NCBI GenBank assembly: GCA_963765125.1
Contig: CAVXUZ010000004.1
Span: forward strand, 128,792-192,791
DNA: 64,000 nucleotides
Direction of reading: 5' to 3'
Source of the DNA: an uncultured candidate division WWE3 bacterium
GTDB taxonomy: Bacteria; Patescibacteriota; WWE3; UBA101185; UBA10185
Part shown: positions 1 through 64,000 of the stretch, piece after piece
Numbering within the stretch: position 1 is the stretch's first letter
How the letters are laid out: every line of letters begins with the position of its first letter
The notes under the pieces: generated by a model
Databases searched by the model: none
What the model was told of the DNA's origin: nothing
The model's input: only the letters and a program-made list of their open reading frames with translations
Made by a program: the position numbers and the translations under genes

Positions 1-1444
1 TCAATGCCATATTTAATAGATGTGTGGCTGTGTGATACCTGATTGTCTGCTCTGAGTGATCAGCAAGGCCACCTTCGAATTTCTGCGCAGCTCCAGAACG
101 AGACGTTTGCTGATGCTCTTCGAATTTTGCTGTAAAAAGCTTTTCAATTTCTGTGGTTTCAATTTCGGAATCAAACTCTTTGAGATCTTCGGAGTACATT
201 TCAAATGGGTATCCAAGAGATTGGTAAAGATCAAAAGCTAAATCCGCAAGCGCCTGAAAGTTGCGAGAACTAATCAACGCTGCAATTTTTTCAGAATTTT
301 TTGCAACTTCTTTTGCACCCTTTTCTAAAGTTTTTCTAAATTTCTCCTCTTCAACAGAAAACATTCCAGCAATGTTTTTTTCTTTCTCTAAAAGCGCTGG
401 GTAAATCCAAGAAAACATTTTTGCAACTACAGGAACGAGATTTACCGACACATCTTTTTCAAGCCCAAGCTTTCTTGCTACCCTAACCATTCTGCGCAGA
501 AGTCTGCGCAAGATATAACCTTGGTCTTTGTTGCTCGGTAAAACATTGTCCATTGCTAAAAAGGTTGCTGAGCGCATATGGTCAGCGAGCATTCTCATCG
601 ATTTTGTTATAGAAATATCAGATAAATATTTTTTACCGCTTAATTTCTCTAGTTCTTGTATGATTGGATAAAAATTATCTGTTTCGTAAATATCGTGTTT
701 GTTCTGTGAAACTAGTGCCATGCGCTCAAGTCCGCCGCCGAAATCCACATTTTTTTGTGGTAGTTCAACCCATCCGCTTTCTGCTCTTTTATACTGCATA
801 AAAACGGAGTTTCCTATTTCAATAAAGTCGTCTTGATGCTCGGCGGGGTTTAAACCAAAGCCTGTTCCTTCTTTTCCAATGTAATAAAATATTTCACTGT
901 CGGGGCCACCAAGCTCACCAACTGCCTCGCCTCTTTGCCACCAGTTATCTTTTTTTCCATATGTAAAAATTCTTTCATTCTCTTTTGCCTCTAACCCATA
1001 CTTTTTAAAAACGTTTTTTATAATTTCTATGGATTCTTCATCTTTAGGTGCGTCTTTGTCACCTTCAAAGACGGTGGCATATATTTTGTCAATCTCCAAC
1101 CCAAGTTCTTCTACTAAAAATTCGTAAACCCACAGAAGCTGTTCTTTTTTAAAGTAATCACCTAGGCTCCAATTTCCCATCATATGAAACGCGGTAGTAT
1201 GTCGATTAGTAACGCCAACATTTTCTAAATCCTCATTAAAGCGAAGGCATCGTTGAACATTCATAAGTCTTTTACCTAATGGATGAGGCTCTCCGGAAAG
1301 GTACGGCACGAGCGGAAACATTCCAGAATTTACATACAAGAGGGTCGGATCGTTTTCTGGCACGAGTGAAACGTTAGGAACAAGTTTATGGCCTCTTTTT
1401 TCGTAAAACTTTATGAATTTTTCTATTATCTCTTTAGATTGCAT
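1..1444 (-). CDS. alaS: Alanyl-tRNA synthetase, N-terminal catalytic part; the ORF runs off the window start (partial)
   Basis: Manual translation of the minus strand from the ATG at 1444-1442 gives MQSKEIIEKFIKFYEKRGHKLVPNVSLVPENDPTLLYVNSGM...TAFHMMGNWSLGDYFKKEQL, matching AlaRS class II motifs. The frame stays open to position 2. It is absent from the ORF track only because it has no in-window stop. Confidence 0.85.
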   Translation of the reverse strand, partial: MQSKEIIEKFIKFYEKRGHKLVPNVSLVPENDPTLLYVNSGMFPLVPYLSGEPHPLGKRLMNVQRCLRFNEDLENVGVTNRHTTAFHMMGNWSLGDYFKKEQLLWVYEFLVEELGLEIDKIYATVFEGDKDAPKDEESIEIIKNVFKKYGLEAKENERIFTYGKKDNWWQRGEAVGELGGPDSEIFYYIGKEGTGFGLNPAEHQDDFIEIGNSVFMQYKRAESGWVELPQKNVDFGGGLERMALVSQNKHDIYETDNFYPIIQELEKLSGKKYLSDISITKSMRMLADHMRSATFLAMDNVLPSNKDQGYILRRLLRRMVRVARKLGLEKDVSVNLVPVVAKMFSWIYPALLEKEKNIAGMFSVEEEKFRKTLEKGAKEVAKNSEKIAALISSRNFQALADLAFDLYQSLGYPFEMYSEDLKEFDSEIETTEIEKLFTAKFEEHQQTSRSGAAQKFEGGLADHSEQTIRYHTATHLLNMAL

Positions 1445-1448
1445 ATTT

Positions 1449-1523
1449 TGGAGGCCTGGACGAGAATCGAACTCGTGAGTAGAAGTTTTGCAGACTCCCG
1501 CCTTCCCACTTGGCTACCAGGCC
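1449..1523 (-). tRNA. tRNA-Cys (anticodon GCA), 75 nt including encoded CCA
   Basis: The minus-strand sequence GGCCTGGTAGCCAAGTGGGAAGGCGGGAGTCTGCAAAACTTCTACTCACGAGTTCGATTCTCGTCCAGGCCTCCA folds as a cloverleaf by hand. It has a 7-bp acceptor stem, a 3-bp D stem, an anticodon stem GGAGT/ACTTC and a loop CUGCAAA with anticodon GCA. The T arm is ACGAG-TTCGATT-CTCGT. The discriminator is U73, which is the CysRS identity element, followed by CCA. Confidence 0.85.
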
Positions 1524-1615
1524 TTAATACTGACCTTTTACGGTCTAGCTACAATTGCTATTTTAGCATTATCGTGCTAATTTACACATGTAAATTTCCT
1601 GCCTGACTTAATTAT

Positions 1616-1738
1616 ATGTCAATTTCAACACTACAAACGTTGCAGATGACGCCTACGCCAAAAAGCAACGGTTCCAAAAAAATAATCATAGGCGTTCTAG
1701 CAATTATAATTGCTATTACATTGAGTATTCTTCGGTAA
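1616..1738 (+). CDS. Possible 40-aa membrane peptide (MSISTLQTLQMTPTPKSNGSKKIIIGVLAIIIAITLSILR)
   Basis: It has an ATG, an open frame and a hydrophobic C-terminal half, and is below the ORF-track size cutoff. There is no homology basis. Confidence 0.2.
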   Translation: MSISTLQTLQMTPTPKSNGSKKIIIGVLAIIIAITLSILR

Positions 1739-1784
1739 AAATATTTTTGGCTCAATAAAAAAAATCGGCGCAAAATCAGCCCTT

Positions 1785-2912
1785 ATGATTGATGTTAGCA
1801 GCGGCCGTGCTGAGGTTTTCATAAACGGCGAGAATTTAGGTGTAACCCCTTACGAATCGCAAGATATTAAACCTGGTTCAAATAAAGTAACTTTAAAATC
1901 TACAAACAGACAGTACGAAACAAATATTAACTTTCTCTCAACAAGCGACAAATATATACATAAAGTAGGTGTTTTTAGAGATCTTGGCATCTCTGACCTT
2001 TTCTCAAGCGGGCAGGATGTTTGGTTTGATGAAGACACAACTGATACGGTTCTTCGAGTTATTTCTGAACCATCGGGTGCAACGGTATACATAGACACTA
2101 CAGAAATCGGTAAAACCCCGTTCACGTCTAGCAAATTAACTGAGGGCGATTACGACATTAGAATTGAGAAAGTCGGTTACGAAGGTCAAAAAACTAGAGT
2201 ACATGTGCAAAAAGGCTATACATCAAACCTTTCTGTAAAACTATTTCCTATGCCAGTTCCTGCAAGAGTAAGCCCGTTTGCAGGTTCAACAAGCCTCTAC
2301 GACATTTCTTTAGATAACACGCAAGTTGTAACCGATACACAGACGTGGGCAAAAGGTGTTGTGTACTGGAATCAAACAAGAGGAATAAATCTTGAAAGCG
2401 TTGGAATAAACAAAGAATTAGTTTTTGACTACCTAATAGACTACAAGGGAACAATATACGACAATCTCGGAAATCTTGTTTTAGACGACACCGAGCTTCA
2501 AAAAATTAAAAAAGACGGCAGGGGCGCTTACATGGGAAGGGTATCTGACGGGCTAGGCTTGTCTGAGGGCGCAAAAGAAGCGTTAGCCAAAATAAACGGT
2601 TCAAAAGTAGAAACCGCCGGTGCAGTTACAGAAGAAAATATGGTTGAAATTCTTGATACGGGTCTAGGTTGGTTAAGAGTTAGAAACGAACCAACTACAT
2701 CAGGCACCGAAGTTGGAAAAGTTGATGTTGGTAAGAAATACGCAGTTATTGAAGAACAGGCTGAGTGGGTAAAAATAAAAGCCTCTGATACTCTAGAGGG
2801 CTGGGTTTCTAGCCGTTATACAAAAAAGGTTACCCCTACTACAGCTCCGGTCACTGATGGTACCGTAGACACCGCCGCAACTGACGGTACTGGCGCAACA
2901 ACCAACCAATAA
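1785..2912 (+). CDS. PEGA-domain and SH3b-domain protein
   Basis: Two PEGA-like segments are present (AEVFINGENLGVTPYES and SEPSGATVYIDTTEIGKTPFTSSKLTEGDYDIRIEKVGYEGQKTRVHV). A C-terminal bacterial SH3-like segment (GWLRVRNEPTTSGTEVGKVDVGKKYAVIEEQAEWVKIKASDTLEGWVSSRY) is followed by a Thr/Gly-rich tail. Confidence 0.6.
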   Translation: MIDVSSGRAEVFINGENLGVTPYESQDIKPGSNKVTLKSTNRQYETNINFLSTSDKYIHKVGVFRDLGISDLFSSGQDVWFDEDTTDTVLRVISEPSGATVYIDTTEIGKTPFTSSKLTEGDYDIRIEKVGYEGQKTRVHVQKGYTSNLSVKLFPMPVPARVSPFAGSTSLYDISLDNTQVVTDTQTWAKGVVYWNQTRGINLESVGINKELVFDYLIDYKGTIYDNLGNLVLDDTELQKIKKDGRGAYMGRVSDGLGLSEGAKEALAKINGSKVETAGAVTEENMVEILDTGLGWLRVRNEPTTSGTEVGKVDVGKKYAVIEEQAEWVKIKASDTLEGWVSSRYTKKVTPTTAPVTDGTVDTAATDGTGATTNQ

Positions 2913-3512
2913 TTACCTAAAAGATTCGTGCCACTCAATAACGTCAGGGCGTAAATTGGTCGCCATTGCTTTTGTTAATTCGTAATCCTGCATTAGTCCT
3001 AACTTCTTTTCGTAAGTTGCAACATCTACTAGAATTCCCAAATCGTTATAGTAAGTATTTTTAAGTTTTAAGAAGTATACGCGTGCAACTTTTATTTTTT
3101 CTTCGCGATTTGGATTGGTGATTTCTTCATCGGTGCCCTCCTTACCAATCCAGAAATAATAGAGAGGAATTATATTTCTCAAAGTCGCGAGGTTTTTTGG
3201 GTTTTTACTTTCAGATTCAAGAAGTAAACTTAGTATGGAACCCTCGATCTTTTCGATTTCAGCCTCTTTAACTAATATTCTTTTTGCGTCTAGTATCTTT
3301 ATTTTTTGCCTAAAATATTGAGGCTCGTTACTATTTGACGAAATTGACTTGTTTATCTCCTTAAGAGAATTCTCGATCTCACCATTTTCTAGTTTGTACT
3401 TCGCACTCGCAAAATACATATCGGCGATAAACAGGTTTAAAACCACACTTAGAAAGTAGAAATAGCCGACTGGCACTAATAGTAGTAGAAATGCTCTTTT
3501 CACTACACTCAT
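2913..3512 (-). CDS. Hypothetical protein with an N-terminal transmembrane anchor
   Basis: The 199-aa ORF has a hydrophobic N-terminus and no recognisable motif. Confidence 0.4.
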   Translation of the reverse strand: MSVVKRAFLLLLVPVGYFYFLSVVLNLFIADMYFASAKYKLENGEIENSLKEINKSISSNSNEPQYFRQKIKILDAKRILVKEAEIEKIEGSILSLLLESESKNPKNLATLRNIIPLYYFWIGKEGTDEEITNPNREEKIKVARVYFLKLKNTYYNDLGILVDVATYEKKLGLMQDYELTKAMATNLRPDVIEWHESFR

Positions 3513-3536
3513 TATAGTGAATATATATAAAAAGTT

Positions 3537-4739
3537 TTATTGAGAAGTTTCTTTAGAGTCCAAATACGCAAGCCACATCCAAAATAGTAGGGCAGTTGAA
3601 ACCGTCGGCCAGCCAAAAATGTTTGTCACTGCAAAGCCAAAAAACCCTGCTTTTAGATAGACGTCGCTGCTTTTTAAATATTTGAGAATAATGAATAAAT
3701 AGGCTAGAAGGGCGAATACGCCAGATTCAACAGCTATTTCAAGAAAGTAATTATGAGGCTTATTTAATATAAAATCCCATTCCGACGAGTAGTTTAAAAT
3801 ATCTTCTCTAAAGAATGGATACTCGTAAGGAAAATTTTCAGGCCCTATACCGAGTAATACATTTTTTGGTGATGAAATAAACATTTTTGCACTACCCTTC
3901 CAAAGTCCTGTTCTAATCAAGCCAGAGTCTGATATGTTATAACTTTTTTGATCGCCGCTTAGATTTATCGCGTCGAGCACACGCTCCTTAAAAGGAGTAA
4001 GCATTAACCCAACCAACAATAAAACGGTAAATCCGGTAACAAAGGCTATTTTGATACTTTTTTTAATTTTTAGGCTCAATGCTACCACAGCCACCGCTGC
4101 AATAAATCCAAGCATTCCAGAAATTGACCGCGTTAAAAATAGACACCCAATTGATAAAACAACAAATAAAAACCAAAAGTATTTTTTGTATTTCTCTTTT
4201 TCAATAATAAAAAATCTTACAACCAGAGGTATACACATCACTAAGTATGCTGCTAACCAATTTGGTTGCCCAAAAGTAGAAAAAACCCGCGCGGTATCAA
4301 AAGCTTGAAAAATACCAAACAAGCTAATCGGCAAAACTCCCAAGGCAGCTGCTTCTAATAACACATTCATTTTTTCTTTATTAAAAAGATTAATGGCAAC
4401 TACGTATATTCCAAAAAAGATTAGGTAAGAAACTAAGCCACCATTAAATCTTGTGTAATACCCCCAAAGAGACGTGTGTAAATGGTTTGAAAATATAGTG
4501 GAAATTATTACTGTAGTAATAAAAATAGATATAGGTAAAGAAGGTTTTTTAAAATCACCAAACCCAAATAACAACCCTCTTAATAAATAGACGGTAATAA
4601 TCGTGGCACCAACAAAGTAGATAAAGTACATCTTCGGAAATTCGTAAACCTCAGAGGCTCCGAGACTAAACAGGAGCGGTGTTACAAATAACATTCCGAT
4701 AAAGAGAAAAAATAGTGTCTTAAATAAATTTTTTTTCAT
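3537..4739 (-). CDS. O-antigen ligase / Wzy_C family polytopic membrane protein
   Basis: It has about 10 predicted TM helices. The signature PHNYFLEIAVESGVFALLAY matches the HN..L....E.G motif of WaaL/PglL-type O-antigen ligases. Confidence 0.55.
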   Translation of the reverse strand: MKKNLFKTLFFLFIGMLFVTPLLFSLGASEVYEFPKMYFIYFVGATIITVYLLRGLLFGFGDFKKPSLPISIFITTVIISTIFSNHLHTSLWGYYTRFNGGLVSYLIFFGIYVVAINLFNKEKMNVLLEAAALGVLPISLFGIFQAFDTARVFSTFGQPNWLAAYLVMCIPLVVRFFIIEKEKYKKYFWFLFVVLSIGCLFLTRSISGMLGFIAAVAVVALSLKIKKSIKIAFVTGFTVLLLVGLMLTPFKERVLDAINLSGDQKSYNISDSGLIRTGLWKGSAKMFISSPKNVLLGIGPENFPYEYPFFREDILNYSSEWDFILNKPHNYFLEIAVESGVFALLAYLFIILKYLKSSDVYLKAGFFGFAVTNIFGWPTVSTALLFWMWLAYLDSKETSQ

Positions 4740-4764
4740 GCTATCATTAATTTAGGTCCTGCCT

Positions 4765-5325
4765 ATGATATCAAGAACCTTAATCAGATTAATAGATCAA
4801 GCAATAGTACCCGCCATACTTCTTTTGTGTGCAAGAATCACATCAGTAATAATGGTGAGCTACTTCAATAATATTGCATTTGGTGTTGATGGAACAGGAT
4901 TTGTTTTTAAAACACAAGAAGACTACATTTTTGTAAATTCCTACTCAACAGTGGCAATGATCGTCATTCTTGGTGTTGGTCTGCTTTATATCCTACTTAA
5001 AGCCTTTTTATTTCACGACACTCATATCAGTCCAAACCTTACAGCAAAGCTTTTTCACTATAAAGTAACTTCATTGATTCAAAGCTCTTTTGAACTATAT
5101 TCTCAAGGCGTTATCTGGATGTGCTATCTTTATTTAATTTCTGCAGTTACACTTATTCTGGCTATTACGGGGCTCATATATAGCTGGGTACTTTGGTTTG
5201 GTGTAGTACTAAGTATAATTTCTACAGCAGTATTAATTTTTGATATTGAAAATGAGCTAGAAATAAAACAGCACGAGGGGGAGTACATTGAAGACGAGTC
5301 TCCTGCTGAGGCTGTTGCTAAATAA
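4765..5325 (+). CDS. Hypothetical polytopic membrane protein
   Basis: The 186-aa ORF has several hydrophobic helices and no motif recognised. Confidence 0.4.
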   Translation: MISRTLIRLIDQAIVPAILLLCARITSVIMVSYFNNIAFGVDGTGFVFKTQEDYIFVNSYSTVAMIVILGVGLLYILLKAFLFHDTHISPNLTAKLFHYKVTSLIQSSFELYSQGVIWMCYLYLISAVTLILAITGLIYSWVLWFGVVLSIISTAVLIFDIENELEIKQHEGEYIEDESPAEAVAK

Positions 5326-5533
5326 TATGTTACACGAAGACTTAAACTTATTTGGAAAAATAGTTGTAAACACAATGATGGTTGCTTTACTCTGGGCGAT
5401 ACTAGTTCTGCCAGCAAGCACGTTTTCTCTTTTACGATTTGAAAGTGGAAACAGCGCAGATGTTTTAGGCGCGCAAGATACCAGAGTTGTAGGCGTTATA
5501 ATAGACGGCGTGGAATACTTGGTAATCGAGTAA

Positions 5534-6724
5534 CTAACTCATCGCCGGTAAGGCATATAAAACAAACAGCGCAAAAGCCCCCCAAAGTAACACTGACAAT
5601 AAAAGCGGTAAATCACTTAGTAGTACCCTATCTGGGGACTCTCCCTCTTGTTTTTCATAAATAACATAGAGATAACGCGCAACACCATAAATAACAATTG
5701 GTATAGAAAGCATCATCCACTTTGGACTTCTTAAAATTGATGGTAGAAAAGACGAAAGCGTGTGGCTAAATGTTTCTGGTGAAATCTGAAAAACAAACAG
5801 TGAATACGTAATTATCGAGTATGTCGCTGACATCGAAATCATGCTATCTAATAAATTATCTGGGTAATGACGAAGCGTACTTCTTGTCTCACCTTCTTTT
5901 TCTAATCCTAAATATTTTGCGACAAGTGTTTTTTCTGAACGTCTTTTACCGAATGCTAGGAGGAGTGAAACCCCAATCGTTGCAAGTGTTAACCACGATG
6001 AAACCGAGGTGTCTGAGGCAAACCCACCTGCAAAAACTCTGGTTACAAATAGCGCGGCAATTGTTAGAGAATCCAAAATAATTATGTTTTTAATCCAAAG
6101 TGTGTAAAGAATTTGAATTAGAATGTAAGCGATAAGCGCGAATGCGAAAAATGTCCCGATATTGTAAATGGAATATACTATCGCTCCAAACACTAAAATA
6201 AATGCAACAGTCCAAGCAACCGACTCTTTTAACTTGCCAGAAGCCAATGGACGATTCTTTTTTATTGGGTGAAGTCTATCCTTTGGAGCGTCAATAATGT
6301 CGTTAATAAAATATGCGGCCGATGAAATCGCACAAAAAGCTATGAATGCCTTAACCGAGGCGGAAAATACTGCGGGTTGAAACAAATTTCCAAAAAATAA
6401 AGGTGCGGCAAATACACTAAAGTTTTTTACCCACTGCCTAGGTCGTGCTGTTCTTAATATTTGGTAAAGGGTCCCAATCATTATGTAAGTATATGTTGGG
6501 TAAGCTTTTGGCGCAAACGCTGGGGTTGGCATAAATTGACCAAAACCAAAGTCTGTAATACAATCCCAAGCAACACAGACTGATGGGAAAGGAGTATTGA
6601 TCATGTTTACACCTACATTTTTTTTTGGTGATACGGTCCTTTGGACACTCGGTGACGGCTCAAAAATCAAGTGCCGTGTCTTCTCTGGGGATAAACGAGA
6701 TTGCTGGAGGAATTGATTTTGCAA
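5534..6724 (-). CDS. UbiA-family prenyl/phosphoribosyl transferase (decaprenyl-phosphate phosphoribosyltransferase-like); the true start is probably internal, near MIGTLYQILRTARPRQWVKN
   Basis: The UbiA motif NDIIDAPKDRLHPIKKNRPLASGKL is present, with RPRQWVKN near the likely N-terminus. The upstream 80 codons are probably non-coding. Confidence 0.65.
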   Translation of the reverse strand: MQNQFLQQSRLSPEKTRHLIFEPSPSVQRTVSPKKNVGVNMINTPFPSVCVAWDCITDFGFGQFMPTPAFAPKAYPTYTYIMIGTLYQILRTARPRQWVKNFSVFAAPLFFGNLFQPAVFSASVKAFIAFCAISSAAYFINDIIDAPKDRLHPIKKNRPLASGKLKESVAWTVAFILVFGAIVYSIYNIGTFFAFALIAYILIQILYTLWIKNIIILDSLTIAALFVTRVFAGGFASDTSVSSWLTLATIGVSLLLAFGKRRSEKTLVAKYLGLEKEGETRSTLRHYPDNLLDSMISMSATYSIITYSLFVFQISPETFSHTLSSFLPSILRSPKWMMLSIPIVIYGVARYLYVIYEKQEGESPDRVLLSDLPLLLSVLLWGAFALFVLYALPAMS

Positions 6725-6834
6725 CGCTTAATTGATATAAAAACTCTGGAGGATTGTCCAGAGCGAGACATTAAGAAGGGTGAGAACTTTGTTGGCGTTA
6801 GCAGGGAAAGTTTAAGTATTCTTTGAAGCAAGTT

Positions 6835-6873
6835 GGTGCTGAATTATACAAATTTTTCAGCACCTATTTTTTT
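6835..6873 (+). terminator. Hairpin GGTGCTGAA-12 nt-TTCAGCACC followed by ATTTTTTTA; the functional strand is ambiguous
   Basis: A perfect 9-bp inverted repeat lies immediately 3' of the minus-strand response-regulator stop. Its U-tract is on the plus side. Confidence 0.35.
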
Positions 6874-7543
6874 ACTCTGCACAAAATTTATAACCAAACC
6901 CGTAAACTGTTTTAATAAGTTTCTTTTTAAAAGGCTTGTCTATTTTATCTCTCAAATTTTTCATATTTACTTCTAAGGTGTTTGAAAATGTTTCGATGCC
7001 ATAATCCCAAGCGTTTTCTAAAAGCTGCTCTTTACTGATTACATTATTTTTATTAAGCATTAAACAATACAAAATATCGTATTCTTTTCGTCTGAGTGAT
7101 ATTTTTGTTTTTTGTCTACTTGCCTCTTTGGTTTTTGTATTAAGTGATAAATCACCAACCCGTAAAATTTCGTCGTGAGAGATTTTTTGAGATCTACTAA
7201 TTAACACTCTTAAATAGGCTTTTAGCTCCAATTCGTTAACAGGCTCTGCTAGCACTGCGTCAGCTCCGCAATCGAGCGTTTTAAGTCTCGTTTCTAGGTC
7301 TGCTTCTTTTTGTAATATTAAAATGGGAACTTCTTTGTTATGCTCTCTGGTTTGCTTACAAAAATCAGGCTCTGTGATGTCTTTTAACCCTGATTCTAGG
7401 ACTATGGCCGAGTATTCATTAGCCTGTGATAGATAGGCCCCTTCTTCTCCGTTGTTTGCAACGTCTACGATGTAGTGATCGTCGATGCCCGCTCTAAGCT
7501 TTTGCAACGACTCTATGTCATTGTCCACCAAAAGTATTCTCAT
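6872..7543 (-). CDS. OmpR-family two-component response regulator, with no adjacent histidine kinase
   Basis: A receiver domain (MRILLVDNDIES...IVLESGLKD) is followed by a C-terminal winged-helix trans_reg_C-like segment (ISLRRKEYDILYCLMLN...TVYGFGYKF). Confidence 0.8.
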   Translation of the reverse strand: MRILLVDNDIESLQKLRAGIDDHYIVDVANNGEEGAYLSQANEYSAIVLESGLKDITEPDFCKQTREHNKEVPILILQKEADLETRLKTLDCGADAVLAEPVNELELKAYLRVLISRSQKISHDEILRVGDLSLNTKTKEASRQKTKISLRRKEYDILYCLMLNKNNVISKEQLLENAWDYGIETFSNTLEVNMKNLRDKIDKPFKKKLIKTVYGFGYKFCAE

Positions 7544-7586
7544 AAATACCTTATAGGCAGGTTATGGCAGCATTGTTAATTAATTA

Positions 7587-9125
7587 TTAACTATTTTCTA
7601 TTTGGGCAGAGTTCTTAACGTCACTGTTTTTTCTCATTTTAAAACTTATATTCAAAATTATTATCACGAACATCACAACGCCTGCTAGGCTTAAACCAAT
7701 TTGAACTGTAAATTTGTCTGCAGTTAGATATCCCAGTGTTCCAAAAAATGCGGTTGTAAGCCAATAAAATATTGCAATTTTTCTTATACTCCACCCTCTG
7801 TTTAGCAATATATGATGAAGATGTCCACGATCTCCTTTAAGAGGATTTTTCTTTTCGAAGATTCTTCGCAATACTGTTACAAACGCATCTAAAAATGGAA
7901 TGAGAATAATAATCGCTGAGGTAATAATTTTACTACTTATCAAAATTGAGAGTGTCGAAAGTACTAGCCCCGCGCTCATCGCACCAAACCCCCACATTAT
8001 TTTTGATGGGTACCACGTATATTTTACAAAACCCAAACTTAAACCAACTGAAATAGCAGCAAGTATTGCAACTCTTTTGTCTACGAGTTCGAGAGGTACA
8101 AATCTAAGCGCTAATAAAATTAAAAGAAAGCTTGCAATACCAACTATTCCTGCGTATTGACCGTCTATACCATTCGACCACGAAAGAACATTTAACACCC
8201 ATACAACCCATACTGTAGTAAGAAGAGCAGATAACAAATCTGAGCTAATTGAAAAAACACCGCCGAGTGGGCTAGATACTGCAAAAATTCTCGTACCAAG
8301 CAGGGATACTAAAGATACAATTAAAAACAGGGCGCCGAGCCTGATAAATGGGTTTTCGAATAATCTAAGTTTTGTTTCTGGGTGGGTGTTTTGATAATCA
8401 TCGATAATTCCTAAGATAGATATTAAAAATAGAGCAAGATAAAATGCGAGCAAGTACGGAGGAAATCCTACGTAAATTCCTGCCATTATTAAAAACATAA
8501 TTCCATAGATAAAACCGCCACCTCTTGCAGACGGTTCTGCGAGCAACATTCCTGGATGGTCGTGAAGCGACGGACTCGTTACAAGATCTTTGTCGTGAGC
8601 ATAATTTATAAATCTTGGCAAAATAAAGCTTACACCTATAAATGCAACAAGAGCAGGAATAATGAGATCGAGATAAAGCGGGTTTATAAAAGGCTCAAAT
8701 GGTTTTGACGCTAAAAAGATAATTCGCAACAGTGAATAAGATAAAAGCAGGTTTGCAGAAATTGTTATATACCCTACAAGACTAATGCTGTGACGTACAA
8801 AGTATCTTTTTAGCGGAATCATAAGACCTAGCCCAACAAGCGTTATAAACGCGCTTATAACAGGTAGGAAATATAAAAACTGCTTTTGACCAAACTGAAT
8901 GTCCCCCCACGTGCGCGTGTACCAAAAAGGAACTAAGTCATTTACATACTCAAATCTCAAATTTAGATAAAAAACCTGAAAAATCACCAACAATGCATTT
9001 ACCAAAAAGATTGAGAAAATGCTGTCAGAGAAACGTTTGTTTAAGTCTGCTATTGTGGAGCTGAGCTTTGATGAAAACTTTGAGTAGTTTGTGCTACTTT
9101 TTATTGATTTTATAATACCTACCAT
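7587..9125 (-). CDS. MraY/WecA-family polyprenyl-phosphate sugar-1-phosphate transferase with an extra N-terminal membrane domain
   Basis: Family motifs are GIIDDY and NVLSWSNGIDGQYAG, plus HHILLNRGWS near the C-terminus. It is polytopic. Confidence 0.7.
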   Translation of the reverse strand: MVGIIKSIKSSTNYSKFSSKLSSTIADLNKRFSDSIFSIFLVNALLVIFQVFYLNLRFEYVNDLVPFWYTRTWGDIQFGQKQFLYFLPVISAFITLVGLGLMIPLKRYFVRHSISLVGYITISANLLLSYSLLRIIFLASKPFEPFINPLYLDLIIPALVAFIGVSFILPRFINYAHDKDLVTSPSLHDHPGMLLAEPSARGGGFIYGIMFLIMAGIYVGFPPYLLAFYLALFLISILGIIDDYQNTHPETKLRLFENPFIRLGALFLIVSLVSLLGTRIFAVSSPLGGVFSISSDLLSALLTTVWVVWVLNVLSWSNGIDGQYAGIVGIASFLLILLALRFVPLELVDKRVAILAAISVGLSLGFVKYTWYPSKIMWGFGAMSAGLVLSTLSILISSKIITSAIIILIPFLDAFVTVLRRIFEKKNPLKGDRGHLHHILLNRGWSIRKIAIFYWLTTAFFGTLGYLTADKFTVQIGLSLAGVVMFVIIILNISFKMRKNSDVKNSAQIENS

Positions 9126-9145
9126 AAGATACCGGTAACAACATA

Positions 9146-10699
9146 TTATCTAACTTTGGGCGTGTGATACAAATCCTTCATCTTTTTGCCAAACATCATT
9201 CTTGTTTGGGCGTCGATAAATGGAAAAAATGAGAAGGTAAGCAGGTTAACCATAATTGCGATTGCTTCAAAATTCATAATAACCTTTTTTATGAGTGGCC
9301 ACTCTTTTGGCATTGGAGGAGTCAACTTTGCTCTGTAGTAAGTCGGCGGAATGAGTAATATGAGTGTCAGGGTTAGAATAAAGCTCATCGTATCGGGTAG
9401 GCTGTATGCAAAACTACTTTGTTTAATAGATGGATTAACAAGAGTTAAAATAGCAAATCCAAAAGTTATTAGGTAAACCATGTTAAACATAATGATTCTT
9501 GTTTTTAAATGCGCGTAAATCCAAACTATTTTTTTAGAAAAAGCAATTTTTTTATTTTTTATAAATATTTTGAACGATAATGGAACAGAAATTGCGCCCC
9601 AACCCCATCTAAATAGCTGCTTATACAAACTTTTGTGCGAGTGTATAAAATCTTTTCCTTCAACAGCGTCTGCTGAGTAAGGTATGTAGTGCCCTGCAAT
9701 TTTAAAATTACCATCGCGAATATAAAAAGCTCTCCAGTAAAAAATGGTGTCGTCTACGCCAAGCTGTACATCCCAATAATCAATATCTATTAAAGTCTGT
9801 AAAGAGCTTGAATACGCAGCAAATGTATCTTTGGCCAATGAGCTTAACCCCCAAGGAATACTCCTCGTTGAAAGAATTCCTAAGGTTACAAAATTGGCCT
9901 CAATTCTTGCCATTGATTGAACACGCCAGTGATTGTTGTTAAAAAGACAAACTGCTGTTTGATAAAAGTGGTTATCACGACCATCGGTGGTTAAATATAA
10001 ATGTGTAAGCCTCGCCACATACTGTCTGTCTAAAATATGGTCTGCATCAAATGACGAAAAAATATAATTTCTCAAATCTCTACCAACTTCCTTCATATGT
10101 GCAATTGCGTGCTTTGCACCCCATGTTCTGTTTGCGCCTCCCACACCAATTGCTTCACCTATTATTCCTGCTGGGTGAACGTAATATAAAATCTCTTCAA
10201 AATTTTCTCTCTCTGCGTTTACCACTTTATCTAGATTCTCGATTGTTTCTTTTGAATATTTCTCTTCAATTGTAAAAACCAACGTCATAGATTTTGTGGG
10301 ATACGTTTGATCTGTAAAAGATTTAAAAGTGTCTCTCAATATGTCGTACGGTTCGTTCACAACAGGAATTAAAATCATGTGTCTAACGTCTTCTAGTGAG
10401 TTTGGAAGCGTGGCCTTGTCTGGGAGATCTTCAAAATTTAACGCATGACACTGCGCTGCCCAATCCTCAGCCATTTCATTTTTATATCTTGGGTAACCTA
10501 TTGCTAAACCTATGGTATTCATAAGCGCAAGATACGACCAATACATCGTAATAAAAGTCAAAAAGTAAACCATCGCCTGTGGGTACAGAAATCCCAACCA
10601 AATTGGCGATAAGATTGTTATCCACATCAATAGCCCCGGCAGTATTTCGAACAGGCGCTGTATTAACTTGTCGTGCTTCTCAAGCTCAATTGTTGTCAT
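9146..10699 (-). CDS. Family 2 glycosyltransferase, processive (cellulose-synthase-like) type
   Basis: It has N- and C-terminal TM segments, a DxD motif (FDADHILD) and a QxxRW motif (QLFRWGWG). Confidence 0.7.
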   Translation of the reverse strand: MTTIELEKHDKLIQRLFEILPGLLMWITILSPIWLGFLYPQAMVYFLTFITMYWSYLALMNTIGLAIGYPRYKNEMAEDWAAQCHALNFEDLPDKATLPNSLEDVRHMILIPVVNEPYDILRDTFKSFTDQTYPTKSMTLVFTIEEKYSKETIENLDKVVNAERENFEEILYYVHPAGIIGEAIGVGGANRTWGAKHAIAHMKEVGRDLRNYIFSSFDADHILDRQYVARLTHLYLTTDGRDNHFYQTAVCLFNNNHWRVQSMARIEANFVTLGILSTRSIPWGLSSLAKDTFAAYSSSLQTLIDIDYWDVQLGVDDTIFYWRAFYIRDGNFKIAGHYIPYSADAVEGKDFIHSHKSLYKQLFRWGWGAISVPLSFKIFIKNKKIAFSKKIVWIYAHLKTRIIMFNMVYLITFGFAILTLVNPSIKQSSFAYSLPDTMSFILTLTLILLIPPTYYRAKLTPPMPKEWPLIKKVIMNFEAIAIMVNLLTFSFFPFIDAQTRMMFGKKMKDLYHTPKVR

Positions 10700-11490
10700 A
10701 TGTTTAATTTAAAAAGTCTGCAGGTATTTCTGAAGGTTTCGTCAGAAACCTCCCTAAACGATGTTTTTCTTATCTCTGCAACCTTTTCGGCTGTTATTTT
10801 AACATATTTTGGATAATTTACTTCGCCGCGGCGCCCTTGGGGTGGTAGATAGGGAGCGTCTGTTTCTACCAGATATCTATCTGCTGGTACATTTTGCACA
10901 ACCTCATACAAATCTTTTGAGGCAGACGGGTAGGTAATTATCGCGGTAAACGAAATGTAAAAACCTAGTTCTATAAATTTCTTAGCGGTCTGCCAATCTG
11001 ACGTATAACAATGAACGACTCCGAAAAGTTTTTCTGTTTTATATTTTTCTAAAATCTTTAATATTAATTCGTCACCGTTTCTGTTGTGAATAATTACTGG
11101 CAATTCGTTTTCTGCTGCAAAACCTAATTGTAATTTAAAAAGCTCAACCTGCTCTTCTACACTTCTTTTTTCATAGTCTGAATTTTCGGTAATGTCGATT
11201 CCACACTCTCCTACCGCAACGATTCTATTTTTATATTTTTTATACTGCTCCTGGAGATTTTTATAAATATTTTCTAACGGCATTTTTATGTTTTCGTGGG
11301 GGTACACACCGATGGAAGCAAATATATTATTGTATTTTTGAATTGTTCTTAGGGTTTCTTCGTTTTCTTCTATAGAAGTACTTATCGCAACCAAATGTGT
11401 AACACCTTCTTCTACGGCTTCTTTAACTACTAAATCTAAATCTTTTTCGTATCTATTATCGGGAATATGACAATGCGAATCGATTAACAT
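10696..11490 (-). CDS. tatD: TatD-family metal-dependent hydrolase/DNase
   Basis: The N-terminus is MLIDSHCHIPD, the typical TatD start, and the protein is 264 aa. Confidence 0.8.
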   Translation of the reverse strand: MLIDSHCHIPDNRYEKDLDLVVKEAVEEGVTHLVAISTSIEENEETLRTIQKYNNIFASIGVYPHENIKMPLENIYKNLQEQYKKYKNRIVAVGECGIDITENSDYEKRSVEEQVELFKLQLGFAAENELPVIIHNRNGDELILKILEKYKTEKLFGVVHCYTSDWQTAKKFIELGFYISFTAIITYPSASKDLYEVVQNVPADRYLVETDAPYLPPQGRRGEVNYPKYVKITAEKVAEIRKTSFREVSDETFRNTCRLFKLNI

Positions 11491-11524
11491 ATGCTTTTTA
11501 TAATTCTAGCAGGTTTGGTTGCTA

Positions 11525-12943
11525 TTACAGCCTAGGAAACATACTTTCTGGGGATTTTACTTTTCCTGATTCGAAGACTTTTAGTATTGTTTCAGCTGCA
11601 TTTGGAATAAAAGGTTGGAGTTGGAAAGCAATATTTTTTAGTGAATTAATTTGCTCAGTTAGTACTGCGCGTAATTCTTCTCTGTCTTCAATTTTCCATG
11701 GTTCTTTTTCGTTAATGTTTTTATCTAAATCTGCGAGTGTTTTAAAAATATTACTTAGTACTTTATCAACCCTAAAGTCCTCAATGGGTTTAAAAAGTTC
11801 GTCATCTATTTCAAACAGGTTAGCAAATTTAAAATCTAACTTTGAGCGCTCAGCAAGTTTTGCGAGTCTTGCAACCGTGTTACCTAACCCGCTTGCAAGT
11901 TCTCCGTTATAAACTTCTTCGAGTTGCTGAATCGATAGATCGGCATCTTCTACAATTGGGCCGTTTCTTAATAAATAGTATCTAACAGCATCTACACCAT
12001 AAGTCTCAACAAGTTCTTTAGGTCTTATAACATTGCCTAATGATTTACTAATTTTTTGTCCACCAAGATTTATAAAACCGTGAATATAAATTTTATCTGG
12101 TAAACGATAGCCTGCGCTCTTTAGCATCGCTGGCCAGAGAAGCGCGTGCCATCGAGAAATGTCTTTACCAACAAAATGTGTAATTTCAGTTTTGTCATCC
12201 CAAAACCCTTTAGCTAAGCCTTCGGTAAGATAATTTATAAGAGCGTCAAACCAGACATAAATCACTTGCTCAGAATCATTTGGTGCAGTAATTCCCCAAG
12301 ACACTTTATATTTTGGACGTGTCACCGTAACGTCTTTAAGACCCTGCTCTATAAAAGCGAGCATCTCTGTTCTTTTACTAAGCGGTCTCACTAAAAGTTT
12401 ATCGGTTTCAATTAATTCTTTAAGAAAATCAGAATACTTTGAAAGTTTGAAAAAATAATTTTCTTCGTCGAGTTCCTGAATTTGTCTATTTTTATGGTTT
12501 GGGCATTGTTTGTTTTCGTCTAATTCAGAAAGTGTTTTGGTTGATTCACATCCTTCGCAATAGTAACCTTTGTAGGAAGCTTTATAAATGTCCCCGGCCT
12601 CAAAAGACTTTTTAAAAAACTCAGAAGAAAACTTTACGTGATCTTCGTCTGTCGTTCTAATAAATCTTTGGTAAGAGATGTTTAATGTGTCTATCTGCTC
12701 TTGGTCAGCTTTTGAAATTTCTGTAACGTGCTCCAACGGTGTAAGCCCGCGCCTCTGTGCTGCTTTTTCATTTGTAGTGCCGTGTTCATCAGTACCAATG
12801 GTCAGGTAAACATGGGCATCATCTTTCTTTAACCTCTCATATCTAGCGACTGCGTCGGCGAGTACTTTCTCATAGGCGTGGCCAACGTGTACTACGTCGT
12901 TTGCGTAATCTATTGCGGTTGTAATAAATACTTTGTTTTTCAT
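11525..12943 (-). CDS. metG: Methionyl-tRNA synthetase
   Basis: HIGH-region HVGHAYEKVLADAVARY, a zinc knuckle CEGCES...CPNHK and KMSKS-region KISKSLGNVI are all present. Confidence 0.9.
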   Translation of the reverse strand: MKNKVFITTAIDYANDVVHVGHAYEKVLADAVARYERLKKDDAHVYLTIGTDEHGTTNEKAAQRRGLTPLEHVTEISKADQEQIDTLNISYQRFIRTTDEDHVKFSSEFFKKSFEAGDIYKASYKGYYCEGCESTKTLSELDENKQCPNHKNRQIQELDEENYFFKLSKYSDFLKELIETDKLLVRPLSKRTEMLAFIEQGLKDVTVTRPKYKVSWGITAPNDSEQVIYVWFDALINYLTEGLAKGFWDDKTEITHFVGKDISRWHALLWPAMLKSAGYRLPDKIYIHGFINLGGQKISKSLGNVIRPKELVETYGVDAVRYYLLRNGPIVEDADLSIQQLEEVYNGELASGLGNTVARLAKLAERSKLDFKFANLFEIDDELFKPIEDFRVDKVLSNIFKTLADLDKNINEKEPWKIEDREELRAVLTEQINSLKNIAFQLQPFIPNAAETILKVFESGKVKSPESMFPRL

Positions 12944-13004
12944 CTCATTAAGTCTACTAAAAAATTGCTAGGGAAACAAAAATACACCATTACCACACCA
13001 AATA

Positions 13005-13367
13005 CTAGCGCCTGAGCCTCAATTGAAAATATAAAAGAATATAGAAAATCAGAAACAATGCAATATTTGCAATGTGGTCTAATTTGAAAGTTCGTAACAT
13101 CATCAAAAAAACTAAACCAAAAGATAAATATGCCGACCAGCGCAAACTTTTTCTGTAGACTTGGCGAAGATTACTAAACGTCGGTGCTTTGTAATGAAAA
13201 TAAAAATACAAAGGAATAGATGCTGTAGCTAGAACAGCAAAAAAAATTAACAACAAAAATATAAAAATGCTTAAAAAGGTTGAGGGTTTTGAGTAGAAAA
13301 TATATTTGTAAGCACTTAACCACAATAATAAGCTAACAATAACTGTCGTATACAAAAACTTGGGCAT
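13005..13367 (-). CDS. Small hypothetical membrane protein
   Basis: The 120-aa ORF is very hydrophobic. Confidence 0.4.
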   Translation of the reverse strand: MPKFLYTTVIVSLLLWLSAYKYIFYSKPSTFLSIFIFLLLIFFAVLATASIPLYFYFHYKAPTFSNLRQVYRKSLRWSAYLSFGLVFLMMLRTFKLDHIANIALFLIFYILLYFQLRLRR

Positions 13368-13411
13368 ATGTTGATTTTAGCACTTAAAAGACCCAAACGT
13401 TGGTAGCACTA

Positions 13412-13440
13412 TTGACCGCGTATGGTAGTCGTTATACTAT
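13412..13440 (+). promoter_or_regulatory. Sigma70-like promoter of sORF module 1 (TTGACC, about 17 nt, TACTAT)
   Basis: The -35 TTGACC lies at 13412-13417 and a -10-like TATACT/TACTAT at 13433-13440. The element is repeated at 13999. Confidence 0.5.
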
Positions 13441-13505
13441 TGGAGCAACCGGAGATTTTGACACCGTACTCGATTTTCACTGTTTTAAAGCCTAGCGGAG
13501 GGCCT

Positions 13506-13541
13506 ATGGGACACTTTGAGGTTTTGACCAAAAAGCTTTGA
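13506..13541 (+). CDS. sORF1, 11 aa (MGHFEVLTKKL)
   Basis: GGAGGG lies 4 nt upstream of the ATG. The conserved leader ACTGTTTTAAAGCCTA..GGAGGGCCTATG is shared with sORF4. Confidence 0.35.
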   Translation: MGHFEVLTKKL

Positions 13542-13601
13542 TCGGGATTGAGTTGCTGACTGGTGAAACGGTGTTTTTCGTAAACTTAAGGAGATGAGCC
13601 T

Positions 13602-13676
13602 ATGAAAAGATTTAAAAAGTTTGTGGGCACCATGGGCAAATTAGCCAGCCCAATTACTGGTTCTGACGTCGGATAA
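13602..13676 (+). CDS. sORF2, 24 aa (MKRFKKFVGTMGKLASPITGSDVG)
   Basis: AAGGAG lies 8 nt upstream of the ATG. A 33-nt RBS/start block (AACTTAAGGAGATGAGCCTATGAAA.GATTTA) is duplicated at sORF3. Confidence 0.45.
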   Translation: MKRFKKFVGTMGKLASPITGSDVG

Positions 13677-13776
13677 GACAAGCTCGAGCTTAATGGACGA
13701 TCAGAGTCTAGTTGACAGGGTTTTAAGGGAAGTAATCGTATAAAAGGCGAACTTTAAAACTTAAGGAGATGAGCCT

Positions 13777-13854
13777 ATGAAACGATTTAGTTATGCTTTG
13801 TTTTCTAAATGTGAAGTGACAGTCGAAGATCACGGCCCGGTAACCATCGGATGA
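13777..13854 (+). CDS. sORF3, 25 aa (MKRFSYALFSKCEVTVEDHGPVTIG), paralogue of sORF2
   Basis: It has the same SD/start block and MKRF N-terminus as sORF2, then diverges. This pattern suggests a coding duplication. Confidence 0.45.
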   Translation: MKRFSYALFSKCEVTVEDHGPVTIG

Positions 13855-13898
13855 ACATCCTGTATTATGTTCGTTGGTAAGTTACCAGCCAAAACTAC

Positions 13899-13939
13899 GC
13901 AGGTGAGGTATATATAAAAAATACTTCGCCTGCTTTTTT
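13899..13939 (+). terminator. Rho-independent terminator closing sORF module 1
   Basis: A 12-bp stem GCAGGTGAGGTA/TACTTCGCCTGC with two G-U pairs and an 11-nt loop is followed by TTTTTT. Confidence 0.6.
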
Positions 13940-13998
13940 AATACCTAACTTGTGTAAACGTGAACTATTCCAGTTATTTTGTTATGCCGACAGTACTA

Positions 13999-14027
13999 TT
14001 GACCACACACAGTAGTCGTTATAATAT
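13999..14027 (+). promoter_or_regulatory. Sigma70-like promoter of sORF module 2 (TTGACC, 15-17 nt, TATAAT/TAATAT)
   Basis: It is a second copy of the ~100-nt promoter/leader repeat (ACTATTGACC...GTAGTCGTTATA.TATTG...CCGTAC...ACTGTTTTAAAGCCTA). Confidence 0.5.
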
Positions 14028-14095
14028 TGTTGTAATCGGCGCAGGTTAACCACCGTACCAGTTTTTTTACTGTTTTAAAGCCTAATGGAGGGCCT

Positions 14096-14137
14096 ATGAA
14101 ACAATCAGTAAAGTTAAATGGTGTGTCTTCAGGTTAA
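14096..14137 (+). CDS. sORF4, 13 aa (MKQSVKLNGVSSG)
   Basis: It has the same GGAGGGCCTATG start context as sORF1. A possible 27-aa ORF at 14211 without an SD follows in the same transcript. Confidence 0.35.
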   Translation: MKQSVKLNGVSSG

Positions 14138-14319
14138 TGCTCAGTGGAGCGAATGTTGCGTAGGAGTTGTACAAGTTGCCCGTGCCTGATCAACACCGTG
14201 CAACTGTAAGATGGAAGGCCGTGTTGTTTACCGACTGGGTGTGCAGACGATGAGAAATAGAGGTTTTTACACTGCATCATCCGACCGTGAGTAACCAATA
14301 GCTAACCATAATTGTTTTA

Positions 14320-14364
14320 CCGGTGAGGTACAGATGGATAACAGTACTTCACCGGCAATTTTTT
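14320..14364 (+). terminator. Rho-independent terminator closing sORF module 2
   Basis: A stem CCGGTGAGGTAC/GTACTTCACCGG with one G-U pair and a 12-nt loop is followed by CAATTTTTT. The stem sequence is related to the module-1 terminator (GGTGAGGTA...TACTTC.CC). Confidence 0.6.
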
Positions 14365-14398
14365 ACCTCAAACTATAAATATCTGCTAAAATCTCATC

Positions 14399-15511
14399 AT
14401 GCTAACATTCCAAACCTTAGTTCTTATTGCACTACTTGTTGCCGGCGCAGCCGGAATCATCATTTATGCCTTTTCTAAACAAATGAATAAGCTCAAAGTG
14501 GATATCCAAAATGATGAGGAAGACAAAGTATTGATGGAGTGGTTAAAGGACATGAAGGGCTCGGTTGAAAAAAATTCAACGGTCTTAGATAGCAAGCTCA
14601 CCGATCAAAATAAAACACTGCAGGAGCAACTCGAGGCACAAAGAAAAGCTGTCGCAGACCAAACAAAACTTATTTGGGAAAGATTAGAGTACTCGTCAAA
14701 AGTTATTCAAGAGGTACACAGAGAACTTGGTGGAATTACAGAGTTTGGAAAAGATATGAAGGACCTTAGTAACATTTTAAAATCTCCAAAATTACGTGGG
14801 GGTTTAGGCGAACAGTTTTTATATGAAATTCTAGAAAATTCGCTACCAAAAGAGTTATTCAAAACACAATATAAGTTCAAAGATGGAAGTATATGCGACG
14901 CAGTAGTTAAAACAGATAAAGGTTTGATTGCGATTGATTCAAAATTTCCAATGGAAAATTTTAAAGAGATGGTGACACGAGATTCGCAAGAGGAACGCGA
15001 TCAGTACAAAAAGTTATTTATGCGCGATGTTAAAAAAAGAATTGATGAAATTTCATCAAAATATATTTTGCAAGAAGAGGGTACTACGGACTTTGCCGTT
15101 ATGTATGTTCCTTCAGAAAATATTTATTACGAGCTGATAGTAAACTCTGCTGAAATTGAGGACTACTCGCGAAATAAAAAAGTATTTATCACATCACCAA
15201 ACACACTTACCTACCAAATGAGAGCAATTTTAGTTGCTTACCAACAAAGCGAACTACAAAAACACGCGGGAGAAATTTTGAAAGCTTTGTCAGGAATAAA
15301 AAATGAAGCGGGAAAATTTAATGAAGACCTAGATCTTTTAGGTGGGCATGTATTAAGAACGTATAAGGCGATGGACGGTGTAAAACTGAAATTTACAAAA
15401 CTATTTGGAAAGATAGAAAGCGCACAAGCGTTAGGAGCACCGCATGAAGAAGATCACCCCAAACTTGCGGACGAAACAGTCGAAGAGTCTATTCAAGATT
15501 TAGAACAGTAA
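14399..15511 (+). CDS. rmuC: DNA recombination protein RmuC
   Basis: It has an N-terminal TM helix, a long coiled-coil and a conserved RmuC core (DFAVMYVPSENIYYELI). Confidence 0.7.
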   Translation: MLTFQTLVLIALLVAGAAGIIIYAFSKQMNKLKVDIQNDEEDKVLMEWLKDMKGSVEKNSTVLDSKLTDQNKTLQEQLEAQRKAVADQTKLIWERLEYSSKVIQEVHRELGGITEFGKDMKDLSNILKSPKLRGGLGEQFLYEILENSLPKELFKTQYKFKDGSICDAVVKTDKGLIAIDSKFPMENFKEMVTRDSQEERDQYKKLFMRDVKKRIDEISSKYILQEEGTTDFAVMYVPSENIYYELIVNSAEIEDYSRNKKVFITSPNTLTYQMRAILVAYQQSELQKHAGEILKALSGIKNEAGKFNEDLDLLGGHVLRTYKAMDGVKLKFTKLFGKIESAQALGAPHEEDHPKLADETVEESIQDLEQ

Positions 15512-15541
15512 ATAAGCCTACTATAAGTTTAGAAAAATAAA

Positions 15542-15570
15542 AAGCTCCATTTTTGTTTTAAATGGAGCTT
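15542..15570 (-). terminator. Perfect 11-bp hairpin AAGCTCCATTT-TTGTTTT-AAATGGAGCTT between convergent rmuC and the small minus-strand gene; the U-tract is on the minus-strand side
   Basis: The inverted repeat was read directly from the sequence. The plus-strand sequence GAAAAATAA precedes it, which is a U-tract for the minus transcript. Confidence 0.6.
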
Positions 15571-15580
15571 CTACGTATTA

Positions 15581-15805
15581 TTACCTGTTTACTATTGGCC
15601 TTTTGTATACAGTCTCGAAAAAGGCAACAATCACGGCAATACCAAAAATAGCCACCAGCACAAGCGGTATGTTTTTGTAGACCCAAACTAAGCCAGCGAC
15701 GGTAGCTGCAAAAATTGCAACCCAAAACAACACAATAAATATTTTTTCTATCACGGCCTCTCCTTTATGGATTTGTAAGTGGAGATAGCACAAAAAGCAC
15801 CACAC
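15581..15805 (-). CDS. Small two-TM membrane protein
   Basis: The 74-aa ORF has two hydrophobic helices. Confidence 0.4.
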   Translation of the reverse strand: MWCFLCYLHLQIHKGEAVIEKIFIVLFWVAIFAATVAGLVWVYKNIPLVLVAIFGIAVIVAFFETVYKRPIVNR

Positions 15806-15856
15806 AAACTAGCTCCACTATTAATACGAGGATGAGCACAAGCTCTGTTAATCCTC

Positions 15857-18800
15857 TTGATTTTACTTGTCTCTCTCCCATTTTTTCTCCTAATATATGA
15901 AGGTTTTTGGTTTTTCTATCGCGCAGTCAGGCTCATAAACACAATGGATATGAGCGCTACAATAAGCGCTATTCTTACTGCCATTCCTAGCAGTTTTCTT
16001 GCGTTTTTCTTGAAAGTACTCATTTTTTCTCCTCTTTTTTGTTCTATAGGTTGTGGTAATATTATACCTGAACTCATTTTTATGCAAATTAACGAAGAGC
16101 AGAAAAAAGCAATAGAACATAAAAACGGCCCGCTTCTGGTGGTAGCCGGAGCAGGAACTGGCAAAACTCGCGTAATTACAGAGCGTATAAAATGGCTTAT
16201 TGACAATAAAAAAGCCAACCCGCAGGAAATTCTAGCGCTAACCTTTACCGATAAGGCGGCAAATGAGATGTCGGACAGGATTGACGACGTAATGCCTATA
16301 GGCTACGAAGAGCCCTTCGTTAACACATTTCATGCATTTTCAGATAGAATCCTAAAAAAAGAGGGCCTAGAGATAGGCTTAGACCCATCTTATAAGGTTT
16401 TAGCAGGTCCGGAGCAGTGGCTCTTACTTAGAAAACATCTGTTTGATCTAGACATCAAATACTTCAGACCCCTTGGAAATCCAACTAAATTTATTTCGGC
16501 TATTTTAAAACTGGTCTCACGTCTTCAAGATGAGAATATTTCTGTTGGTGATTTTGAAAATTTTGTTGATAACTTTGAGGGTGGCGCGGAAGAAAAAGAT
16601 AGGTGGAGAGAGCTTGGGTATATTTACAAAAGATACCAAGAAATAAAAATTGAGAATTCAAAAATGGACTTTGGGGATTTAATTACTTGGACCATAAAAT
16701 TATTTTCTGAACGTCCAAACATTTTAAAGAAATATCAAACTCAATTTAAACACGTACTCGTGGATGAATTTCAAGATACAAACTATGCGCAGTATCAAAT
16801 GGTAAAAATGATTTGCCCTCAGGAGTTAGGAGAAAGAAGTTTGCTCGCGGTGGGTGACGATTCACAATCAATTTATAAATTTAGGGGTGCAGCAGTTTCT
16901 AACATTCTTGAGTTTATGAAGGATTATCCATCAGCACAAATGATTACCCTCATAAATAATTACAGATCAACACAAAAAATTCTAGATGCGGCATATAAAT
17001 TAATACAAAACAACAATCCAGACAGCCTTGAGTCAAAACTCGGTCTTTCTAAAAAATTAATTTCACAAAAAACAAAAGAGGAAGAAAAAATTAAGCCTGA
17101 AATACTGCAGGTCGCAACAATTGATGATGAGGTTGAATTAGTTATTTCTAAAATTTACGAGGTACTAGCAAAAGAGCCGACTTATACATACAAGGACATC
17201 GCTATTTTAGCCCGTGCTAATAACCATCTTGATGCGTTTGTTATGGCTTTACGAAAACACGGATTACCCTATCAGCTTGTCGGTAATAGAGGCCTTTACG
17301 ATCAAGATGAGATAAGAAACGTTGTTGGTTTACTAAAAATAATTGTTAACCCTAAAGACTCATCGAGTCTATATCGAGTACTTAATATAGAGGTTTTTAA
17401 TATTGATCAAAAATACATTGCGCAAATGCTCTCGCAGGCTAAACACAGAAAAGTAGATTTGTGGGAAGTATTAGAAACAACAAAAATAGTAGAGGTTGAG
17501 AATTTGAAGGATTTAATTTCAACGTATCAAAACGAAATCACTAAAAAATCGCCCGTTGAATTTATATACAGCCTAGTTCACGAGTCGGGCTATCTCAACA
17601 CGTATTTAGAGCACGAGTCTATCGAGAATAATCTAGCTATAAAGAATTTGGATCTCTTTTTAAATATTGTTAAAAGATTTGAAATTGAGTTTAGATCTGA
17701 TACAAAAAATATTCCAACCGTACTTGAGTTTTTAGACTATCTCGAGTTAGTAATCGATGCGGGTGATAATCCAGCCCAAGCCGAAATTGAGGATATAGAC
17801 ACTATCAACTTACTTACTGTCCATTCTGCAAAGGGTTTAGAATTTCCAGTTGTTTTTATGATAAATCTCGTTTCTGGTAGATTTCCCACAAACAACAGAG
17901 GTGATGCTTTGGAGATGCCCGAAGAACTCATTAAAGAGGCTCTACCAACTGGAGACGAACACGTTCAAGAAGAAAGACGACTGTTTTACGTCGGCATGAC
18001 GCGCGCTGAAAAGTATCTGTATCTTACACTGGCAAAAAACTATGGCGGAAAAACAGAAAAAAAGCCAAGCGGCTATTTAACAGAAACAGGTTTAAAAATT
18101 CAAGAAACAGAGGTTAAAGCTGCGCTCAAGAAAACTGAACAAAGAGGCTTATTTGGGGTTGATTCTGCGTTTAGAAATCCTCAATCAATTAAAACCGATT
18201 TTACACCGAGCTTTTTAAGTTACTCTCAAATTGAAACTTACAAAACATGCGCATTAAAGTATAAGTACAGTTACGTTTTAAATGTTCCGACTGCACCGGG
18301 GCACGCTTTAAGTTTTGGTACAACAATTCATGACACACTCAGAGACTTTCACCAGAAAAAATTATTTGGTGATGTTTCATACGATGAGATGCTAAATATG
18401 TACGAAAAAAATTGGCACCCTCTCGGATACCTAGATGAGAAACACCGACAACATAGATTTGAGGACGGAAAAGAATTACTCAAAGAGTATTACGAAAGAC
18501 ATAAAAACGATAAAAAACAACCTGAGGCTTTAGAAAAATCATTTAACTTAAAGGTTGGGGGAATAAAGTTTTTTGGAAGAATAGACCGTATCGACAAATT
18601 AGAAGGCGGCGTAGAAATTATCGACTATAAAACAGGTACTACAAAAACACAAAAAGAGGTAGACGAAGATGACCAGGTCGCGTTTTACGCAATCGCGGCA
18701 AAAGAAGCTCTCGGTATGGTGCCTGAAAAACTTACGTACTATTTTCTAGAGAGCGGTGAGAGAATTTCAACGTTTAGAACAGACGAGCAGCTAAAAGAAA

Positions 18801-18922
18801 AAAAGGAAGAGGTTGTAGGAATTATAGAAAAAATCAAAAAAGGAAATTTTGAAGCAAGATCTGGTATGCACTGCAACTGGTGTGATTTTAGAGAATTTTG
18901 TCCTTACGCCTATAAAGGTTAG
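15857..18922 (+). CDS. UvrD/PcrA-family helicase fused to a C-terminal PD-(D/E)XK (RecB/Cas4-like) nuclease domain with a Cys cluster; the probable true start is the ATG at 16082 (MQINEEQKKAIEH)
   Basis: Walker A is VVAGAGTGKTRV and helicase motifs (VLVDEFQDTN, TVHSAKGLEFPVVF) are present. The C-terminus has IDRIDKLEGGVEIIDYKTGT...CNWCDFREFC. The first 75 codons are hydrophobic and probably not translated. Confidence 0.8.
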   Translation: MILLVSLPFFLLIYEGFWFFYRAVRLINTMDMSATISAILTAIPSSFLAFFLKVLIFSPLFCSIGCGNIIPELIFMQINEEQKKAIEHKNGPLLVVAGAGTGKTRVITERIKWLIDNKKANPQEILALTFTDKAANEMSDRIDDVMPIGYEEPFVNTFHAFSDRILKKEGLEIGLDPSYKVLAGPEQWLLLRKHLFDLDIKYFRPLGNPTKFISAILKLVSRLQDENISVGDFENFVDNFEGGAEEKDRWRELGYIYKRYQEIKIENSKMDFGDLITWTIKLFSERPNILKKYQTQFKHVLVDEFQDTNYAQYQMVKMICPQELGERSLLAVGDDSQSIYKFRGAAVSNILEFMKDYPSAQMITLINNYRSTQKILDAAYKLIQNNNPDSLESKLGLSKKLISQKTKEEEKIKPEILQVATIDDEVELVISKIYEVLAKEPTYTYKDIAILARANNHLDAFVMALRKHGLPYQLVGNRGLYDQDEIRNVVGLLKIIVNPKDSSSLYRVLNIEVFNIDQKYIAQMLSQAKHRKVDLWEVLETTKIVEVENLKDLISTYQNEITKKSPVEFIYSLVHESGYLNTYLEHESIENNLAIKNLDLFLNIVKRFEIEFRSDTKNIPTVLEFLDYLELVIDAGDNPAQAEIEDIDTINLLTVHSAKGLEFPVVFMINLVSGRFPTNNRGDALEMPEELIKEALPTGDEHVQEERRLFYVGMTRAEKYLYLTLAKNYGGKTEKKPSGYLTETGLKIQETEVKAALKKTEQRGLFGVDSAFRNPQSIKTDFTPSFLSYSQIETYKTCALKYKYSYVLNVPTAPGHALSFGTTIHDTLRDFHQKKLFGDVSYDEMLNMYEKNWHPLGYLDEKHRQHRFEDGKELLKEYYERHKNDKKQPEALEKSFNLKVGGIKFFGRIDRIDKLEGGVEIIDYKTGTTKTQKEVDEDDQVAFYAIAAKEALGMVPEKLTYYFLESGERISTFRTDEQLKEKKEEVVGIIEKIKKGNFEARSGMHCNWCDFREFCPYAYKG

Positions 18923-19822
18923 TTAAAGCGGGACCGGCATTATTTTTGATAAAAAGATAAAAGCAGGATTTAAAAACTTTATATACGGTGGAGGAAATCT
19001 TACGATCTCTCCGCCAAATTTTTCTTTAAAGTGACTAAACCCTCCCCAATTTCTAGTAAATGTTGGAAATCTACTATCATCGACTCCCTCTAGATCCATG
19101 TATTCAAAACCAAGTTTTTTAAAATATAAAATTGATTCCCATAAAAGCGCGTATCCCCATTTACCTTTTCTTGCTTTCGCAGCTGTTCCTCCAGTTATAA
19201 ATGTAATACTTTTTTTATAAGCCAAGAAAAACTTTACACTCATAAGTTCTCCAGCACCGTTTTCAACATAACCAACATGAAAATCATCCCCGTAGATCTT
19301 AGCCTTGTAGAGAACTTCTTTTAAAGGATCGATGTAAAACCTGCCTCTTTTGCTTGTCTCTACAACAAGTTTATAGAAATCAGACGTTTGCTTTTCTGAT
19401 GGTTTTTTCAAAAATTTTACTACGCTGCCCTCGCGAGTCGATCGATTTATTGAGTATTTTCCGCTGTGTGATATTTTATTCCATAACTCTTTTTCAGTTT
19501 CTTTTAGGTTGATGATTGACGTTGAAGGGGGACACAGTGGGTGCTGACTTTGAACAAAACCGTGTTGTTTTAATATAGTTTCATTTTCGGCATCGATTGG
19601 TTCAATTTTTATGAAGAGCGCTTTATATTTTTTACAAATATTTTCAATTTCTTGCAAATCATTTTCTGTGAATTTTTTTGGCCTTTGAATTTTTGTAACA
19701 ACACCCAGCGGTGATTTTAGTAACGCAATCTTAATTCCGGATTTTGTTTCCTCATATTTCCATCCAAGAATTTTTAAGTATTCGAACCACGTCTCTGATT
19801 GTCTATAGCTCTCAAGTTTCAC
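18923..19822 (-). CDS. FemAB-family aminoacyl-tRNA-dependent peptidoglycan peptide transferase-like protein (copy 2)
   Basis: FemAB-type C-terminal core: FLAYKKSITFITGGTAAKARKGKWGYALLWESILYFKKLGFEYMDLEGV. Confidence 0.65.
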   Translation of the reverse strand: MKLESYRQSETWFEYLKILGWKYEETKSGIKIALLKSPLGVVTKIQRPKKFTENDLQEIENICKKYKALFIKIEPIDAENETILKQHGFVQSQHPLCPPSTSIINLKETEKELWNKISHSGKYSINRSTREGSVVKFLKKPSEKQTSDFYKLVVETSKRGRFYIDPLKEVLYKAKIYGDDFHVGYVENGAGELMSVKFFLAYKKSITFITGGTAAKARKGKWGYALLWESILYFKKLGFEYMDLEGVDDSRFPTFTRNWGGFSHFKEKFGGEIVRFPPPYIKFLNPAFIFLSKIMPVPL

Positions 19823-20760
19823 TTAATTATGCCTGATTCCAGTAGTTTCCATCTTAAATTATTTATTCTTGTAAATAAAAAGTGCACAACTGGATTTATA
19901 ACAAGATCAAAAGAATCAATATATTTAATATGAGTTCCGCCGAATTTCAACTTAAAATTGGTGAATCCATAATATTCATCTTTTGTGTCTTCGGGATCTT
20001 CTGCGGCACCCCACATATCGAAAAGCCTGCACTCGCGTGTTTTTCCATACCTAATTACTTCCCAACCTAACGCGTTACTTGCAAAAAGGTTCTTTTGGTC
20101 TTTTGTTGAACCTCCGTATGGATAATACAAAATTCCATCGTGAACAAAAACCATCCAGGCTGCTAATACCTCTTCGTCTTTTTTTGCGATTAATATTTCA
20201 CAAAGACCTTCTGGATGCATTACATCCCAAATAGTTTTGTAGTATTCTCTTCCTCTTACAAAATATTTTTGTCTAATTGCTGTTTGTTTAAAAACGATAA
20301 AAAAATCTTCAAAGTCTTGATCATTCTCAGCTAACTCAACGACGACTCCGTTTTTTAATGCGTATCTAGTATTGTATCTGTGCTTTGAGTGCATTCCTTC
20401 AAATAATTCTCTTTCGGTCTTTGTTAGATCAATCAATACATTTGCTTTTGCAAATTCTGATCGTACTGCTTTTGTACATTTGCTTTTAAATATTTCTAAT
20501 GCTTTTTGTTCTTCCTTCGATCCTTTTATAATATTAGGCACGTCAAATGTTAAACCAACGCAGTTATTTTTTTTGAGGGATTTTATAAGCTCTTCGAAAT
20601 TTATATTCTCAGGATTTACTCTCGGACAATAAGCAAAGTATTTTTTAAGTAAAGGAATTTTATGAAGAGTGTAAATAACCCCACCTGCTTCAACTGCCTT
20701 TGTACCATATTTATTTTTAACTTCTGCCCAAACACCTGTTTGAACGATATGTCGCTGCAT
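19819..20760 (-). CDS. FemAB-family aminoacyl-tRNA-dependent peptidoglycan peptide transferase-like protein (copy 1)
   Basis: ILYYPYGGSTKDQKNLFASNALGWEVIRYGKTRECRLFDMWGA. It overlaps the downstream paralogue by 4 nt. Confidence 0.65.
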   Translation of the reverse strand: MQRHIVQTGVWAEVKNKYGTKAVEAGGVIYTLHKIPLLKKYFAYCPRVNPENINFEELIKSLKKNNCVGLTFDVPNIIKGSKEEQKALEIFKSKCTKAVRSEFAKANVLIDLTKTERELFEGMHSKHRYNTRYALKNGVVVELAENDQDFEDFFIVFKQTAIRQKYFVRGREYYKTIWDVMHPEGLCEILIAKKDEEVLAAWMVFVHDGILYYPYGGSTKDQKNLFASNALGWEVIRYGKTRECRLFDMWGAAEDPEDTKDEYYGFTNFKLKFGGTHIKYIDSFDLVINPVVHFLFTRINNLRWKLLESGIIK

Positions 20761-20830
20761 GCGTGTAGTATAAGCTTTTTTAAGCGGAGCGACAAGATAA
20801 ACAATGCTTCTTTACTAAATATGCGAAAAT

Positions 20831-21613
20831 GTGGTAGTTTCTTACTTAAATATGAACACAAAAGAAATTATTATAAGCACTGTTGCATTAATGCTACTTC
20901 TCTCCGGACTATTCTTTTTAATGAGTCGGGGTACAAAAAATAGCGAACCCACGCCCTCGGTTGAAGGTTCTAGCATAAAAACTACAGAAGAACTGGAATT
21001 AGACCAGTCTTTAGGACTTGAAGGAAATGAAGACGGCTTTGAAAAAAGGAGCGAGAATGATAAATTGAAACAACAAAAGCAGAAAGAAGAAACAACTATG
21101 AATAACCAACCTAAAAAAACATCTCCTGAAATGCAACTCAAAGAGGACGTAGACTACAAAGCAGTAATGAAAACCTCTATGGGTACTATGGAAATCGATC
21201 TTTATGAAAAACTAAGTCCAATTACCGTAAATAATTTTGTAGTTCTTTCAAAAAGCGGGTTTTACAACGGATTAATATTCCACAGGGTAATGGATGATTT
21301 TATGATTCAAGGCGGAGACCCAAACGGCAATGGAACCGGTAACCCCGGATATAGCTTTCGTGACGAGTTTAACAACAAAAAGCTCGTAAAGGGTTCTCTT
21401 GCTATGGCAAATTCTGGCCCAAATACAAATGGAAGCCAATTTTTTATTGTTACAAAAGATTCAACCCCATGGTTAGATAATGTACACACAAACTTTGGTG
21501 AAGTCACAAAAGGTATCGAAGTCGCAGAAGAAATTCAAAAAGTAAAAGTAGATGGTATGAGTAAACCTCTGGAACCTGTCGTAATCGAGAGTATAGAAAT
21601 TATCGAGAATTAA
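20831..21613 (+). CDS. Cyclophilin-type peptidyl-prolyl cis-trans isomerase with an N-terminal membrane anchor
   Basis: Motifs are GFYNGLIFHRVMDDFMIQGGDPNGNGTG and GSLAMANSGPNTNGSQFFIV. Confidence 0.85.
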   Translation: MVVSYLNMNTKEIIISTVALMLLLSGLFFLMSRGTKNSEPTPSVEGSSIKTTEELELDQSLGLEGNEDGFEKRSENDKLKQQKQKEETTMNNQPKKTSPEMQLKEDVDYKAVMKTSMGTMEIDLYEKLSPITVNNFVVLSKSGFYNGLIFHRVMDDFMIQGGDPNGNGTGNPGYSFRDEFNNKKLVKGSLAMANSGPNTNGSQFFIVTKDSTPWLDNVHTNFGEVTKGIEVAEEIQKVKVDGMSKPLEPVVIESIEIIEN

Positions 21614-22358
21614 AAAAGTTACACCACTGTTCTATCTCTATGTGCTGCGGCCTCATTGTGGGGTCAATGTTGTTTTCTTCTAACACTTCTTGTTTGTAAG
21701 CTTTGTTTAACATCTTTCTTGGTTGTGAAAACGCATGATGTAAAAACCCTTCGTACTCTCTAATCCTTAAATATGAGACCTTTGGATTTTCAATTAAACG
21801 CATTATTAAAACAGCGCTATCTACGTTTGGCGACGGATTGAAATTACCTCTATCAACTACTTGCAATATTTCTGTTTCGTAGAATGTATTTATAAAAGTT
21901 GAAAGGTAAGAAGCCTCTGGTGCCTTTGCAGAAATTTTTTGAGCTACCTCTTTCTGCACAATTAAAACTGCTTTTTTTATCTTGTCCTCTTTTCTAACAA
22001 TTTCATGAATTATTGGTGATGTAATATAGTACGGTATCGCGCCAAGTATTTTAAAATTCTCTTTCGGGTTAAACTCTGGCAACCATCTAAGAATGTTGGA
22101 GTTAAATATTGTTGTATTAGTTTTTTGATTAAATCTATCTCGCAAACTTTTAAAAAGTGTAGGATCGATTTCTACTGCAATTACACTCGCGCCTCTAGAG
22201 GTAGCTTTATCTACCAGTGGAATTGTCAGCGCACCGCGACCAGGACCAATTTCAACAATTAGATCCCCCTGTATAATCTCTAATGATTCAATCATCGTGT
22301 TGATAATTTTGGTGTTAGTTAAATAATTTTGACCTAAACTTTTTTTTGCGTAAACCAT
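21600..22358 (-). CDS. rsmA: 16S rRNA A1518/A1519 dimethyltransferase
   Basis: KKSLGQNYLTNTKIINTMIE...VEIGPGRGALT is the KsgA signature. Confidence 0.85.
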   Translation of the reverse strand: MVYAKKSLGQNYLTNTKIINTMIESLEIIQGDLIVEIGPGRGALTIPLVDKATSRGASVIAVEIDPTLFKSLRDRFNQKTNTTIFNSNILRWLPEFNPKENFKILGAIPYYITSPIIHEIVRKEDKIKKAVLIVQKEVAQKISAKAPEASYLSTFINTFYETEILQVVDRGNFNPSPNVDSAVLIMRLIENPKVSYLRIREYEGFLHHAFSQPRKMLNKAYKQEVLEENNIDPTMRPQHIEIEQWCNFFNSR

Positions 22359-22367
22359 AATACTATT

Positions 22368-23156
22368 CTAATCTGTCGGAGCATTATCCATCAGATAAAT
22401 ATCTACGTACTCTGCACCCCAGGCGGCTGTCTTTGCGTCTCTAAAAGCTAAATCAATTCGGTTACCTTTTATTAAACCGCCAACATCTAACGCCTGACAT
22501 TTTCCGTACCCGGGTACATAAAAGTGAGTGTACAACGGAATGGTCTTTGGGTCTGTAGCGCATACGCCTTCCTGCACTGGTGCACCTAGCGCAGTCGTGT
22601 TGTTACAGCCTAAACACGTCGAATCGTATTTAGTAGCAAATACTCTCACTTTTGCCCAATACTTTATTTCTCCTATGTCTGGTGTGTCAAATTCATGCCA
22701 ACTAATTTTCTTTCCAACTGATACTATTTCTGTCTTTGGTTCTTTAACTTCTGTTTTTAGTAGCACTCTGTCTATCTCTTCGTCTAGCCAATGGGTTACA
22801 AGGTATGTTGTAATCTTCTCTCCGTTTTTACCGGCTTGTTGAACTTCCTCTTTTCCGTATTCTAAATCCTCATCGTCAATTCGCTCTGTCTCATATTCAA
22901 TAGGTATACTATCAACAACTTCTTTTTGCGCGAATGCTGTTTGTGTACTTATCTGGGTTGGTGATGGTGTACCTATAAACCTGTACTCTTGATCTAAATT
23001 TTCTCCTAACGAAATTGTAAGGCTCTCTTCGTTGCGAAGCTCATTTAGTAGTGACGTTTGATCACCAAGCACACTTTTATCTTTTTCATTTAATAACCCT
23101 TTGTTAAAAAAGAAAACTGCATAAATTATTTGTACTAAAATTAATAGTCTATACAT
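22368..23156 (-). CDS. 3D-domain (MltA-like) cell-wall protein with an N-terminal anchor
   Basis: The C-terminal 3D domain is ATKYDSTCLGCNN...VPGYGKCQALDVGGLIKGNRIDLAFRD. Confidence 0.6.
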   Translation of the reverse strand: MYRLLILVQIIYAVFFFNKGLLNEKDKSVLGDQTSLLNELRNEESLTISLGENLDQEYRFIGTPSPTQISTQTAFAQKEVVDSIPIEYETERIDDEDLEYGKEEVQQAGKNGEKITTYLVTHWLDEEIDRVLLKTEVKEPKTEIVSVGKKISWHEFDTPDIGEIKYWAKVRVFATKYDSTCLGCNNTTALGAPVQEGVCATDPKTIPLYTHFYVPGYGKCQALDVGGLIKGNRIDLAFRDAKTAAWGAEYVDIYLMDNAPTD

Positions 23157-23157
23157 A

Positions 23158-25107
23158 CTATTCCCAATTAAAATTTTGCCTGTGCATTTCTAAATCATCA
23201 AAATAATCATCGATATTACTGCCTGACCTTTTTTCGTACTCTGGTTCTTTTTGACCTACTCGACTGATAAGGCTCTCCGGTATCTCTAACAAAAACCTGC
23301 TCGGAAGGTTGCTCTGACGCGAACCAAAATATAGTCTACTCTGTGTTCTTGTTAAATATACTTGTGTTTTTGCTCTGGTGATTGCAACGTAACAAAGGCG
23401 TCTTTCTTCTTCAATTTGTTCTTTTTCCATTATTGAGTTCATGTGCGGAAAAAGTCCTTCTTCCATTCCTACGATAAATACAATCGGAAACTCCAAACCT
23501 TTCGATGCGTGAACAGTCATAAGCGTAACTGAATCATACTGATCTGGGTTTGCTCTATTTGAACTTTCTATTAATGCAACGTTTTCTAAAAATTCTTCTA
23601 GATTTACAAACTGCTGAGCAACGGTTCTCAACTCTTTTATGTTTTCTACTCTAGACTTGCCTTCGTCTGTGCCATCGTCTAACCACTGTAAATATTTTGT
23701 ATCGTCTAAAATTACATCCATTAGTTCGAGAGTTGATAAAACCTCCCGATCACCAAACCATCTATCAATTTGTAATTTTGTTTTTTCCTTGATCTCTTCT
23801 ATATCCCACCCATTACGAGAAATGATTTCAATACTTTTTTGGCCAATTTTTCTCGGCGGTACATTTATAATTCTTTCCCATGAAGACGCGTCTTTTGGAT
23901 TATGCACCACACGAAGATAGGCAATTATATCTTTTACTTCTTTTCGCGAATAAAATCTTAAACCGCCTACGATTTTATAAGGAATGTTGTTTTTTATTAA
24001 GTGCTCCTCAAGATTTCGTGACTGTGCGTTTGTTCTATATAAGACCGCTATATCGCTATAAGTGTTCTTCTCGTTGTGCATTTTTACAATGTTTTCGGCG
24101 ACAAACAAACTCTCGTCCAAGTCTGTTGCACCAAGATAACTTATAATTTTTTCTCCTTCTCCGTTCTCGGTCCATAAATCTAAATTTATATGTGAAGTAT
24201 TATTTTTAATTACATTTTTTGCAGCGTCTAAAATATTTTGTGTCGAACGATAGTTTTTCTCTAAATTGTAAATTGCTGCTTCTGGATAATCTTTTTCGAA
24301 ATTTAAAATGTTTCTGTAGTCCGCACCTCTAAAGCTGTATATTGCCTGACTCATATCACCAACAACATAAAGATTTTTATTTTTTTCCGCTAGTAGTTTT
24401 GTCAGAATATACTGAGCGTGGTTAGTATCTTGATATTCATCAACAAGAATATATTCAAACATCGTTTGATACTTTTCTAGAACACCTGGTTCTTTTTTAA
24501 ATAGTTTAACTACTGAAAATAAAAGGTCGTCAAAATCAAGCGCATTACTTTCTCTCAATCTTTTGTCGTATTCGTAATAAATTTTGGCGGCGCTTCTTTG
24601 AAAATATCCCTGTGCAAACTTCTCGTATGTTTCTGGGTTAACCAACTCCGACTTTGCACTTGAAATCATTCCTAAAATTGCTGCCGCTTTTACTTGTTTG
24701 CTGTCCATTCCAAAATCTTTAATTACTTTTTTTACTAAAGAGATTGAATCATCTCGATCGTAGATTACATAAGAAAACGGAATTCCTAAATGAAAACCGT
24801 CTTTTCTTAATATTCTTGAACATATCGAGTGAAATGTACCACTCCACGAGAGCTTGTTTGTTTTGCCTAACAGTCTGGCTATTCTCTCTTGAATCTCGCC
24901 CGCAGCTTTATTTGTAAACGTAACACACAATATTTTTGTTTGTTCTACACCATGCTCGTTAATTAGATAAGCAATTCTATGTGTTAAAACTCTGGTTTTT
25001 CCACTCCCCGGACCCGCTACAACAAGCGCTGGACCAGCAAAATGTTTAACCGCCTCTATTTGTTGGGGGTTTAAATTATGGAGTATGTTTGGGTTTTTAT
25101 CGGTCAC
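23158..25107 (-). CDS. pcrA: ATP-dependent DNA helicase PcrA/UvrD
   Basis: LNPQQIEAVKHFAGPALVVAGPGSGKTRVLTHRIAYLI, with VDEYQDTN and further helicase motifs. Confidence 0.85.
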   Translation of the reverse strand: MTDKNPNILHNLNPQQIEAVKHFAGPALVVAGPGSGKTRVLTHRIAYLINEHGVEQTKILCVTFTNKAAGEIQERIARLLGKTNKLSWSGTFHSICSRILRKDGFHLGIPFSYVIYDRDDSISLVKKVIKDFGMDSKQVKAAAILGMISSAKSELVNPETYEKFAQGYFQRSAAKIYYEYDKRLRESNALDFDDLLFSVVKLFKKEPGVLEKYQTMFEYILVDEYQDTNHAQYILTKLLAEKNKNLYVVGDMSQAIYSFRGADYRNILNFEKDYPEAAIYNLEKNYRSTQNILDAAKNVIKNNTSHINLDLWTENGEGEKIISYLGATDLDESLFVAENIVKMHNEKNTYSDIAVLYRTNAQSRNLEEHLIKNNIPYKIVGGLRFYSRKEVKDIIAYLRVVHNPKDASSWERIINVPPRKIGQKSIEIISRNGWDIEEIKEKTKLQIDRWFGDREVLSTLELMDVILDDTKYLQWLDDGTDEGKSRVENIKELRTVAQQFVNLEEFLENVALIESSNRANPDQYDSVTLMTVHASKGLEFPIVFIVGMEEGLFPHMNSIMEKEQIEEERRLCYVAITRAKTQVYLTRTQSRLYFGSRQSNLPSRFLLEIPESLISRVGQKEPEYEKRSGSNIDDYFDDLEMHRQNFNWE

Positions 25108-25141
25108 AGTGAAATTGTAGCACGATGTTTATTACACGTTG

Positions 25142-26020
25142 TTACTTACCAATAACGCCTGCGGCCGACTTTAAACAGGCTTTAAGATCATCGGTTAGAG
25201 TCCATCCGCATTCACCAGAAGGTTGTTTTTCACAAACTGCGCCCTCATAACACGCGAAAACATCAGAGTACTCACAGGTTGTTGTAACTTCTTCGTCTGA
25301 ACAAATCTGGCCACTACAACCAGTCTTTCTACATTCTTTTTTGGCAACGTTTTCGGTGTAAGCAAAGCTGTTAACCATTTCGTTAAAAACCTCGTCGTAA
25401 ACAGTTTTTAGTTCTTGGGTTAAAGATTCTTCTGGTGCTAAATCTAATCTAAAATTAAATGCGTATTCGCCAGAGAAATTATAAATGTTAGTTTCAGAGA
25501 GAAATGCCTCTTTTTGTAAAGCTGCAGAATCACCAAACAAATTTAGCGACTTTACATCTTCAATCGCACCAACTAGTGTCATTGCTGCACCCTCTCGCAG
25601 TTTCTTGACCATTTCCTCCTGTGCTACCACATTAACAATCACGCCTCTTTGTGGAGCACCCTCTTCTTCTTTATTGAAAAAGAATATTGTTCTCAGTTTA
25701 TTTTCTTGATTATCCTCAACTCGGTATTCCCAAGCTTGCGGGTATTTAATTGTAAAAGAGTACTCAGCGTCTGAGTATGTATTCCAAACATCCCTCTCCT
25801 CCTCAGTAACATAGCCCTCATTAAGTTTTTGTTCTATTACGGGCTGTGTAAGAAGATTGAATTGGTTGCTTAGTAAATAACTAACGTAAACACCGAGTGC
25901 AACTACTGTGCAAAGTCCTAGAAACACAATGTTTATTGTTCTTCGCCTTACAGCCTGCGCTGAATCCGGCGCTGCTACTGGCTCTTTGACCTGTGGTTGC
26001 TGAGGTTGTTCTTGTTCCAT
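25142..26020 (-). CDS. Hypothetical membrane-anchored protein with a C-terminal Cys-rich module
   Basis: A TM helix lies near residue 30. The C-terminal sequence CRKTGCSGQICSDEEVTTTCEYSDVFACYEGAVCEKQPSGECGW contains 9 Cys. Confidence 0.4.
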   Translation of the reverse strand: MEQEQPQQPQVKEPVAAPDSAQAVRRRTINIVFLGLCTVVALGVYVSYLLSNQFNLLTQPVIEQKLNEGYVTEEERDVWNTYSDAEYSFTIKYPQAWEYRVEDNQENKLRTIFFFNKEEEGAPQRGVIVNVVAQEEMVKKLREGAAMTLVGAIEDVKSLNLFGDSAALQKEAFLSETNIYNFSGEYAFNFRLDLAPEESLTQELKTVYDEVFNEMVNSFAYTENVAKKECRKTGCSGQICSDEEVTTTCEYSDVFACYEGAVCEKQPSGECGWTLTDDLKACLKSAAGVIGK

Positions 26021-26076
26021 ACATTAAGTATAGCAAAGTTGACACCCTAGATATTGAGCCATATGATACAGATAGG

Positions 26077-26412
26077 ATGAAACTAATTGTTAGATTGTTA
26101 ATAAATACACTTTCGGTTTTTATTGCTGCAAACCTTGTTCCCGGAGTTCATGTCCCTGACTTCATTACGGCTTTTATAGTTGCGGTCGTGCTTGGTGTAC
26201 TAAACGCGTTTTTAAAACCAATTCTTGTTTTGCTTACCTTACCAATCAATATTCTTACATTAGGCCTATTTACGTTTGTTATAAACGTAGGTCTTCTTTT
26301 ACTTACAGCACAACTTGTTGCTGGTTTTTCGATTGATGGTGTTATCTCAGCAATATTATTTGGTTTGGTGATGTCCATCGTCAACTACTTCTTAAGCATC
26401 TTCTCTAAATAA
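26077..26412 (+). CDS. Phage-holin-4_2 / YvlD-family small membrane protein; start moved to the internal ATG
   Basis: PGVHVPDFITAFIVAVVLGVLNAFLKPILVLLTLPINILTLGLFTFVINVGLL is the family core. The ORF-track start at 25993 overlaps the preceding gene. Confidence 0.5.
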   Translation: MKLIVRLLINTLSVFIAANLVPGVHVPDFITAFIVAVVLGVLNAFLKPILVLLTLPINILTLGLFTFVINVGLLLLTAQLVAGFSIDGVISAILFGLVMSIVNYFLSIFSK

Positions 26413-26465
26413 ATAAGTTAGTTAGTGAATTTTGAATCGTATGCTAAAATACTCTTCGTAGCAAG

Positions 26466-26750
26466 TTGTCGAAAGACCATATTATGATTACATTATTAGA
26501 TTTTTATGCCGATTGGTGTGGCCCATGTAAAATTATGGAGCCAATCTTCAATGAACTTAAAAAAGAATATGAAGGCAGGGTTGAGTTTAAATCAGTCAAC
26601 GTTGAGGAAGAAAACGCCATGGCGATGCAGTTTGGCGTTAGAAGCATCCCAACCTTTGTAATTCTAAAAAATGAACAAGAAGTAGATAGAAAACTTGGTG
26701 CGATGCCAAAAGAAGTATTAACAAGTTGGTTAGATTCAAATCTTAAGTAA
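26466..26750 (+). CDS. trxA: Thioredoxin
   Basis: Active-site WCGPC is present. Confidence 0.85.
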   Translation: MSKDHIMITLLDFYADWCGPCKIMEPIFNELKKEYEGRVEFKSVNVEEENAMAMQFGVRSIPTFVILKNEQEVDRKLGAMPKEVLTSWLDSNLK

Positions 26751-26768
26751 TTAAGATAAAATATAAAT

Positions 26769-27770
26769 ATGTCTGTCCGCATAGCAATAAACGGTTTCGG
26801 TAGGATTGGCCGAGCCTCATTCAAAATTATTCAAGAAACAGAAGGTGTGGAGGTTGTCGCAATCAACGACCTCACTGATTTAGAAACTTTAGCCCATTTA
26901 TTAAAATACGATTCAATTTACGGCCGTTACAGCAAAGAAGTAAAAATGGAAAACGGAAAAATGCTCGTTAATGGTAAGGAAATAGCCTTTTTTAGCGAAA
27001 AAGACGCAACAAAATTACCTTGGAAAGATTTAAATGTTGACGTAGTTTTGGAATGCACCGGAGTGTACGTCAAAGACAGTATGGCAAAAGTTCATCTAGA
27101 TGCGGGGGCGAAGAAGGTTATTTTGTCTGCGCCGGCAAAAGGCGATGGCGATATACAGACTTTTTTACGAGGAATAAACACCGACCAATATCTAGGACAA
27201 AACATAATTTCCAATGCTTCGTGCACTACACACAGTATTTCGGCCCCAATTTCAATTATTCACAATAATATCGGAATTAAAAAAGCGAGTCTTACAACAG
27301 TTCACGCAATGACCGCTTCACAGAAATTAACAGACAGCCCACACAAAGATTTACGCGAAGGTCGCGCAGCTTCATATAATCTTGTTCCAACGACAACGGG
27401 CGCAGCTATCGCTACCACACAAGCAATACCAGATCTTAAAGGCAAATTCGATGGGGTTTCAGTAAGAGTACCCGTTTCAGTCGGTTCACTTTCTATCATA
27501 ACTATGTTAGTAGCACGTCCTACCACTGTTGAAGAAATAAATCAGCTTTTTGTTGATGCAAAAAAAGATCCTAAATATAGCACAACATTAGATATAACCT
27601 TTGACGAGCTCGTTTCAACCGACATTATAGGAACAAACTACTCATCTATAGTAGATTTATCTCTAACATCTGTTGTAGACGGCGATATGGTAAGAATATT
27701 AGCTTGGTATGATAATGAATGGGGCTATAGTCATAGTCTGGTAGAGCTCGCAAAAACCATATCTGCGTAA
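26769..27770 (+). CDS. gap: Glyceraldehyde-3-phosphate dehydrogenase
   Basis: INGFGRIGR and SNASCTT are present and the C-terminal WYDNEWGYS is typical. Confidence 0.9.
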   Translation: MSVRIAINGFGRIGRASFKIIQETEGVEVVAINDLTDLETLAHLLKYDSIYGRYSKEVKMENGKMLVNGKEIAFFSEKDATKLPWKDLNVDVVLECTGVYVKDSMAKVHLDAGAKKVILSAPAKGDGDIQTFLRGINTDQYLGQNIISNASCTTHSISAPISIIHNNIGIKKASLTTVHAMTASQKLTDSPHKDLREGRAASYNLVPTTTGAAIATTQAIPDLKGKFDGVSVRVPVSVGSLSIITMLVARPTTVEEINQLFVDAKKDPKYSTTLDITFDELVSTDIIGTNYSSIVDLSLTSVVDGDMVRILAWYDNEWGYSHSLVELAKTISA

Positions 27771-27808
27771 ACACCAACGTGTGTCGGCGTGATAAAATAC
27801 CAGCATAA

Positions 27809-28075
27809 ATGTCTAAATCGCTAAAGGTATCATTTCCACAAAAATGCATAGGCTGCGAACTCTGTATTATGGAGGTTCAAAGGCAGTTTGAAAAAGTAGG
27901 CTTAGAGGGTGCCTTAATTAGAATATTTAAAAATAAAAGCGACAACAGTAACTTTTTAAAATTTTCCATCGATCTTGATCCAAGAATAAATAAACTAAAT
28001 TTAGAAAAGATTAGAGACTCTTGTCCAACTTTTGTATTTGAAATTATAGAGGAGGACCAAGGTGGACTTATATAG
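27809..28075 (+). CDS. Small single-cluster [4Fe-4S] ferredoxin-like protein
   Basis: CIGCELC (C-x2-C-x2-C) plus a distal SCP resembles CxxCxxC...CP mono-cluster ferredoxins. Confidence 0.45.
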   Translation: MSKSLKVSFPQKCIGCELCIMEVQRQFEKVGLEGALIRIFKNKSDNSNFLKFSIDLDPRINKLNLEKIRDSCPTFVFEIIEEDQGGLI

Positions 28076-28904
28076 CAAAAAGGTAGTGTTTGTTGATTTA
28101 GAAAAGCAGACATCAGAAACTAAAACTTTTCCTGACTATAAAAAATACTTAGGCGGCTTAGGTTTAGGTTTAAAAATTCTTGAACAATACGGCGATGTGG
28201 ACCCCTTAGTTTTTGCAGTTGGCCCTCTTACAGGGTTTTTTCCCTACGCTTCAAAAACTGCGGTTGTTATGGAAGAAGACGGAACTATCGAAGATATTTA
28301 TGTCGGTGGGCACCTCGCAACAAGATTAAAATTTTCAGATATAGATGCTCTTGTGCTCATCGGAAAAGCTAAAAAAGAAGTTTCTTTAGACATTTTAAAT
28401 GGTGAAGTAACTTTTTATGAAAACTGTGTGGAGTTGGGCACTTTAGGACTTCCAGGAAAAAGGTCAACGGTGCAGGCTATAGATAAATCTTTAATAATCG
28501 ATTATTACTTTGGTGAACCGGGGAGTTTAATAGCAAAAAAGCTTGTTCAAAAAAAAGTACGCGATATTGTCATTACAGGAACAAGCACCTTTACACCAGT
28601 ATTTATGGAAAAATATACAGAAATCTTCAAAATACTGCTCGATAAAACAAAACGTCTTTCGGTAGAAAAGGCTTTTTTTCCTTCTTGTTCGGGATGCCCA
28701 ATGGGGTGTGAAAAATCAAAATTGGGTGAAATCGGCGGAAATGTGCTACTACACTCACTCGTTGCGTGCGGTTACGCAGAAACTATATTTACCGATGTAG
28801 GAACCATCTTTTCATGCCTTAACTCTTTAGGTTATGATTATACTCACGAGGATATTGAAGCAGTACCTACCCTTATCCAAAATTTACTTAAAGAACTAAA
28901 ATAA
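28062..28904 (+). CDS. Truncated aldehyde:ferredoxin oxidoreductase (AOR) family protein: N-terminal domain plus the [4Fe-4S] C-x2-C-x3-C segment only
   Basis: The AOR N-domain signature VDLEKQTSETK...YLGGLGLGLKIL...DPLVFAVGPLTGFFPYASKTAVV...LKFSDIDALVLIGKAKKEVSL is present. Then CSGCPMGC aligns to the AOR cluster motif C-Y-A-C-P-I-G-C. The ~250-aa pterin-binding C-terminal domain is absent. Confidence 0.6.
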   Translation: MDLYSKKVVFVDLEKQTSETKTFPDYKKYLGGLGLGLKILEQYGDVDPLVFAVGPLTGFFPYASKTAVVMEEDGTIEDIYVGGHLATRLKFSDIDALVLIGKAKKEVSLDILNGEVTFYENCVELGTLGLPGKRSTVQAIDKSLIIDYYFGEPGSLIAKKLVQKKVRDIVITGTSTFTPVFMEKYTEIFKILLDKTKRLSVEKAFFPSCSGCPMGCEKSKLGEIGGNVLLHSLVACGYAETIFTDVGTIFSCLNSLGYDYTHEDIEAVPTLIQNLLKELK

Positions 28905-28905
28905 T

Positions 28906-29565
28906 ATGAAATACATTGTTGCAAACTGGAAAATGAATATGGACTCTAATTCGATTGCCAGTTGGTTTTCTGACTTTAGTAAAATCTACAAACCCAACGA
29001 AAATATTAAGGTAATAATATGTGGCTCGTTCGTACACCTTGAGTTAATTAAAAACTATATTGAAAAATACAATCTTCCTATTTCAGTTTCAGCTCAAGAT
29101 ATATCACTAAAAGAAAAAGGTGCACACACCGGCGAGGTGGGAGGATTTCAACTAAAAAATTATTGTGAATTTGCGTTGGTGGGGCATAGCGAAAGAAACG
29201 AAACCAGAGATGTTGTAACTAAAAAAAGAGACGAGGCTTTGGCTGCCGGGCTAATTCCAATAGTTTGTTTTACATCACCAGACCAACTTGAAGACGCCTA
29301 CAAACCGGGCGTGATTTTAGCTTGGGAAGACCCACAAAACATTTCTAAAAATGGTGTTTATTTTGAAAAGCCACAAGATGATATTGTCGATATGTTTAAT
29401 AAGTTTGCAGAAATGAAACCTAACGCAGAAATAATCTACGGCGGCTCTGTAAATAGACAGAATATTCACGGTGTCGCCAAAATATTAAACTTGCACGGAG
29501 TTCTACCTGGTAATGCAAGTATCGACCCCGCACATTTTAACGAGTTAGTTGGGGCGTTTAAATAA
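28906..29565 (+). CDS. tpiA: Triosephosphate isomerase (short form)
   Basis: ANWKMN and VGHSERN are the signatures. Confidence 0.75.
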   Translation: MKYIVANWKMNMDSNSIASWFSDFSKIYKPNENIKVIICGSFVHLELIKNYIEKYNLPISVSAQDISLKEKGAHTGEVGGFQLKNYCEFALVGHSERNETRDVVTKKRDEALAAGLIPIVCFTSPDQLEDAYKPGVILAWEDPQNISKNGVYFEKPQDDIVDMFNKFAEMKPNAEIIYGGSVNRQNIHGVAKILNLHGVLPGNASIDPAHFNELVGAFK

Positions 29566-30638
29566 TGTATAAAGATCTAAAAATTAAAAAAGAAACACCT
29601 AAGAAAAAAAATCCTTTAGTAAGAGGGGCAATAATCGCCGTTATACTGTTGCTTCTTGTTGGCGGCGGCATTGTTTTGGCTGACAAAGGAAAGGGACTTT
29701 TTGATCCTATCTCTATTGTTTCAACCGTAACCAACGCAAACTTAAAAGAAACTGATGGAAGAACAAACATGCTATTACTGGGCAGTGATAAAAGAACCAT
29801 TTCAACCGTTGAGGGCGGAAACCTAACAGACAGCATACTTCTTGTGTCGATCGGCCGAGTAGAAAACGATGTAGTCATGATTTCTCTCCCAAGAGACTTG
29901 TGGGTGGAAGACCCTCGTGGCGCAAAAACAAAAATTAACGAGGTCTATATTAATAACCAGGCAGCTGATTACGACTCTGTTTCTGGAGGCGAGGCAATTA
30001 TGGACGTTGTGGAAGATGTTCTTGGTGTACCTATTCATTATTACGGCGTTGTAAATTTTGCGCTTTTTAAGAATGTTATAGATATCTTGGGTGGTATAGA
30101 GGTTCATATAGACCGTGCTTTCGTTGATCATTACTACCCGGTCGAGGGTAAAGAAAACGCACCTGATAATGAGAGATACGAGCGCGTTGAGTTTCAGGAG
30201 GGATTACAAACTATGAACGGCGAAATGGCACTAAAATACGCGCGTTCTCGTAAAGGAAATAATGGGGAAGACACAGATTTTGCAAGATCTGAGCGTCAAC
30301 AAAAGGTAATTGCTGCTATAAAAAATAAGGCGCTCTCGTTGCAAACAATCGTCAACCCAATAAAAATGAAAGAACTCTATGAACTTTATTCGACTGAGAT
30401 TGATACAAATATTACCTTTAGCGACATACAAAGTTTTTATATACTTTCACAGCAAATAGATTTCAATAAGATTATCTCAATAGTTTTAGACGATAGAAGC
30501 GCTGCAAACGAGGGGGGCTTACTTTACAATCCATCAAACAACGAACTTTATGGCGGAGCTTACGTGCTTGTTCCTAAAACAGGCGATTTTTCTCAGCTGC
30601 ACGCTTATGTACAAAGATATTTATTTGCAAATCACTAA
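29565..30638 (+). CDS. LytR-CpsA-Psr (LCP) family cell-envelope phosphotransferase
   Basis: After an N-terminal TM, MLLLGSDKRT...DSILLVSIG...ISLPRDLWV is the LCP core. Confidence 0.8.
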   Translation: MYKDLKIKKETPKKKNPLVRGAIIAVILLLLVGGGIVLADKGKGLFDPISIVSTVTNANLKETDGRTNMLLLGSDKRTISTVEGGNLTDSILLVSIGRVENDVVMISLPRDLWVEDPRGAKTKINEVYINNQAADYDSVSGGEAIMDVVEDVLGVPIHYYGVVNFALFKNVIDILGGIEVHIDRAFVDHYYPVEGKENAPDNERYERVEFQEGLQTMNGEMALKYARSRKGNNGEDTDFARSERQQKVIAAIKNKALSLQTIVNPIKMKELYELYSTEIDTNITFSDIQSFYILSQQIDFNKIISIVLDDRSAANEGGLLYNPSNNELYGGAYVLVPKTGDFSQLHAYVQRYLFANH

Positions 30639-30711
30639 AATCTGCTCGGATCTTAGCTACTGCAAAAACACCTCTGTGGTAGCAGTTTATAAAGAATTGT
30701 AAAATGACAAC

Positions 30712-31419
30712 ATGATTTACATTGTTCATGGTAACGACTACGCAAAATCAAGAAAGGCAATAGTAAACCAAAAAAGTAAAGTTGACGCCGATCATATTGT
30801 TGAAGAAGAGATTGAAAATATCACGCCAAGACAACTCTACGAAATGCTTGTTTCCTTTGATCTTTTTGGAAAACCACCGTTTATTATCTTGAAAGTCCCC
30901 GCAACAAAAGTAGCTAATTTTGAAGATTATCTAAAAATACTATTTAAAACTCCGGAGCAGTCTGTTCTTATTATTTTATGTGCTACAACACTTGGACGTA
31001 CAAATGACTTTATAAAATACGCGCAAGAGTTAAAAGCAAAGGTTGCGCATAATGAAAAGTTAAATGAGTCTAATGTTTTTGATTTTGTCGACAACCTTTA
31101 TTACAAAAACAAAAAGGCTGCTTACGCTGAACTTCAAAAATTAGAAAAAGAAGAAACTGACGAATTTTATGTTTTTTCAATGGTTCTATATGGACTAAGA
31201 AACATAGCTCAAGCAAAATTTAGAACTGAAGAATTTCAAAAGAAAAGTGGTTTTATGAAAGATAAGGCAATCAGACAAGCAGAGAATTTTACAGTAAGTG
31301 AAATTTACGAATTATTTGATTTTTTCTACGACACTGAAAAAAAATTGAAAACAGGAAAAATAGATAAAAGCCTCGTAATTCCGTTTTCAATCGAGAAGGT
31401 GCTTGCAAACCATTCATGA
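30712..31419 (+). CDS. Possible DNA polymerase III delta subunit (HolA-like), short
   Basis: The N-terminal MIYIVHGNDY pattern and the helical C-terminus resemble HolA. The match is weak. Confidence 0.35.
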   Translation: MIYIVHGNDYAKSRKAIVNQKSKVDADHIVEEEIENITPRQLYEMLVSFDLFGKPPFIILKVPATKVANFEDYLKILFKTPEQSVLIILCATTLGRTNDFIKYAQELKAKVAHNEKLNESNVFDFVDNLYYKNKKAAYAELQKLEKEETDEFYVFSMVLYGLRNIAQAKFRTEEFQKKSGFMKDKAIRQAENFTVSEIYELFDFFYDTEKKLKTGKIDKSLVIPFSIEKVLANHS

Positions 31420-32219
31420 CAAAAAAGATATATATAAAAGACACAAGTTTTGATCCGATCTACCGCGAGGTAAGTAAAGGATTTTTTGCAAAAACTCGTG
31501 TTATTCCTTCTCTTCTTTTTTTTAGCGGCCTTTTTGTTCTTACAACGCAAGTTATCCTCCCACTAATTATTTTTAAAACTAACGATAAAAATGTTGATCT
31601 CATCGACAACGCTACGGTTTTAGGTCGTGCAGCAGGCTTTTACTCGTTTAAGTTTGACGAGTTGGAAAAACGCGATGACGGAATTGATTTCAAAAATAAT
31701 TTTGATGGAGGTAACACATCGTTTATAGCGTCTGGTGATGATTCTCAAAACAGTAATGTTGTTCTAGGCGACACGGTTGCAAACGTTCCGGAATTCTATT
31801 ATCTCTCAGTTCCGAAATTGAAAATTAATAAAGCGATAGTTGAAACCTCGCCCGCCACACTAGACCCAGCAGACGCACTCGGCCACTACAACGGTACGGA
31901 ATTTCCTGGAGAAGTTGGAAATTCTTTTGTCTACGGGCACTCTGTACTACCCTGGTTTTTTAATCAAAAAAACTACAAAACAATTTTTTCGACATTAGGA
32001 AAGCTAGAAACCGGAGATGAGTTTTTTGTGAACTACAATAATAAAGGATATCGATATATAGTCGAATCAAAAGAAGAATTATCACCAAACAATGTAAATC
32101 CTTTGAACGAAATAAAACCAAGATATTTAAATGAATCAACAATGACACTTATGACGTGCTCCCCTCCGGGAACAAAGTTAAAAAGATTAATGGTGTACGG
32201 GGTATTACAAAATAACTAG
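31416..32219 (+). CDS. Sortase-family transpeptidase
   Basis: It has an N-terminal TM, a His motif FVYGHSV and a catalytic TLMTCSP (TLxTC). Confidence 0.7.
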   Translation: MTKKIYIKDTSFDPIYREVSKGFFAKTRVIPSLLFFSGLFVLTTQVILPLIIFKTNDKNVDLIDNATVLGRAAGFYSFKFDELEKRDDGIDFKNNFDGGNTSFIASGDDSQNSNVVLGDTVANVPEFYYLSVPKLKINKAIVETSPATLDPADALGHYNGTEFPGEVGNSFVYGHSVLPWFFNQKNYKTIFSTLGKLETGDEFFVNYNNKGYRYIVESKEELSPNNVNPLNEIKPRYLNESTMTLMTCSPPGTKLKRLMVYGVLQNN

Positions 32220-32794
32220 TCTTCAAGATCTTCAAGAACTTCTTTTTCAAATGATTCGAGAGCCATTTTTCTTGGTCCTAAAAATGCGAAGTAAGCAAAC
32301 AGTCCCAACGCTATTGCACTAAAAAATATTCCAAAAGTTGGGCCAAATATTCCTGTGTCTGGAACAGTAGATTCGGGGGTAGTGACAGCGGGGGCAACAG
32401 GTGCCATTTCTTCATTCTCATCCTCTTCGTCTGTCGCTGCAAGAACTGCCTGAGCCTCTACATTCATATTAGTTGTTGCCAGCTCTTCAAACACACTTGT
32501 TGAGTCGTCGTCGATTGAGACCTCTTCGGTCTTTGCACCGGCAACCTCTTCTTTAACAACCTTCTCTGGCGCCGGATTAGCTCTCAGCGATGCGTCACCC
32601 AATGTTGAAGATTTAGCAGATTCGGTTTTTGATTCAATAACGGATGTTTCTTTAATTGGAGCTTCGCTGCTGCCAGTATCAGAGTTAACAATGTAGTAAA
32701 TTGCACTAAAAACTATGAGGGATATGACCAACGTTAAAATGAAAGTTTTAAATCCTTTTTGTGCTTGGTTGTTAGAATTCATAGGCAGGCGCAA
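32216..32794 (-). CDS. Acidic surface protein with an N-terminal anchor and a C-terminal VPDTG-hydrophobic-PRK segment (candidate sortase substrate)
   Basis: TVPDTGIFGPTFGIFFSAIALGLFAYFAFLGPRK resembles an LPXTG-type sorting signal. It is convergent with the sortase gene. Confidence 0.4.
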   Translation of the reverse strand: MRLPMNSNNQAQKGFKTFILTLVISLIVFSAIYYIVNSDTGSSEAPIKETSVIESKTESAKSSTLGDASLRANPAPEKVVKEEVAGAKTEEVSIDDDSTSVFEELATTNMNVEAQAVLAATDEEDENEEMAPVAPAVTTPESTVPDTGIFGPTFGIFFSAIALGLFAYFAFLGPRKMALESFEKEVLEDLED

Positions 32795-32960
32795 ACTCTT
32801 TCTTGAGGTAGTCCAAGTCTATGTTATCTCCAAAAATTGCGGCTTTACCAACTACTTTTGGATTCACATAATCTTCTTTGGAAAAACTCCAATACTTTGA
32901 CCCTATCCATAATATACCAAGTATAGTAAGAATTAACAATAAAGTTAGTATGTTTTTCAT
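32772..32960 (-). CDS. Small single-TM protein (62 aa)
   Basis: The ORF has one hydrophobic helix. Confidence 0.3.
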   Translation of the reverse strand: MKNILTLLLILTILGILWIGSKYWSFSKEDYVNPKVVGKAAIFGDNIDLDYLKKEFAPAYEF

Positions 32961-32972
32961 ATTTAAACCATC

Positions 32973-33530
32973 TTACTCAGGCAAGTAAAACACATCAATT
33001 GACATGTTTAAATTTGCCGAATTTTCTCTATTACTGTAATTAAACCCTTTGACAACTGACAGACGACTTAGGTTCTCTACATCACCCAAAAATGAGTGCA
33101 TTTGCGTTACTGGTCCCTGCAAGCTCACACTCAGGCTAACTACACTGTCTTTCTTTCCTTGGATTGCGAGGCTTTTTTGTTTAAACCCGTTTTTTGATGC
33201 GACTCCTACCAAACTTATCATATAGTTCTCGATTTCTGGTGTGGGTGTAACAACCTTCTTCAACTCACTTATGTGATATTTCGCGTCATTGAGCTTTATT
33301 GATAGCTCATTTATACCGTCTCGCTTTGCTGCAAGATTTTTATTCAACTCGTTTAGCTCTTTTAACGTGTTGTATTTCTCAACCGCAACCCTATAAACCG
33401 GTATGATTCCGAAAAGACCAAAACCAACAATCGTCAAAATGAAAACGAAGCTGTATAGAGTTGTGTTAACTTTCTCATCTTGGAGCTCTCTTCGATATCT
33501 ATTGATTTTATTTCTAACGTTTTCGTTCAT
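32973..33530 (-). CDS. pilO: Type IV pilus assembly protein PilO-like
   Basis: It has a short N-terminus, a TM helix, a coiled-coil and a periplasmic domain. It overlaps pilN by 4 nt. Confidence 0.5.
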   Translation of the reverse strand: MNENVRNKINRYRRELQDEKVNTTLYSFVFILTIVGFGLFGIIPVYRVAVEKYNTLKELNELNKNLAAKRDGINELSIKLNDAKYHISELKKVVTPTPEIENYMISLVGVASKNGFKQKSLAIQGKKDSVVSLSVSLQGPVTQMHSFLGDVENLSRLSVVKGFNYSNRENSANLNMSIDVFYLPE

Positions 33531-34162
33531 TCTAGGTTTACCTCCAATACTGCAACGTATTCCTTAACACCGCTTGCCTTTAACTCAACATTTTTAATAG
33601 TAATGTCTTTTACGCCTTCGATTTCTAACAGGTTTCTGATTAAATTGGCGTATTGTACTGCGCTGTATGATTTTGCAGTCAGAGAATATTTATTCTGCTC
33701 TCTACGGTAAGAGAGTGCTTCAAGACGTACCGTGCTTGTAACAATTTCAAATATCTCCTTTAGTGGTTTTCCGATTTTAGGGGACGCTGTTTTATTTTGC
33801 TTATAAATATTAGTTAAATTTGTTACGTCCCTCGCCGCATCCGTAACATGGCTTGATGTATCAATCTCATCTATGAGTTGGTCGCGAAGTGTCTTCGATT
33901 TATTTAGTGAAAAATCAAAATAAAAGTTTGCGAGTATAAGTAAAAAGAATAATCCACCGATAGAAAAAACGGCGTAGTTTGTAAATTTAACTATTTGAGG
34001 TCTGGCTTTTGATAGTAAATCGTCGCTACTAACTGGTGCTAGAAGGTTAGGACTTAGATTTTTGGTCTCGTCTGGCGCCTCTTGCTGCTCCTTTTGCTGA
34101 GGATGCCTTTGAAGCAGATTTTTCAATTTTTCCCCCAGTTTGGGCAGCGATTCGTTGGGCAT
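33527..34162 (-). CDS. pilN: Type IV pilus assembly protein PilN-like
   Basis: A cytoplasmic N-terminus with an NLLAP (INLLP-like) motif is followed by a TM helix, a coiled-coil and a periplasmic domain. Confidence 0.5.
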   Translation of the reverse strand: MPNESLPKLGEKLKNLLQRHPQQKEQQEAPDETKNLSPNLLAPVSSDDLLSKARPQIVKFTNYAVFSIGGLFFLLILANFYFDFSLNKSKTLRDQLIDEIDTSSHVTDAARDVTNLTNIYKQNKTASPKIGKPLKEIFEIVTSTVRLEALSYRREQNKYSLTAKSYSAVQYANLIRNLLEIEGVKDITIKNVELKASGVKEYVAVLEVNLE

Positions 34163-34403
34163 ATCTCGATTTTAATCTATTAGCTTTATTTTTGTGTATT
34201 ACGTTGATTTTAGCAGCCTTGTCTAAAACCTTCTGTAATACAGTTAGTTCTTTGTTAAGTATATCAACACCAGTGTCTTTTGTATTGAGTTTATCCTGTA
34301 AACTCCTTACTGCGGTCTTGATACCCCTCTTCAAAATCATATTAACTTGTCTTTTTCTGCCTGAAGACCTTACGGCTTTCTTTGCAGACCTAGTGTTTGG
34401 CAT
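34047..34403 (-). CDS. rpsT: 30S ribosomal protein S20 with a basic C-terminal extension
   Basis: MPNTRSAKKAVRSSGRKRQVNMILKRGIKTAVR...HKNKANRLKSRYAQRIAA is the S20 core. The start is set at the second Met of the ORF. Confidence 0.75.
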   Translation of the reverse strand: MPNTRSAKKAVRSSGRKRQVNMILKRGIKTAVRSLQDKLNTKDTGVDILNKELTVLQKVLDKAAKINVIHKNKANRLKSRYAQRIAAQTGGKIEKSASKASSAKGAARGARRDQKSKS

Positions 34404-34505
34404 AGACGATGGGTATGATAACATATGTTGATTAAATAAGGAAATACCTAATTCTAATTTGGGTATTTCTCTTTTTTTACCGCTATAGGTAGAATAGAAG
34501 CGCAG

Positions 34506-36155
34506 ATGTTAAATAGATATTCAAAGTTCTTAAATAAAACCCAAAACACGATACTCGCCGCAGCCTTTGTACTTTCAGTTGCTAGCGGTGTTAATGCTAT
34601 CTTGGGTTTTGTAAAAGGTCGTCTTTTGGCAACTTTTTTTGGTGATTCTTCTGAGCTTGCGGTTTTTTATACTGCAGACAGAATTCCAGACCTAATATAT
34701 TCCGTTCTAGTTGTTGGGGCACTTTCTACAATATTTATCCCTGTCTTCACAACTATGTACAAAAAGGATAAAGACAAAGCTTGGGAAACCGCCTCATCGA
34801 TGGTAAACATTACTCTTGGTTTTTTTGCTTTTCTTTCTTTAGCCACCTTTATACTCGCACCAACAATAATGAGACTTCTCTCTGTGGGAAAGTTTAGCGA
34901 ACAAGAAATTTTGCTCGGCGCAAGTCTGATGAGAATTATGATGACGGCGCAACTTCTTTTAGTTGCGAGTAGCTTTTTAACCAGCATCCTTCAGTCGTTT
35001 AAATACTTTCTTCTTCCTGCGCTCGCTCCGATTGTTTACAACCTAGGATTTATCGGCGGAACAATTTACCTCGCTGGCTCTTTTGGAATTTACGGACCGG
35101 CAATCGGAGTTGTGATAGGAGCAGTACTACACCTTCTTATTCAGATACCCATGATCAGTAAGGTAAAAATCAACTACACCCCGTTTAAGCTGGCGTTTCA
35201 TAAAAACGGAACCACAGAAATTTTTAGGCTAATGCCTTCTAGAATTGGCAGTGTGCTTATAAATAGCTTAATTTCAACAATTAATAACAGTCTCGCGATC
35301 TTAATTTCTACCTCTGCTGTGGTCCACCTAAAGTTTGCTAATCAACTGCAGTTTTTTCCTGTGCACCTTTTTGGTTTCTCAATCGCGCATGCAAGCTTAC
35401 CAACCCTTTCTGAAGAGGGGGACGATCTGTCATTAACCAAATTTAAAAGCACGTTCATAACGTCGTTTCATCAAATGATGTATCTGGTTATACCCGTGAG
35501 CGTAATTTTATTAATCTTGAGAGTTCCCGTAGTAAGAATCGTGTACGGAGCTTCTACTTTTCCTTGGGAGGCGACTGTAAAAACTTCTTATGCTCTGGCC
35601 TTTTTTAGTTTAAGCATTTTTGCACAAAGTGGCGTCTATTTAATTACACGCGCTTTTTATGCACTAAAGGATACGAATACTCCAGTGAAGGTAAGTACGC
35701 TTACATTATTTTTAAATATTTTATTATCTTTGGTGTTTGTTGAGTATTTAAAACTAGGTGTATGGTCAATTGCATTTTCGTTTTCTCTCACTACGATAAT
35801 TACCTTTGTGATGCTTCTCTTTTTGTTAAACTCAAAGGTTGGTGGACTAAACTGGCAAGAGTTGCTATTACCTATCACAAAAATTTCCTACTCCGCATTA
35901 TTTATGGGAATAGGTTTATATCTCCCTTTAAAGCTCCTCGATAAATTCGTGTTTGATACTACCAGGGTTGTTCCACTTTTGATGCTTACTATGGTTGCCT
36001 CGCTCATAGGCACTGCGACTTACCTATTCTTTACATGGATTTTTAAAGTTCGTGAGATTGAGCTTTTTTATAAAGTCATAAGAAAAATTAACTTTAGAAA
36101 AACTGCTGAAACTGTTACAACCTCCACTATAGGTACCAGAGAAGAAATATCATAA
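34506..36155 (+). CDS. murJ: Lipid II flippase MurJ
   Basis: LLATFFGDSSELAVFYTADRIPDLIYSVLVVGALSTIFIPVF is the MurJ signature, in a polytopic protein. Confidence 0.85.
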   Translation: MLNRYSKFLNKTQNTILAAAFVLSVASGVNAILGFVKGRLLATFFGDSSELAVFYTADRIPDLIYSVLVVGALSTIFIPVFTTMYKKDKDKAWETASSMVNITLGFFAFLSLATFILAPTIMRLLSVGKFSEQEILLGASLMRIMMTAQLLLVASSFLTSILQSFKYFLLPALAPIVYNLGFIGGTIYLAGSFGIYGPAIGVVIGAVLHLLIQIPMISKVKINYTPFKLAFHKNGTTEIFRLMPSRIGSVLINSLISTINNSLAILISTSAVVHLKFANQLQFFPVHLFGFSIAHASLPTLSEEGDDLSLTKFKSTFITSFHQMMYLVIPVSVILLILRVPVVRIVYGASTFPWEATVKTSYALAFFSLSIFAQSGVYLITRAFYALKDTNTPVKVSTLTLFLNILLSLVFVEYLKLGVWSIAFSFSLTTIITFVMLLFLLNSKVGGLNWQELLLPITKISYSALFMGIGLYLPLKLLDKFVFDTTRVVPLLMLTMVASLIGTATYLFFTWIFKVREIELFYKVIRKINFRKTAETVTTSTIGTREEIS

Positions 36156-36174
36156 AGTCTGATACAATCCCCTT

Positions 36175-37977
36175 ATGCAACAACAGCACATCAGAAATTT
36201 TTGTATCATCGCCCATATTGATCACGGTAAATCTACGCTAGCAGATAGATTATTGGAAATAACACATACGATGGAGAAACGAAAGATGAAAGAGCAAACG
36301 CTAGACTCGATGGAGCTGGAACAGGAAAAAGGAATTACAATCAAACTTAAGGCTGTTAGGCTAGATTACCATTACGAAAACACTGACTATCAGTTAAACC
36401 TTATTGATACTCCAGGGCACGTAGATTTTTCTTATGAGGTCTCTCGTTCACTCGCTGCGTGTGAGGGTGCAATACTTGTGGTAGACGCCAGCCAAGGAAT
36501 ACAGGCACAAACTGTTTCGAATGTTTACAAGGCGTTGGAGGCAAATCTAACAATTGTCCCCGTAATAAATAAAATAGATCTTCCCGGCGCCGACATTGCT
36601 GCTGTAAAAAAAGATATGGTAGATACGTTTGGATTTAAGGAAGATGAGATTCTGAGTGTTTCTGCAAAAACTGGTTCTGGCGTTAACGAGCTTCTTGCCG
36701 ACGTAATAAGAAGAATACCACCTCCCTCAGGAAAAATCTCAGACGCCGTACGTGCTTTAGTTTTTGATACATTCTACGATGAGTTTTTGGGCGTTGTAGC
36801 AGTTATTAAAATGGTCGATGGAAAATTTACTGCTGACGACTTTAAAACCGGCACAAAAATAAAGTTCTTGGCCACAAAAGCTGTTTCTAAACCTGAGGGT
36901 ATAGGCATATTTAAACCTGAAAGAAGAAGTATTAAAACGCTAGATTCAGGGGAGGTTGGCTTTATTGCTACTGGGCTGAAAGAGATTAAACTTGTTAAAG
37001 TAGGAGACACAATTACGTTTGAATCCCAGCGTCCGCACCCGCTACCTGGTTACAAAGAGGTCAAACCTTTTGTTTTCGTTTCGATTTTTCCAACAGAGAA
37101 TGACAAATTTTCAAACCTAAGAATTGCTCTCGAAAAACTCTCGCTATCAGATGCTTCGTTGAGCTTTGAACCTGAAACGAGCTTAGCCTTAGGATTTGGA
37201 TTTAGATGCGGTTTTCTTGGATTGCTACACGCTGATATTATTCAAGAAAGGCTTGAAAGAGAATACGCTCTCGACCTCATTGCTACTACACCAACTGTAG
37301 AGTATCGCGTTGATCTTTCAAATGGCACAACAGATTGGGTTAAATCTGCGGCCGACTTTCCTGATGTAACAAGAATTAATGAGATTCACGAACCGTGGAT
37401 AGATATGATTATTGTTTCTCCTGCAATATACGTCGGAGGAATAATTTCTCTTTGTGAGAATCGAAGAGGAATAATGAAAAAAATGGAGTACCCAACAGAG
37501 AACAGGGTTGTTTTCGAATACGAGCTTCCTTTGTCCGAACTTGTTTACAATTTTTATGACGAGTTAAAAACAGTTTCTTCTGGGTTTGCCAGTTTAGATT
37601 ATGAATTTTCTGACTACAAAAGTGTAAAGGCTGTAAAAATGGACGTTTTAATTCACGGCGAGGTTGTTGCACCTCTTTCACACATTGTGCTCAAAGAAAA
37701 AGCAGAACTTATTGGACGCAACTTACTCAAAAAACTAAAAGAAGTAATTCCAAGACAGCAGTTTAAAGTTTCTTTACAGGCTGCTTTGGGTGGAAAAATA
37801 ATTGCGCGAGAAGATATTCCTGCGTTAAGAAAAAATGTTCTTGCAAAAATGTCGGGCGGCCACAGAGAAAGAAAAGATAAGTTGCTTGAAATACAAAAGA
37901 AGGGTAAAGAACGCCTAAAAAGAATAGGCAAAGTTGATATTCCACAAGAAGCCTTTAGACAGGTTTTAAAAAGCTAA
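36175..37977 (+). CDS. lepA: Elongation factor 4 (LepA)
   Basis: IRNFCIIAHIDHGKSTLADRLL and a LepA C-terminal domain. Confidence 0.9.
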   Translation: MQQQHIRNFCIIAHIDHGKSTLADRLLEITHTMEKRKMKEQTLDSMELEQEKGITIKLKAVRLDYHYENTDYQLNLIDTPGHVDFSYEVSRSLAACEGAILVVDASQGIQAQTVSNVYKALEANLTIVPVINKIDLPGADIAAVKKDMVDTFGFKEDEILSVSAKTGSGVNELLADVIRRIPPPSGKISDAVRALVFDTFYDEFLGVVAVIKMVDGKFTADDFKTGTKIKFLATKAVSKPEGIGIFKPERRSIKTLDSGEVGFIATGLKEIKLVKVGDTITFESQRPHPLPGYKEVKPFVFVSIFPTENDKFSNLRIALEKLSLSDASLSFEPETSLALGFGFRCGFLGLLHADIIQERLEREYALDLIATTPTVEYRVDLSNGTTDWVKSAADFPDVTRINEIHEPWIDMIIVSPAIYVGGIISLCENRRGIMKKMEYPTENRVVFEYELPLSELVYNFYDELKTVSSGFASLDYEFSDYKSVKAVKMDVLIHGEVVAPLSHIVLKEKAELIGRNLLKKLKEVIPRQQFKVSLQAALGGKIIAREDIPALRKNVLAKMSGGHRERKDKLLEIQKKGKERLKRIGKVDIPQEAFRQVLKS

Positions 37978-38010
37978 ATTATCGTTTTTCAAAAATGCTA
38001 TTATCTTGAT

Positions 38011-38658
38011 ATGTACATAATAATGCTCGGTGCGCCCGGTGCCGGTAAAGGAACCCAAGCGGAGCTTTTAAAAAACAAGTTAGGTGTTCCACAAATTTCT
38101 ACGGGAGAGTTATTTAGACACGAAATGGAAATCGGCTCGGATCTCGGCAACAGCGTCAGAGAAACAATGGATGGTGGCAAGCTGGTTAGCGACGACACTA
38201 CATTAGAAATATTTGAAAAAAGAATTTTAAAAGAGGATTGTTCTCGAGGAGCAATTATCGACGGTGTTCCTAGAACTATCAAGCAAGCAGAACTTCTCGG
38301 CGGGTTGTTTCAAAAACTCGGAAAGAGTTTAGAGACTGTTTTGTACATCTCTCTTCCAGAAAATGAAATTATCACTAGGTTATCAGGTAGGTGGACATGT
38401 AAAAAGTGTGGACATGTTTACCACGAGCAGCTAAACCCGCCCAAAATAGCGCACATTTGTGATATAGACGGTTGCGAATTATACCAACGAGACGACCAAA
38501 AACCAGAAGCAATACTTGAAAGAATAGAGGTTTATAAAACGAGTACCTACCCCCTCGTGGAATATTACAAATCGTTATTATTGTTAAAAGAAATTGACGG
38601 TAACCAAGAAATTGAAAAAGTTCACCAACAAATACTGCGAGCACTAAATTTAAAATAG
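38011..38658 (+). CDS. adk: Adenylate kinase with a zinc lid
   Basis: GAPGAGKGTQ is present and the lid is CKKCGHVYH...CDIDGC. Confidence 0.9.
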   Translation: MYIIMLGAPGAGKGTQAELLKNKLGVPQISTGELFRHEMEIGSDLGNSVRETMDGGKLVSDDTTLEIFEKRILKEDCSRGAIIDGVPRTIKQAELLGGLFQKLGKSLETVLYISLPENEIITRLSGRWTCKKCGHVYHEQLNPPKIAHICDIDGCELYQRDDQKPEAILERIEVYKTSTYPLVEYYKSLLLLKEIDGNQEIEKVHQQILRALNLK

Positions 38659-38697
38659 GCCTACAGCCCTGTTTGACAACATCCTCTCGAAGAACCC

Positions 38698-38733
38698 TTG
38701 ACAATTTTATCACTCCCTCTATAATACTGCTAA
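38698..38733 (+). promoter_or_regulatory. Near-consensus sigma70 promoter (TTGACA-16 nt-TATAAT) overlapping a degenerate CIRCE-like inverted repeat (TTATCACTC-N9-TACTGCTAA) upstream of hrcA
   Basis: The -35 lies at 38698-38703 and the -10 at 38720-38725. The ATG is at 38735, so the transcript is near-leaderless. The CIRCE consensus TTAGCACTC-N9-GAGTGCTAA is matched with 1+2 mismatches. Confidence 0.55.
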
Positions 38734-38734
38734 G

Positions 38735-39457
38735 ATGATATCAGAAAGACAAGTTAGGCTTCTTAACGCAATCATAAACGAATACATAAAAACAGCTGAG
38801 CCGGTTGGTTCGGTTGATATTGTTGAAAAATATAACTTGAGATACTCCCCCGCAACTGCAAGAAATGAAATGGCAAAGCTACTTGAACTGGGTTTTTTAG
38901 AAATGCTTCACACATCTTCTGGAAGAGTACCAACACCTATGGCGTACAGGTTGTTTTTGGACCAAATTATGGAAGAAGAGGAAATGCCGGTTTTACAAGA
39001 GGTTTCAATGAAACAAAGGCTTTGGCCGTATAGATTTGAGTTTGATAAGTTGATGAGAAACTCAATAGTTGCCCTAGCTGAAAATGCAGGCGAGCTCGCA
39101 ATTGGAACAACTAATGACGGGCAAGTTGTATATTCAGGAGCAGTTAACATTTTGGACCACAAAGAGTTTTGGAATATTGACGTTGCAAGGACTGCATTGA
39201 GCATATTAGATAGATACGAACTATTAGAAGAGATATTTAAAAAATCGCCTTATGGTGAGGGGGTAAGAACAGTTATTGGAACTGAAATAGGTATAGAAAA
39301 TCTCGAGTCTTGCGCTATTGCCTTCACACCTTTTGTTGTAGGCAATAAGAGTGGGCACATCGCGATTTTCGGCCCCTCGAGAATGAAGTATGAAAATGTA
39401 ATTCCCGCCATTAAATATACAAAAGCTCTCATCGAAGAGCTTGGCGAATCTTGGTAA
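38735..39457 (+). CDS. hrcA: Heat-inducible repressor HrcA (short)
   Basis: The N-terminal winged helix is RQVRLLNAIINEYIKTAEPVGS. The gene lies in the hrcA-grpE-dnaK order. Confidence 0.7.
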   Translation: MISERQVRLLNAIINEYIKTAEPVGSVDIVEKYNLRYSPATARNEMAKLLELGFLEMLHTSSGRVPTPMAYRLFLDQIMEEEEMPVLQEVSMKQRLWPYRFEFDKLMRNSIVALAENAGELAIGTTNDGQVVYSGAVNILDHKEFWNIDVARTALSILDRYELLEEIFKKSPYGEGVRTVIGTEIGIENLESCAIAFTPFVVGNKSGHIAIFGPSRMKYENVIPAIKYTKALIEELGESW

Positions 39458-39923
39458 TTTCAAAAATATGGATAAAAAAGATCATAAAAATAAAAAAGTG
39501 GATACAAATGTGTTTGATGAAAAAATCAAAGAATTCGAAAATAACTGGAAACGAGCTTTAGCAGACTACAAAAATCTTGAAAAAAGAAGTCGAGATGAAA
39601 AGGAGGCTTTAGTTGAATTTTCTAACATTGTTCTTATAGAAAGACTCCTTCCTGTGCTCGACAACTTTGAAATGATTGAACGCCACTCAAACGATATGGG
39701 TGTAAAAATGTCTATTAAAGAATTTAAACAAATATTAGAGTCGACCGGACTAAAAGAGGTCGAATTAGGTATTAACCAAAACTTTGATCACACATCAATG
39801 GACGCGATAGAAACAGTTGCTGGAGAAAAAAATAAGATTATGGAAATTATAAGAAAAGGGTACTTTTTCAAAAATAAATTAATAAGACCCGCCAGTGTAA
39901 AAGTTGGAAACGGCAATAAGTAA
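39441..39923 (+). CDS. grpE: Nucleotide exchange factor GrpE
   Basis: KRALADYKNLEKRSRDE...LLPVLDNFE is the GrpE signature. Confidence 0.8.
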   Translation: MANLGNFKNMDKKDHKNKKVDTNVFDEKIKEFENNWKRALADYKNLEKRSRDEKEALVEFSNIVLIERLLPVLDNFEMIERHSNDMGVKMSIKEFKQILESTGLKEVELGINQNFDHTSMDAIETVAGEKNKIMEIIRKGYFFKNKLIRPASVKVGNGNK

Positions 39924-39947
39924 CGCCGTTCTAAAAAGGAGATCAAA

Positions 39948-41831
39948 ATGAGTAAAATTATCGGAATAGATTTAGGCACCACTAACAGCGCGATGGCTGT
40001 TATGGAAAGTGGCCAATCAAAAATAATCGTAAATGTAGAAGGTGGAAATACCACACCCTCAGTCATCGCACCAAAGGCAAATCTTGTTGGTGTATCTGCA
40101 AAAAGACAACAAGTAGTAAATCCACGAGGAACAGTTTTTAGTGTTAAAAGATTGATGGGTATGAAATTCAACGCACCCGAAATTCAAGCATTAAAAAAGG
40201 ATTACCCATACGAAATTGTAGAAGGTAAGAACGGAATGGCGGCGGTCAAAATTGAGGATAAGGTTTATACCCCACAAGAAATATCTGCAATGATTTTGTC
40301 AAAAATTAAAGCAGATGCTGAAACATTTTTGGGAGAAAAAATTACCGAGGCAGTAATTACTGTCCCAGCGTATTTTAAGCAAGATCAAAGAACAGCGACA
40401 CAAGAAGCCGGTCAAATTGCCGGTCTGGATGTAAAAAGAATAATTAACGAACCTACCGCAGCCGCGCTTGCATACGGACTAGATAAAAAAACAAATGAAA
40501 AAATTGCAGTTTACGATTTGGGTGGTGGTACTTTTGACGTTTCTATTTTAGAGATTGGTGATGGTGTGTTTGAGGTTAAAGCAACCAATGGCGACACGCA
40601 TCTAGGGGGGGACGACTTCGATAGAGCAATCATTAATTGGATTTTAGAAAGCTTTAAAAAAGAGCAGGGCATCGACCTCAAAGAAGACAGACAGGCAATG
40701 CAGAGGCTCAAAGACGCCGCCGAAAAAGCAAAAATCGAACTCTCTTCAGCAATGGAAACCGAAATAAACATAGCTTTTATTACAGCAGACGCAACAGGCC
40801 CCAAACACCTTAATATGAACCTGACCAGATCAAAACTTGAACAACTGGTTGACGATCTTATACAAAGAACCATCAAACCAATGCAAAATGCTTTAAACGA
40901 TGCTGGTTTAAAAAAAGAAGATATCAACGAGGTTATTATGGTTGGTGGAATGACAAGAATGCCAAAAGTTAACCAAGTAGTTAAAGAGTTTTTTGGTAAA
41001 GATCCACACAAAGGAATTAATCCAGACGAAGTGGTCGCGTTGGGCGCAGCAATTCAAGGTGGTGTTTTAGGTGGCGATGTAAAAGACGTGTTGTTACTAG
41101 ATGTAACTCCTCTAACCCTAGGTATTGAAACATTAGGCGGTGTTAGTACCCCATTAATTAAACGTAACACAACAATACCAACCTCAGCCTCACAAGTATT
41201 TAGTACCGCTGCAGATAACCAAACCTCTGTGGAAATAAATGTTCTACAGGGCGAAAGAGAAATGGCTGGCGATAATAAAAGTCTGGGTAGATTTATTTTG
41301 GACGGGATACCAACAGCCCCAAGAGGAGTTCCTCAAGTTGAGGTAACTTTCGACATCGATGCAAACGGCGTCATTAACGTAAGAGCAAAAGATAAAGCTA
41401 CCAACAAAGAACAGAAAATTACAATTCAGGGCGGTTCTGGCTTAACAGACGCAGAAATAGAAAAAATGGTTAAAGACGCAGAAGCCCACACCGAGGAAGA
41501 CAAAAAAAAGAAAGAGCAAATTGAGGCACGAAATACAGCCGACAGCTTAATCTATACCGCAGAAAAGTCTCTTAGGGACGGCGGAGATAAAATTCCTGAG
41601 GACGTAAAAAAAGAGGTTGAGGAAAAAGTCAAAGCGTTAAAAGACATACTGCAGACCGCTGAGGCTACAACGCTTCAGGAACAAACCAAATCTCTTTCTG
41701 ACAGCTTGATGAAAATCGGTCAGCATATGTACGATTCGAACAAGCAAGACGGACAACCCGAACAAAAGGACGATAAAGACAAAAATAGCAAGGGTGAAGA
41801 GCCTGTTGAGGGCGAGGTCGTAAAAGAATAA
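39948..41831 (+). CDS. dnaK: Chaperone DnaK (Hsp70)
   Basis: [18 protein letters not shown] and the full Hsp70 architecture are present. Confidence 0.95.
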
Positions 41832-41872
41832 TACCTTCAACGCTTGTTACATAGGAGTTTATTCTATATACT

Positions 41873-42133
41873 TTGATTACTGCCTATATGGAATTACAAA
41901 TTGTTTTTATCTTTATATTAGCCGTCATTACAGTAACACTTGTTGTTGTTGGTGTTTATGTCGTATTAGTTCTGAAAGAACTCCGAGAAACAATCCAAAA
42001 GGCAAATCAAATACTAGGTGCTGTTGAAAATGTCACTAATATTGTGGCTAATCCCTTGAGCATTATTACAGGGCTCTTCAAGGGTTATAAAGCGATTAAA
42101 AATTTAAAAAATAATGAGGAGGATGACGAATAA
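41873..42133 (+). CDS. Small membrane protein (86 aa)
   Basis: It has a hydrophobic N-terminal helix. Confidence 0.35.
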   Translation: MITAYMELQIVFIFILAVITVTLVVVGVYVVLVLKELRETIQKANQILGAVENVTNIVANPLSIITGLFKGYKAIKNLKNNEEDDE

Positions 42134-42480
42134 TGGGTAAAAATTCATTTATGAAAGGTGCGCTTTTTGGTGCAGCCATCGGTGCAATAGTTGCGCTTCT
42201 TAACGCGCCAACTTCGGGCAAAGAAACCAAGAAAAAAATTAAAGAAAAATCAAAAAGCTATTGGGAACAAGGTAAAGAAAAGCTTCTTGACGCTACTGAA
42301 GAAGGTCTCGAAAAGGCCGATGAGGTAAGGGATGCGGTAGAAGAAAAGGTGGTTGAGGTAGGAGACAAACTCCACGATAAAGTGGAAGAATTTTTAGATG
42401 CTGCTTCAGACACAGTCAAAGATAGTCGCAAAAAAACGACAAAGAATACAAACAGACGAAAATTCGACGGGGTAAAATAG
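42133..42480 (+). CDS. YtxH-like small stress/membrane-associated protein
   Basis: GALFGAAIGAIVALLNAPTSGKETKKKIKEK matches the YtxH pattern, followed by a charged helical tail. Confidence 0.45.
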   Translation: MGKNSFMKGALFGAAIGAIVALLNAPTSGKETKKKIKEKSKSYWEQGKEKLLDATEEGLEKADEVRDAVEEKVVEVGDKLHDKVEEFLDAASDTVKDSRKKTTKNTNRRKFDGVK

Positions 42481-42538
42481 TCAGCGCTAAAATCAAATCA
42501 TTTATAGCCATTAATTTATGGTGATAGAATAAGTTGTA

Positions 42539-42922
42539 ATGAATAATCTGCCTAATGACAACAATCAAACAAGCCAACTTGGGCAATCGAGTCTGGATCC
42601 TCGTTTTGTAGGCGGACCCGAGAGTGCACCAGAGATTACGCCACTTGCAGAGGAGGCAGCACCATCTGAAGAGCTTTTTTCGCTTGAAAACCTGAAAACT
42701 CCAGAAATACCAAAACAACAAGAAACCAAAGCACCAGTGGCTAATATAAACACGCCCTCTGCAAACGAACCTGTGTCCGATACCCAAGCAATAGTTGATA
42801 AAACCGAGAAAATAACACACCTACACCATATAGCTGGCACTAACGATAAACTTACTGAAGAGGCTGACGAAGAAGAGGAACATTTTATAGAGGAGGTTGA
42901 AAAACACCATGGTGACCTATAA
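42539..42922 (+). CDS. Acidic, low-complexity hypothetical protein
   Basis: The 127-aa ORF is Glu/Pro/Thr-rich and overlaps the next gene by 26 nt. Confidence 0.35.
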   Translation: MNNLPNDNNQTSQLGQSSLDPRFVGGPESAPEITPLAEEAAPSEELFSLENLKTPEIPKQQETKAPVANINTPSANEPVSDTQAIVDKTEKITHLHHIAGTNDKLTEEADEEEEHFIEEVEKHHGDL

Positions 42923-45341
42923 TAGTGTGGCGTCAAATCTGCAAACAAACCTAATGCCGTTATTTTTTATTATTTTTGCACTTGTGTTGCTGTGGATAAT
43001 CATAACTTTCAAAAGAAAAAGCAATGAGAAAGCAACCGAGTACAACCTTACTTTTCTTGAAGTTAAGCTTCCTAGCGATAATGAGATTGAGATCAGCGCT
43101 GCTGAACATTTATTTACAAATCTAATTGGTCTTAAAAAATCTTTTTGGGCATCTCTTATGTCTGGCCCGTACAGAATTTCTTTTGAAATTGTGTCAAAAA
43201 AAGAGGGGGTTGGGTTTTATGTTGTCGTTCCAGACGATTTGGCAAGCTACGTTGAACAACAAATAAATGGCGTATACCCTGGTGCTGAAATTGATATAGT
43301 AAATCCTGCTGAAATATGGGACAGAGGAAAGTTTACAAAAGTGGCTGAATTAAATTTTAAAGGCCCTGCATATTCACCAATAAAAATATATGAAGAAATT
43401 AAAACCGACCCATTAAGCTTAATTACATCTAGCATGAGCAAACTTTCAGAGAATGAGGTTCTTGCAATTCAATATGTAATATCGCCGGCAAGCGATGGTT
43501 GGAGAACGTCAGGTAGATCCTTTGTAAATAGCGTAAAAAATAAAATGGCCGACACAGAACGCCATTACAACGTTGATCAAAATTATCTTGAGGGTATAGA
43601 AAAAAAACTAGCTTACCCTGGCTTTAACACGGCAATTAGAATAGTTTCGATATCTGAAAATCAACAAACAGCGCAGCTACACATTAACAATATGATTTCT
43701 GGGTTTGAGCAATTTACAGATGTTGTTCACAATAAATTTGTAGTTAAAACATCGCTGCTGGGTAACTTTTTTCAAAAACATTTGATAAACAATTTTATAT
43801 ATCGCAAACTTCATCCAAAAGAGTTAACAATACCAATTTTAGGAATTAATTTTTACAGAAATGTTCCTGTTTTAAATGTCGTTGAGATGGCAACGATTTT
43901 TCATTTTCCAAATAAAAATATTCAAACTCCAAATATTATGTGGCTCAGCGCAAGAAGGTCTTCGGCCCCTACAAATCTTCCACTGCCTCAGGAGGGTATT
44001 TGGATTGGTGAAAGTTCATTCCGCGGAGTTAAAACACAAGTACACGTTAAAGAAAAAGATCGTACGAGACATTTTTACATTGTGGGACAAACTGGTACCG
44101 GTAAGTCGGAATTATTGAAGTTTATGGCACTTCAAGATATAAAAAACGGTGAGGGTGTTGCCTTAATTGATCCTCATGGAACTGACGTACAAGATTTGCT
44201 AACAAAAATTCCTCAAAACAGAATCGACGACGTCATATATTTTAACGTTTCCGACCTAGACATGCCTCTTGGACTAAATCTTTTAGAATGGGAAACAGAA
44301 GATCAAAAACACATCATTATTAATTCATTTATTGCGCTTTTGTATAAACTGTACGACCCGAATCATCAGGGAATTATGGGGCCACAGCTTGAGCGTGCAA
44401 TAAGAAATGTGATGCTCACAGCAATGGAAGACAAAGAAAGCACGATGGTGGATGTTTTGAGACTTTTGATTGATCCGAAATACGCGCAAAGATATATAGA
44501 TAAAATAAGCGACCCGTTAGTAAAAAGGTTTTGGGTTGATGAAATGGCAAAGACTTCGGATTTTCACAAGTCCGAAAAGATGGGGTACTTTGTTTCAAAA
44601 TTCGATAAGTTTGTCACAGATAAGCTTATGAGAAACATCGTTGGCCAACCAAAATCTGCGTTTAATTTTTCTCAAGCAATGGCGGAAAAAAAGATTTTGT
44701 TAGTTGATCTTGCAAAAGGAAAAATCGGTGAAGAAAACTCAAACTTTTTGGGATTAGTACTTGTTCCAAAACTACTATCCGCGGCTCTATCAAGGCACAC
44801 ACTAATTGAGAAGGGTATAGATTTTCCAAACTTTTATTTATACGTTGACGAGTTTCAAAATTTTGCAACACCGGACTTTGAAACTATCCTTTCTGAAGCA
44901 AGAAAATATAAATTGAACCTCATTGTTGCTCACCAATTTATTTCTCAACTCTCTGAAGAGATAAAAGACGCGGTGTTTGGAAACGTCGGTTCTATGTGCG
45001 CGTTTAGAACAGGCGTGGACGACGCAGAGTTTTTAGCAGAGTATTTTGAACCTACATTTTCGCAAAAAGACATCAGCAACTTAGCAGTAGGAAACGCGTA
45101 TGTAAGACTCCTTGTTGATGGACACCCAACGGCACCTTTTTCTATAAGTCTTCCTTGGAATGTGATTAGCACAAATGTGGAAAAAAGTCAGCAAACGGCA
45201 GATAAAATTCGTGAATCCTCACGACAAAAATACGGTGTGCCTGTAAACGAAGTTGAAACACACATTAATATGAGGATGGGCTTTAATGACCAAGCAGCTC
45301 AAAATCTTGAGGACCTGCCTTTGAAAAAGTTGCCGTTTTAA
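42897..45341 (+). CDS. Membrane-anchored TraD/TraG/VirD4-like (type IV coupling protein) AAA ATPase
   Basis: It has an N-terminal TM, Walker A (GQTGTGKSELLKF), Walker B / TraG-D_C-like (YLYVDEFQNF) and ARKYKLNLIVAHQFISQL. Confidence 0.65.
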   Translation: MKNTMVTYNSVASNLQTNLMPLFFIIFALVLLWIIITFKRKSNEKATEYNLTFLEVKLPSDNEIEISAAEHLFTNLIGLKKSFWASLMSGPYRISFEIVSKKEGVGFYVVVPDDLASYVEQQINGVYPGAEIDIVNPAEIWDRGKFTKVAELNFKGPAYSPIKIYEEIKTDPLSLITSSMSKLSENEVLAIQYVISPASDGWRTSGRSFVNSVKNKMADTERHYNVDQNYLEGIEKKLAYPGFNTAIRIVSISENQQTAQLHINNMISGFEQFTDVVHNKFVVKTSLLGNFFQKHLINNFIYRKLHPKELTIPILGINFYRNVPVLNVVEMATIFHFPNKNIQTPNIMWLSARRSSAPTNLPLPQEGIWIGESSFRGVKTQVHVKEKDRTRHFYIVGQTGTGKSELLKFMALQDIKNGEGVALIDPHGTDVQDLLTKIPQNRIDDVIYFNVSDLDMPLGLNLLEWETEDQKHIIINSFIALLYKLYDPNHQGIMGPQLERAIRNVMLTAMEDKESTMVDVLRLLIDPKYAQRYIDKISDPLVKRFWVDEMAKTSDFHKSEKMGYFVSKFDKFVTDKLMRNIVGQPKSAFNFSQAMAEKKILLVDLAKGKIGEENSNFLGLVLVPKLLSAALSRHTLIEKGIDFPNFYLYVDEFQNFATPDFETILSEARKYKLNLIVAHQFISQLSEEIKDAVFGNVGSMCAFRTGVDDAEFLAEYFEPTFSQKDISNLAVGNAYVRLLVDGHPTAPFSISLPWNVISTNVEKSQQTADKIRESSRQKYGVPVNEVETHINMRMGFNDQAAQNLEDLPLKKLPF

Positions 45342-45383
45342 GACTTTTAAAGCTTTGAGTAAAAGAATTATTGTATAATCAAA

Positions 45384-46583
45384 TTGATGTTTAAACTGCC
45401 GTTTCTCAACAAGTCATTAAAAAAAGGTGCAAAATATCTAACGCTCGAATTGGGTTACGACTCGTTACGGGTGCTGTCTTTCTACAAAGAAGATGGAGCT
45501 ACCAAAATAATAGGGAGCGCAAAAGAGCCTGTTGAGCCGGGGTGTATTAGAAACGGCATCATAGTAGACATAAATGAAGTAATAGCTGCACTCGAAAAAG
45601 CAGTTACAAAAGCAACACTAAACATTGAGGATGATGTTGAAAATATTATCATTGGTGTCTCTAGCGATGTGTGTATCGAAAACGTTACAACCGCAAAAAT
45701 TACAAGAACTTCTACAAACCCGATTACTCAAAAAGAAATAGACGAGTTTGAGCAAAAACTTTTAGCGTCAGCGTATATTCAGGTGCAAAATAAGTTTGCA
45801 GAAAATACAGGAAACACCGAGGAAGATTTTCAACTAATAACCTCATCGCTGGTGCACGCAAAAATTGACGATAAAAAAATTACAACACTAAATAACCAAA
45901 AAGGCCAAATCGTTGAAATGGCAATGTACACTGCCTATTGCCCGGAATATTTTATTAAATCATTACAAAAAATGTGTAAATCCGTTGGTTTAAACATCTT
46001 AGCGATTGCGTCCGTTAATTTTGGTTTATTAAAAGGTTTGAAATCTACAGAAATGGAAAACACTGATCTTGTTACAATCAACATCGGTCCAGATTTTACA
46101 AACGTTGCGGTTGTCTTTGGTGGTGCAATTGTTGCCAGTAAAAGCCTGCATGTTGGTAAGAGACATTTAATTGAAGAGGTCGCAAGAAAAATGGGTTTGA
46201 CTGGTGAAGAGGCCGCAAACGTTGTAAACACGCATACTAGAGGCGAACTTGCGTCCAGCGAAAGCGTGGTTGTGCAAGACTGTATGGAAGAAGTTCTCAA
46301 TCTGTGGCTTGAGGGTGTGGAATTGGTATTTTCTGATTTTTCGGGTGTAAAGACATTTGCCCCGCATATCTACTTATTTGGAGTGGGTATAGAGATACCA
46401 GAGATTGAAGAAAAACTAAACAACAGTCCTTGGACAAAATCTATTCCATTCAAGGCGCCTCCTACATTACAATTATTACACTTTAGTGATTTACCAAAAA
46501 TCGCTGATGCAACTGGGGATATAAAAACAGATGAGTGGATTGGACCTGCCTCTCTTTCTTATATTTTTGAGGAGCTTATATGA
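45384..46583 (+). CDS. Actin-family ATPase, FtsA-like (a PilM-like alternative cannot be excluded)
   Basis: LTLELGYDSLRV...GCIRNGIIVDINEVIAALEKAV matches the FtsA/PilM fold pattern. A TG-TATAAT element ends 8 nt before the ATG, so the transcript is probably leaderless. Confidence 0.55.
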   Translation: MMFKLPFLNKSLKKGAKYLTLELGYDSLRVLSFYKEDGATKIIGSAKEPVEPGCIRNGIIVDINEVIAALEKAVTKATLNIEDDVENIIIGVSSDVCIENVTTAKITRTSTNPITQKEIDEFEQKLLASAYIQVQNKFAENTGNTEEDFQLITSSLVHAKIDDKKITTLNNQKGQIVEMAMYTAYCPEYFIKSLQKMCKSVGLNILAIASVNFGLLKGLKSTEMENTDLVTINIGPDFTNVAVVFGGAIVASKSLHVGKRHLIEEVARKMGLTGEEAANVVNTHTRGELASSESVVVQDCMEEVLNLWLEGVELVFSDFSGVKTFAPHIYLFGVGIEIPEIEEKLNNSPWTKSIPFKAPPTLQLLHFSDLPKIADATGDIKTDEWIGPASLSYIFEELI

Positions 46584-48115
46584 CAAAAATTGATATTGAA
46601 ATACATGACGATTTAATAAGTGTTATTGATAAACTAAAAAACATTAACGATACTGGCATTGAGCTCGTTGTTCCAGAAGGAGCTGTGCTGTTTGAAAACG
46701 TAATCAACATTAAAATGCTGAAGAATTGGGCTGACAAAGAAAGCAGAGTTATCACCTTTGTAACCGACGATGTTTATGGACAAAATCTTATCTTCTCGTT
46801 AGAAGAAGATGATTCCTCTAGTATGTTAGATGTTGATGAGGCAACCGATGACGCTGTGGAGCCGCGTAGTAGCAAAAAAATCATCATACCAAAAATAAAA
46901 TTGCCTAAATTGTCATTCAAAAAGGGTGGATTAGTTTATTTTGGTGTAGGTATATTGCTTGTAGGTACCGGTTTATTTTTCGGGTATAGGCACTTGTCAA
47001 CAGCGCCCCAAGCGTATATTAGAGTTGTTGTTAATTCCCAACCGCTAACCAAGAGCCTAGAGATAAAGGTTAAAAGTGGTGCTACTACAAACGTGGAAAA
47101 TAAAGTTCTCGCCGGAGAAACATTAGAAGTTTTAGTAGAAGAAAAACTCTCGGCACCAACTACAGGTGAGAAAATTGTAGGTGAAAAAGCTACAGGTACC
47201 ATAACAATATTTAACAAAACTGATACAGAGAAGAAATTTAAAAAAGGTACAGATATAATTTATGAAGACGATAAAGATAAGGAGTACATTTACGAGATAA
47301 CTAAAGATGTCACTGTACCTCCAAGAGAAGAGCAAGCTCCAGACCCAGAGGATCCAGACACAATCACCTACATTAAAGGTAAGGCAGACGTAGAGGTTGA
47401 GGCGTCTGTAGTGGGAGAAAAATATAATTTAGATGCGGGTGAAACACTTTCGGTAGAAGACCAAAAAACTACCGCGTTTGACGCTGAAATTAAAGAAGAC
47501 ATCGAGGGTGGAAAAGAAGAAAAAATCAAGGTTGTAGCACAAAAAGATATTGATGATTTAAAAGCAAAAATACTAGAAAACGCGAAGGAAAAAGCTATTA
47601 GAGCGTTGGAGTCCGCGGTAGCTGGTGATAAGAAAAAAATTAGCGGTTCCGAGTCTGTAATTGCAACCAAGGAGTCTCTTAGCCATGTATTAGACGCTGA
47701 GACAGAGGAGCTAACTCTAGAACAAACATACTCTGCCAAAGGTCTGTTATATAAACCTTCTGAATTAGACGCTGCAATAGACAAAATGGTTGTTGATCTT
47801 GTGCCAGAAAATTATGTGCTCTCAACAAAAGAGCGAGTTCTTAATGTAGAGGTTCTAGGTAATACGGATTCTACGGTCTTATCCGACTCGGAGGCTGACC
47901 TACAAGTTACGTTAAAAACATATGTTGTTTCGGATATTTCTGAAGACACAGTTAAGGATGCTGTATTAGGAAAAAATGTAGCCGAGGCTCAAAAATATGT
48001 TGGTGGTATTAGAAATATTAAAACCTACGAATTTAGCATAAAGCCACGATACCCATTTTTTGATTCCGTACCCAAGGACAAGAGCCGTATAAACATTGTT
48101 ATCGAAAGAGAATAA
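46580..48115 (+). CDS. Hypothetical bitopic membrane protein with a large acidic extracytoplasmic domain
   Basis: It has one TM near residue 125 and is translationally coupled to the upstream gene. Confidence 0.45.
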   Translation: MTKIDIEIHDDLISVIDKLKNINDTGIELVVPEGAVLFENVINIKMLKNWADKESRVITFVTDDVYGQNLIFSLEEDDSSSMLDVDEATDDAVEPRSSKKIIIPKIKLPKLSFKKGGLVYFGVGILLVGTGLFFGYRHLSTAPQAYIRVVVNSQPLTKSLEIKVKSGATTNVENKVLAGETLEVLVEEKLSAPTTGEKIVGEKATGTITIFNKTDTEKKFKKGTDIIYEDDKDKEYIYEITKDVTVPPREEQAPDPEDPDTITYIKGKADVEVEASVVGEKYNLDAGETLSVEDQKTTAFDAEIKEDIEGGKEEKIKVVAQKDIDDLKAKILENAKEKAIRALESAVAGDKKKISGSESVIATKESLSHVLDAETEELTLEQTYSAKGLLYKPSELDAAIDKMVVDLVPENYVLSTKERVLNVEVLGNTDSTVLSDSEADLQVTLKTYVVSDISEDTVKDAVLGKNVAEAQKYVGGIRNIKTYEFSIKPRYPFFDSVPKDKSRINIVIERE

Positions 48116-48542
48116 TGTGAAACACTCCGAGAGTAATAAAGATGATCTTCTACTAGGCGTTGATTACGGCGAAGTAAACATTGGTCTTGCATTTGGCCGA
48201 AGCGGCCTTGTATCACCATTAAAAGTAGTCAGCGGTGTAAACTCTGAAACAGCCATCTTTGAAATTAATAGATACATCCACGAAAACAAAGTAACAAAAA
48301 TCGTCATGGGTCTTCCACTTACTGTGGACGGAAAAGAAACCACTCAGTCTAAAAAGGTCAGAGCGTTCACAAAGTTATTAAAAATTAGGTCAAAAAAACC
48401 CGTTGAGTTTGTTAATGAATTTAGAACAACCGAAGATTTAAAATCAGAACCAATTGATTTGGGAATAACAAAAATTAAACACGGTGTTGTCGACCACCTA
48501 TCTGCCGCTCTAATCCTAAAAGAATATTACTCAAAAGAGTAA
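48096..48542 (+). CDS. ruvX: Holliday-junction resolvase-like RuvX/YqgF
   Basis: LLLGVDYGEVNIGLAFG is the YqgF N-terminal motif. Confidence 0.8.
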   Translation: MLSKENNVKHSESNKDDLLLGVDYGEVNIGLAFGRSGLVSPLKVVSGVNSETAIFEINRYIHENKVTKIVMGLPLTVDGKETTQSKKVRAFTKLLKIRSKKPVEFVNEFRTTEDLKSEPIDLGITKIKHGVVDHLSAALILKEYYSKE

Positions 48543-48797
48543 CTATTTCTTTTTAGACTTCATCACAACATGTGTTGACCCACACAAAAGACACTCAAAG
48601 TTGTCTCCGGGTTTTAAGCAAGAGGGACATACATACATTCCCTCCATCTCAATAAGGTCTCTGCTTTCGCAGGTGTTACAAAGAAAAAGAACGTTTTCTC
48701 GATCGATGAGCCCACAGTTAGGGCACTCAAACTTAACGTTCCCCTTTTTCTGAGGCTTTTCTTCTTCTTCTTCGATGTTTTCATTTATATCGTCCAT
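48543..48797 (-). CDS. Double zinc-ribbon small protein
   Basis: It carries four CxxC pairs (CPNCG, CNTCES, CPSC, CLLCGS). Confidence 0.5.
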   Translation of the reverse strand: MDDINENIEEEEEKPQKKGNVKFECPNCGLIDRENVLFLCNTCESRDLIEMEGMYVCPSCLKPGDNFECLLCGSTHVVMKSKKK

Positions 48798-48819
48798 ATG
48801 AAAATGTTAACATATACGC

Positions 48820-48996
48820 ATGGAGTTTTTAATTGTCTTTGCGTGTATATACCTGTTCATAGGAACTGTTTACGCGTTTACCCTATTATTCAGGGGAGAT
48901 AGTTCAATCTTTGCCCTACCGATAAATATTATTGGGGGACCAATCGCACTAGTGTGGTTTGTTGTTGATTCTATAAAATATTTTAAAAATCGTTAA
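48820..48996 (+). CDS. Possible 58-aa two-TM peptide (MEFLIVFACIYLFIGTVYAF...)
   Basis: It is an open frame with an ATG and two hydrophobic helices, below the ORF-track cutoff. Confidence 0.25.
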   Translation: MEFLIVFACIYLFIGTVYAFTLLFRGDSSIFALPINIIGGPIALVWFVVDSIKYFKNR

Positions 48997-48998
48997 TT

Positions 48999-49757
48999 AT
49001 GTATAAAAATATAGTACATGGTAAAAAAGCAGTTTTTTTTGATTTAGACGGAACAATCATAAATTCTGCAGAGTACTGGCAAACCGCTTTTAACAACGTT
49101 GCTCGTTCGTTAAATATACCCACAATCAGTAGTTACGTTATCCATTTTGGTAGTTCTTTGGGTAATGCATTGAGACGCTCATTAGATGGTGCTATTACCA
49201 AACCAGAAAAATCTTTTGAAGAAATACTTTCGATGATAAACGATGAGTACTTAAGAATATTTGCTGAAAATCCTCTAGAGCCGAGAGACGGTTTTTGGGA
49301 CCTCGTTTATGAATTAAAAGAAGAGAAAAAACTTAAACTCGCCTTGGTTTCAAATTCTATAAAACGAGTGGTGTTAGGTGTTTTTGAAAGTATGGGCGTA
49401 GACCTTGTTCTTTTTGATTTGGTGATTACGGGGGACGAGGTCAAAAAAAGAAAACCAAATCCTGAAATTTATAATACTGCAGCAAAAAAACTAGGCGTGC
49501 ACAAAAAGGATGTACTTGTTTTTGAGGATTCTGTAACCGGTATGACCTCGGCTGTTAAAGCCGGCATGGACGTAATAGTGATTTGGACCGGCGTTGTAAG
49601 GGCCGATCTTTATTCAAACAAATATCGCCTTCTCTTACCAGATTTTTTGGGTCTAGCAGGCAAGCTAGACACCACGTATCGAGAATTTTTAGAAAAGCGT
49701 TTAAATGACTACAACAAGGAAAATAGCCCCCAAGAGGCAGCACCAACCTTAAATTAA
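48999..49757 (+). CDS. HAD-superfamily hydrolase (beta-phosphoglucomutase-like subfamily)
   Basis: The DxD motif is FFDLDGTIINS and HAD motifs III/IV are present. Confidence 0.75.
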   Translation: MYKNIVHGKKAVFFDLDGTIINSAEYWQTAFNNVARSLNIPTISSYVIHFGSSLGNALRRSLDGAITKPEKSFEEILSMINDEYLRIFAENPLEPRDGFWDLVYELKEEKKLKLALVSNSIKRVVLGVFESMGVDLVLFDLVITGDEVKKRKPNPEIYNTAAKKLGVHKKDVLVFEDSVTGMTSAVKAGMDVIVIWTGVVRADLYSNKYRLLLPDFLGLAGKLDTTYREFLEKRLNDYNKENSPQEAAPTLN

Positions 49758-49784
49758 TTACTCCAATCTATATTGCTTTACGAT

Positions 49785-49793
49785 TGTGGATAA
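49785..49793 (-). promoter_or_regulatory. Perfect consensus DnaA box (TTATCCACA on the minus strand) upstream of dnaA
   Basis: The plus-strand sequence TGTGGATAA lies at 49785-49793. Confidence 0.6.
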
Positions 49794-49850
49794 CTCGTGT
49801 TAGATTAGCAGTAATATTTACCTAACCTGTCCAACCCTGCCAATAATTAC

Positions 49851-51236
49851 ATGGAAGAAAAAATAAACAACCAGGAACAACTGAATGCCTTCTGGAAGAA
49901 GGTTTTGGGAATTTTACAAACCGAACTTAACCCTATGACCTACAATACGTGGGTTACTAAAATTACTCCCGGCAACATTACAGACACCAGCCTCGACCTT
50001 ATAGTTGAGGTTTCTTATGCAAAAAAGCAGCTACAAAAATATTCTTCACTTATTGAAGACGCTATAAAAAGGGTTGGTAAAGTAGATAGAAAAATTAATT
50101 TCGTAATAGATAAGTTAGAAACAACAAAAGATAAAGATCCTATTGGTCCCTTGTTTGATCTAGAAAAACCCAAAAAATCCGAGGTTAGCGAAGCAGCATT
50201 TAGAAAAGCTGGTATTTCACCTAAGTTTACTTTTGAGAATTTTATTATAGGTAACAGTAATCAGCTTGCGTTTGCTATTGCACAAGCAGTCGCTGAAAAT
50301 CCTGGACAGAGTTATAATCCGTTTTTTCTCTACGCGGGTGTAGGTTTAGGAAAAACTCACCTTGTACAGGCTGTTGGAAACAAAATTCTACAAAATAACC
50401 ATAAACTAAATGTTATTTACACAACTGGCGAATCGTTTATGAACGAGCTAATTGAGGCCATACAGAGCGGGAATCGCGGTAAATACGCTTCAAATGAGTT
50501 TAGAAATAAATTTAGACACGCCGATGTTCTCATCATTGACGATATTCAATTTATTATTGGAAGGGAATCAACACAGTTAGAGTTTTTTCACACGTTCAAC
50601 GCTTTGTACATGGCGGGAAAACAAATCGTTTTAACTTCTGATAGGCCACCAAAAGACTTTGTTAATTTAGAAAAAAGAATCACTTCAAGATTCGGGAGCG
50701 GAATTATCGCTGATATTCAAACGCCAGACGCGGATCTAAGAAATGCAATCCTCAGAACCAAAAGGGATCTTGAGAAAGGTACTGTGCCTAACGACGTCAT
50801 CGATTTTATTGCAAAAAATGTTGAATCAAATATTAGAGAATTGGAAGGCGCTTATATTCAGGTCGCCGCTTTTGCGAAAAGCCAGGGCCAGCCGGTCTCC
50901 GTCGAGCTCGCAGAAAAAGTTCTTGGAAAAAATATAGTTGTTGGAAGAAAAAAAATTGTGACTCCTAGCGAAGTAATAAAAGCCGTAAGTAAGTATTATG
51001 ATGTTAATGTTGGTGATTTAAAAGGTCAGAGAAGAACCAAAGAAATAGTGCTCCCAAGACAAGTTGCAATGTATCTTATTCGCGAACTAACCGATGCACC
51101 TCTTATGGGTATAGGCGAACAGCTCGGGGGGAGAGACCACACAACTATAATGCACGGAATTAAGAAGGTAGAGGAAGAGATGCAAGAGATGGGAAGAGTG
51201 AGACAAGATGTTGTTAATGTAAAACAATTACTTTAA
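49851..51236 (+). CDS. dnaA: Chromosomal replication initiator DnaA
   Basis: AAA+ Walker A is GVGLGKTHL and the C-terminal DNA-binding motif is DHTTIMHGIKKVEEE. Confidence 0.9.
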   Translation: MEEKINNQEQLNAFWKKVLGILQTELNPMTYNTWVTKITPGNITDTSLDLIVEVSYAKKQLQKYSSLIEDAIKRVGKVDRKINFVIDKLETTKDKDPIGPLFDLEKPKKSEVSEAAFRKAGISPKFTFENFIIGNSNQLAFAIAQAVAENPGQSYNPFFLYAGVGLGKTHLVQAVGNKILQNNHKLNVIYTTGESFMNELIEAIQSGNRGKYASNEFRNKFRHADVLIIDDIQFIIGRESTQLEFFHTFNALYMAGKQIVLTSDRPPKDFVNLEKRITSRFGSGIIADIQTPDADLRNAILRTKRDLEKGTVPNDVIDFIAKNVESNIRELEGAYIQVAAFAKSQGQPVSVELAEKVLGKNIVVGRKKIVTPSEVIKAVSKYYDVNVGDLKGQRRTKEIVLPRQVAMYLIRELTDAPLMGIGEQLGGRDHTTIMHGIKKVEEEMQEMGRVRQDVVNVKQLL

Positions 51237-51548
51237 CTAAATTTGTGGAAAAAGGGTGGGGAGGTATGGAGAATAGAGAATAACACTACAGGCTGTGTGC
51301 ACAAATGTGAGTTTTTCCCAAAAGTTTTCCACAGATTTTTGAAAACTATCCACAGCGTTTTTTCTTGTAATGACAGTTTAAAATCACCCCTCTTACACCA
51401 ATATGTTAAGCTGTCGGGGTTGAGACTTTTCAACACTTGCGCGTCTTTTAATAAGTTATGACTGTAGTTTATTGGTGGTCTGTGCACAAATCCACACACT
51501 CTACTATAACTACTACTTATTATATATATAATAAATATTACAAAGGGT
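51237..51548. promoter_or_regulatory. Putative oriC: cluster of DnaA-box-like 9-mers plus an AT-rich unwinding element
   Basis: Boxes are TTTTCCACA at 51325-51333, CTATCCACA at 51346-51354, AAATCCACA at 51488-51496 and TGTGGAAAA (reverse) at 51244-51252. A twice-repeated CTGTGCACAAAT motif is present. The AT-rich run TACTTATTATATATATAATAAATATTA lies at 51515-51541. Confidence 0.6.
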
Positions 51549-52715
51549 GTGTATAAAACAAACATGTATTTAATAATCACTTATATAGCGAAGGTAATAA
51601 ATTCATTAATCAATTTTTTAAAACTTGGATCCGGTGGAACTTGGCCTGGTTATGTAGGATTAAGTCTTTACCCAAAACTTTGGTCAGAGATACCCAGAAG
51701 GGTTTCTGCACCCACAATTTTTATCACAGGAACCAACGGTAAAACAACAACTGCAAAACTTTTAGTGCATATGCTCGAACAACAGGGTAAGAGAGTTTTA
51801 TCTAACGTGTCCGGTGCCAACTTGCTCAATGGGATTGCCTCAACTTTTCTTCTTGGCACCGACCTTAAAGGACAATTAAGATATGACGTGATCGTACTTG
51901 AGGTGGATGAGCTTACGCTTCCTTTACTACTGCAAAAGATAAATCCTAAGGCTGTGGCTTTACTGAATTTATCTCGTGACCAGCTAGATCGTTATTGGGA
52001 AACAGATCTCGTTTGTAATCGTTGGAAAGATGTACTGCAAAAGATAAATCACCAACCACCTACGCTAGTAGTAGATTGTGCACAGAAAGAGTTTCGAGAT
52101 TTGGTTGAAGGGTATTTAGGAAATGTGCTTTATTTTGATGACGATAGAGAGGCTCTAAAAAACTCTGCATTGATTGGAGAATACAACGCAAAGAATATTA
52201 ATTGCGCGCTACAACTCATTTCGATTTTAGGTGTATCACAAGAGGACGCAACGCGAAGTCTCGCCTCGTTCTCTTACGCATTTGGAAGAGGGGAAGTTAT
52301 TAACTTTTGTGAAAAAGAATTTAGAGTAATGCTAGCAAAGAACCCTGAGAGTCTTAACCAGAACTTACGTGCTGTTATACAGGGAGGGTTTACCTACGAT
52401 GCAGTACTATTTTTGCTGAATGATTTAATACCTGATGGGCACGACGTTTCTTGGGTCTACGATGTGGACCAGGAGCTTATCTATAAGGTTTGCGTAAATA
52501 AAGAGGTCTTTGTCTCTGGGCTGCGAAGTTACGATATGGCTATAAGGATTGGTTATGCAGGAGTAGCCGCCAAAGAGATCAACACTGCTTCAAGCATCGA
52601 CAGCGCTATAAAACAAATATGTACACAAAACGAAATATCAAAAGTTTTGGTACTGCCAAACTACTCTGCAATGTTGCAAATTAGAAAGATCTTAATTGGA
52701 AGAAAAATATTATGA
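51549..52715 (+). CDS. murT: Lipid II isoglutaminyl synthase subunit MurT (Mur-ligase family); the start is GTG at 51549 or ATG at 51564
   Basis: The Mur ligase P-loop is TGTNGKTTTAKLL. The MurT-like N-terminus is immediately followed by gatD. Confidence 0.7.
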   Translation: MYKTNMYLIITYIAKVINSLINFLKLGSGGTWPGYVGLSLYPKLWSEIPRRVSAPTIFITGTNGKTTTAKLLVHMLEQQGKRVLSNVSGANLLNGIASTFLLGTDLKGQLRYDVIVLEVDELTLPLLLQKINPKAVALLNLSRDQLDRYWETDLVCNRWKDVLQKINHQPPTLVVDCAQKEFRDLVEGYLGNVLYFDDDREALKNSALIGEYNAKNINCALQLISILGVSQEDATRSLASFSYAFGRGEVINFCEKEFRVMLAKNPESLNQNLRAVIQGGFTYDAVLFLLNDLIPDGHDVSWVYDVDQELIYKVCVNKEVFVSGLRSYDMAIRIGYAGVAAKEINTASSIDSAIKQICTQNEISKVLVLPNYSAMLQIRKILIGRKIL

Positions 52716-53470
52716 AATTATCGATAGGTTATTTTTATAGGGAAGAACTCAACCTTTACGGTGACACAGGAAACATCGAAATTCTCACAGCACGCGCTAG
52801 AGCTCGTGGCTTTGAAGTTGAAGTAACCGACGTTACAACAAAAACAAAAATCACCTCATTCGCAGACTTTAATCTTATCTTTATGGGCGGAGGTCCCGAC
52901 TCGGGTCAAAAGGGCATGTACACAGATTTAGTTGAAAATAAAAAAGAGTTTCTCAAAAACTACATCGAAGCTGGAGGGGCCGCATTGTTTATCTGTGGTT
53001 CTTACCAACTGATGGGTAAGTACTATAAATCGGCAGACGGCAGTATCTTAAATGGTTTAGAGATATTCGATCTTTACACAGAACATCCAGGCCATTTAAA
53101 ACAACGATGCGTAGGTAATGTAGTATGCAAAATATCACCAAACCTTACAGAAAAACCCTTATTCAAAGCAGTAAACCATTTGGGTGACTACATAGTTGGA
53201 TTTGAAAATCACGGAGGACGCACGTATTTAAAAGATAAAACACAAAGCTTAGCAGAGGTTAAAAATGGATTTGGTAATAACGGTAACGACAAAACAGAGG
53301 GCATTATTTACAAAAACGCTTTGGGAACGTACTTACACGGTCCATTTCTCTCAAAAAATCCTCATATAGCGGATTTTCTCATAGCCACAGCACTCAAATT
53401 GGACAATCTGAAGCCGCTCGATGATAATATGATTTATAAAGCTTATTCTGCCCTACTAGCTAGGAAATAA
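52712..53470 (+). CDS. gatD: Lipid II isoglutaminyl synthase glutaminase subunit GatD (CobQ-type amidotransferase)
   Basis: MKLSIGYFYREELNLYGDTGNIEIL is the GatD N-terminal signature. The catalytic Cys context is FICGSYQLMG. Confidence 0.75.
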   Translation: MKLSIGYFYREELNLYGDTGNIEILTARARARGFEVEVTDVTTKTKITSFADFNLIFMGGGPDSGQKGMYTDLVENKKEFLKNYIEAGGAALFICGSYQLMGKYYKSADGSILNGLEIFDLYTEHPGHLKQRCVGNVVCKISPNLTEKPLFKAVNHLGDYIVGFENHGGRTYLKDKTQSLAEVKNGFGNNGNDKTEGIIYKNALGTYLHGPFLSKNPHIADFLIATALKLDNLKPLDDNMIYKAYSALLARK

Positions 53471-54723
53471 TGCAAACCTTGTACAGTCTGATATTAAGTA
53501 AAAAGCACAGAATAAACTACGTTGTTGCCCTTGTTACTCTTTTATTAACCCCATCAAACTTAGGCCTGCATTTCGTAACCGAGGACGCTTACATTAACGG
53601 CATGTTGGTGGATTACCTTATTCCCACGCTTTACCTTCAGGAAATTTTAATCGCTGTATTTTTAATTATCAACATCGGTGTAATAAAGCAGCAGTTAAAA
53701 AAAGCTGATAGCTACCTCATCTGGTTTTTATTTTCCCTTTTCATTTCTTCGCTTCTTTCCGCGTTTCTTTTAGCATCCCTCACCATGGCCTTAAAGATCT
53801 TTTTATACGCACTGTTTGGTTCAGTTCTTTTTGCAGTTTTTCAAAAAAAAGAGGCAGCGCGAATTATTGTTAACGCTTTAGGTATTAGTGTATTTTTTCT
53901 TTCTTTATTAGGTATAGCGCAATGGTTTTCACAATCGTCAATTTTTAATAATTATTTAGTTTTAGGTGAGCAGCCATACACAGCTTCGACAAGCGGTGTA
54001 AACACCGAGTATTTTTTTGGTGTGAGAAAGGTCCCTTCATACGGAACATTTTTGCATCCTAATATTTTTGGAGGTTACCTAAGCCTCGCGCTTATTGTGT
54101 TAATTGCTAATCTTCGAGAGAAAAAAATTCTAGGGTTGCCGATTGTTCTTGGAATTACAGCTTTGTTTTTTACACTGAGTTATTTTTCGTGGGTAAGTTT
54201 TCTGATTGGGTTGGTGATGCTAGCAGCGTTACTTAGTAGCAAAAAAGTGCTACTTAAAACCACACTTTTAGTTGTTATTACAATCTCTCTGGTAGCTTTG
54301 TATCTACCACTCGTAGCATCGTTGGCCGATGGACATCTAGATAAACTTACGCAAAGCCCCTCGTTTTACAGACGCGCTGACCTTATGAACTCGTCTTACG
54401 AATTAGTAAAAGATAGTCCTCTGTATGGGTCTGGCCTGGGAACCGCATCGGCATATATTGAAACTTACTTACCGACTCCCCACGATCTACGTCTGTCGCA
54501 ACCGCCACACAATATTTTTGTTCTGTTGTTTCAAGAGGCTGGAATATTTACCGTTGTGTTCTTTGTACTTCTGTTTGTTAAAAAAACTTTTGCCGCAGAA
54601 GAGCGAAATAAAATTGCGCTAATTTTACTTGCGCAGCTTTTGTTTTTAGGAAGTTTTGACCACTATTTAATAACGATGCCGCAGACGGGAATTCTAATGT
54701 GGTTAATCATCGCGGCAGTGTAG
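53470..54723 (+). CDS. O-antigen ligase / Wzy_C family polytopic membrane protein (second copy)
   Basis: PHNIFVLLFQEAGIF matches the HN......E.G motif, in a protein with about 10 TM helices. Confidence 0.5.
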   Translation: MQTLYSLILSKKHRINYVVALVTLLLTPSNLGLHFVTEDAYINGMLVDYLIPTLYLQEILIAVFLIINIGVIKQQLKKADSYLIWFLFSLFISSLLSAFLLASLTMALKIFLYALFGSVLFAVFQKKEAARIIVNALGISVFFLSLLGIAQWFSQSSIFNNYLVLGEQPYTASTSGVNTEYFFGVRKVPSYGTFLHPNIFGGYLSLALIVLIANLREKKILGLPIVLGITALFFTLSYFSWVSFLIGLVMLAALLSSKKVLLKTTLLVVITISLVALYLPLVASLADGHLDKLTQSPSFYRRADLMNSSYELVKDSPLYGSGLGTASAYIETYLPTPHDLRLSQPPHNIFVLLFQEAGIFTVVFFVLLFVKKTFAAEERNKIALILLAQLLFLGSFDHYLITMPQTGILMWLIIAAV

Positions 54724-56142
54724 TTGCTTGTAGATTGTTGCAAAACTTCTTATAATAAAAACACTGATTTTCCTATGAAAAACAAAACCTGCTCGTCTCA
54801 TAAAAAAAGTAAATTAATCGTAATAGCGCTGGTGTTGACGCTTCCACTCATTCTTACTGGATGTACTCTTGCCGATGTTCCGTTTATCGGCCAGTTTTTT
54901 GGTGCTAGCAACGGCGGGCCATCGCAAGCAAAATTGGGCTCAGCAAACCTTACAGTTTGGGGTTTATGGGAGAATCCAGACGTTATAAATAAAGTTATAA
55001 ACAAGTTTAACGAAACTTACCCAGAAGTAGTCATTAACTACGACGATCGTTCCGTTCTTAAGCCTCTAGTTGAATACAAAGAAAGAGTTTTTGCTCGTGC
55101 TACGGACGAAACAGGCCCTGATGTAATGCGCGTGCACGTAAGTTGGTTACCAAAACTTGTTGGTTCACTTACACCTATGCCATCAAGCATGATGTCTACG
55201 GGAGATTTTTCCACAAAATTTTATCCTTCAGCTACAGCCAATTTAATTAAAGACGATAAAATTTATGGTGTTCCAAGCTATTACGACGGATTAGTTTTGG
55301 TTTATAACAAAGACCATTTTGAAGAGGTTGGTCAGACCGAAGCTCCTACAGCGTGGGAAGAATTTAGACGCCTTGCTTTACAGCTGACGATAAGGGGCGG
55401 TGACCAAGGCAAAGATATTATCAGAGGCGGTGCTGCAATTGGAACTTCAAATAACGTTGATTTCTTTTCTGATATTCTCGGCCTTCTGTTTACACAAGCT
55501 AGAATCGGAGTTCCAGAAGGTATCGATACAAAATCAGCTCAGGATGCGCTCACTTTTTATCTCAACTTTGTAATAGAAGATAAGGTGTGGTCAGAACAAA
55601 TGCCAGAAGCATCAGTCGCATTTTCACAAGGAAAAGCATCAATGATTATTGTTCCCACATGGAATTTGTTAGATATCATAACCGCACACCCAGAAATGAA
55701 TATTGGAGTAGCCCCAGTTCCACAAGCGCAAGCAGACAGCCCAGCTGGATGGGCAACTTATTGGGTAGACGTTGTACCGAGGTCCAGCAAGAACGCAGAC
55801 GCTGCGTGGGCACTCATCAACTTTATGTCCGAGCGCGAGCAGCAACTTCTTACTTATAACGAGGCAACTAAATACAGGGTTTATGGATCGGCATACAGCC
55901 TAGTTGATCTCGCTGGCGAATTGTCTGCAAACACTTACTTAAAACCAGCGCTTGATACCGCCAACGTCGCAAGCACAAACATTCTTGCAGGGCGGGCTGG
56001 TAACAGACGAGAGACAGAAGCGCTTCAGGCAGCTGTAAAAAGTGTTTTAGACGCATCTACCCGGGGCAGTTTTGGTGAAGAGGAGATGGAAAAAGCTGTT
56101 CAAGAGGCGCTAATAAACTTTAAAGCCGAACTCCTAAAGTAA
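54724..56142 (+). CDS. ABC transporter extracellular solute-binding lipoprotein (family 1, sugar-type); the likely start is the ATG at 54775
   Basis: The lipobox LILTGC follows a signal peptide, and the fold is SBP_bac_1-like (VWGLWENPDVINKVINKFNETYPEV). Confidence 0.7.
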   Translation: MLVDCCKTSYNKNTDFPMKNKTCSSHKKSKLIVIALVLTLPLILTGCTLADVPFIGQFFGASNGGPSQAKLGSANLTVWGLWENPDVINKVINKFNETYPEVVINYDDRSVLKPLVEYKERVFARATDETGPDVMRVHVSWLPKLVGSLTPMPSSMMSTGDFSTKFYPSATANLIKDDKIYGVPSYYDGLVLVYNKDHFEEVGQTEAPTAWEEFRRLALQLTIRGGDQGKDIIRGGAAIGTSNNVDFFSDILGLLFTQARIGVPEGIDTKSAQDALTFYLNFVIEDKVWSEQMPEASVAFSQGKASMIIVPTWNLLDIITAHPEMNIGVAPVPQAQADSPAGWATYWVDVVPRSSKNADAAWALINFMSEREQQLLTYNEATKYRVYGSAYSLVDLAGELSANTYLKPALDTANVASTNILAGRAGNRRETEALQAAVKSVLDASTRGSFGEEEMEKAVQEALINFKAELLK

Positions 56143-56159
56143 TAGGTTATAATTCACAC

Positions 56160-57167
56160 GTGAACATATTAGCAATCGAAACATCCTGTGATGAAACAGC
56201 TTGCTCAATTGTAAAAGATGGTATTACCGAAATAGCTGGAACTGTTGCCACGTCCGCCGAACTACACTACAAAACGGGCGGTATTGTTCCTGAAGTTGCT
56301 GCGAGAAAGCAAGTAGAGAGTATTACACCTGTTATAGAAGACTGTATCACAAAGTCAGGTTTGAAAATTCCACAAGAAATTGATGCAGTTGCAGTTACTT
56401 ATGGGCCAGGGCTAATAGGCTCCTTAGTGGTGGGCGTAGAGGCTGCAAAAGCACTTTCTTTGGCATGGGGTAAGCCACTTATTCCTGTAAATCATTTAAT
56501 TGGTCATATTTATGGTAATTTTGTTGGTAATGAGGCATACTCTGAGATTAAATTTCCAGCTGTTGTTTTAATTGTTAGCGGAGGGCATACCGACCTGGTT
56601 TTTATGAAGGATCATGGGAAGTACAAATACCTAGGAGGCACGGTTGACGACGCAGCAGGAGAGGCTTTTGATAAAGTCGCGCGACTACTTGGGCTGTCGA
56701 GATATTTAGGTGGTTTAGAGCTGTCTAAACTCGCTTCCACATGTACTTTAAATACACTCCACAACAAACTTCCCAGACCAATGCTTAACCAAGATAACTT
56801 CGACTTTTCTTTTTCGGGGTTGAAAACCGCTGTAAAAAGACTAGTTGACGCGGGTGGTGCACCTACCGAAACGATAGCGTGTGAGTTTGAGGCAGCCGTA
56901 GTTGACGTGCTGACCGAAAAAACTAAACGCGCAGTGTTAGAAACAAAGGCGAAGAGCGTTTTAATTGGAGGAGGCGTGTCGGCAAATACAAGACTGCGCA
57001 CCCAAATGATCTCTACGGCTAACGAATTAGGTGTGGCAGTGCACCTTCCACCTCTAAAATATTGCGGAGACAGCGCGGCATACATTGCTAGTGCTGCATT
57101 TTTTTGTGGTAAGCCTCAGGAGCTAGTAAATATAAAATCCAACCCATCCCTCGGCGTTATGAGCTAG
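56160..57167 (+). CDS. tsaD: tRNA N6-adenosine threonylcarbamoyltransferase TsaD
   Basis: NILAIETSCDETACSIV and the Kae1/TsaD core are present. Confidence 0.9.
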   Translation: MNILAIETSCDETACSIVKDGITEIAGTVATSAELHYKTGGIVPEVAARKQVESITPVIEDCITKSGLKIPQEIDAVAVTYGPGLIGSLVVGVEAAKALSLAWGKPLIPVNHLIGHIYGNFVGNEAYSEIKFPAVVLIVSGGHTDLVFMKDHGKYKYLGGTVDDAAGEAFDKVARLLGLSRYLGGLELSKLASTCTLNTLHNKLPRPMLNQDNFDFSFSGLKTAVKRLVDAGGAPTETIACEFEAAVVDVLTEKTKRAVLETKAKSVLIGGGVSANTRLRTQMISTANELGVAVHLPPLKYCGDSAAYIASAAFFCGKPQELVNIKSNPSLGVMS

Positions 57168-57273
57168 TTTTCCCACATTTGTCCACAAAACCGCGTGTCA
57201 TAAACACCTGTTGTTGTGCCACTTACGTGTTATCTATTGACACAGGCACCTATATTGTGGAAAACTTGTAGAT

Positions 57274-57834
57274 ATGCACAGGTATCCTTACCTCACAGGC
57301 GTTTCTAAACTTAACGACTTTTTCGACGTTATAAGAGCTGTTGAAATACCCAAGAAAATCACATATAGGTACCTTGCCGCTATTGGTTTTTCTAGTTCAA
57401 ACGACAGGGAGTTTCTTCCTTTCTTAAGAATGTTAGGTTTTATTGACAGCGCGGGGGTTCCAACCAGCGAGTACGCGGGGTTAAAGGGTCTTCAAGAAAG
57501 ACCCGCAGTGTTAAGAGCCGCATTGCTGCACGCGTACGACGAATTATTTCAAGCAAATCCACAAGCAACTAATGTGCCAGAAAATGTGCTAATTGATTTT
57601 TTTGGGAAGCAAACCGGAGGTTCGATGGCAGAGGTTATGGTATACACAACTACTTTTAAAGCTTTGACGTCGCTTGCAGACTTTTCAAAAGAAAATGTTT
57701 TACAAAGCAAGCCAACAAGTAACACCATTTCTGCAGCAGTTAATCTGAACATTAACCTACCAACAACAACTGATGAGAGGGTATATGAGAGTCTTTTTAA
57801 ATACCTAAAAGATTTTCTAACTCCGAGACAGTAA
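57274..57834 (+). CDS. Hypothetical protein
   Basis: The 186-aa ORF is preceded by DnaA-box-like motifs and overlaps the proS 3' end by 38 nt. Confidence 0.4.
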   Translation: MHRYPYLTGVSKLNDFFDVIRAVEIPKKITYRYLAAIGFSSSNDREFLPFLRMLGFIDSAGVPTSEYAGLKGLQERPAVLRAALLHAYDELFQANPQATNVPENVLIDFFGKQTGGSMAEVMVYTTTFKALTSLADFSKENVLQSKPTSNTISAAVNLNINLPTTTDERVYESLFKYLKDFLTPRQ

Positions 57835-59047
57835 TCAACTTTGCATCTTTCTCGTTACGTTTCTTAAGCTCTATTTTTTCTCCAGACTTTTCTGAAATAA
57901 CAGCGCGATATGGACATCCAATAAGGTCAGCGTCGGCAAACTTTTCGCCTGCGCTTACGGCTATGCGATCGTCGATTAAAACCTCAATGTTGTTAGCAAC
58001 TAGTTTTTTGTACAGCGTCTTTACGCGTGTGCAAACATCGCCGTTTTCTGGGTTTAACACCGTAATATGCAGTTTATAAGGTGCAATAGTTTCTGGCCAG
58101 AGAATTCCTTTACCGTCGTTATAAAGCTCAACTATGGTAGCCATTACACGCGCAGGTCCGATGCCGTAAGCCCCCATAATAACCGGTTTTTCGTTACCAT
58201 CTTCGTCCGTGAATTTTAACCCCAGTGGTTCTGAGAACTTTGTACCTTGTTTAAATATGTTGCCCACCTCGACGCCCTTAACCTCTTCTAACGAGCCCTT
58301 ATCTAGTCCAAGGTCTTTGATGACCTCGTCTGTGTAAACCTCGTTATTGATAGCAATTTTCTTTTTGCGATCGAGATAGATTGTATCTTCGCCAGCCTCA
58401 ACAACGGTTTGAAATTCGTGGCTATATTTACTAAAACTACCGCCGCTCGCAAAGGTTAAAAATGTTTGTTTTCCAATCCCGAGACGCTCAAAAATCTTAA
58501 AATATGCACCCTTAACTTCCTCATAAAACTCATCTAAGTCACTTTGATTTTTGGTGAAGGAGTAGAGGTCTTTCATCAAAAACTCCCTTGTGCGTAACAA
58601 ACCAGACTTGGCGCGCAACTCATTTCTAAATTTTGTTTGAAATTGGTAAACGTAAAGCGGAAGGTCTTTGTAAGATTTAACGTATTTTGATAACAAATTA
58701 GCCAACGGCTCCTCGTGTGTAGGCGCAAGCCCAAGCTCGGTACCGCTACCAAGCTTTGTCTTAAACCAGACGTCTACAGCCTCATCATCCCATCTTCCAG
58801 ACGCACTCCAAATCTCTTTACTCTGAAGCGCCGATAAATAAAGCTCTTGCCCGCCGACGTTGTTTATTTCTTCTCTAATAACTTGCACTATTTTGTTTAG
58901 TACTCTAAGCCCTAACGGCAAAAAGACATAAACCCCAGCCATTTCTTTTTGTACGAAGCCACCTTGAATTAGAAGCTTAGCGTTTATGCTTTCTTCGTCT
59001 TTCGGAGGCTGTTTTGTTGTTCTACCAAACATTTTAGAATAACGCAT
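57797..59047 (-). CDS. proS: Prolyl-tRNA synthetase (short form without an editing domain)
   Basis: The class II ProRS N-terminus is LLIQGGFVQKEMAGVYVFLPLGLRVLNKI. The C-terminal anticodon-binding domain is present. Confidence 0.85.
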   Translation of the reverse strand: MRYSKMFGRTTKQPPKDEESINAKLLIQGGFVQKEMAGVYVFLPLGLRVLNKIVQVIREEINNVGGQELYLSALQSKEIWSASGRWDDEAVDVWFKTKLGSGTELGLAPTHEEPLANLLSKYVKSYKDLPLYVYQFQTKFRNELRAKSGLLRTREFLMKDLYSFTKNQSDLDEFYEEVKGAYFKIFERLGIGKQTFLTFASGGSFSKYSHEFQTVVEAGEDTIYLDRKKKIAINNEVYTDEVIKDLGLDKGSLEEVKGVEVGNIFKQGTKFSEPLGLKFTDEDGNEKPVIMGAYGIGPARVMATIVELYNDGKGILWPETIAPYKLHITVLNPENGDVCTRVKTLYKKLVANNIEVLIDDRIAVSAGEKFADADLIGCPYRAVISEKSGEKIELKKRNEKDAKLITVSELENLLGI

Positions 59048-59139
59048 GTTAGTGTTTTAATTTGTAACTACATAATAAATCCCATCCTATAAAAGGTCTA
59101 CAGATAAAAAATATGTTAATAAAATATGTGCGTGATATA

Positions 59140-59325
59140 ATCCTCATATAAAGACGCCAGTACTCGGAATTTGTCACCGTGTACGCTCCTAAAGAGCGCG
59201 TTGCAGGAAGAAAGACTTATGTTAAGTAGACCCCGCCGGGTAAGCCCGTCACAGCAGTAAGAGTAAAAGTATCAGGTGGCACCGTCCGTAATGGACCCTG
59301 GCGATAAGCTGGGGTTTTTGTTTTT
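59140..59325 (+). promoter_or_regulatory. Candidate T-box riboswitch leader of valS
   Basis: A T-box-like core ATCAGGTGGCACCG lies at 59271-59284. A terminator CCCTGG-CGATAAG-CTGGGG plus TTTTTGTTTTT follows at 59296-59325. Stem-I-like AGTA and AGAGCG elements precede it, and a candidate Val specifier GTT-A lies at 59221-59224. A TATAAT at 59127-59132 sits upstream. Confidence 0.4.
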
Positions 59326-59335
59326 ATAAATACAA

Positions 59336-61655
59336 ATGATCGAAGAAAAAAAAGACTACATTGAATCTAATATGGCTAAAAAATATGTTCCTACTGAGGT
59401 TGAGCCCAGAATCTATAAAATGTGGGAAGACTCAGGTTTTTTCAAAGCTAAAATAGACCCGAAAAAGAAACCATACACAATAATTCTTCCTCCCCCTAAT
59501 TCAAATGGAAAGCTTCATGTTGGTCACGCGCTGATGCTGGCAATAGAAGATTTACTAATTAGATGGAAAAGAATGCAAGGATTCTCAGCTCTATGGCTAC
59601 CCGGAACCGATCATGCAGGATTTGAAACACAAGTAGTTTACGAAAAAGAATTAGAAAAAGAAGGAAAATCGCGTATGGATTTTGATCGCGATACGCTCTA
59701 CAAAAGAATTTTTAATTTTGTTAAGGAACAGGGTGCAGTAATTCTCGATCAGACAAAAGCTTTAGGTCCAAGTCTCGACTGGTCGCGTTATACATTTACA
59801 CTCGACGAGCACGTAATCGATACCGTGTACAACACATTCGAAAAAATGGCAAAAGAAGGTTTAGTTTATAGAAACGACTACATTGTAAATTACTGCACGA
59901 GACATAACACAACTCTTTCTGACCTCGAGCTTGATTACAAAGATCAGAAAACCAAGCTCTACTACATTAAATATTATCTTGTAGACAAGAGCAAAAGATG
60001 AGCCAGAATATGTTGTTGTAGCAACCACAAGGCCAGAACCAATCTTTGCTGATACCCACCTTGCTGTAAATCCAAAAGACAAAAAGAACAAATGGCTTGT
60101 AGGTAGAAAACTTTTAAATCCTCTAACCTCAGCAGAGATGGAAGTAATTGAAGACTCATTTGTTGACCCCAAGTTTGGAACAGGAATTGTTAAGATGACC
60201 CCCGCCCACGACAAGACCGACTTTGAAGTCGCAGTAAAACATAAGTTACCGATAATTTCTGCGTTCGGTACAGACGGAAAAATAAACGATAGGGGAGGAG
60301 AGCTCGCAGGACTTTATGTAACAAAGGCGAGAATAAAAGCCGAGGAGATTTTAAAAGAAAAAGGTCTTATAGAAAAAATTGATGAGAACTATGAAAACAG
60401 CATTGCGATTTGTTACAAGTGCGGAACAGTAATTGAACCAATCGTTCTTCCAAACTGGTTTGTAAAAGTAGAGTCATTAAAAAAAGCTGCACACGACGCC
60501 GTAAAAAAAGGTCATGTAAAAATTTATCCAAAATGGCAAGAAATAAAATATCACCGATGGATGGAAGAAATGCGCGATTGGCCTATTTCAAGACAGATTA
60601 TCTGGGGTATTCAGCTTCCTGTTTGGTATGACGTTAAAGCAACACCTAATATTCAAGCAACCTTTATCGCAAATGATGGACAAAGAGTGTCCGGAAAGGT
60701 TGGTGAGCTGTTAGCAAATCACCAACTAGAAGAAATTGAAAAAGGACTTCAGACGTTAATCGCACCCAAAGATGCAAAATATGTAATTTCAAAAGAAAAA
60801 CCTGCAAAAGGAGAATTTTTACGAGAAACCGATACATTTGATACTTGGTACAGCAGCGGGCATTGGCCGCTAGTTACGCTTAACTACCCAAAAAGCGAAG
60901 ATTTTAAATATTTTTATCCCACGTCAGTATTAGAGACGGGTTGGGAAATTTTAAGGTTTTGGGTAAGCAGAATGATTATGTTTGGTATTTACCTTACAGG
61001 AAAACCGCCGTTTAGCGAGGTTTACTTGCATGGGCTAGTTCGCGCCGAAGACGGTAAGAAAATGAGCAAAAGCTTAGGTAATCAAGTAGACCCAATCGAC
61101 ATGGTTAAAGAATACGGTGCCGACGCACTAAGGCTCGGTTTGATTTCAGGCACCTACAATGGAAAGGATTTTGCTTTTCCAAAAGACAAGGTAATCGCGT
61201 TTCGAAACTTTTCAAACAAGTTGTGGAATATGGCCAGGTTTATCGACATTATGGTTACTAAACACACTAGTGAGGGTGGTTACGAAAATGAAAATCATCA
61301 ACCCAAAATAAAACCGCTTGATGAAGTAAAACATAATTTAAATGACGAAGATAAAACGCTGCTTTCTGATTTAGATAGACTAATAAAAGAGACTGATGCA
61401 AATCTTGAAAAATATAGGTTTGCAGATGCCGCAGAAAATTTGTATCACTTTGTATGGGAAAGACTCGCAAGCCAGTACATCGAAAGTGTAAAAGCACGCA
61501 CCGACCAGGGAGTCGCTCTGTCTGTATTAATTCACGTATTTAAAACATCATTAAAACTGCTTCACCCATTTATGCCGTTTGTAACAGAAGAGATCTGGAC
61601 AAATATGAAAGATGAGAACGAAGTCGCGCTGATTGTTACCGAGTGGCCAAAGTAA
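59336..61655 (+). CDS. valS: Valyl-tRNA synthetase, split into two ORFs (59336..60001 and the continuation from ~59985) by a single-base frame change in an A4 run at 59993-59996
   Basis: HIGH-region PPPNSNGKLHVGHA is in the first ORF and KMSKS (KKMSKSLGN) in the second. Removing one A from 59993-59996 yields a continuous YYLVDKSKDEPEYVVVATTRPEPIFADTHLAVNPKD, as in intact ValRS. Confidence 0.85.
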
Positions 61656-61668
61656 CCTAGTAAACGAA

Positions 61669-61700
61669 ACGACCTGTAAACACAGGTCGTAGTTTTTTTA
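61669..61700 (+). terminator. Rho-independent terminator after valS (ACGACCTGT-AAAC-ACAGGTCGT followed by AGTTTTTTT)
   Basis: A perfect 9-bp stem with a tetraloop and a U-tract. It may also serve the convergent rplY. Confidence 0.7.
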
Positions 61701-61720
61701 CAATAATAAATTGTTGGTTG

Positions 61721-62395
61721 TTATTTCTCTTCTTCTTTTTCGCCCTCTTCACCCTCTACCTCAGGTTTTTCAGCCAAAGCTTCTATACCGGCGATAGCAG
61801 CAGCCTCATCAACCACTTCGGGCTCTTCTTCTTCGAGCATTTGTGCGTAATCAAGCTTTGCGATTACCTCATCTTCTTCAAGATCGGTAATTTCAACCTT
61901 TGCGCGATCAAAAACCAAATCTTTAGTTGTTATAACCGCGTCCATATCTACAAGCTTCAGGGCGTCTACCTCAAATTTATCTGGTAGATCTGTTGGAAGA
62001 GCTTCAACCTCAATTTCGTGTACTAATGTTAAAACAAGAGCCTCACCGCTTTTAACAAGCTCATTTTCTTCTTCATTTATAATTTCAACAGGAATGTTTG
62101 CGTTAATTTTTTCTAAAAGGTTAACCTCGTAAAAACCTACGTGAATTGGTGCGCCTGTAATGTGGTGAACCTGCACGTCTTTAACAAGAACTGGGTGAGA
62201 GGCGCCGTCAATTACCAAATCAATGACTGATGTTTCTCCGGCTTCGCTAAATACTTTTGCGAAATCTAAGCTATTAACAGAAATAGATATAGATTCTTTT
62301 CCTTTGCCAAAAATAGCAGAAGGTAGCTGTCTATCGTTTCGTAAGTATTTTACTTTCTTACCTAATAATTCTCTTTTTTGTCCAATAAGTTGCAT
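61721..62395 (-). CDS. rplY: 50S ribosomal protein L25 / general stress protein Ctc form with an acidic tail
   Basis: MQLIGQKRELLGKKVKYLRNDRQLPSAIFGKGKESISI is the L25 N-domain, followed by a Ctc-type C-domain and a Glu-rich tail. Confidence 0.8.
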   Translation of the reverse strand: MQLIGQKRELLGKKVKYLRNDRQLPSAIFGKGKESISISVNSLDFAKVFSEAGETSVIDLVIDGASHPVLVKDVQVHHITGAPIHVGFYEVNLLEKINANIPVEIINEEENELVKSGEALVLTLVHEIEVEALPTDLPDKFEVDALKLVDMDAVITTKDLVFDRAKVEITDLEEDEVIAKLDYAQMLEEEEPEVVDEAAAIAGIEALAEKPEVEGEEGEKEEEK

Positions 62396-62694
62396 AAGCC
62401 TTTTTTCTTAATTTCTTTGTGTAAATCCAACAGTTCGTCCGTTGTTACACTTTTTAAGTTCATAAACTTTTTAAATTCAGTTACGTTAAGATCAGATATT
62501 AACGGTGTTACACCACTTCCTGAAGAGGAAATTGTAACAACACTTTCAGCCTCGCACTTTGAACACACAGCATAAGCTATGAGCGCAATAGGCGCGTCGG
62601 TAACCGTTTCCAGCCTTGCTGATTCTAGGCTGCTACCGCATTTATAACAGTAGTTCTTTTGTAAATACTCTTTGATGAGTTTGTTTTCTAGCAT
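62362..62694 (-). CDS. Zinc-ribbon hypothetical protein
   Basis: CYKCGS...CSKCEA. It overlaps the rplY start by 34 nt, so its start is uncertain. Confidence 0.35.
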   Translation of the reverse strand: MLENKLIKEYLQKNYCYKCGSSLESARLETVTDAPIALIAYAVCSKCEAESVVTISSSGSGVTPLISDLNVTEFKKFMNLKSVTTDELLDLHKEIKKKGLCNLLDKKENY

Positions 62695-62766
62695 GACAAT
62701 AGCCGTTTACCACGCAAAGTATGGAAACGTTGCAATTCTACTGTAATACTGCATCCAAATCAAGCT

Positions 62767-63960
62767 TTATTGTGCTGTATCACCGGTGGCGTCTGTTTCA
62801 GGGGTTGTTTGTTGTTCTGGCTCTGTTTCAGCCGCTTGTGTGGTTTCTAATGGTTTTAGTGTGTCTTCTAGGTTTACGTCAAAAACCCTACTTCCGCTCA
62901 AAACAAACATTTTTGTTTCGTCTGTGTTAACCCCAATACTTTTAATGTTTGACCACTCACTTTCATTTTCAGTTTTTATTTGTCTAACAAAGTTTCCATC
63001 AGTGTCTATAACTACGATGCGGTTGTTTCCTGAATCGGCAATATAGATATTATCGTAATTCACATCTGCAACAATTTTTGTTGGGTTGCTTAGAGGCTTA
63101 TCAATTACTTTTATAGCAAACGAAGTTTCTTCTCCCTGTGTATAGGCCTTAACATTTCCATCCGACATAATTGTGTAAACACTGTAGGCTATGTCCATCG
63201 AGACAACTTTTGAAAAACTCTCATCTTCTCCCCAAACAGACTCGGTCAGAGTGTCGTCGGCCTTAACATATTTTGTTAGTTTTGATCCTGAGATTGAGTA
63301 GATGTTTCCAAGATAAACGTTGTAAATACCAAAAGTTCCCGCAAATTCTTGAGAAATCTCGTTAGTTACTAAGTCGTATATTTTAAAATTAGTGCTATCA
63401 ACAAAATTTAGCTTACTGTCGTAGTTGATAATGCCTTTAATTCCTACAAATGTCGTCTCAAGCGCTGTAAATTTTGGTGTGGTTAAAGACGAGGTATAAA
63501 TTTTACCTGAGGTGGGGTCTGTAACAACAACAGTACTATTAAAGACCGCTATTTCTGTTGGATTCGCGTTTTCATCTGCTAGTTTAATGTCATAAAAAGG
63601 CTGTGCAGAAACCCGCGAAACTTTATTTGTAATGTCTTGTTCTTTATTTACTGTTGGTTTTGGTGTTTCTCCTAACGGAGTTTCTCCTTTGTCGAGTTCT
63701 TTAGGTACGGTTAAAGTAGAAGACGCGCCGTCCTTGTCATTTTGAGCATTTTGATTGGTGTTGTTTTTATAAAGTACAGTCCCGACAATTGAAAGTAATA
63801 ATAGTACAAAAATAACAACCATCGCTGTTTTACCATTTAAACGAATTTTTGGTTTTCGGTCAGATTTAATCTTTAAGTTAACTGGTTCCTGAGGTCTTTG
63901 TATTTCGGGTTGGTAATTTTCTTGCTTGATTGGTGTAGGTGAGGGTGTGGGCGCAGACAC
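62767..63960 (-). CDS. Membrane-anchored NHL-repeat (beta-propeller) protein with a Pro/Thr/Gln-rich N-terminal region
   Basis: NHL-like YIADSGNNRIVVIDTDGNFV is present. The TM lies near residue 50 and the C-terminus is Thr/Glu-rich. Confidence 0.5.
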   Translation of the reverse strand: MSAPTPSPTPIKQENYQPEIQRPQEPVNLKIKSDRKPKIRLNGKTAMVVIFVLLLLSIVGTVLYKNNTNQNAQNDKDGASSTLTVPKELDKGETPLGETPKPTVNKEQDITNKVSRVSAQPFYDIKLADENANPTEIAVFNSTVVVTDPTSGKIYTSSLTTPKFTALETTFVGIKGIINYDSKLNFVDSTNFKIYDLVTNEISQEFAGTFGIYNVYLGNIYSISGSKLTKYVKADDTLTESVWGEDESFSKVVSMDIAYSVYTIMSDGNVKAYTQGEETSFAIKVIDKPLSNPTKIVADVNYDNIYIADSGNNRIVVIDTDGNFVRQIKTENESEWSNIKSIGVNTDETKMFVLSGSRVFDVNLEDTLKPLETTQAAETEPEQQTTPETDATGDTAQ

Positions 63961-64000
63961 GTCGTCGCTCAGACTCGTAATTGGTTGTACTTTTTGTTCC

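What the first reader, a model, noticed from the sequence alone, without database searches (positions are those of the whole stretch)
13380..14400. GC-enriched 1-kb intergenic island with two paralogous promoter/leader modules driving four tiny ORFs
Intergenic spacers elsewhere in this window are mostly under 100 nt, yet here about 1 kb has no ORF of 60 aa or more on either strand. Its local GC is about 45-47%, against roughly 25-38% in the flanks. A ~100-nt unit occurs twice, at 13407-13510 and 13994-14100. Each copy has a consensus-like -35 TTGACC, the conserved block GTAGTCGTTATA.TATTG, then CCGTAC, then ACTGTTTTAAAGCCTA..GGAGGGCCTATG. Each ends in a strong SD plus ATG that opens an 11- or 13-aa ORF. 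Module 1 then carries two further sORFs sharing an identical 33-nt RBS/start block (AACTTAAGGAGATGAGCCTATGAAA.GATTTA). Both encode MKRF... peptides of 24 and 25 aa that diverge after the N-terminus. Three of the four peptides end in Gly. Each module is closed by a strong rho-independent terminator, and the two terminators share stem sequence (GGTGAGGTA...TACTTC.CC). Conserved promoter, RBS and N-terminus with divergent bodies argue for expressed small proteins. Candidates are precursor or leader peptides, type-I-toxin-like peptides or signalling peptides. No maturation or partner genes are adjacent (the flanks are metG, a small membrane protein and rmuC). The elevated GC leaves a structured-ncRNA interpretation open.
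Basis: seen in the sequence. Interest (0 to 1): 0.85.

Follow-up and report, generated by a model that had tools for sequence, protein, structure and literature searches.

The report
Orphan tandem mini-gene island in WWE3
A 1-kb stretch inserted between two neighbouring genes of an uncultured WWE3 (Patescibacteria/CPR) bacterium carries two sister mini-genes, each with its own promoter, textbook ribosome-binding sites, tiny ORFs and a strong terminator; nothing like it turned up in any database searched, so it is probably a lineage-specific set of small-peptide or regulatory-RNA genes rather than a large structured RNA.

Summary
Window 13368-14398 is the only large ORF-free gap in the 64 kb. 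It holds two paralogous units (about 13405-13939 and 13992-14364, + strand). Each unit has a TTGACC-17-TAnTAT promoter, a conserved leader and one or three SD+ATG tiny ORFs. Each ends in a -20 kcal/mol hairpin followed by T6.

New findings:
- The genome is candidate division WWE3, where most genes look leaderless.
- In about 40 relatives the two flanking genes sit back to back, 21-190 nt apart. The island is therefore a lineage-specific insertion of about 975 nt.
- Two other lineages (L003, L039) carry unrelated small units at the same site.
- No homologue of the island turned up in Rfam, phage, plasmid, viral, metagenome or GTDB-representative searches.
- The four ribosome-binding sites form one ~45-nt cassette family.
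- The R2/R3 20-mer starts long ORFs in 25 of 28 unrelated metagenome contigs.
- Codon usage of the four sORFs weakly favours coding (P≈0.02).
- Without their terminators the unit bodies fold no better than mRNA (z -1.25 and -0.04). A relative's RNase P RNA gives z -4.3.

Best reading: orphan small-peptide mRNAs, possibly doubling as sRNAs. Function is unknown. Interest is moderate.

The parts
13395..14368 (+). Approximate extent of the lineage-specific insertion. It lies between the divergent core promoters of the 120-aa gene and rmuC.
   Evidence: Junction comparison with L001, L004, L007, L009, L052, L056, L053 and L011. In these loci the two genes are 26-98 nt apart and only the TGnTAnAAT boxes are shared.
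13374..13382 (-). Extended -10 box (TGCTAAAAT) of the 120-aa membrane-protein gene, 6 nt before its ATG. This is a leaderless-type promoter and is not part of the insert.
   Evidence: The same arrangement is seen in the relatives.
13405..13513 (+). 5' module, copy 1: promoter, about 60 nt of leader, and the first RBS/start.
   Evidence: Repeat families D1, D2 and D5; alignment A1; nhmmer.
13412..13440 (+). Putative promoter P1: -35 TTGACC (13412-13417), 17-nt spacer containing the conserved GTAGTCGTTA, and -10 TACTAT (13435-13440). The inferred transcription start is about 13447.
   Evidence: It is conserved in the paralogue. The reading frame across it shows 8 amino-acid changes in 9 changed codons, so it is not coding (inspection).
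13478..13520 (+). RBS cassette R1: AU-rich tract, GGAGG, GCCT, ATG.
   Evidence: alignment of R1-R4; fold.
13506..13541 (+). sORF1, 11 aa, MGHFEVLTKKL.
   Evidence: Codon score +0.28 bit/codon.
13572..13618 (+). RBS cassette R2 (AAACTTAAGGAGATGAGCCTATGAAA).
   Evidence: The 20-mer marks gene starts in unrelated metagenome contigs.
13602..13676 (+). sORF2, 24 aa, MKRFKKFVGTMGKLASPITGSDVG (net charge +4).
   Evidence: Codon score +0.31.
13747..13793 (+). RBS cassette R3. Over its 33-nt core it is 32/33 identical to R2.
13777..13854 (+). sORF3, 25 aa, MKRFSYALFSKCEVTVEDHGPVTIG.
   Evidence: Codon score +0.12.
13899..13939 (+). Intrinsic terminator T1: 13-bp stem followed by T6.
   Evidence: dG -20.0 kcal/mol, z -6.1.
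13992..14103 (+). 5' module, copy 2.
13999..14027 (+). Putative promoter P2: -35 TTGACC, 17-nt spacer, -10 TAATAT. The inferred transcription start is about 14034.
14068..14110 (+). RBS cassette R4.
14096..14137 (+). sORF4, 13 aa, MKQSVKLNGVSSG.
   Evidence: Codon score +0.29.
14138..14319 (+). Body / 3' UTR of unit 2. It has no convincing ORF and no excess structure. An AGGAG-N9-TTG 25-codon ORF at 14176-14253 has a negative codon score.
   Evidence: z -0.73 for 14138-14312; -0.17 bit/codon.
14320..14364 (+). Intrinsic terminator T2: 12-bp stem followed by T6.
   Evidence: I1; dG -20.4, z -4.5.
14384..14392 (+). Extended -10 box (TGCTAAAAT) of rmuC, 6 nt before its ATG at 14399. It is conserved in relatives that lack the island, so it is not part of the insert.

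Best explanation
The island is a lineage-specific insertion of about 975 nt. It sits between the divergent, leaderless-type promoters of a 120-aa membrane-protein gene and rmuC, in a candidate division WWE3 (Patescibacteria) chromosome.

It consists of two tandem sister transcription units on the + strand, each self-contained:
- Unit 1 runs from about 13447 to 13939 (about 490 nt).
- Unit 2 runs from about 14034 to 14364 (about 330 nt).

Both start at a conserved sigma-70-type promoter (TTGACC-17-TAnTAT). Its spacer, GTAGTCGTTA, is also conserved, which suggests an overlapping operator. Both carry a conserved leader of about 60 nt and end at related strong intrinsic terminators. The terminators insulate the units from each other and from rmuC.

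Translation would start at copies of one ~45-nt initiation cassette: an AU-rich tract, GGAGG or AAGGAG, GCCT, ATG, and usually AAA as the second codon. Unit 1 has three copies and unit 2 has one. They open ORFs of 11, 24, 25 and 13 codons that encode small, non-hydrophobic, mostly basic peptides.

I infer that the units are mRNAs for tiny peptides. The first ORF of each unit is conserved only in its initiation region, so there the act of translation may matter more than the peptide itself. The RNAs may also act as regulatory RNAs.

Shown: the anatomy, the paralogy, the insertion status, the lack of homologues and the lack of excess RNA structure.
Inferred: transcription, translation and any function of the peptides.
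For: - Insertion: about 40 syntenic WWE3 loci have the two flanking genes 21-190 nt apart.
- Self-contained units: the promoter pair is conserved between the paralogues. The terminators have dG about -20 kcal/mol, z -6.1 and -4.5, each followed by T6. rmuC keeps its own TGCTAAAAT-N6-ATG promoter, as in relatives without the island.
- SD+ATG density: 4 sites in 1 kb, versus about 12 distinct sites in the remaining ~127 kb counting both strands.
- Cassette family: the four sites align as one family.
- The R2/R3 20-mer AAGGAGATGAGCCTATGAAA occurs in 28 metagenome stretches from unrelated taxa (GC 26-60%). In 25 of them the ATG opens an ORF of 44 aa or more.
- Codon usage: all four sORFs score positive. 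The pooled score is 0.237 bit/codon, against a null of -0.004±0.12 (P≈0.02). Real genes average 0.37. Frame 0 is the best frame for all four.
- The only R2/R3 difference is a synonymous AGA/CGA change.
- A precedent lies nearby: an SD-led operon of three small membrane proteins at 15581-16023 on the minus strand.
- The bodies are mRNA-like, not structured: z -1.25 and -0.04, versus 0.19±0.77 for coding controls and -4.3 for RNase P RNA. The conserved 5' modules have local z of about 0 to +1.
Against: - No expression data exist.
- No orthologue exists, so neither dN/dS nor covariation can be measured.
- ORF lengths of 11-25 codons are not longer than chance in 41% GC sequence.
- The sORF1 and sORF4 peptides share nothing after Met. 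sORF2 and sORF3 share only MKRF and a C-terminal Gly, so there is no evidence of selection on peptide sequence.
- The sharp edges of the repeated blocks fit conservation of an RNA or DNA signal as well as they fit coding.
- The codon-usage signal is weak (P≈0.02, 69 codons).
- Unit 2 has about 180 nt after its 13-codon ORF with no evident purpose.
- The promoter scan itself is at chance level.
- The GGAGG-to-ATG spacing in R1 and R4 is only 4 nt.
Confidence: 0.5

Rival explanations
1. The two units are sibling trans-acting, or dual-function, small regulatory RNAs. Like OmrA/OmrB, two adjacent genes would keep conserved 5' and 3' ends around a divergent centre. The conserved leader and 'RBS' blocks would then be seed or protein-binding regions, and the tiny ORFs would be incidental or secondary, as in RNAIII or SgrS.
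For: - The architecture matches: tandem paralogues with a conserved 5' ~110 nt, related terminator stems and unrelated interiors. OmrA/OmrB are described as adjacent, almost identical at the 5' and 3' ends, and distinct in the centre (PMC2588501).
- The conserved 5' region is unstructured, as a seed region would be.
- The peptide sequences are not conserved between paralogues.
- Unit 2 has a long ORF-free body.
Against: - The units are 330-490 nt, much longer than typical base-pairing sRNAs.
- The most conserved transcribed block is a complete, textbook translation-initiation region whose 20-mer serves as a gene start elsewhere.
- Codon usage is mildly coding-like.
- No complementary target was found within the 64-kb window, although the rest of the genome was not available.
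- Conservation starts at about +18, not at +1.
Confidence: 0.25
2. The island is a non-functional relic. Foreign or duplicated DNA, for example decayed gene cassettes from a phage or another bacterium, landed in a permissive site between two promoters. Promoters, RBSs and terminators survive, but the coding bodies have decayed into tiny ORFs.
For: - The island is absent from all relatives, and no homologue was found anywhere.
- Its GC content and SD-led design are atypical for a genome where only 6 of 55 genes have an SD and at least 21 look leaderless.
- The same site holds unrelated inserts in L003 and L039, which suggests a permissive hotspot.
Against: - Uniform decay would not leave 97%- and 80-90%-identical blocks with sharp edges beside unalignable sequence.
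- Six-frame translation shows no decayed long frame and no Pfam or PHROG signal.
- Both terminators and both promoters are intact.
- Streamlined genomes of about 1 Mb with about 90% coding density are expected (general knowledge) to delete junk quickly. This is the only such gap in 64 kb, and gaps of this kind were rare in the related loci scanned (954 kb held in all).
Confidence: 0.15
3. The island encodes one or two large structured non-coding RNAs: a ribozyme, a riboswitch, or a divergent RNase P, tmRNA or 6S.
For: - GC content is elevated by about 8-10 points over other intergenic gaps.
- GC skew is positive.
- Rfam gathering thresholds can miss CPR RNAs: the RNase P RNA of L038 scored 96.3 bits against a threshold of 100.
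Against: - An Rfam E-value-mode scan of the island gives nothing better than E=2.4. The same mode finds L038 RNase P at E=4e-30.
- ARAGORN finds no tmRNA.
- The bodies without terminators fold at z -1.25 and -0.04, versus -4.3 for RNase P.
- The two-sequence consensus fold has no compensatory pair.
Confidence: 0.04
4. The island is a cis-regulatory leader-peptide attenuator controlling rmuC, or it is a type I toxin-antitoxin pair.
For: - A short ORF followed by a terminator lies directly upstream of rmuC.
- Tandem duplicated small-ORF loci are typical of type I TA systems (general knowledge).
Against: - rmuC keeps the same leaderless TGnTAnAAT-N6-ATG promoter as relatives without the island, downstream of T2. 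Read-through would give an SD-less internal start.
- Unit 1's terminator is followed by another promoter, not by a gene.
- The leader ORFs have no regulatory codon runs.
- The peptides are not hydrophobic.
- No antisense unit is evident: minus-strand promoter-like hits are at chance level, and inspection of the sequence shows no minus-strand terminator.
Confidence: 0.05

Closest known systems
OmrA/OmrB-type sibling sRNAs (adjacent paralogous genes in E. coli)
   Same: Two adjacent, co-oriented, independently transcribed paralogues lie in one intergenic region. Their 5' parts and terminators are conserved and their centres are unrelated (PMC2588501).
   Different: The units are 4-6 times longer. 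They carry complete SD+ATG initiation cassettes with tiny ORFs. No Hfq-type context or targets are known. The strongest conservation is not at the extreme 5' end.
Dual-function sRNAs / small-protein mRNAs (e.g. S. aureus RNAIII with hld, E. coli SgrS with sgrT, B. subtilis SR1 with SR1P). These examples are from general knowledge.
   Same: Stand-alone transcripts of 200-500 nt carry an SD-led ORF of fewer than 50 codons and long untranslated parts.
   Different: There is no sequence or structural homology. Unit 1 holds three sORFs. No function or target is known, and expression is untested.
SD-led small membrane-protein operon in the same window (15581-16023, minus strand)
   Same: It is in the same genome and also has strong SD sites, duplicated RBS blocks (AGGAGAAAAAATG twice), ORFs under 60 codons and a terminal hairpin.
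   Different: Those proteins are clearly transmembrane (hydropathy 3.0-3.5). Small minus-strand genes also occupy the rmuC-addA gap in relatives, though their homology to these three was not tested. The island peptides are soluble and orphan.
Type I toxin-antitoxin repeats (Ldr/Rdl, Ibs/Sib, Zor/Orz). From general knowledge.
   Same: Tandemly duplicated intergenic units of a few hundred nt with a tiny ORF and conserved 5' UTRs.
   Different: There is no hydrophobic toxin and no evident antisense or overlapping sRNA.

Membership tests
Any Rfam 15 RNA family | Covariance-model score at or near the family's gathering threshold | tested here: not met
   There is no hit in the island at gathering thresholds. 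The best hit in E-value mode is E=2.4 at 14.8 bits, a SAM-SAH fragment over the promoter. As a positive control, the same mode finds a WWE3 RNase P RNA at 96 bits, E=4e-30.
Large structured ncRNA (generic) | Folding energy clearly below dinucleotide shuffles; covarying helices | tested here: not met
   The bodies without terminators give z -1.25 and -0.04, like coding controls at 0.19±0.77. RNase P gives z -4.3. None of the 15 consensus pairs is compensatory. Only two sequences were available, so covariation has little power.
Type I toxin-antitoxin | Small hydrophobic, membrane-inserting toxin peptide | tested here: not met
   The maximum 15-residue Kyte-Doolittle hydropathy is 0.08-0.62 (-0.30 for sORF4) for the island peptides, versus 2.97-3.48 for neighbouring genuine small TM proteins.
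Type I toxin-antitoxin | Antisense or overlapping antitoxin RNA with its own promoter and terminator | tested here: inconclusive
   Two minus-strand promoter-like sites exist, but hits are at shuffle frequency. Inspection of the sequence shows no minus-strand hairpin with a T-run. Transcript data are needed.
Leader-peptide transcription attenuator | Leader ORF and terminator lie in the 5' UTR of the regulated gene, which depends on the upstream promoter | tested here: not met
   T1 is followed by promoter P2. T2 is followed by rmuC's own conserved TGCTAAAAT-N6-ATG leaderless promoter, which is present in relatives lacking the island.
RiPP / bacteriocin precursor peptides | Conserved leader with variable core, and adjacent maturation, export or immunity genes | tested here: not met
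   sORF2 and sORF3 share only MKRF, and sORF1 and sORF4 share nothing. Neighbours within about 8 kb are housekeeping genes: TatD, MetRS, RmuC, AddA-like helicase, FemAB, a glycosyltransferase and a response regulator. The rest of the genome was not searchable.
Sibling sRNAs of the OmrA/OmrB kind | Adjacent paralogous genes with conserved 5' and 3' ends and a divergent centre | tested here: met
   The family description is from PMC2588501. This is a resemblance in architecture only.
Sibling sRNAs of the OmrA/OmrB kind | The conserved 5' end base-pairs with target mRNAs (chaperone-assisted) | not testable with these tools
   Only 64 kb of the genome is available. No significant complementarity was found within it.
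CsrB/RsmZ-type protein-sponge RNA | Many GGA motifs, enriched and displayed in hairpin loops | tested here: not met
   There are 15 GGA motifs, against 14.0±2.7 in shuffles.
Mobile element (IS/MITE, integron cassette, CRISPR or TIGR array) | Terminal inverted repeats, attC sites, regularly spaced repeats, or an adjacent transposase, integrase or effector gene | tested here: not met
   There are no terminal inverted repeats and no regular repeat spacing. The R blocks are spaced 95, 175 and 320 nt apart. No such genes appear in the neighbourhood. A possible 8-9-nt direct repeat at the borders (ACCCAAAC / ACCTCAAAC) is too weak to count.

The most novel reading that the evidence does not exclude
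The gap between the divergent leaderless promoters of the 120-aa gene and rmuC may be a recurrent landing or birth site for orphan mini-genes in WWE3 genomes. Three lineages carry unrelated, rmuC-co-oriented small units there:
- this window, with two SD-led sORF units;
- L003, with six or seven units of about 110 nt, each a promoter plus hairpin plus T-run;
- L039, with an SD-led orphan 77-aa ORF.

On this reading the window's island is a young, actively expressed peptide/RNA module built by reusing one portable promoter-leader-RBS cassette. It would be an example of how ultra-small symbiont genomes invent or acquire new small genes.
Probability: 0.25. Interest if true: 0.6.

Novelty: new member of a known kind. 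Interest (0 to 1): 0.4.

Why it matters
CPR/Patescibacteria have tiny, densely coding genomes. The one CPR transcriptome paper consulted says its organism has no validated small RNAs (bioRxiv 10.1101/2022.03.25.485537).

A 1-kb non-coding-looking insertion with intact promoters, textbook ribosome-binding sites and strong terminators is unlikely to be tolerated for long unless it is used.

If the units are expressed, they would be among the first candidate small-peptide or sRNA genes in WWE3. They would also give a concrete case of strain-specific small-gene gain at a defined hotspot.

The practical value is limited for now. The element is an orphan from an uncultured organism, and its function cannot be inferred.

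Tried and rejected
Homology searches that found nothing useful:
- Rfam at gathering thresholds and at E<=10 gave no hit in the island. ARAGORN found only tRNA-Cys at 1449-1523.
- TTAAAGCCTANNGGAGGGCCTA gave 0 hits in genome contigs. TTTAAAGCCTANNGGAGGGCC gave 0 hits in metagenome contigs.
- Of three viral-contig scans, two found nothing. The third gave two hits to the promoter pattern, and both lie inside a phage CDS on the other strand, so they are chance matches.
- blastn 'distant' against phages and plasmids gave no match.
- blastn and nhmmer of the island, the 5' module and the R blocks against 954 kb of fetched loci gave only chance hits, or the loci that were selected by the 20-mer itself.
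- Exact-protein look-ups of the window's RmuC and the 120-aa protein returned 'not on record', so the source genome's other contigs could not be reached.
- A protein search with the 54-aa minus-strand ORF, meant to find homologous islands indirectly, found no candidate.
- Pfam and PHROGs searches on all island ORFs of at least 24 aa found nothing. One PHROG hit at E=0.096 was ignored.

Ideas considered and dropped:
- Coding across the 'promoter' (ORFs 13400-13495 and 13960-14049, including a 'VVIGAG' Rossmann-like string): the paralogue differences are nearly all non-synonymous.
- Similarity of 14030-14044 to rmuC codons at 14436-14450 (family D6, 15 nt at 80%), and of 13331-13346 to 14300-14315 (family D4): too short, treated as chance.
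- Read-through joining sORF1 and sORF2, which share a frame: four stops intervene.
- A fifth sORF at 14176-14253 (AGGAG-N9-TTG): its codon score is negative.
- A CsrB-like sponge: GGA motifs are not enriched.
- A shared SD-occluding hairpin in R1, R2 and R4: the shapes are the same, but z-scores run from 0.03 to -1.27 and the only changes are one-sided, so it is unproven.

Full report
**1. What is there**

Window 13368-14398 (1031 nt) lies between two genes. On the left is a 120-aa ORF on the minus strand (13005-13367, no Pfam hit). On the right is rmuC (14399-15511, PF02646, E=4e-51). No ORF of 60 aa or more exists there on either strand; the longest is 54 aa. It is the only genuine ORF-free gap over 300 nt in the 64 kb. 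The other listed gap, 235-1387, is a minus-strand ORF that runs off the window end.

Mean GC of the island is 41.1%, with 200-nt peaks of 44.5-46%. The window averages 37.8% and the other intergenic gaps are 31-34%.

**2. The repeats are real and not chance**

- 13405-13452 matches 13992-14039 at 77%.
- 13474-13513 matches 14064-14103 at 88%.
- 13582-13614 matches 13757-13789 at 32/33.
- The terminator stems share GGTGAGGTA.

The 30-nt leader pattern has 2 hits against 0.00 expected. blastn-short gives E=9e-7 and 2e-10, and nothing else in the window matches.

Outside these blocks the two units are unalignable.

A new observation is that all four SD/start regions align as one ~45-nt family. 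R1 is 13478-13520, R2 is 13572-13618, R3 is 13747-13793 and R4 is 14068-14110. The consensus is TTTAAARCYTAA-GGAG-(1-4 nt)-GCCTATG-AAA.

**3. Transcription-unit anatomy**

Each unit begins with TTGACC-17-TACTAT or TTGACC-17-TAATAT. The scan finds no more promoter-like sites than shuffles do (5 versus 5.3). The case for these promoters therefore rests on their conservation in both paralogues, including the spacer GTAGTCGTTA, and on their position.

The frame that is open across the promoter block changes 8 amino acids in 9 altered codons between the paralogues, so that block is not coding.

Each unit ends in a strong hairpin plus T6:
- 13899-13933, dG -20.0 kcal/mol, z -6.1.
- 14320-14355, dG -20.4 kcal/mol, z -4.5.

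The inferred transcripts are about 13447-13939 and about 14034-14364.

**4. Organism and genomic context**

RmuC homologues place the window in candidate division WWE3 / Patescibacteria (record titles). An identical protein sits on a 294-kb NCBI/ENA contig that could not be retrieved.

Most genes in the window look leaderless. Of 55 ORFs, 21 have a TAnnnT box 4-9 nt before the start codon, and only 6 have an SD-like motif. Both genes flanking the island have TGCTAAAAT-N6-ATG.

The neighbourhood is housekeeping: TatD, MetRS, RmuC, an AddA-like helicase-nuclease, FemAB-like proteins, a glycosyltransferase and an OmpR-type response regulator.

**5. The island is an insertion**

Synteny (TatD-metG-120-aa gene | rmuC-addA) is conserved in the fetched loci. 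In about 40 relatives the 120-aa gene and rmuC are 21-190 nt apart. This includes the closest relatives, with RmuC at 75-81% identity: L052, L001, L004, L007, L009, L053 and L056.

Junction comparison puts the insert at about 13395-14368. The two core promoters on either side are retained.

Two other lineages carry something else at the same site, also co-oriented with rmuC:
- L003 has about 970 nt of unrelated sequence. It is made of six or seven units of about 110 nt, each a -10-like box, a hairpin and a T-run. Its first unit is a TGCTAAAAT-N6-ATG leaderless 21-codon ORF.
- L039 has an SD-led orphan 77-aa ORF plus a terminator.

The site therefore appears permissive or recurrent for small inserts (3 of about 45 lineages).

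**6. No homologue anywhere**

Every search outside the island came back empty or gave only chance matches:
- Rfam at gathering thresholds and at E<=10.
- ARAGORN.
- Exact-pattern scans of GTDB representatives, JGI metagenomes and IMG/VR. The two IMG/VR hits are in a phage CDS.
- blastn against phage and plasmid collections.
- blastn and nhmmer against 954 kb of related loci.
- Pfam and PHROGs on the island ORFs.
- A protein search with the 54-aa antisense ORF.

**7. Coding versus structured RNA**

*(a) Structure.* Without the terminators, the unit bodies fold at z -1.25 and -0.04. Twelve coding controls give 0.19±0.77. A WWE3 RNase P RNA (L038) gives -4.3. In 100-nt windows only the terminators stand out, and the conserved 5' modules have z between 0 and +1. 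The two-sequence consensus fold has no compensatory pair. Rfam's gathering threshold did miss the L038 RNase P (96.3 bits against 100), but E-value mode finds it at 4e-30. The same mode finds nothing in the island.

*(b) Translation signals.* AGGAG or GGAGG followed 3-9 nt later by ATG occurs at 4 sites in the island. There are about 12 distinct sites in the other ~127 kb counting both strands. The 20-mer AAGGAGATGAGCCTATGAAA occurs in 28 metagenome stretches from unrelated organisms (GC 26-60%). In 25 of them the ATG opens an ORF of 44 to more than 430 codons, with no flanking similarity. It is therefore a generic, proven initiation region, and this is convergence rather than homology.

*(c) Codon usage.* All four sORFs score positive: +0.28, +0.31, +0.12 and +0.29 bit/codon. 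The pooled score is 0.237. The null, from ATG-ORFs in dinucleotide shuffles of the island, is -0.004±0.12 (P≈0.02). Real genes average 0.37. Frame 0 wins for all four. The only R2/R3 difference is AGA versus CGA, both Arg.

*(d) Against peptide function.* sORF1 (MGHFEVLTKKL) and sORF4 (MKQSVKLNGVSSG) share only Met. sORF2 and sORF3 share MKRF, a Gly at position 20 and a terminal Gly. ORF lengths are not beyond chance.

*(e) Peptide properties.* The peptides are not hydrophobic, unlike the three genuine small TM proteins encoded by an SD-led operon at 15581-16023 on the minus strand.

**8. Verdict on mechanism**

I rank the readings as follows:
- Orphan, self-contained small-peptide transcription units, possibly bifunctional: about 0.5.
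- Sibling or dual-function sRNAs with OmrA/OmrB-like architecture (PMC2588501): about 0.25.
- Relic of foreign or duplicated DNA: about 0.15.
- Large structured RNA, rmuC attenuator or type I TA: about 0.1 in total.

The sharply bounded conservation of promoter, spacer, leader, TIR cassette and terminator, next to unalignable interiors, argues that the expression signals are under selection. What is expressed matters less, or evolves fast.

**9. Novelty and interest**

The kind of element is known: stand-alone sORF or sRNA genes as tandem paralogues. This instance is an orphan in a phylum where small RNAs and peptides have hardly been studied. For TM7x, the one CPR transcriptome paper consulted notes 'no currently validated small RNAs' (bioRxiv 10.1101/2022.03.25.485537).

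It is a well-formed and testable candidate, but there is no family, no partner genes and no expression data.

Noticed in passing
window, all gene starts (e.g. 13367-, 14399+, 22358-, 25107-, 27770 region, 36175+, 38011+, 56160+): Many genes appear leaderless, with an (extended) -10 box TGnTAnAAT 4-9 nt before the start codon. This applies to 21 of 55 ORFs, while only 6 of 55 have an SD-like motif. Full-text searches combining 'leaderless' with the CPR/Patescibacteria names brought up no paper that, by title or abstract, deals with leaderless translation in CPR; only one of them was opened.
   Followed up: partly
window 15581-16023 (minus strand): An SD-led operon of three small transmembrane proteins (35, 38 and 57 aa) lies between rmuC and addA. 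Two of them share the identical RBS block AGGAGAAAAAATG, and a terminator hairpin follows at about 15545-15575. The mechanical addA ORF start (TTG 15857) overlaps this operon. The real start is probably ATG 16083 (MQINEEQKK...), which would give about 946 aa, matching the 937-972 aa of relatives.
   Followed up: partly
L038:15732-16054 (minus strand): This is an RNase P RNA (bacterial class A) of a WWE3 MAG. It scores 96.3 bits, just under Rfam's gathering score of 100, so a default Rfam scan reports nothing there. E-value mode finds it at E=4e-30, and it folds at z -4.3.
   Followed up: yes
L003:3030-3990: At the same site between the 120-aa gene and rmuC, another WWE3 genome has about 970 nt of unrelated sequence. 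It forms six or seven tandem units of about 110 nt, each a -10-like box plus hairpin plus T-run, all co-oriented with rmuC. The first unit is a leaderless 21-codon ORF (TGCTAAAAT-N6-ATG). Rfam gives no hit.
   Followed up: partly
L039:9240-9540: At the same site a more distant relative (57% RmuC identity; the record is labelled Saccharimonadales) carries an SD-led orphan 77-aa ORF (9258-9491) with a terminator. Its RBS is AAAGGAGATGAGC-ATG. It has no Pfam or PHROG hit and no tblastn hit in the other loci.
   Followed up: partly
L056:3492-4303: In this relative the rmuC-addA gap is about 810 nt. It holds several small minus-strand SD-led ORFs that encode hydrophobic peptides.
   Followed up: no
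L014:20446-20546: A borderline Rfam hit to RF03531 (the C. difficile sRNA 'n00280', described by Rfam as lying within a helicase gene) scores 65.3 bits against a gathering score of 65.2. It is more likely conserved helicase coding sequence than an sRNA.
   Followed up: no
window 13390-13397 and 14365-14373: A possible short direct repeat sits at the two borders of the insert (ACCCAAAC / ACCTCAAAC). It is too short to call a target-site duplication.
   Followed up: no
window 12700-12899: Inside metG, GC content reaches 48.5% in one 200-nt window. This exceeds any window in the 'GC-enriched' island, so the GC contrast claimed for the island is less exceptional than stated.
   Followed up: no

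Follow-up and report, generated by a model that had tools for sequence, protein, structure and literature searches.

The window, which is the whole 64-kb stretch of DNA analyzed here, carries on its plus strand a tightly packed cluster of genes in the order trx-gap-fd-miniAOR-tpiA, as obtained by calling open reading frames over the 64 kb. A preliminary description had placed gap, a mini-ferredoxin of the form CxxCxxC...CP, an AOR-family gene, and tpiA side by side, and these four open reading frames, their order, and the 14-nt overlap between the second and third (28062-28075) were all recovered, with the cysteine pattern of the small protein present as C13-x2-C16-x2-C19 and C72-P73. The features that enter into the argument are given below, where fd denotes the gene of the small Fe-S protein as well as its product.

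26466-26750, plus strand: thioredoxin gene (trx), recognized by eye from its WCGPC motif, at the head of trx-gap-(pgk)-fd-miniAOR-tpiA
26769-27770, plus strand: gap, type I (phosphorylating) glyceraldehyde-3-phosphate dehydrogenase (TIGR01534, Gp_dh_N, Gp_dh_C)
27790-27799, plus strand: conserved TGATAAAATA motif, extended -10-like, 19 nt before the fd start codon
27809-28075, plus strand: fd, small Fe-S protein of 88 aa (C13, C16, C19, C72-P73)
28050-28055, plus strand: Shine-Dalgarno sequence AGGAGG, read from the sequence
28062-28904, plus strand: mini-AOR, AOR/WOR-family protein of 280 aa (AFOR_N match, Foldseek, homologs)
28068-28649, plus strand: mini-AOR residues 3-196, complete AOR domain 1, a beta-sandwich (hhalign)
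28650-28727, plus strand: mini-AOR residues 197-222, cluster loop P-S-C209-x2-C212-P-x-G-C216 (hhalign, HMMER)
28716-28901, plus strand: mini-AOR residues 219-280, kept piece of AOR domain 3 (hhalign)
28906-29565, plus strand: tpiA, a short, divergent triosephosphate isomerase of 219 aa (Pfam TIM, 129 bits)
29565-30638, plus strand: LytR-CpsA-Psr family gene (Pfam LytR_cpsA_psr on orthologous genes; tblastn)

Pfam Thioredoxin matches were obtained for the 88-aa gene in the trx position of an independent Logan assembly of the same locus and for the homologous trx genes of loci L001, L002, and L006. Where the flank is long enough, trx mostly lies directly 5' of gap; the adjacency fails in some loci, for example L004. 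The gap product scores 384.5 bits against TIGR01534 (cut-off 367.2) and matches both Pfam Gp_dh_N and Gp_dh_C, and by eye its catalytic Cys and His and its phosphate-site Thr and Arg seem intact. On the other side of the pair, tpiA starts 1 nt past the mini-AOR stop and is found directly 3' of the mini-AOR gene in every locus with downstream flank, and its stop is in turn overlapped by 1 nt by the LytR-CpsA-Psr gene. The spacing suggests that the genes of the cluster are co-transcribed. Logan assembly ERR15459710 (a 20.8-kb contig) has the same gene order and identical proteins, which makes an assembly break, a concern raised in the preliminary description, unlikely: both the length of the mini-AOR and the gene order are reproduced in an independent assembly.

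In all loci with ~150 nt or more of upstream flank, fd lies directly upstream, and in most loci the mini-AOR gene starts before fd ends or right beside its stop (-17 to +1 nt). In the window, the mini-AOR gene begins with GTG, and AGGAGG stands 6 nt ahead of it, within the end of the fd gene, a placement that suggests translational coupling of the two. The public annotation of the mini-AOR (P0001, 272 aa) takes a later start; we favor the start at 28062 because residues 1-8 are conserved in the family, with K6 invariant.

Architecture of the mini-AOR and of its full-length relatives

In a Pfam search the mini-AOR matched AFOR_N (IPR013983; E = 6.5e-22, 78.7 bits, cut-off 29.8) and AFOR_C (IPR001203) was not found even at E <= 1, so that the earlier assignment to the AOR family stands, along with the AOR N-terminal domain and the C-x2-C-P-M-G-C segment noted within 28062-28904, the latter reading C209-S-G-C212-P-M-G-C216. 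AOR-family structures were the sole Foldseek matches of a structure model (E about 1e-11 to 1e-12); in the AF2 model the mean pLDDT is ~76-97 over most of residues 1-180, in the 60s near 51-70 and 181-200, and below 50 in the Cys-rich part. By hhalign, residues 3-196 align with residues 3-218 of the full-length relatives described below (probability 100%, E = 2.3e-47). Lys65 occupies the position of Arg76 in 1AOR and G82-G83 that of G95-G96, and the domain 1 loops that formerly faced the cofactor (K65, G82-G83, R88, and a basic L-P-G-K-R-S motif) are highly conserved. Domain 1 is complete and not partial, which corrects the description of the window's AOR-like gene.

The cluster loop that follows is equivalent to C288/C291/C295 of 1AOR (hhalign probability 77%, E = 2e-5) and matches 1AOR residues 287-299 collinearly by HMMER, and residues 219-280 align with residues 435-496 of the full-length protein P0164 (hhalign probability 97.3%, E = 1.8e-11). 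This last segment carries C236, which corresponds to the fourth cluster ligand C494 of 1AOR, a fifth cysteine, C252, and the motif Y-D-Y-T-H-E-D, and its spacing from Cys to LG[WY]D is ungapped, the same as in 1AOR 494-514. The four residues C209, C212, C216, and C236, aligned to 1AOR C288, C291, C295, and C494, are conserved without exception (32 of 32 family members). C252, likewise invariant among the mini-AORs, occurs neither in canonical AORs nor in the full-length forms. The region equivalent to 1AOR ~302-482 (~180 residues, with E313, D338-x2-G-L-D343, H448, and K450) is absent, 1AOR ~230-283 and the last ~65 residues are also deleted, and the position of R182 is taken by Phe in 11 of 12 tabulated mini-AORs and by Ile in the other. 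The pterin-coordinating and catalytic residues of these enzymes are given as T243, E313, Y427, and H448 (PMC13328260), and all of these fall within the deleted segments. Judged from these alignments, the mini-AOR descends by reduction from an AOR/WOR large subunit; it kept the [4Fe-4S] site and lost the pterin and catalytic core, and because the pterin-binding, aldehyde-oxidizing core is lost, it cannot oxidize aldehydes or glyceraldehyde-3-phosphate with ferredoxin by the known mechanism. The gene had been described as truncated, and it is indeed of half size and without the pterin domain; the deletion is internal rather than C-terminal, the last 62 residues being the domain-3 segment.

Sister lineages encode AOR-like proteins of 538-554 aa in the same slot (UvrD/gap/pgk ... 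LytR-holA-sortase), with LytR-holA-sortase as the syntenic anchor common to their loci and those of the mini-AOR. The seven syntenic full-length forms (P0164, P0165, P0166, P0168, P0169, P0173, and the L091 ORF) score 102-131 bits with the mini-AOR profile, closer to it than any other full-length relatives, and retain a weak AFOR_C match (48-92 bits; a canonical AOR scores 179). The same small ferredoxin usually precedes their genes, next to gap or pgk; unlike the mini-AOR gene, they are not followed by tpiA. All seven lack a cysteine where the mini-AOR has C252 (in P0164 one lies three residues upstream), and they no longer carry R182, R444, or the acidic residue at 338, none of which varies among 11 canonical AORs. 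All cluster cysteines are lost in three of the seven (P0165, P0168, and P0169), each with a ferredoxin upstream; for P0169 the ferredoxin was at first a prediction, borne out afterwards by an ORF that had not been called. P0173, which alone has no ferredoxin, has kept its own cluster cysteines. At least one 4-Cys site is retained in every architecture, and domain 1 is the only element common to all syntenic forms. Should all of these forms share one function, its main basis may be domain 1 rather than redox chemistry, given the three full-length forms without an internal cluster.

Conservation of the pair and the fate of pgk

There are 63 unique fd orthologs; over 82 extracted ORFs the CxxCxxC motif is present in 81, the distal Cys in all 82, and a Pro next to it in 78. 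An alignment of 35 orthologs shows no variation at M1, C13, C16, C19, C72, and P73. The fd of the window stays below all Pfam cut-offs (Fer4, E = 0.016; Fer4_13, E = 0.035), and Fer4 matches 30 of the 35 family members, with a best Fer4_13 E-value of 2e-5. Against solved structures the fd profile gave marginal matches only (E 0.02-2), and the AF2 model, of beta-alpha-beta-beta-alpha-beta topology, is weak (pLDDT 56.5; best Foldseek E 0.1, not significant). By direct count fd contains 13 basic and 13 acidic residues and is not acidic like typical soluble ferredoxins, which fits a bound subunit. Its gene invariably comes right before the AOR-like gene and overlaps it, as would be expected of a dedicated subunit more than of a general carrier. 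We consider fd most likely to be a ferredoxin-type partner or subunit with a single [4Fe-4S] cluster.

The mini-AOR belongs to a family of WWE3 (Patescibacteria) proteins 276-296 aa in length. Among 335 homologs of the mini-AOR, the best 120 are all 272-296 aa long with full coverage, and the named ones among these 120 carry WWE3 or Patescibacteria names. Clustering at 50% identity with E <= 1e-30 gives 46 clusters, nearly all of 276-302 aa, and 138 metagenome stretches encode relatives. Forty-eight residues are invariant in the family. Median dN/dS values are 0.039 (mini-AOR) and 0.048 (fd), compared with 0.041 (gap), 0.055 (pgk), and 0.078 (tpiA). An in-frame stop occurs in one of 80 metagenome loci, L056, which also has C252S. 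That the mini-AOR is a decaying, functionless pseudogene remnant of an AOR or GAPOR gene, as the preliminary description had allowed, would agree with its half normal length, the missing AFOR_C, and the L056 copy, but such a reading is extremely improbable and is refuted by the uniform length of hundreds of orthologs, the invariant residues, among them the cluster cysteines, a dN/dS as low as that of GAPDH, and the constant presence of fd; there are moreover no frameshifts, the Shine-Dalgarno sequence is strong, and the independent assembly agrees. The idea of a relic plausibly fits only in the evolutionary sense. The other suggestion made for the gene, a novel mini-AOR working with the adjacent ferredoxin, is borne out at least as far as a conserved, selected gene pair is concerned (invariant Cys, dN/dS about 0.04, fd always upstream and often with stop/start overlap).

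A tblastn search of the 64-kb window, with PGKs of WWE3 as queries, found no pgk gene (E <= 10), and the spacer between gap and fd is only 38 nt. About 70 related loci read trx-gap-pgk-fd-miniAOR-tpiA, and because they carry both pgk and the pair, the pair does not generally replace pgk. The pgk-less loci, to which the window belongs, are one clade nested among loci that have pgk. The TGATAAAATA motif, with a single occurrence in the window, is present in every gap-to-fd spacer of this clade, and in loci with pgk it stands before pgk, at the same spacing in L024, L026, and L036 and at a shorter spacing in L022 and L001. It marks the scar of pgk excision and may function as a promoter. As read from these locus comparisons, the absence of pgk is a separate and secondary event, in which one subclade cleanly excised the pgk ORF from the operon. 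The pair had been said to sit where pgk normally lies; there is indeed no pgk between gap and fd here, but this impression stems from the clade-specific excision. A pgk gene is probably present elsewhere in the genome, because PGK is reported to be essentially universal in CPR (PMC7304191).

A hypothetical ferredoxin-linked module

We now put forward the proposal that fd and the mini-AOR form a conserved two-protein Fe-S module that is specific to candidate division WWE3 (Katanobacteria, Patescibacteria) and arose from a pair of fd and a full-length AOR-like protein, the loss of pgk being secondary, and we regard this as reasonably probable. The pair is most likely not a GAPOR and most likely a ferredoxin-linked Fe-S module. 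In ancestral WWE3, fd and the full-length AOR-like gene would already have lain beside gap and pgk, with the pterin site already decayed. The products of fd and the mini-AOR gene would be co-translated and associate, and electrons would pass between their two clusters, while removal of the pterin domain would have exposed one face of the mini-AOR cluster to a new candidate partner. The module would be co-expressed with thioredoxin, GAPDH, PGK where present, and TPI, and such co-expression with glycolytic genes suggests that, at the triose-phosphate stage of glycolysis, it serves as a link to the ferredoxin pool or as a sensor of it. WWE3 does possess ferredoxin-linked metabolism, since a complete genome has PFOR and hydrogenase (PMC3812714).

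It is also conceivable, and in our view unlikely, that the mini-AOR is a non-catalytic structural, regulatory, or sensor protein in which domain 1 binds a glycolytic enzyme or other partner and the cluster or clusters stabilize the structure or act as a sensor of oxygen, iron, or redox state, with no metabolic electron flux. Such a role would agree with domain 1 as the sole common element, with the three full-length forms that have no internal cluster, with decay of the pterin site before the domain was lost, with strong purifying selection in a protein that has no recognizable active site, and with an fd whose balanced charge fits a bound subunit. It accounts less well for the 4-Cys site in every architecture, the invariant cluster cysteines of the mini family, and the dedicated ferredoxin-type partner, which is more typical of electron transfer. 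Very doubtful is a ferredoxin-dependent thiol or disulfide reduction, by which the mini-AOR cluster and Cys252, in analogy to ferredoxin:thioredoxin reductase, would reduce the thioredoxin of the operon or re-activate an oxidized Cys of GAPDH. GAPDH is a classic thioredoxin target, ferredoxin:thioredoxin reductase has a [4Fe-4S] cluster beside redox-active cysteines, trx heads the cluster in most loci, and C252 distinguishes the mini family from both canonical AORs and full-length forms. The reductase uses a disulfide pair, however, and the mini-AOR has one extra Cys only, which is missing in the full-length forms; neither HMMER nor Foldseek gave sequence or fold similarity to the reductase, and trx is not adjacent everywhere, as in L004.

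The preliminary description had raised the thought of a GAPOR-type bypass, in which the pair would oxidize glyceraldehyde-3-phosphate (or process 1,3-bisphosphoglycerate) with ferredoxin and so make PGK dispensable, and which would require new pterin-independent chemistry. In its favor, the pair invariably lies among gap, pgk, and tpiA, pgk is missing from the operon of the window's clade and from the 64-kb window, the two-subunit Caldicellulosiruptor bescii GOR sets a precedent (PMC13328260), and the cofactor-facing loops of domain 1 are conserved. As stated, the bypass is nevertheless unsupported, and we hold it to be highly improbable: pgk immediately adjoins the same pair in ~70 related loci, the pterin-binding core with catalytic E313 and H448 is deleted, NCBIfam GAPOR_Arch (NF040818) gave no match to the 280-aa mini-AOR at E <= 1 and scored the syntenic full-length forms no higher than 29.5 bits (cut-off 1300), the phosphorylating GAPDH is retained, and with PGK reported to be essentially universal in CPR (PMC7304191) its gene probably lies elsewhere in the genome. 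A remote variant is that the pair is a pterin-independent Fe-S enzyme, with the old pterin-phosphate pocket binding a three-carbon phosphate beside the exposed [4Fe-4S] cluster, whose activity would have enabled the one WWE3 subclade that includes this genome to do without PGK. Such an enzyme would catalyze, for example, the ferredoxin-linked interconversion of glyceraldehyde-3-phosphate or 1,3-bisphosphoglycerate with 3-phosphoglycerate and, if true, PGK would have been discarded altogether in a WWE3 subclade, though it is considered universal in the candidate phyla radiation.

Comparison with known systems

The P. furiosus ferredoxin is the physiological partner of AOR, and with the canonical AOR/WOR large subunits (for example P. 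furiosus AOR, PDB 1AOR; FOR, 1B25; and WOR5, 6X1O) the mini-AOR shares a homologous domain 1, the same four Cys positions, a Lys at the position of R76, the G95-G96 pair, and the collinear order of the retained segments. It differs from them in its length of 280 aa, against about 600, in the deletion of the region for both pterins together with catalytic E313/H448, in the replacement of R182 by Phe, and in the extra invariant C252. The 2026 WOR classification required both N and C domains (PMC13328260), and such proteins therefore fall outside it.

The C. bescii GOR is a bacterial, glyceraldehyde-3-phosphate-oxidizing WOR of two subunits, WorL and WorS (PMC13328260), and the locus resembles such Class II WORs in that the gene of a small Fe-S protein adjoins that of a WOR-family large subunit; the link to the glyceraldehyde-3-phosphate step, as in this enzyme and in archaeal GAPOR (Class I), is here one of gene context only. 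WorS has four [4Fe-4S] clusters in about 150-190 aa, whereas fd has one 4-Cys site in 88 aa, and the matches of the fd profile to WOR5-S, AorA, and the Fe-S subunit of 9MQX are non-significant (E 0.2-2). Unlike WorL and GAPOR, the mini-AOR is without the pterin domain and has GAPDH, and in most relatives PGK, alongside. Although its similarity to the single-cluster ferredoxins (Fer4_13/Fer4_15) is marginal and below Pfam cut-offs, and it is not acidic, fd shares with them the C-x2-C-x2-C ... C-P pattern with about 52 residues between the motifs, a ferredoxin-like size (about 80-90 aa), and the predicted beta-alpha-beta-beta-alpha-beta order.

A conserved gene pair in the triose-phosphate operon

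The gene order put forward in the preliminary description, in which a small ferredoxin-like ORF and the mini-AOR gene (encoding an AOR/WOR relative without the pterin domain) lie between gap and tpiA, is borne out with its coordinates by the ORF listing, all four genes being on the forward strand:

Gene cluster in the window
26769-27770, +, gap: type I GAPDH (TIGR01534, 384.5 bits)
27809-28075, +, small ORF (fd), 88 aa: Fer4-type matches, all sub-threshold
28062-28904, +, mini-AOR, 280 aa: AFOR_N match, E = 6.5e-22; 14-nt overlap with the small ORF
28906-29565, +, tpiA: Pfam TIM, 129 bits

The profile match of the 280-aa protein upholds its assignment to the AFOR_N family, and the reported lack of a C-terminal pterin domain agrees with the absence of any AFOR_C match even at E ≤ 1. 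The gap and small ORF genes are separated by only 38 nt, and tblastn with two WWE3 PGKs as queries (E ≤ 10) found no pgk in the 64-kb window. The same arrangement with identical proteins is present in an independent Logan assembly from another run, which argues against the assembly break that had been considered. In most loci the end of fd overlaps with, or directly adjoins, the beginning of the mini-AOR gene, and in the window AGGAGG lies 6 nt ahead of the mini-AOR GTG start, which suggests translational coupling of the two genes. A promoter and terminator scan gave counts near the shuffle expectation. The tpiA product is itself divergent and, at 219 aa, short: its NCBIfam TIGR00419 score of 73.5 bits is under the cut-off of 130.6, its Pfam TIM match is split in two pieces and the catalytic Glu is followed by A-W-E-D-P-Q-N-I-S-K-N-G in place of the usual loop-6 P-V-W-A-I-G-T-G, a departure also seen in relatives (e.g., metagenome locus L001).

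We retrieved 80 metagenome loci with the mini-AOR profile and mapped their genes by tblastn. The small ORF lies directly upstream of the mini-AOR gene in every locus with at least ~150 nt of upstream flank and tpiA directly follows that gene wherever downstream flank is present, with trx-gap usually further upstream and LytR-holA-sortase further downstream. In ~70 loci a compact pgk (320-334 aa) immediately precedes the small ORF; the pair is thus inserted between pgk and tpiA and does not substitute for pgk. The earlier idea of a GAPOR-like bypass replacing pgk is not supported, and the GAPOR equivalog model does not match the mini-AOR. The nearest canonical AORs have generic source names, none of them labelled GAPOR or GOR. 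The junction in which gap is followed by fd without pgk is found in the window and in loci L006/L007, L011, L012, L013, and L015, which in the domain-1 tree are a single clade nested among PGK-containing loci. Assemblies of this clade include GCA_964510435.1 and MEUV00000000 (RBG_19FT_COMBO_34_6). All of the 24-44-nt gap-fd spacers of this clade contain TGATAAAATA ~19 nt ahead of the fd start, and the same motif precedes pgk in L024, L026, L036, L022, and L001, with the same spacing in several PGK-containing loci. Its position in the window, 27790-27799 (+), is its sole occurrence in 64 kb, and it resembles an extended -10 element. Such a spacer pattern is the remnant that would be expected of a clean excision of the pgk ORF, and the absence of pgk reads as a separate, clade-specific excision event. 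Since PGK is reported to be essentially universal in CPR (PMC7304191), relocation of pgk elsewhere in the pgk-less genomes is the default expectation. Were it true that this subclade lacks PGK genome-wide, current views of CPR glycolysis would be contradicted. PGKs of WWE3 are compact, 319-334 aa nearly throughout (range 310-348 in the best 120 of 7,976 matches), the typical length being about 390-400 aa, and on visual inspection the customary PGK motifs are present (e.g., L001 4748-5749, L004 4746-5714).

The remaining window is of a housekeeping nature (MetRS, RmuC, an AddA-type helicase-nuclease, LepA, DnaK, DnaA, MurT, TsaD, adenylate kinase, and HrcA), and there are no cofactor-biosynthesis genes, PFOR or TrxB among the window ORFs scanned. 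Given dnaA at 49851-51236 (+), the chromosomal replication origin is probably within or adjoining the window. Two ORFs 136 nt apart together make up a class I aminoacyl-tRNA synthetase (Ile/Leu/Val/Met type), one of 221 aa at 59336-60001 (+) covering Pfam tRNA-synt_1 positions 2-184 and one of 505 aa at 60138-61655 (+) covering positions 184-411 and the anticodon-binding domain; the split could be genuine, or it could reflect an intervening element or a frameshift. Three ORFs of 399, 511, and 517 aa (45384-46583 (+), 46580-48115 (+), and 9146-10699 (-)) have no Pfam match at E ≤ 1e-5, and the former two, which come after a HerA/TraG-like ATPase (42897-45341), may be part of a gene cluster related to mobility or secretion.

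Anatomy and conservation of the two proteins

To place the mini-AOR on the P. furiosus AOR structure (1AOR), residues 7-564 of the latter were rebuilt from HMMER alignments, with C288, C291, C295, H448, K450, D489, and C494 at their expected numbers, and the retained parts were mapped by joint alignment and profile-profile comparison (hhalign). Three collinear pieces are kept: residues 3-196 are a complete domain 1 (probability 100%, E = 2e-47), residues 197-222 the C-x2-C-x3-C loop (77%, E = 2e-5), and residues 219-280 a domain-3 segment with the fourth cluster ligand (97%, E = 2e-11), in which Cys and L-G-[W/Y]-D are spaced exactly as in 1AOR 494-514. The stretch at 1AOR ~230-283 has no counterpart, ~302-482 is gone together with E313, the D338-x2-G-L-D343 motif, H448, and K450, the last ~65 residues are missing, and the position of R182 is Phe. 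With these three pieces retained and the core missing, the mini-AOR is predicted to keep everything that holds a [4Fe-4S] cluster on domain 1 and nothing that holds pterins. Insertion of tpiA into an AOR gene, truncating it, was considered and rejected, as the collinear domain-3 segment means that the loss is internal. The AF2 model has high confidence over residues 1-200 and low confidence over the Cys-rich residues 201-268, and Foldseek with this model against the PDB returned AOR-family enzymes only (E ~1e-11 to 1e-12).

A search of 5.8 billion proteins yielded 335 mini-AOR homologs, and in the best 120 of these every protein is 272-296 aa long and covers the whole query at 48-62% identity, the named sources being candidate division WWE3 or Patescibacteria. 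When 1.84 billion cluster representatives were searched exhaustively with the HMM, 46 clusters came out at E ≤ 1e-30, whose complete members are almost without exception 276-302 aa; after a step down in score, full-length proteins 538-604 aa long follow. In the family alignment 48 positions are invariant, five of them cysteines (C209, C212, C216, C236, and C252). Among closely related loci dN/dS is 0.039 for the mini-AOR and 0.048 for the small ORF, with 0.041 for gap, 0.055 for pgk, and 0.078 for tpiA; because dS is ~1 the absolute values are approximate, and the comparison between genes is fair. The uniform length of the family, its invariant positions and the low dN/dS reject the reading of the gene as a pseudogene fragment. 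The mini-AOR is thus real and conserved, a variant of a known protein family that has apparently not been described before, and it is under purifying selection with its cluster ligands kept and its pterin core lost. One of the 80 metagenome copies (L056 1006-1845, Ga0272443_10022375) has an in-frame stop (...LKLY*LYQ...) and C252S, which could reflect decay of this copy or an error in sequencing.

From the related loci we extracted 63 unique orthologs of the small ORF. The C-x2-C-x2-C motif is present in 81 of 82 extracted ORFs, the exception being a 5'-truncated call, and the distal Cys is present in all 82, followed by Pro in 78; M1, C13, C16, C19, C72, and P73 are invariant. A Pfam Fer4 match was found in 30/35 members (best Fer4_13, E = 2e-5), and marginal matches of the profile to the PDB (E 0.02-2) include the Fe-S subunits of WOR5, A. 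aromaticum AOR, and a bifurcating WOR. The AF2 model is weak (pLDDT 56.5), with a beta-alpha-beta-beta-alpha-beta order, and nothing significant was found with it by Foldseek. With moderate confidence, we take the protein to be of the single-cluster ferredoxin type. That the 88-aa ORF might be a gene-calling artefact was rejected, given that every ortholog keeps the N-terminal CxxCxxC part. The ORF is frequently missed or called too short, some gene callers placing its start further in: it is uncalled at ~3858-4101 of L173, and the Logan assembly of the window locus has a 68-aa call without CxxCxxC. Automated surveys will consequently under-report this small ferredoxin.

Descent from full-length forms in the same slot

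The nearest full-length relatives, seven AOR-like proteins of 538-554 aa, share the slot of the mini-AOR between gap or pgk and LytR-holA-sortase, and it is from such a form that the mini-AOR descends. They comprise six database proteins and a 542-aa ORF of L091, a MAG named candidate division WWE3, and none is followed by tpiA.

Cluster cysteines and upstream ferredoxin by architecture
Mini-AOR (window and related loci): own cluster Cys, yes; ferredoxin upstream, yes
P0164 (L009): own cluster Cys, yes; ferredoxin upstream, yes
L091 ORF: own cluster Cys, yes; ferredoxin upstream, yes
P0166 (L010): own cluster Cys, yes; ferredoxin upstream, yes
P0173 (L172): own cluster Cys, yes; ferredoxin upstream, no (pgk to AOR, 17 nt)
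P0165 (L008): own cluster Cys, no; ferredoxin upstream, yes
P0168 (L171): own cluster Cys, no; ferredoxin upstream, yes
P0169 (L173): own cluster Cys, no; ferredoxin upstream, yes (uncalled ORF)

The AFOR_C match of the full-length forms is weak (48-92 bits versus 179 for canonical AOR). Relative to residues conserved in most or all of 11 canonical AORs, R182 is replaced by F, H, Y or S, the acidic residue at 338 by N, L, Y, H, F or W, and R444 by G, S, A or E. Since the full-length forms already lack these residues, decay of the pterin site appears to be older than the deletion of the domain. The three forms without cluster cysteines have the ferredoxin gene and the one without the ferredoxin gene has the cysteines, so at least one four-Cys site is kept in every architecture of this small sample of eight classes; the ferredoxin of P0169 was predicted before it was found upstream as an uncalled ORF. 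In lineages with a Cys-less full-length form, a reverse-strand ABC-transporter/DUF4340 cassette (L008 4784-5686 (-), L171 3517-7650 (-), L173 2-3919 (-)) separates gap from the fd-AOR pair or, in L173, whose contig does not include gap, immediately precedes the pair. There is no pgk within the available sequence of these three loci.

Proposed role and relation to known systems

The mini-AOR is obligately paired with the small Cys protein and has a fixed place in the triose-phosphate operon. We now put forward a mechanism in which the ferredoxin and the mini-AOR would each bind a [4Fe-4S] cluster and would associate and pass electrons to one another, the cluster face of the mini-AOR that formerly lay under the pterin domains now being open to a new partner. 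We assign a lower probability to a non-redox role as scaffold or sensor, which would be centred on domain 1. The same applies to a ferredoxin-to-thiol route like that of ferredoxin:thioredoxin reductase, which would make use of the invariant C252 and the thioredoxin of the operon, and to a reaction on a triose phosphate, which would have to be independent of pterin. Electron exchange within the pair, the reading that we prefer, would take place in a lineage with a ferredoxin pool, which exists in WWE3 since Kantor et al. reported PFOR and hydrogenase together with 'a ferredoxin oxidoreductase-like protein' among the electron carriers (PMC3812714).

The AOR scaffold can evidently shed a whole cofactor domain while keeping domain 1 and the Fe-S cluster ligands, and throughout a class-level lineage of ultra-small bacteria the reduced scaffold is maintained by selection equal in strength to that on GAPDH. 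The operon context in CPR core metabolism is intriguing: GAPDH-PGK-TPI is the only metabolic module regarded as universal in CPR, and the pair, sitting inside it, is thus a conserved, uncharacterised component of CPR core energy metabolism. Mini-AOR homologs are automatically labelled 'aldehyde:ferredoxin oxidoreductase' (JGI names), and such a label could lead metabolic reconstructions to infer an aldehyde- or acetate-reducing capacity that the mini-AOR cannot have.

Our literature search found no paper that pairs WWE3, Katanobacteria, Patescibacteria or CPR with AOR or GAPOR, and none that describes this reduced AOR form. A 2026 classification of > 4,000 WORs requires both domains for inclusion, describes the large subunit as varying very little and as obligately pterin-dependent, and does not mention Patescibacteria (PMC13328260). 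The mini-AOR is homologous to the AOR/WOR superfamily in domain 1 and the cluster ligands but, unlike the enzymes, is without the pterin-binding domains and the catalytic residues. With these two defining features missing from its sequence, it should not be classed among the aldehyde or G3P oxidoreductases. The nearest functional precedent is the bacterial two-subunit glycolytic GOR documented in the same classification (PMC13328260), in which a small Fe-S gene and a WorL gene are tied to glycolysis.
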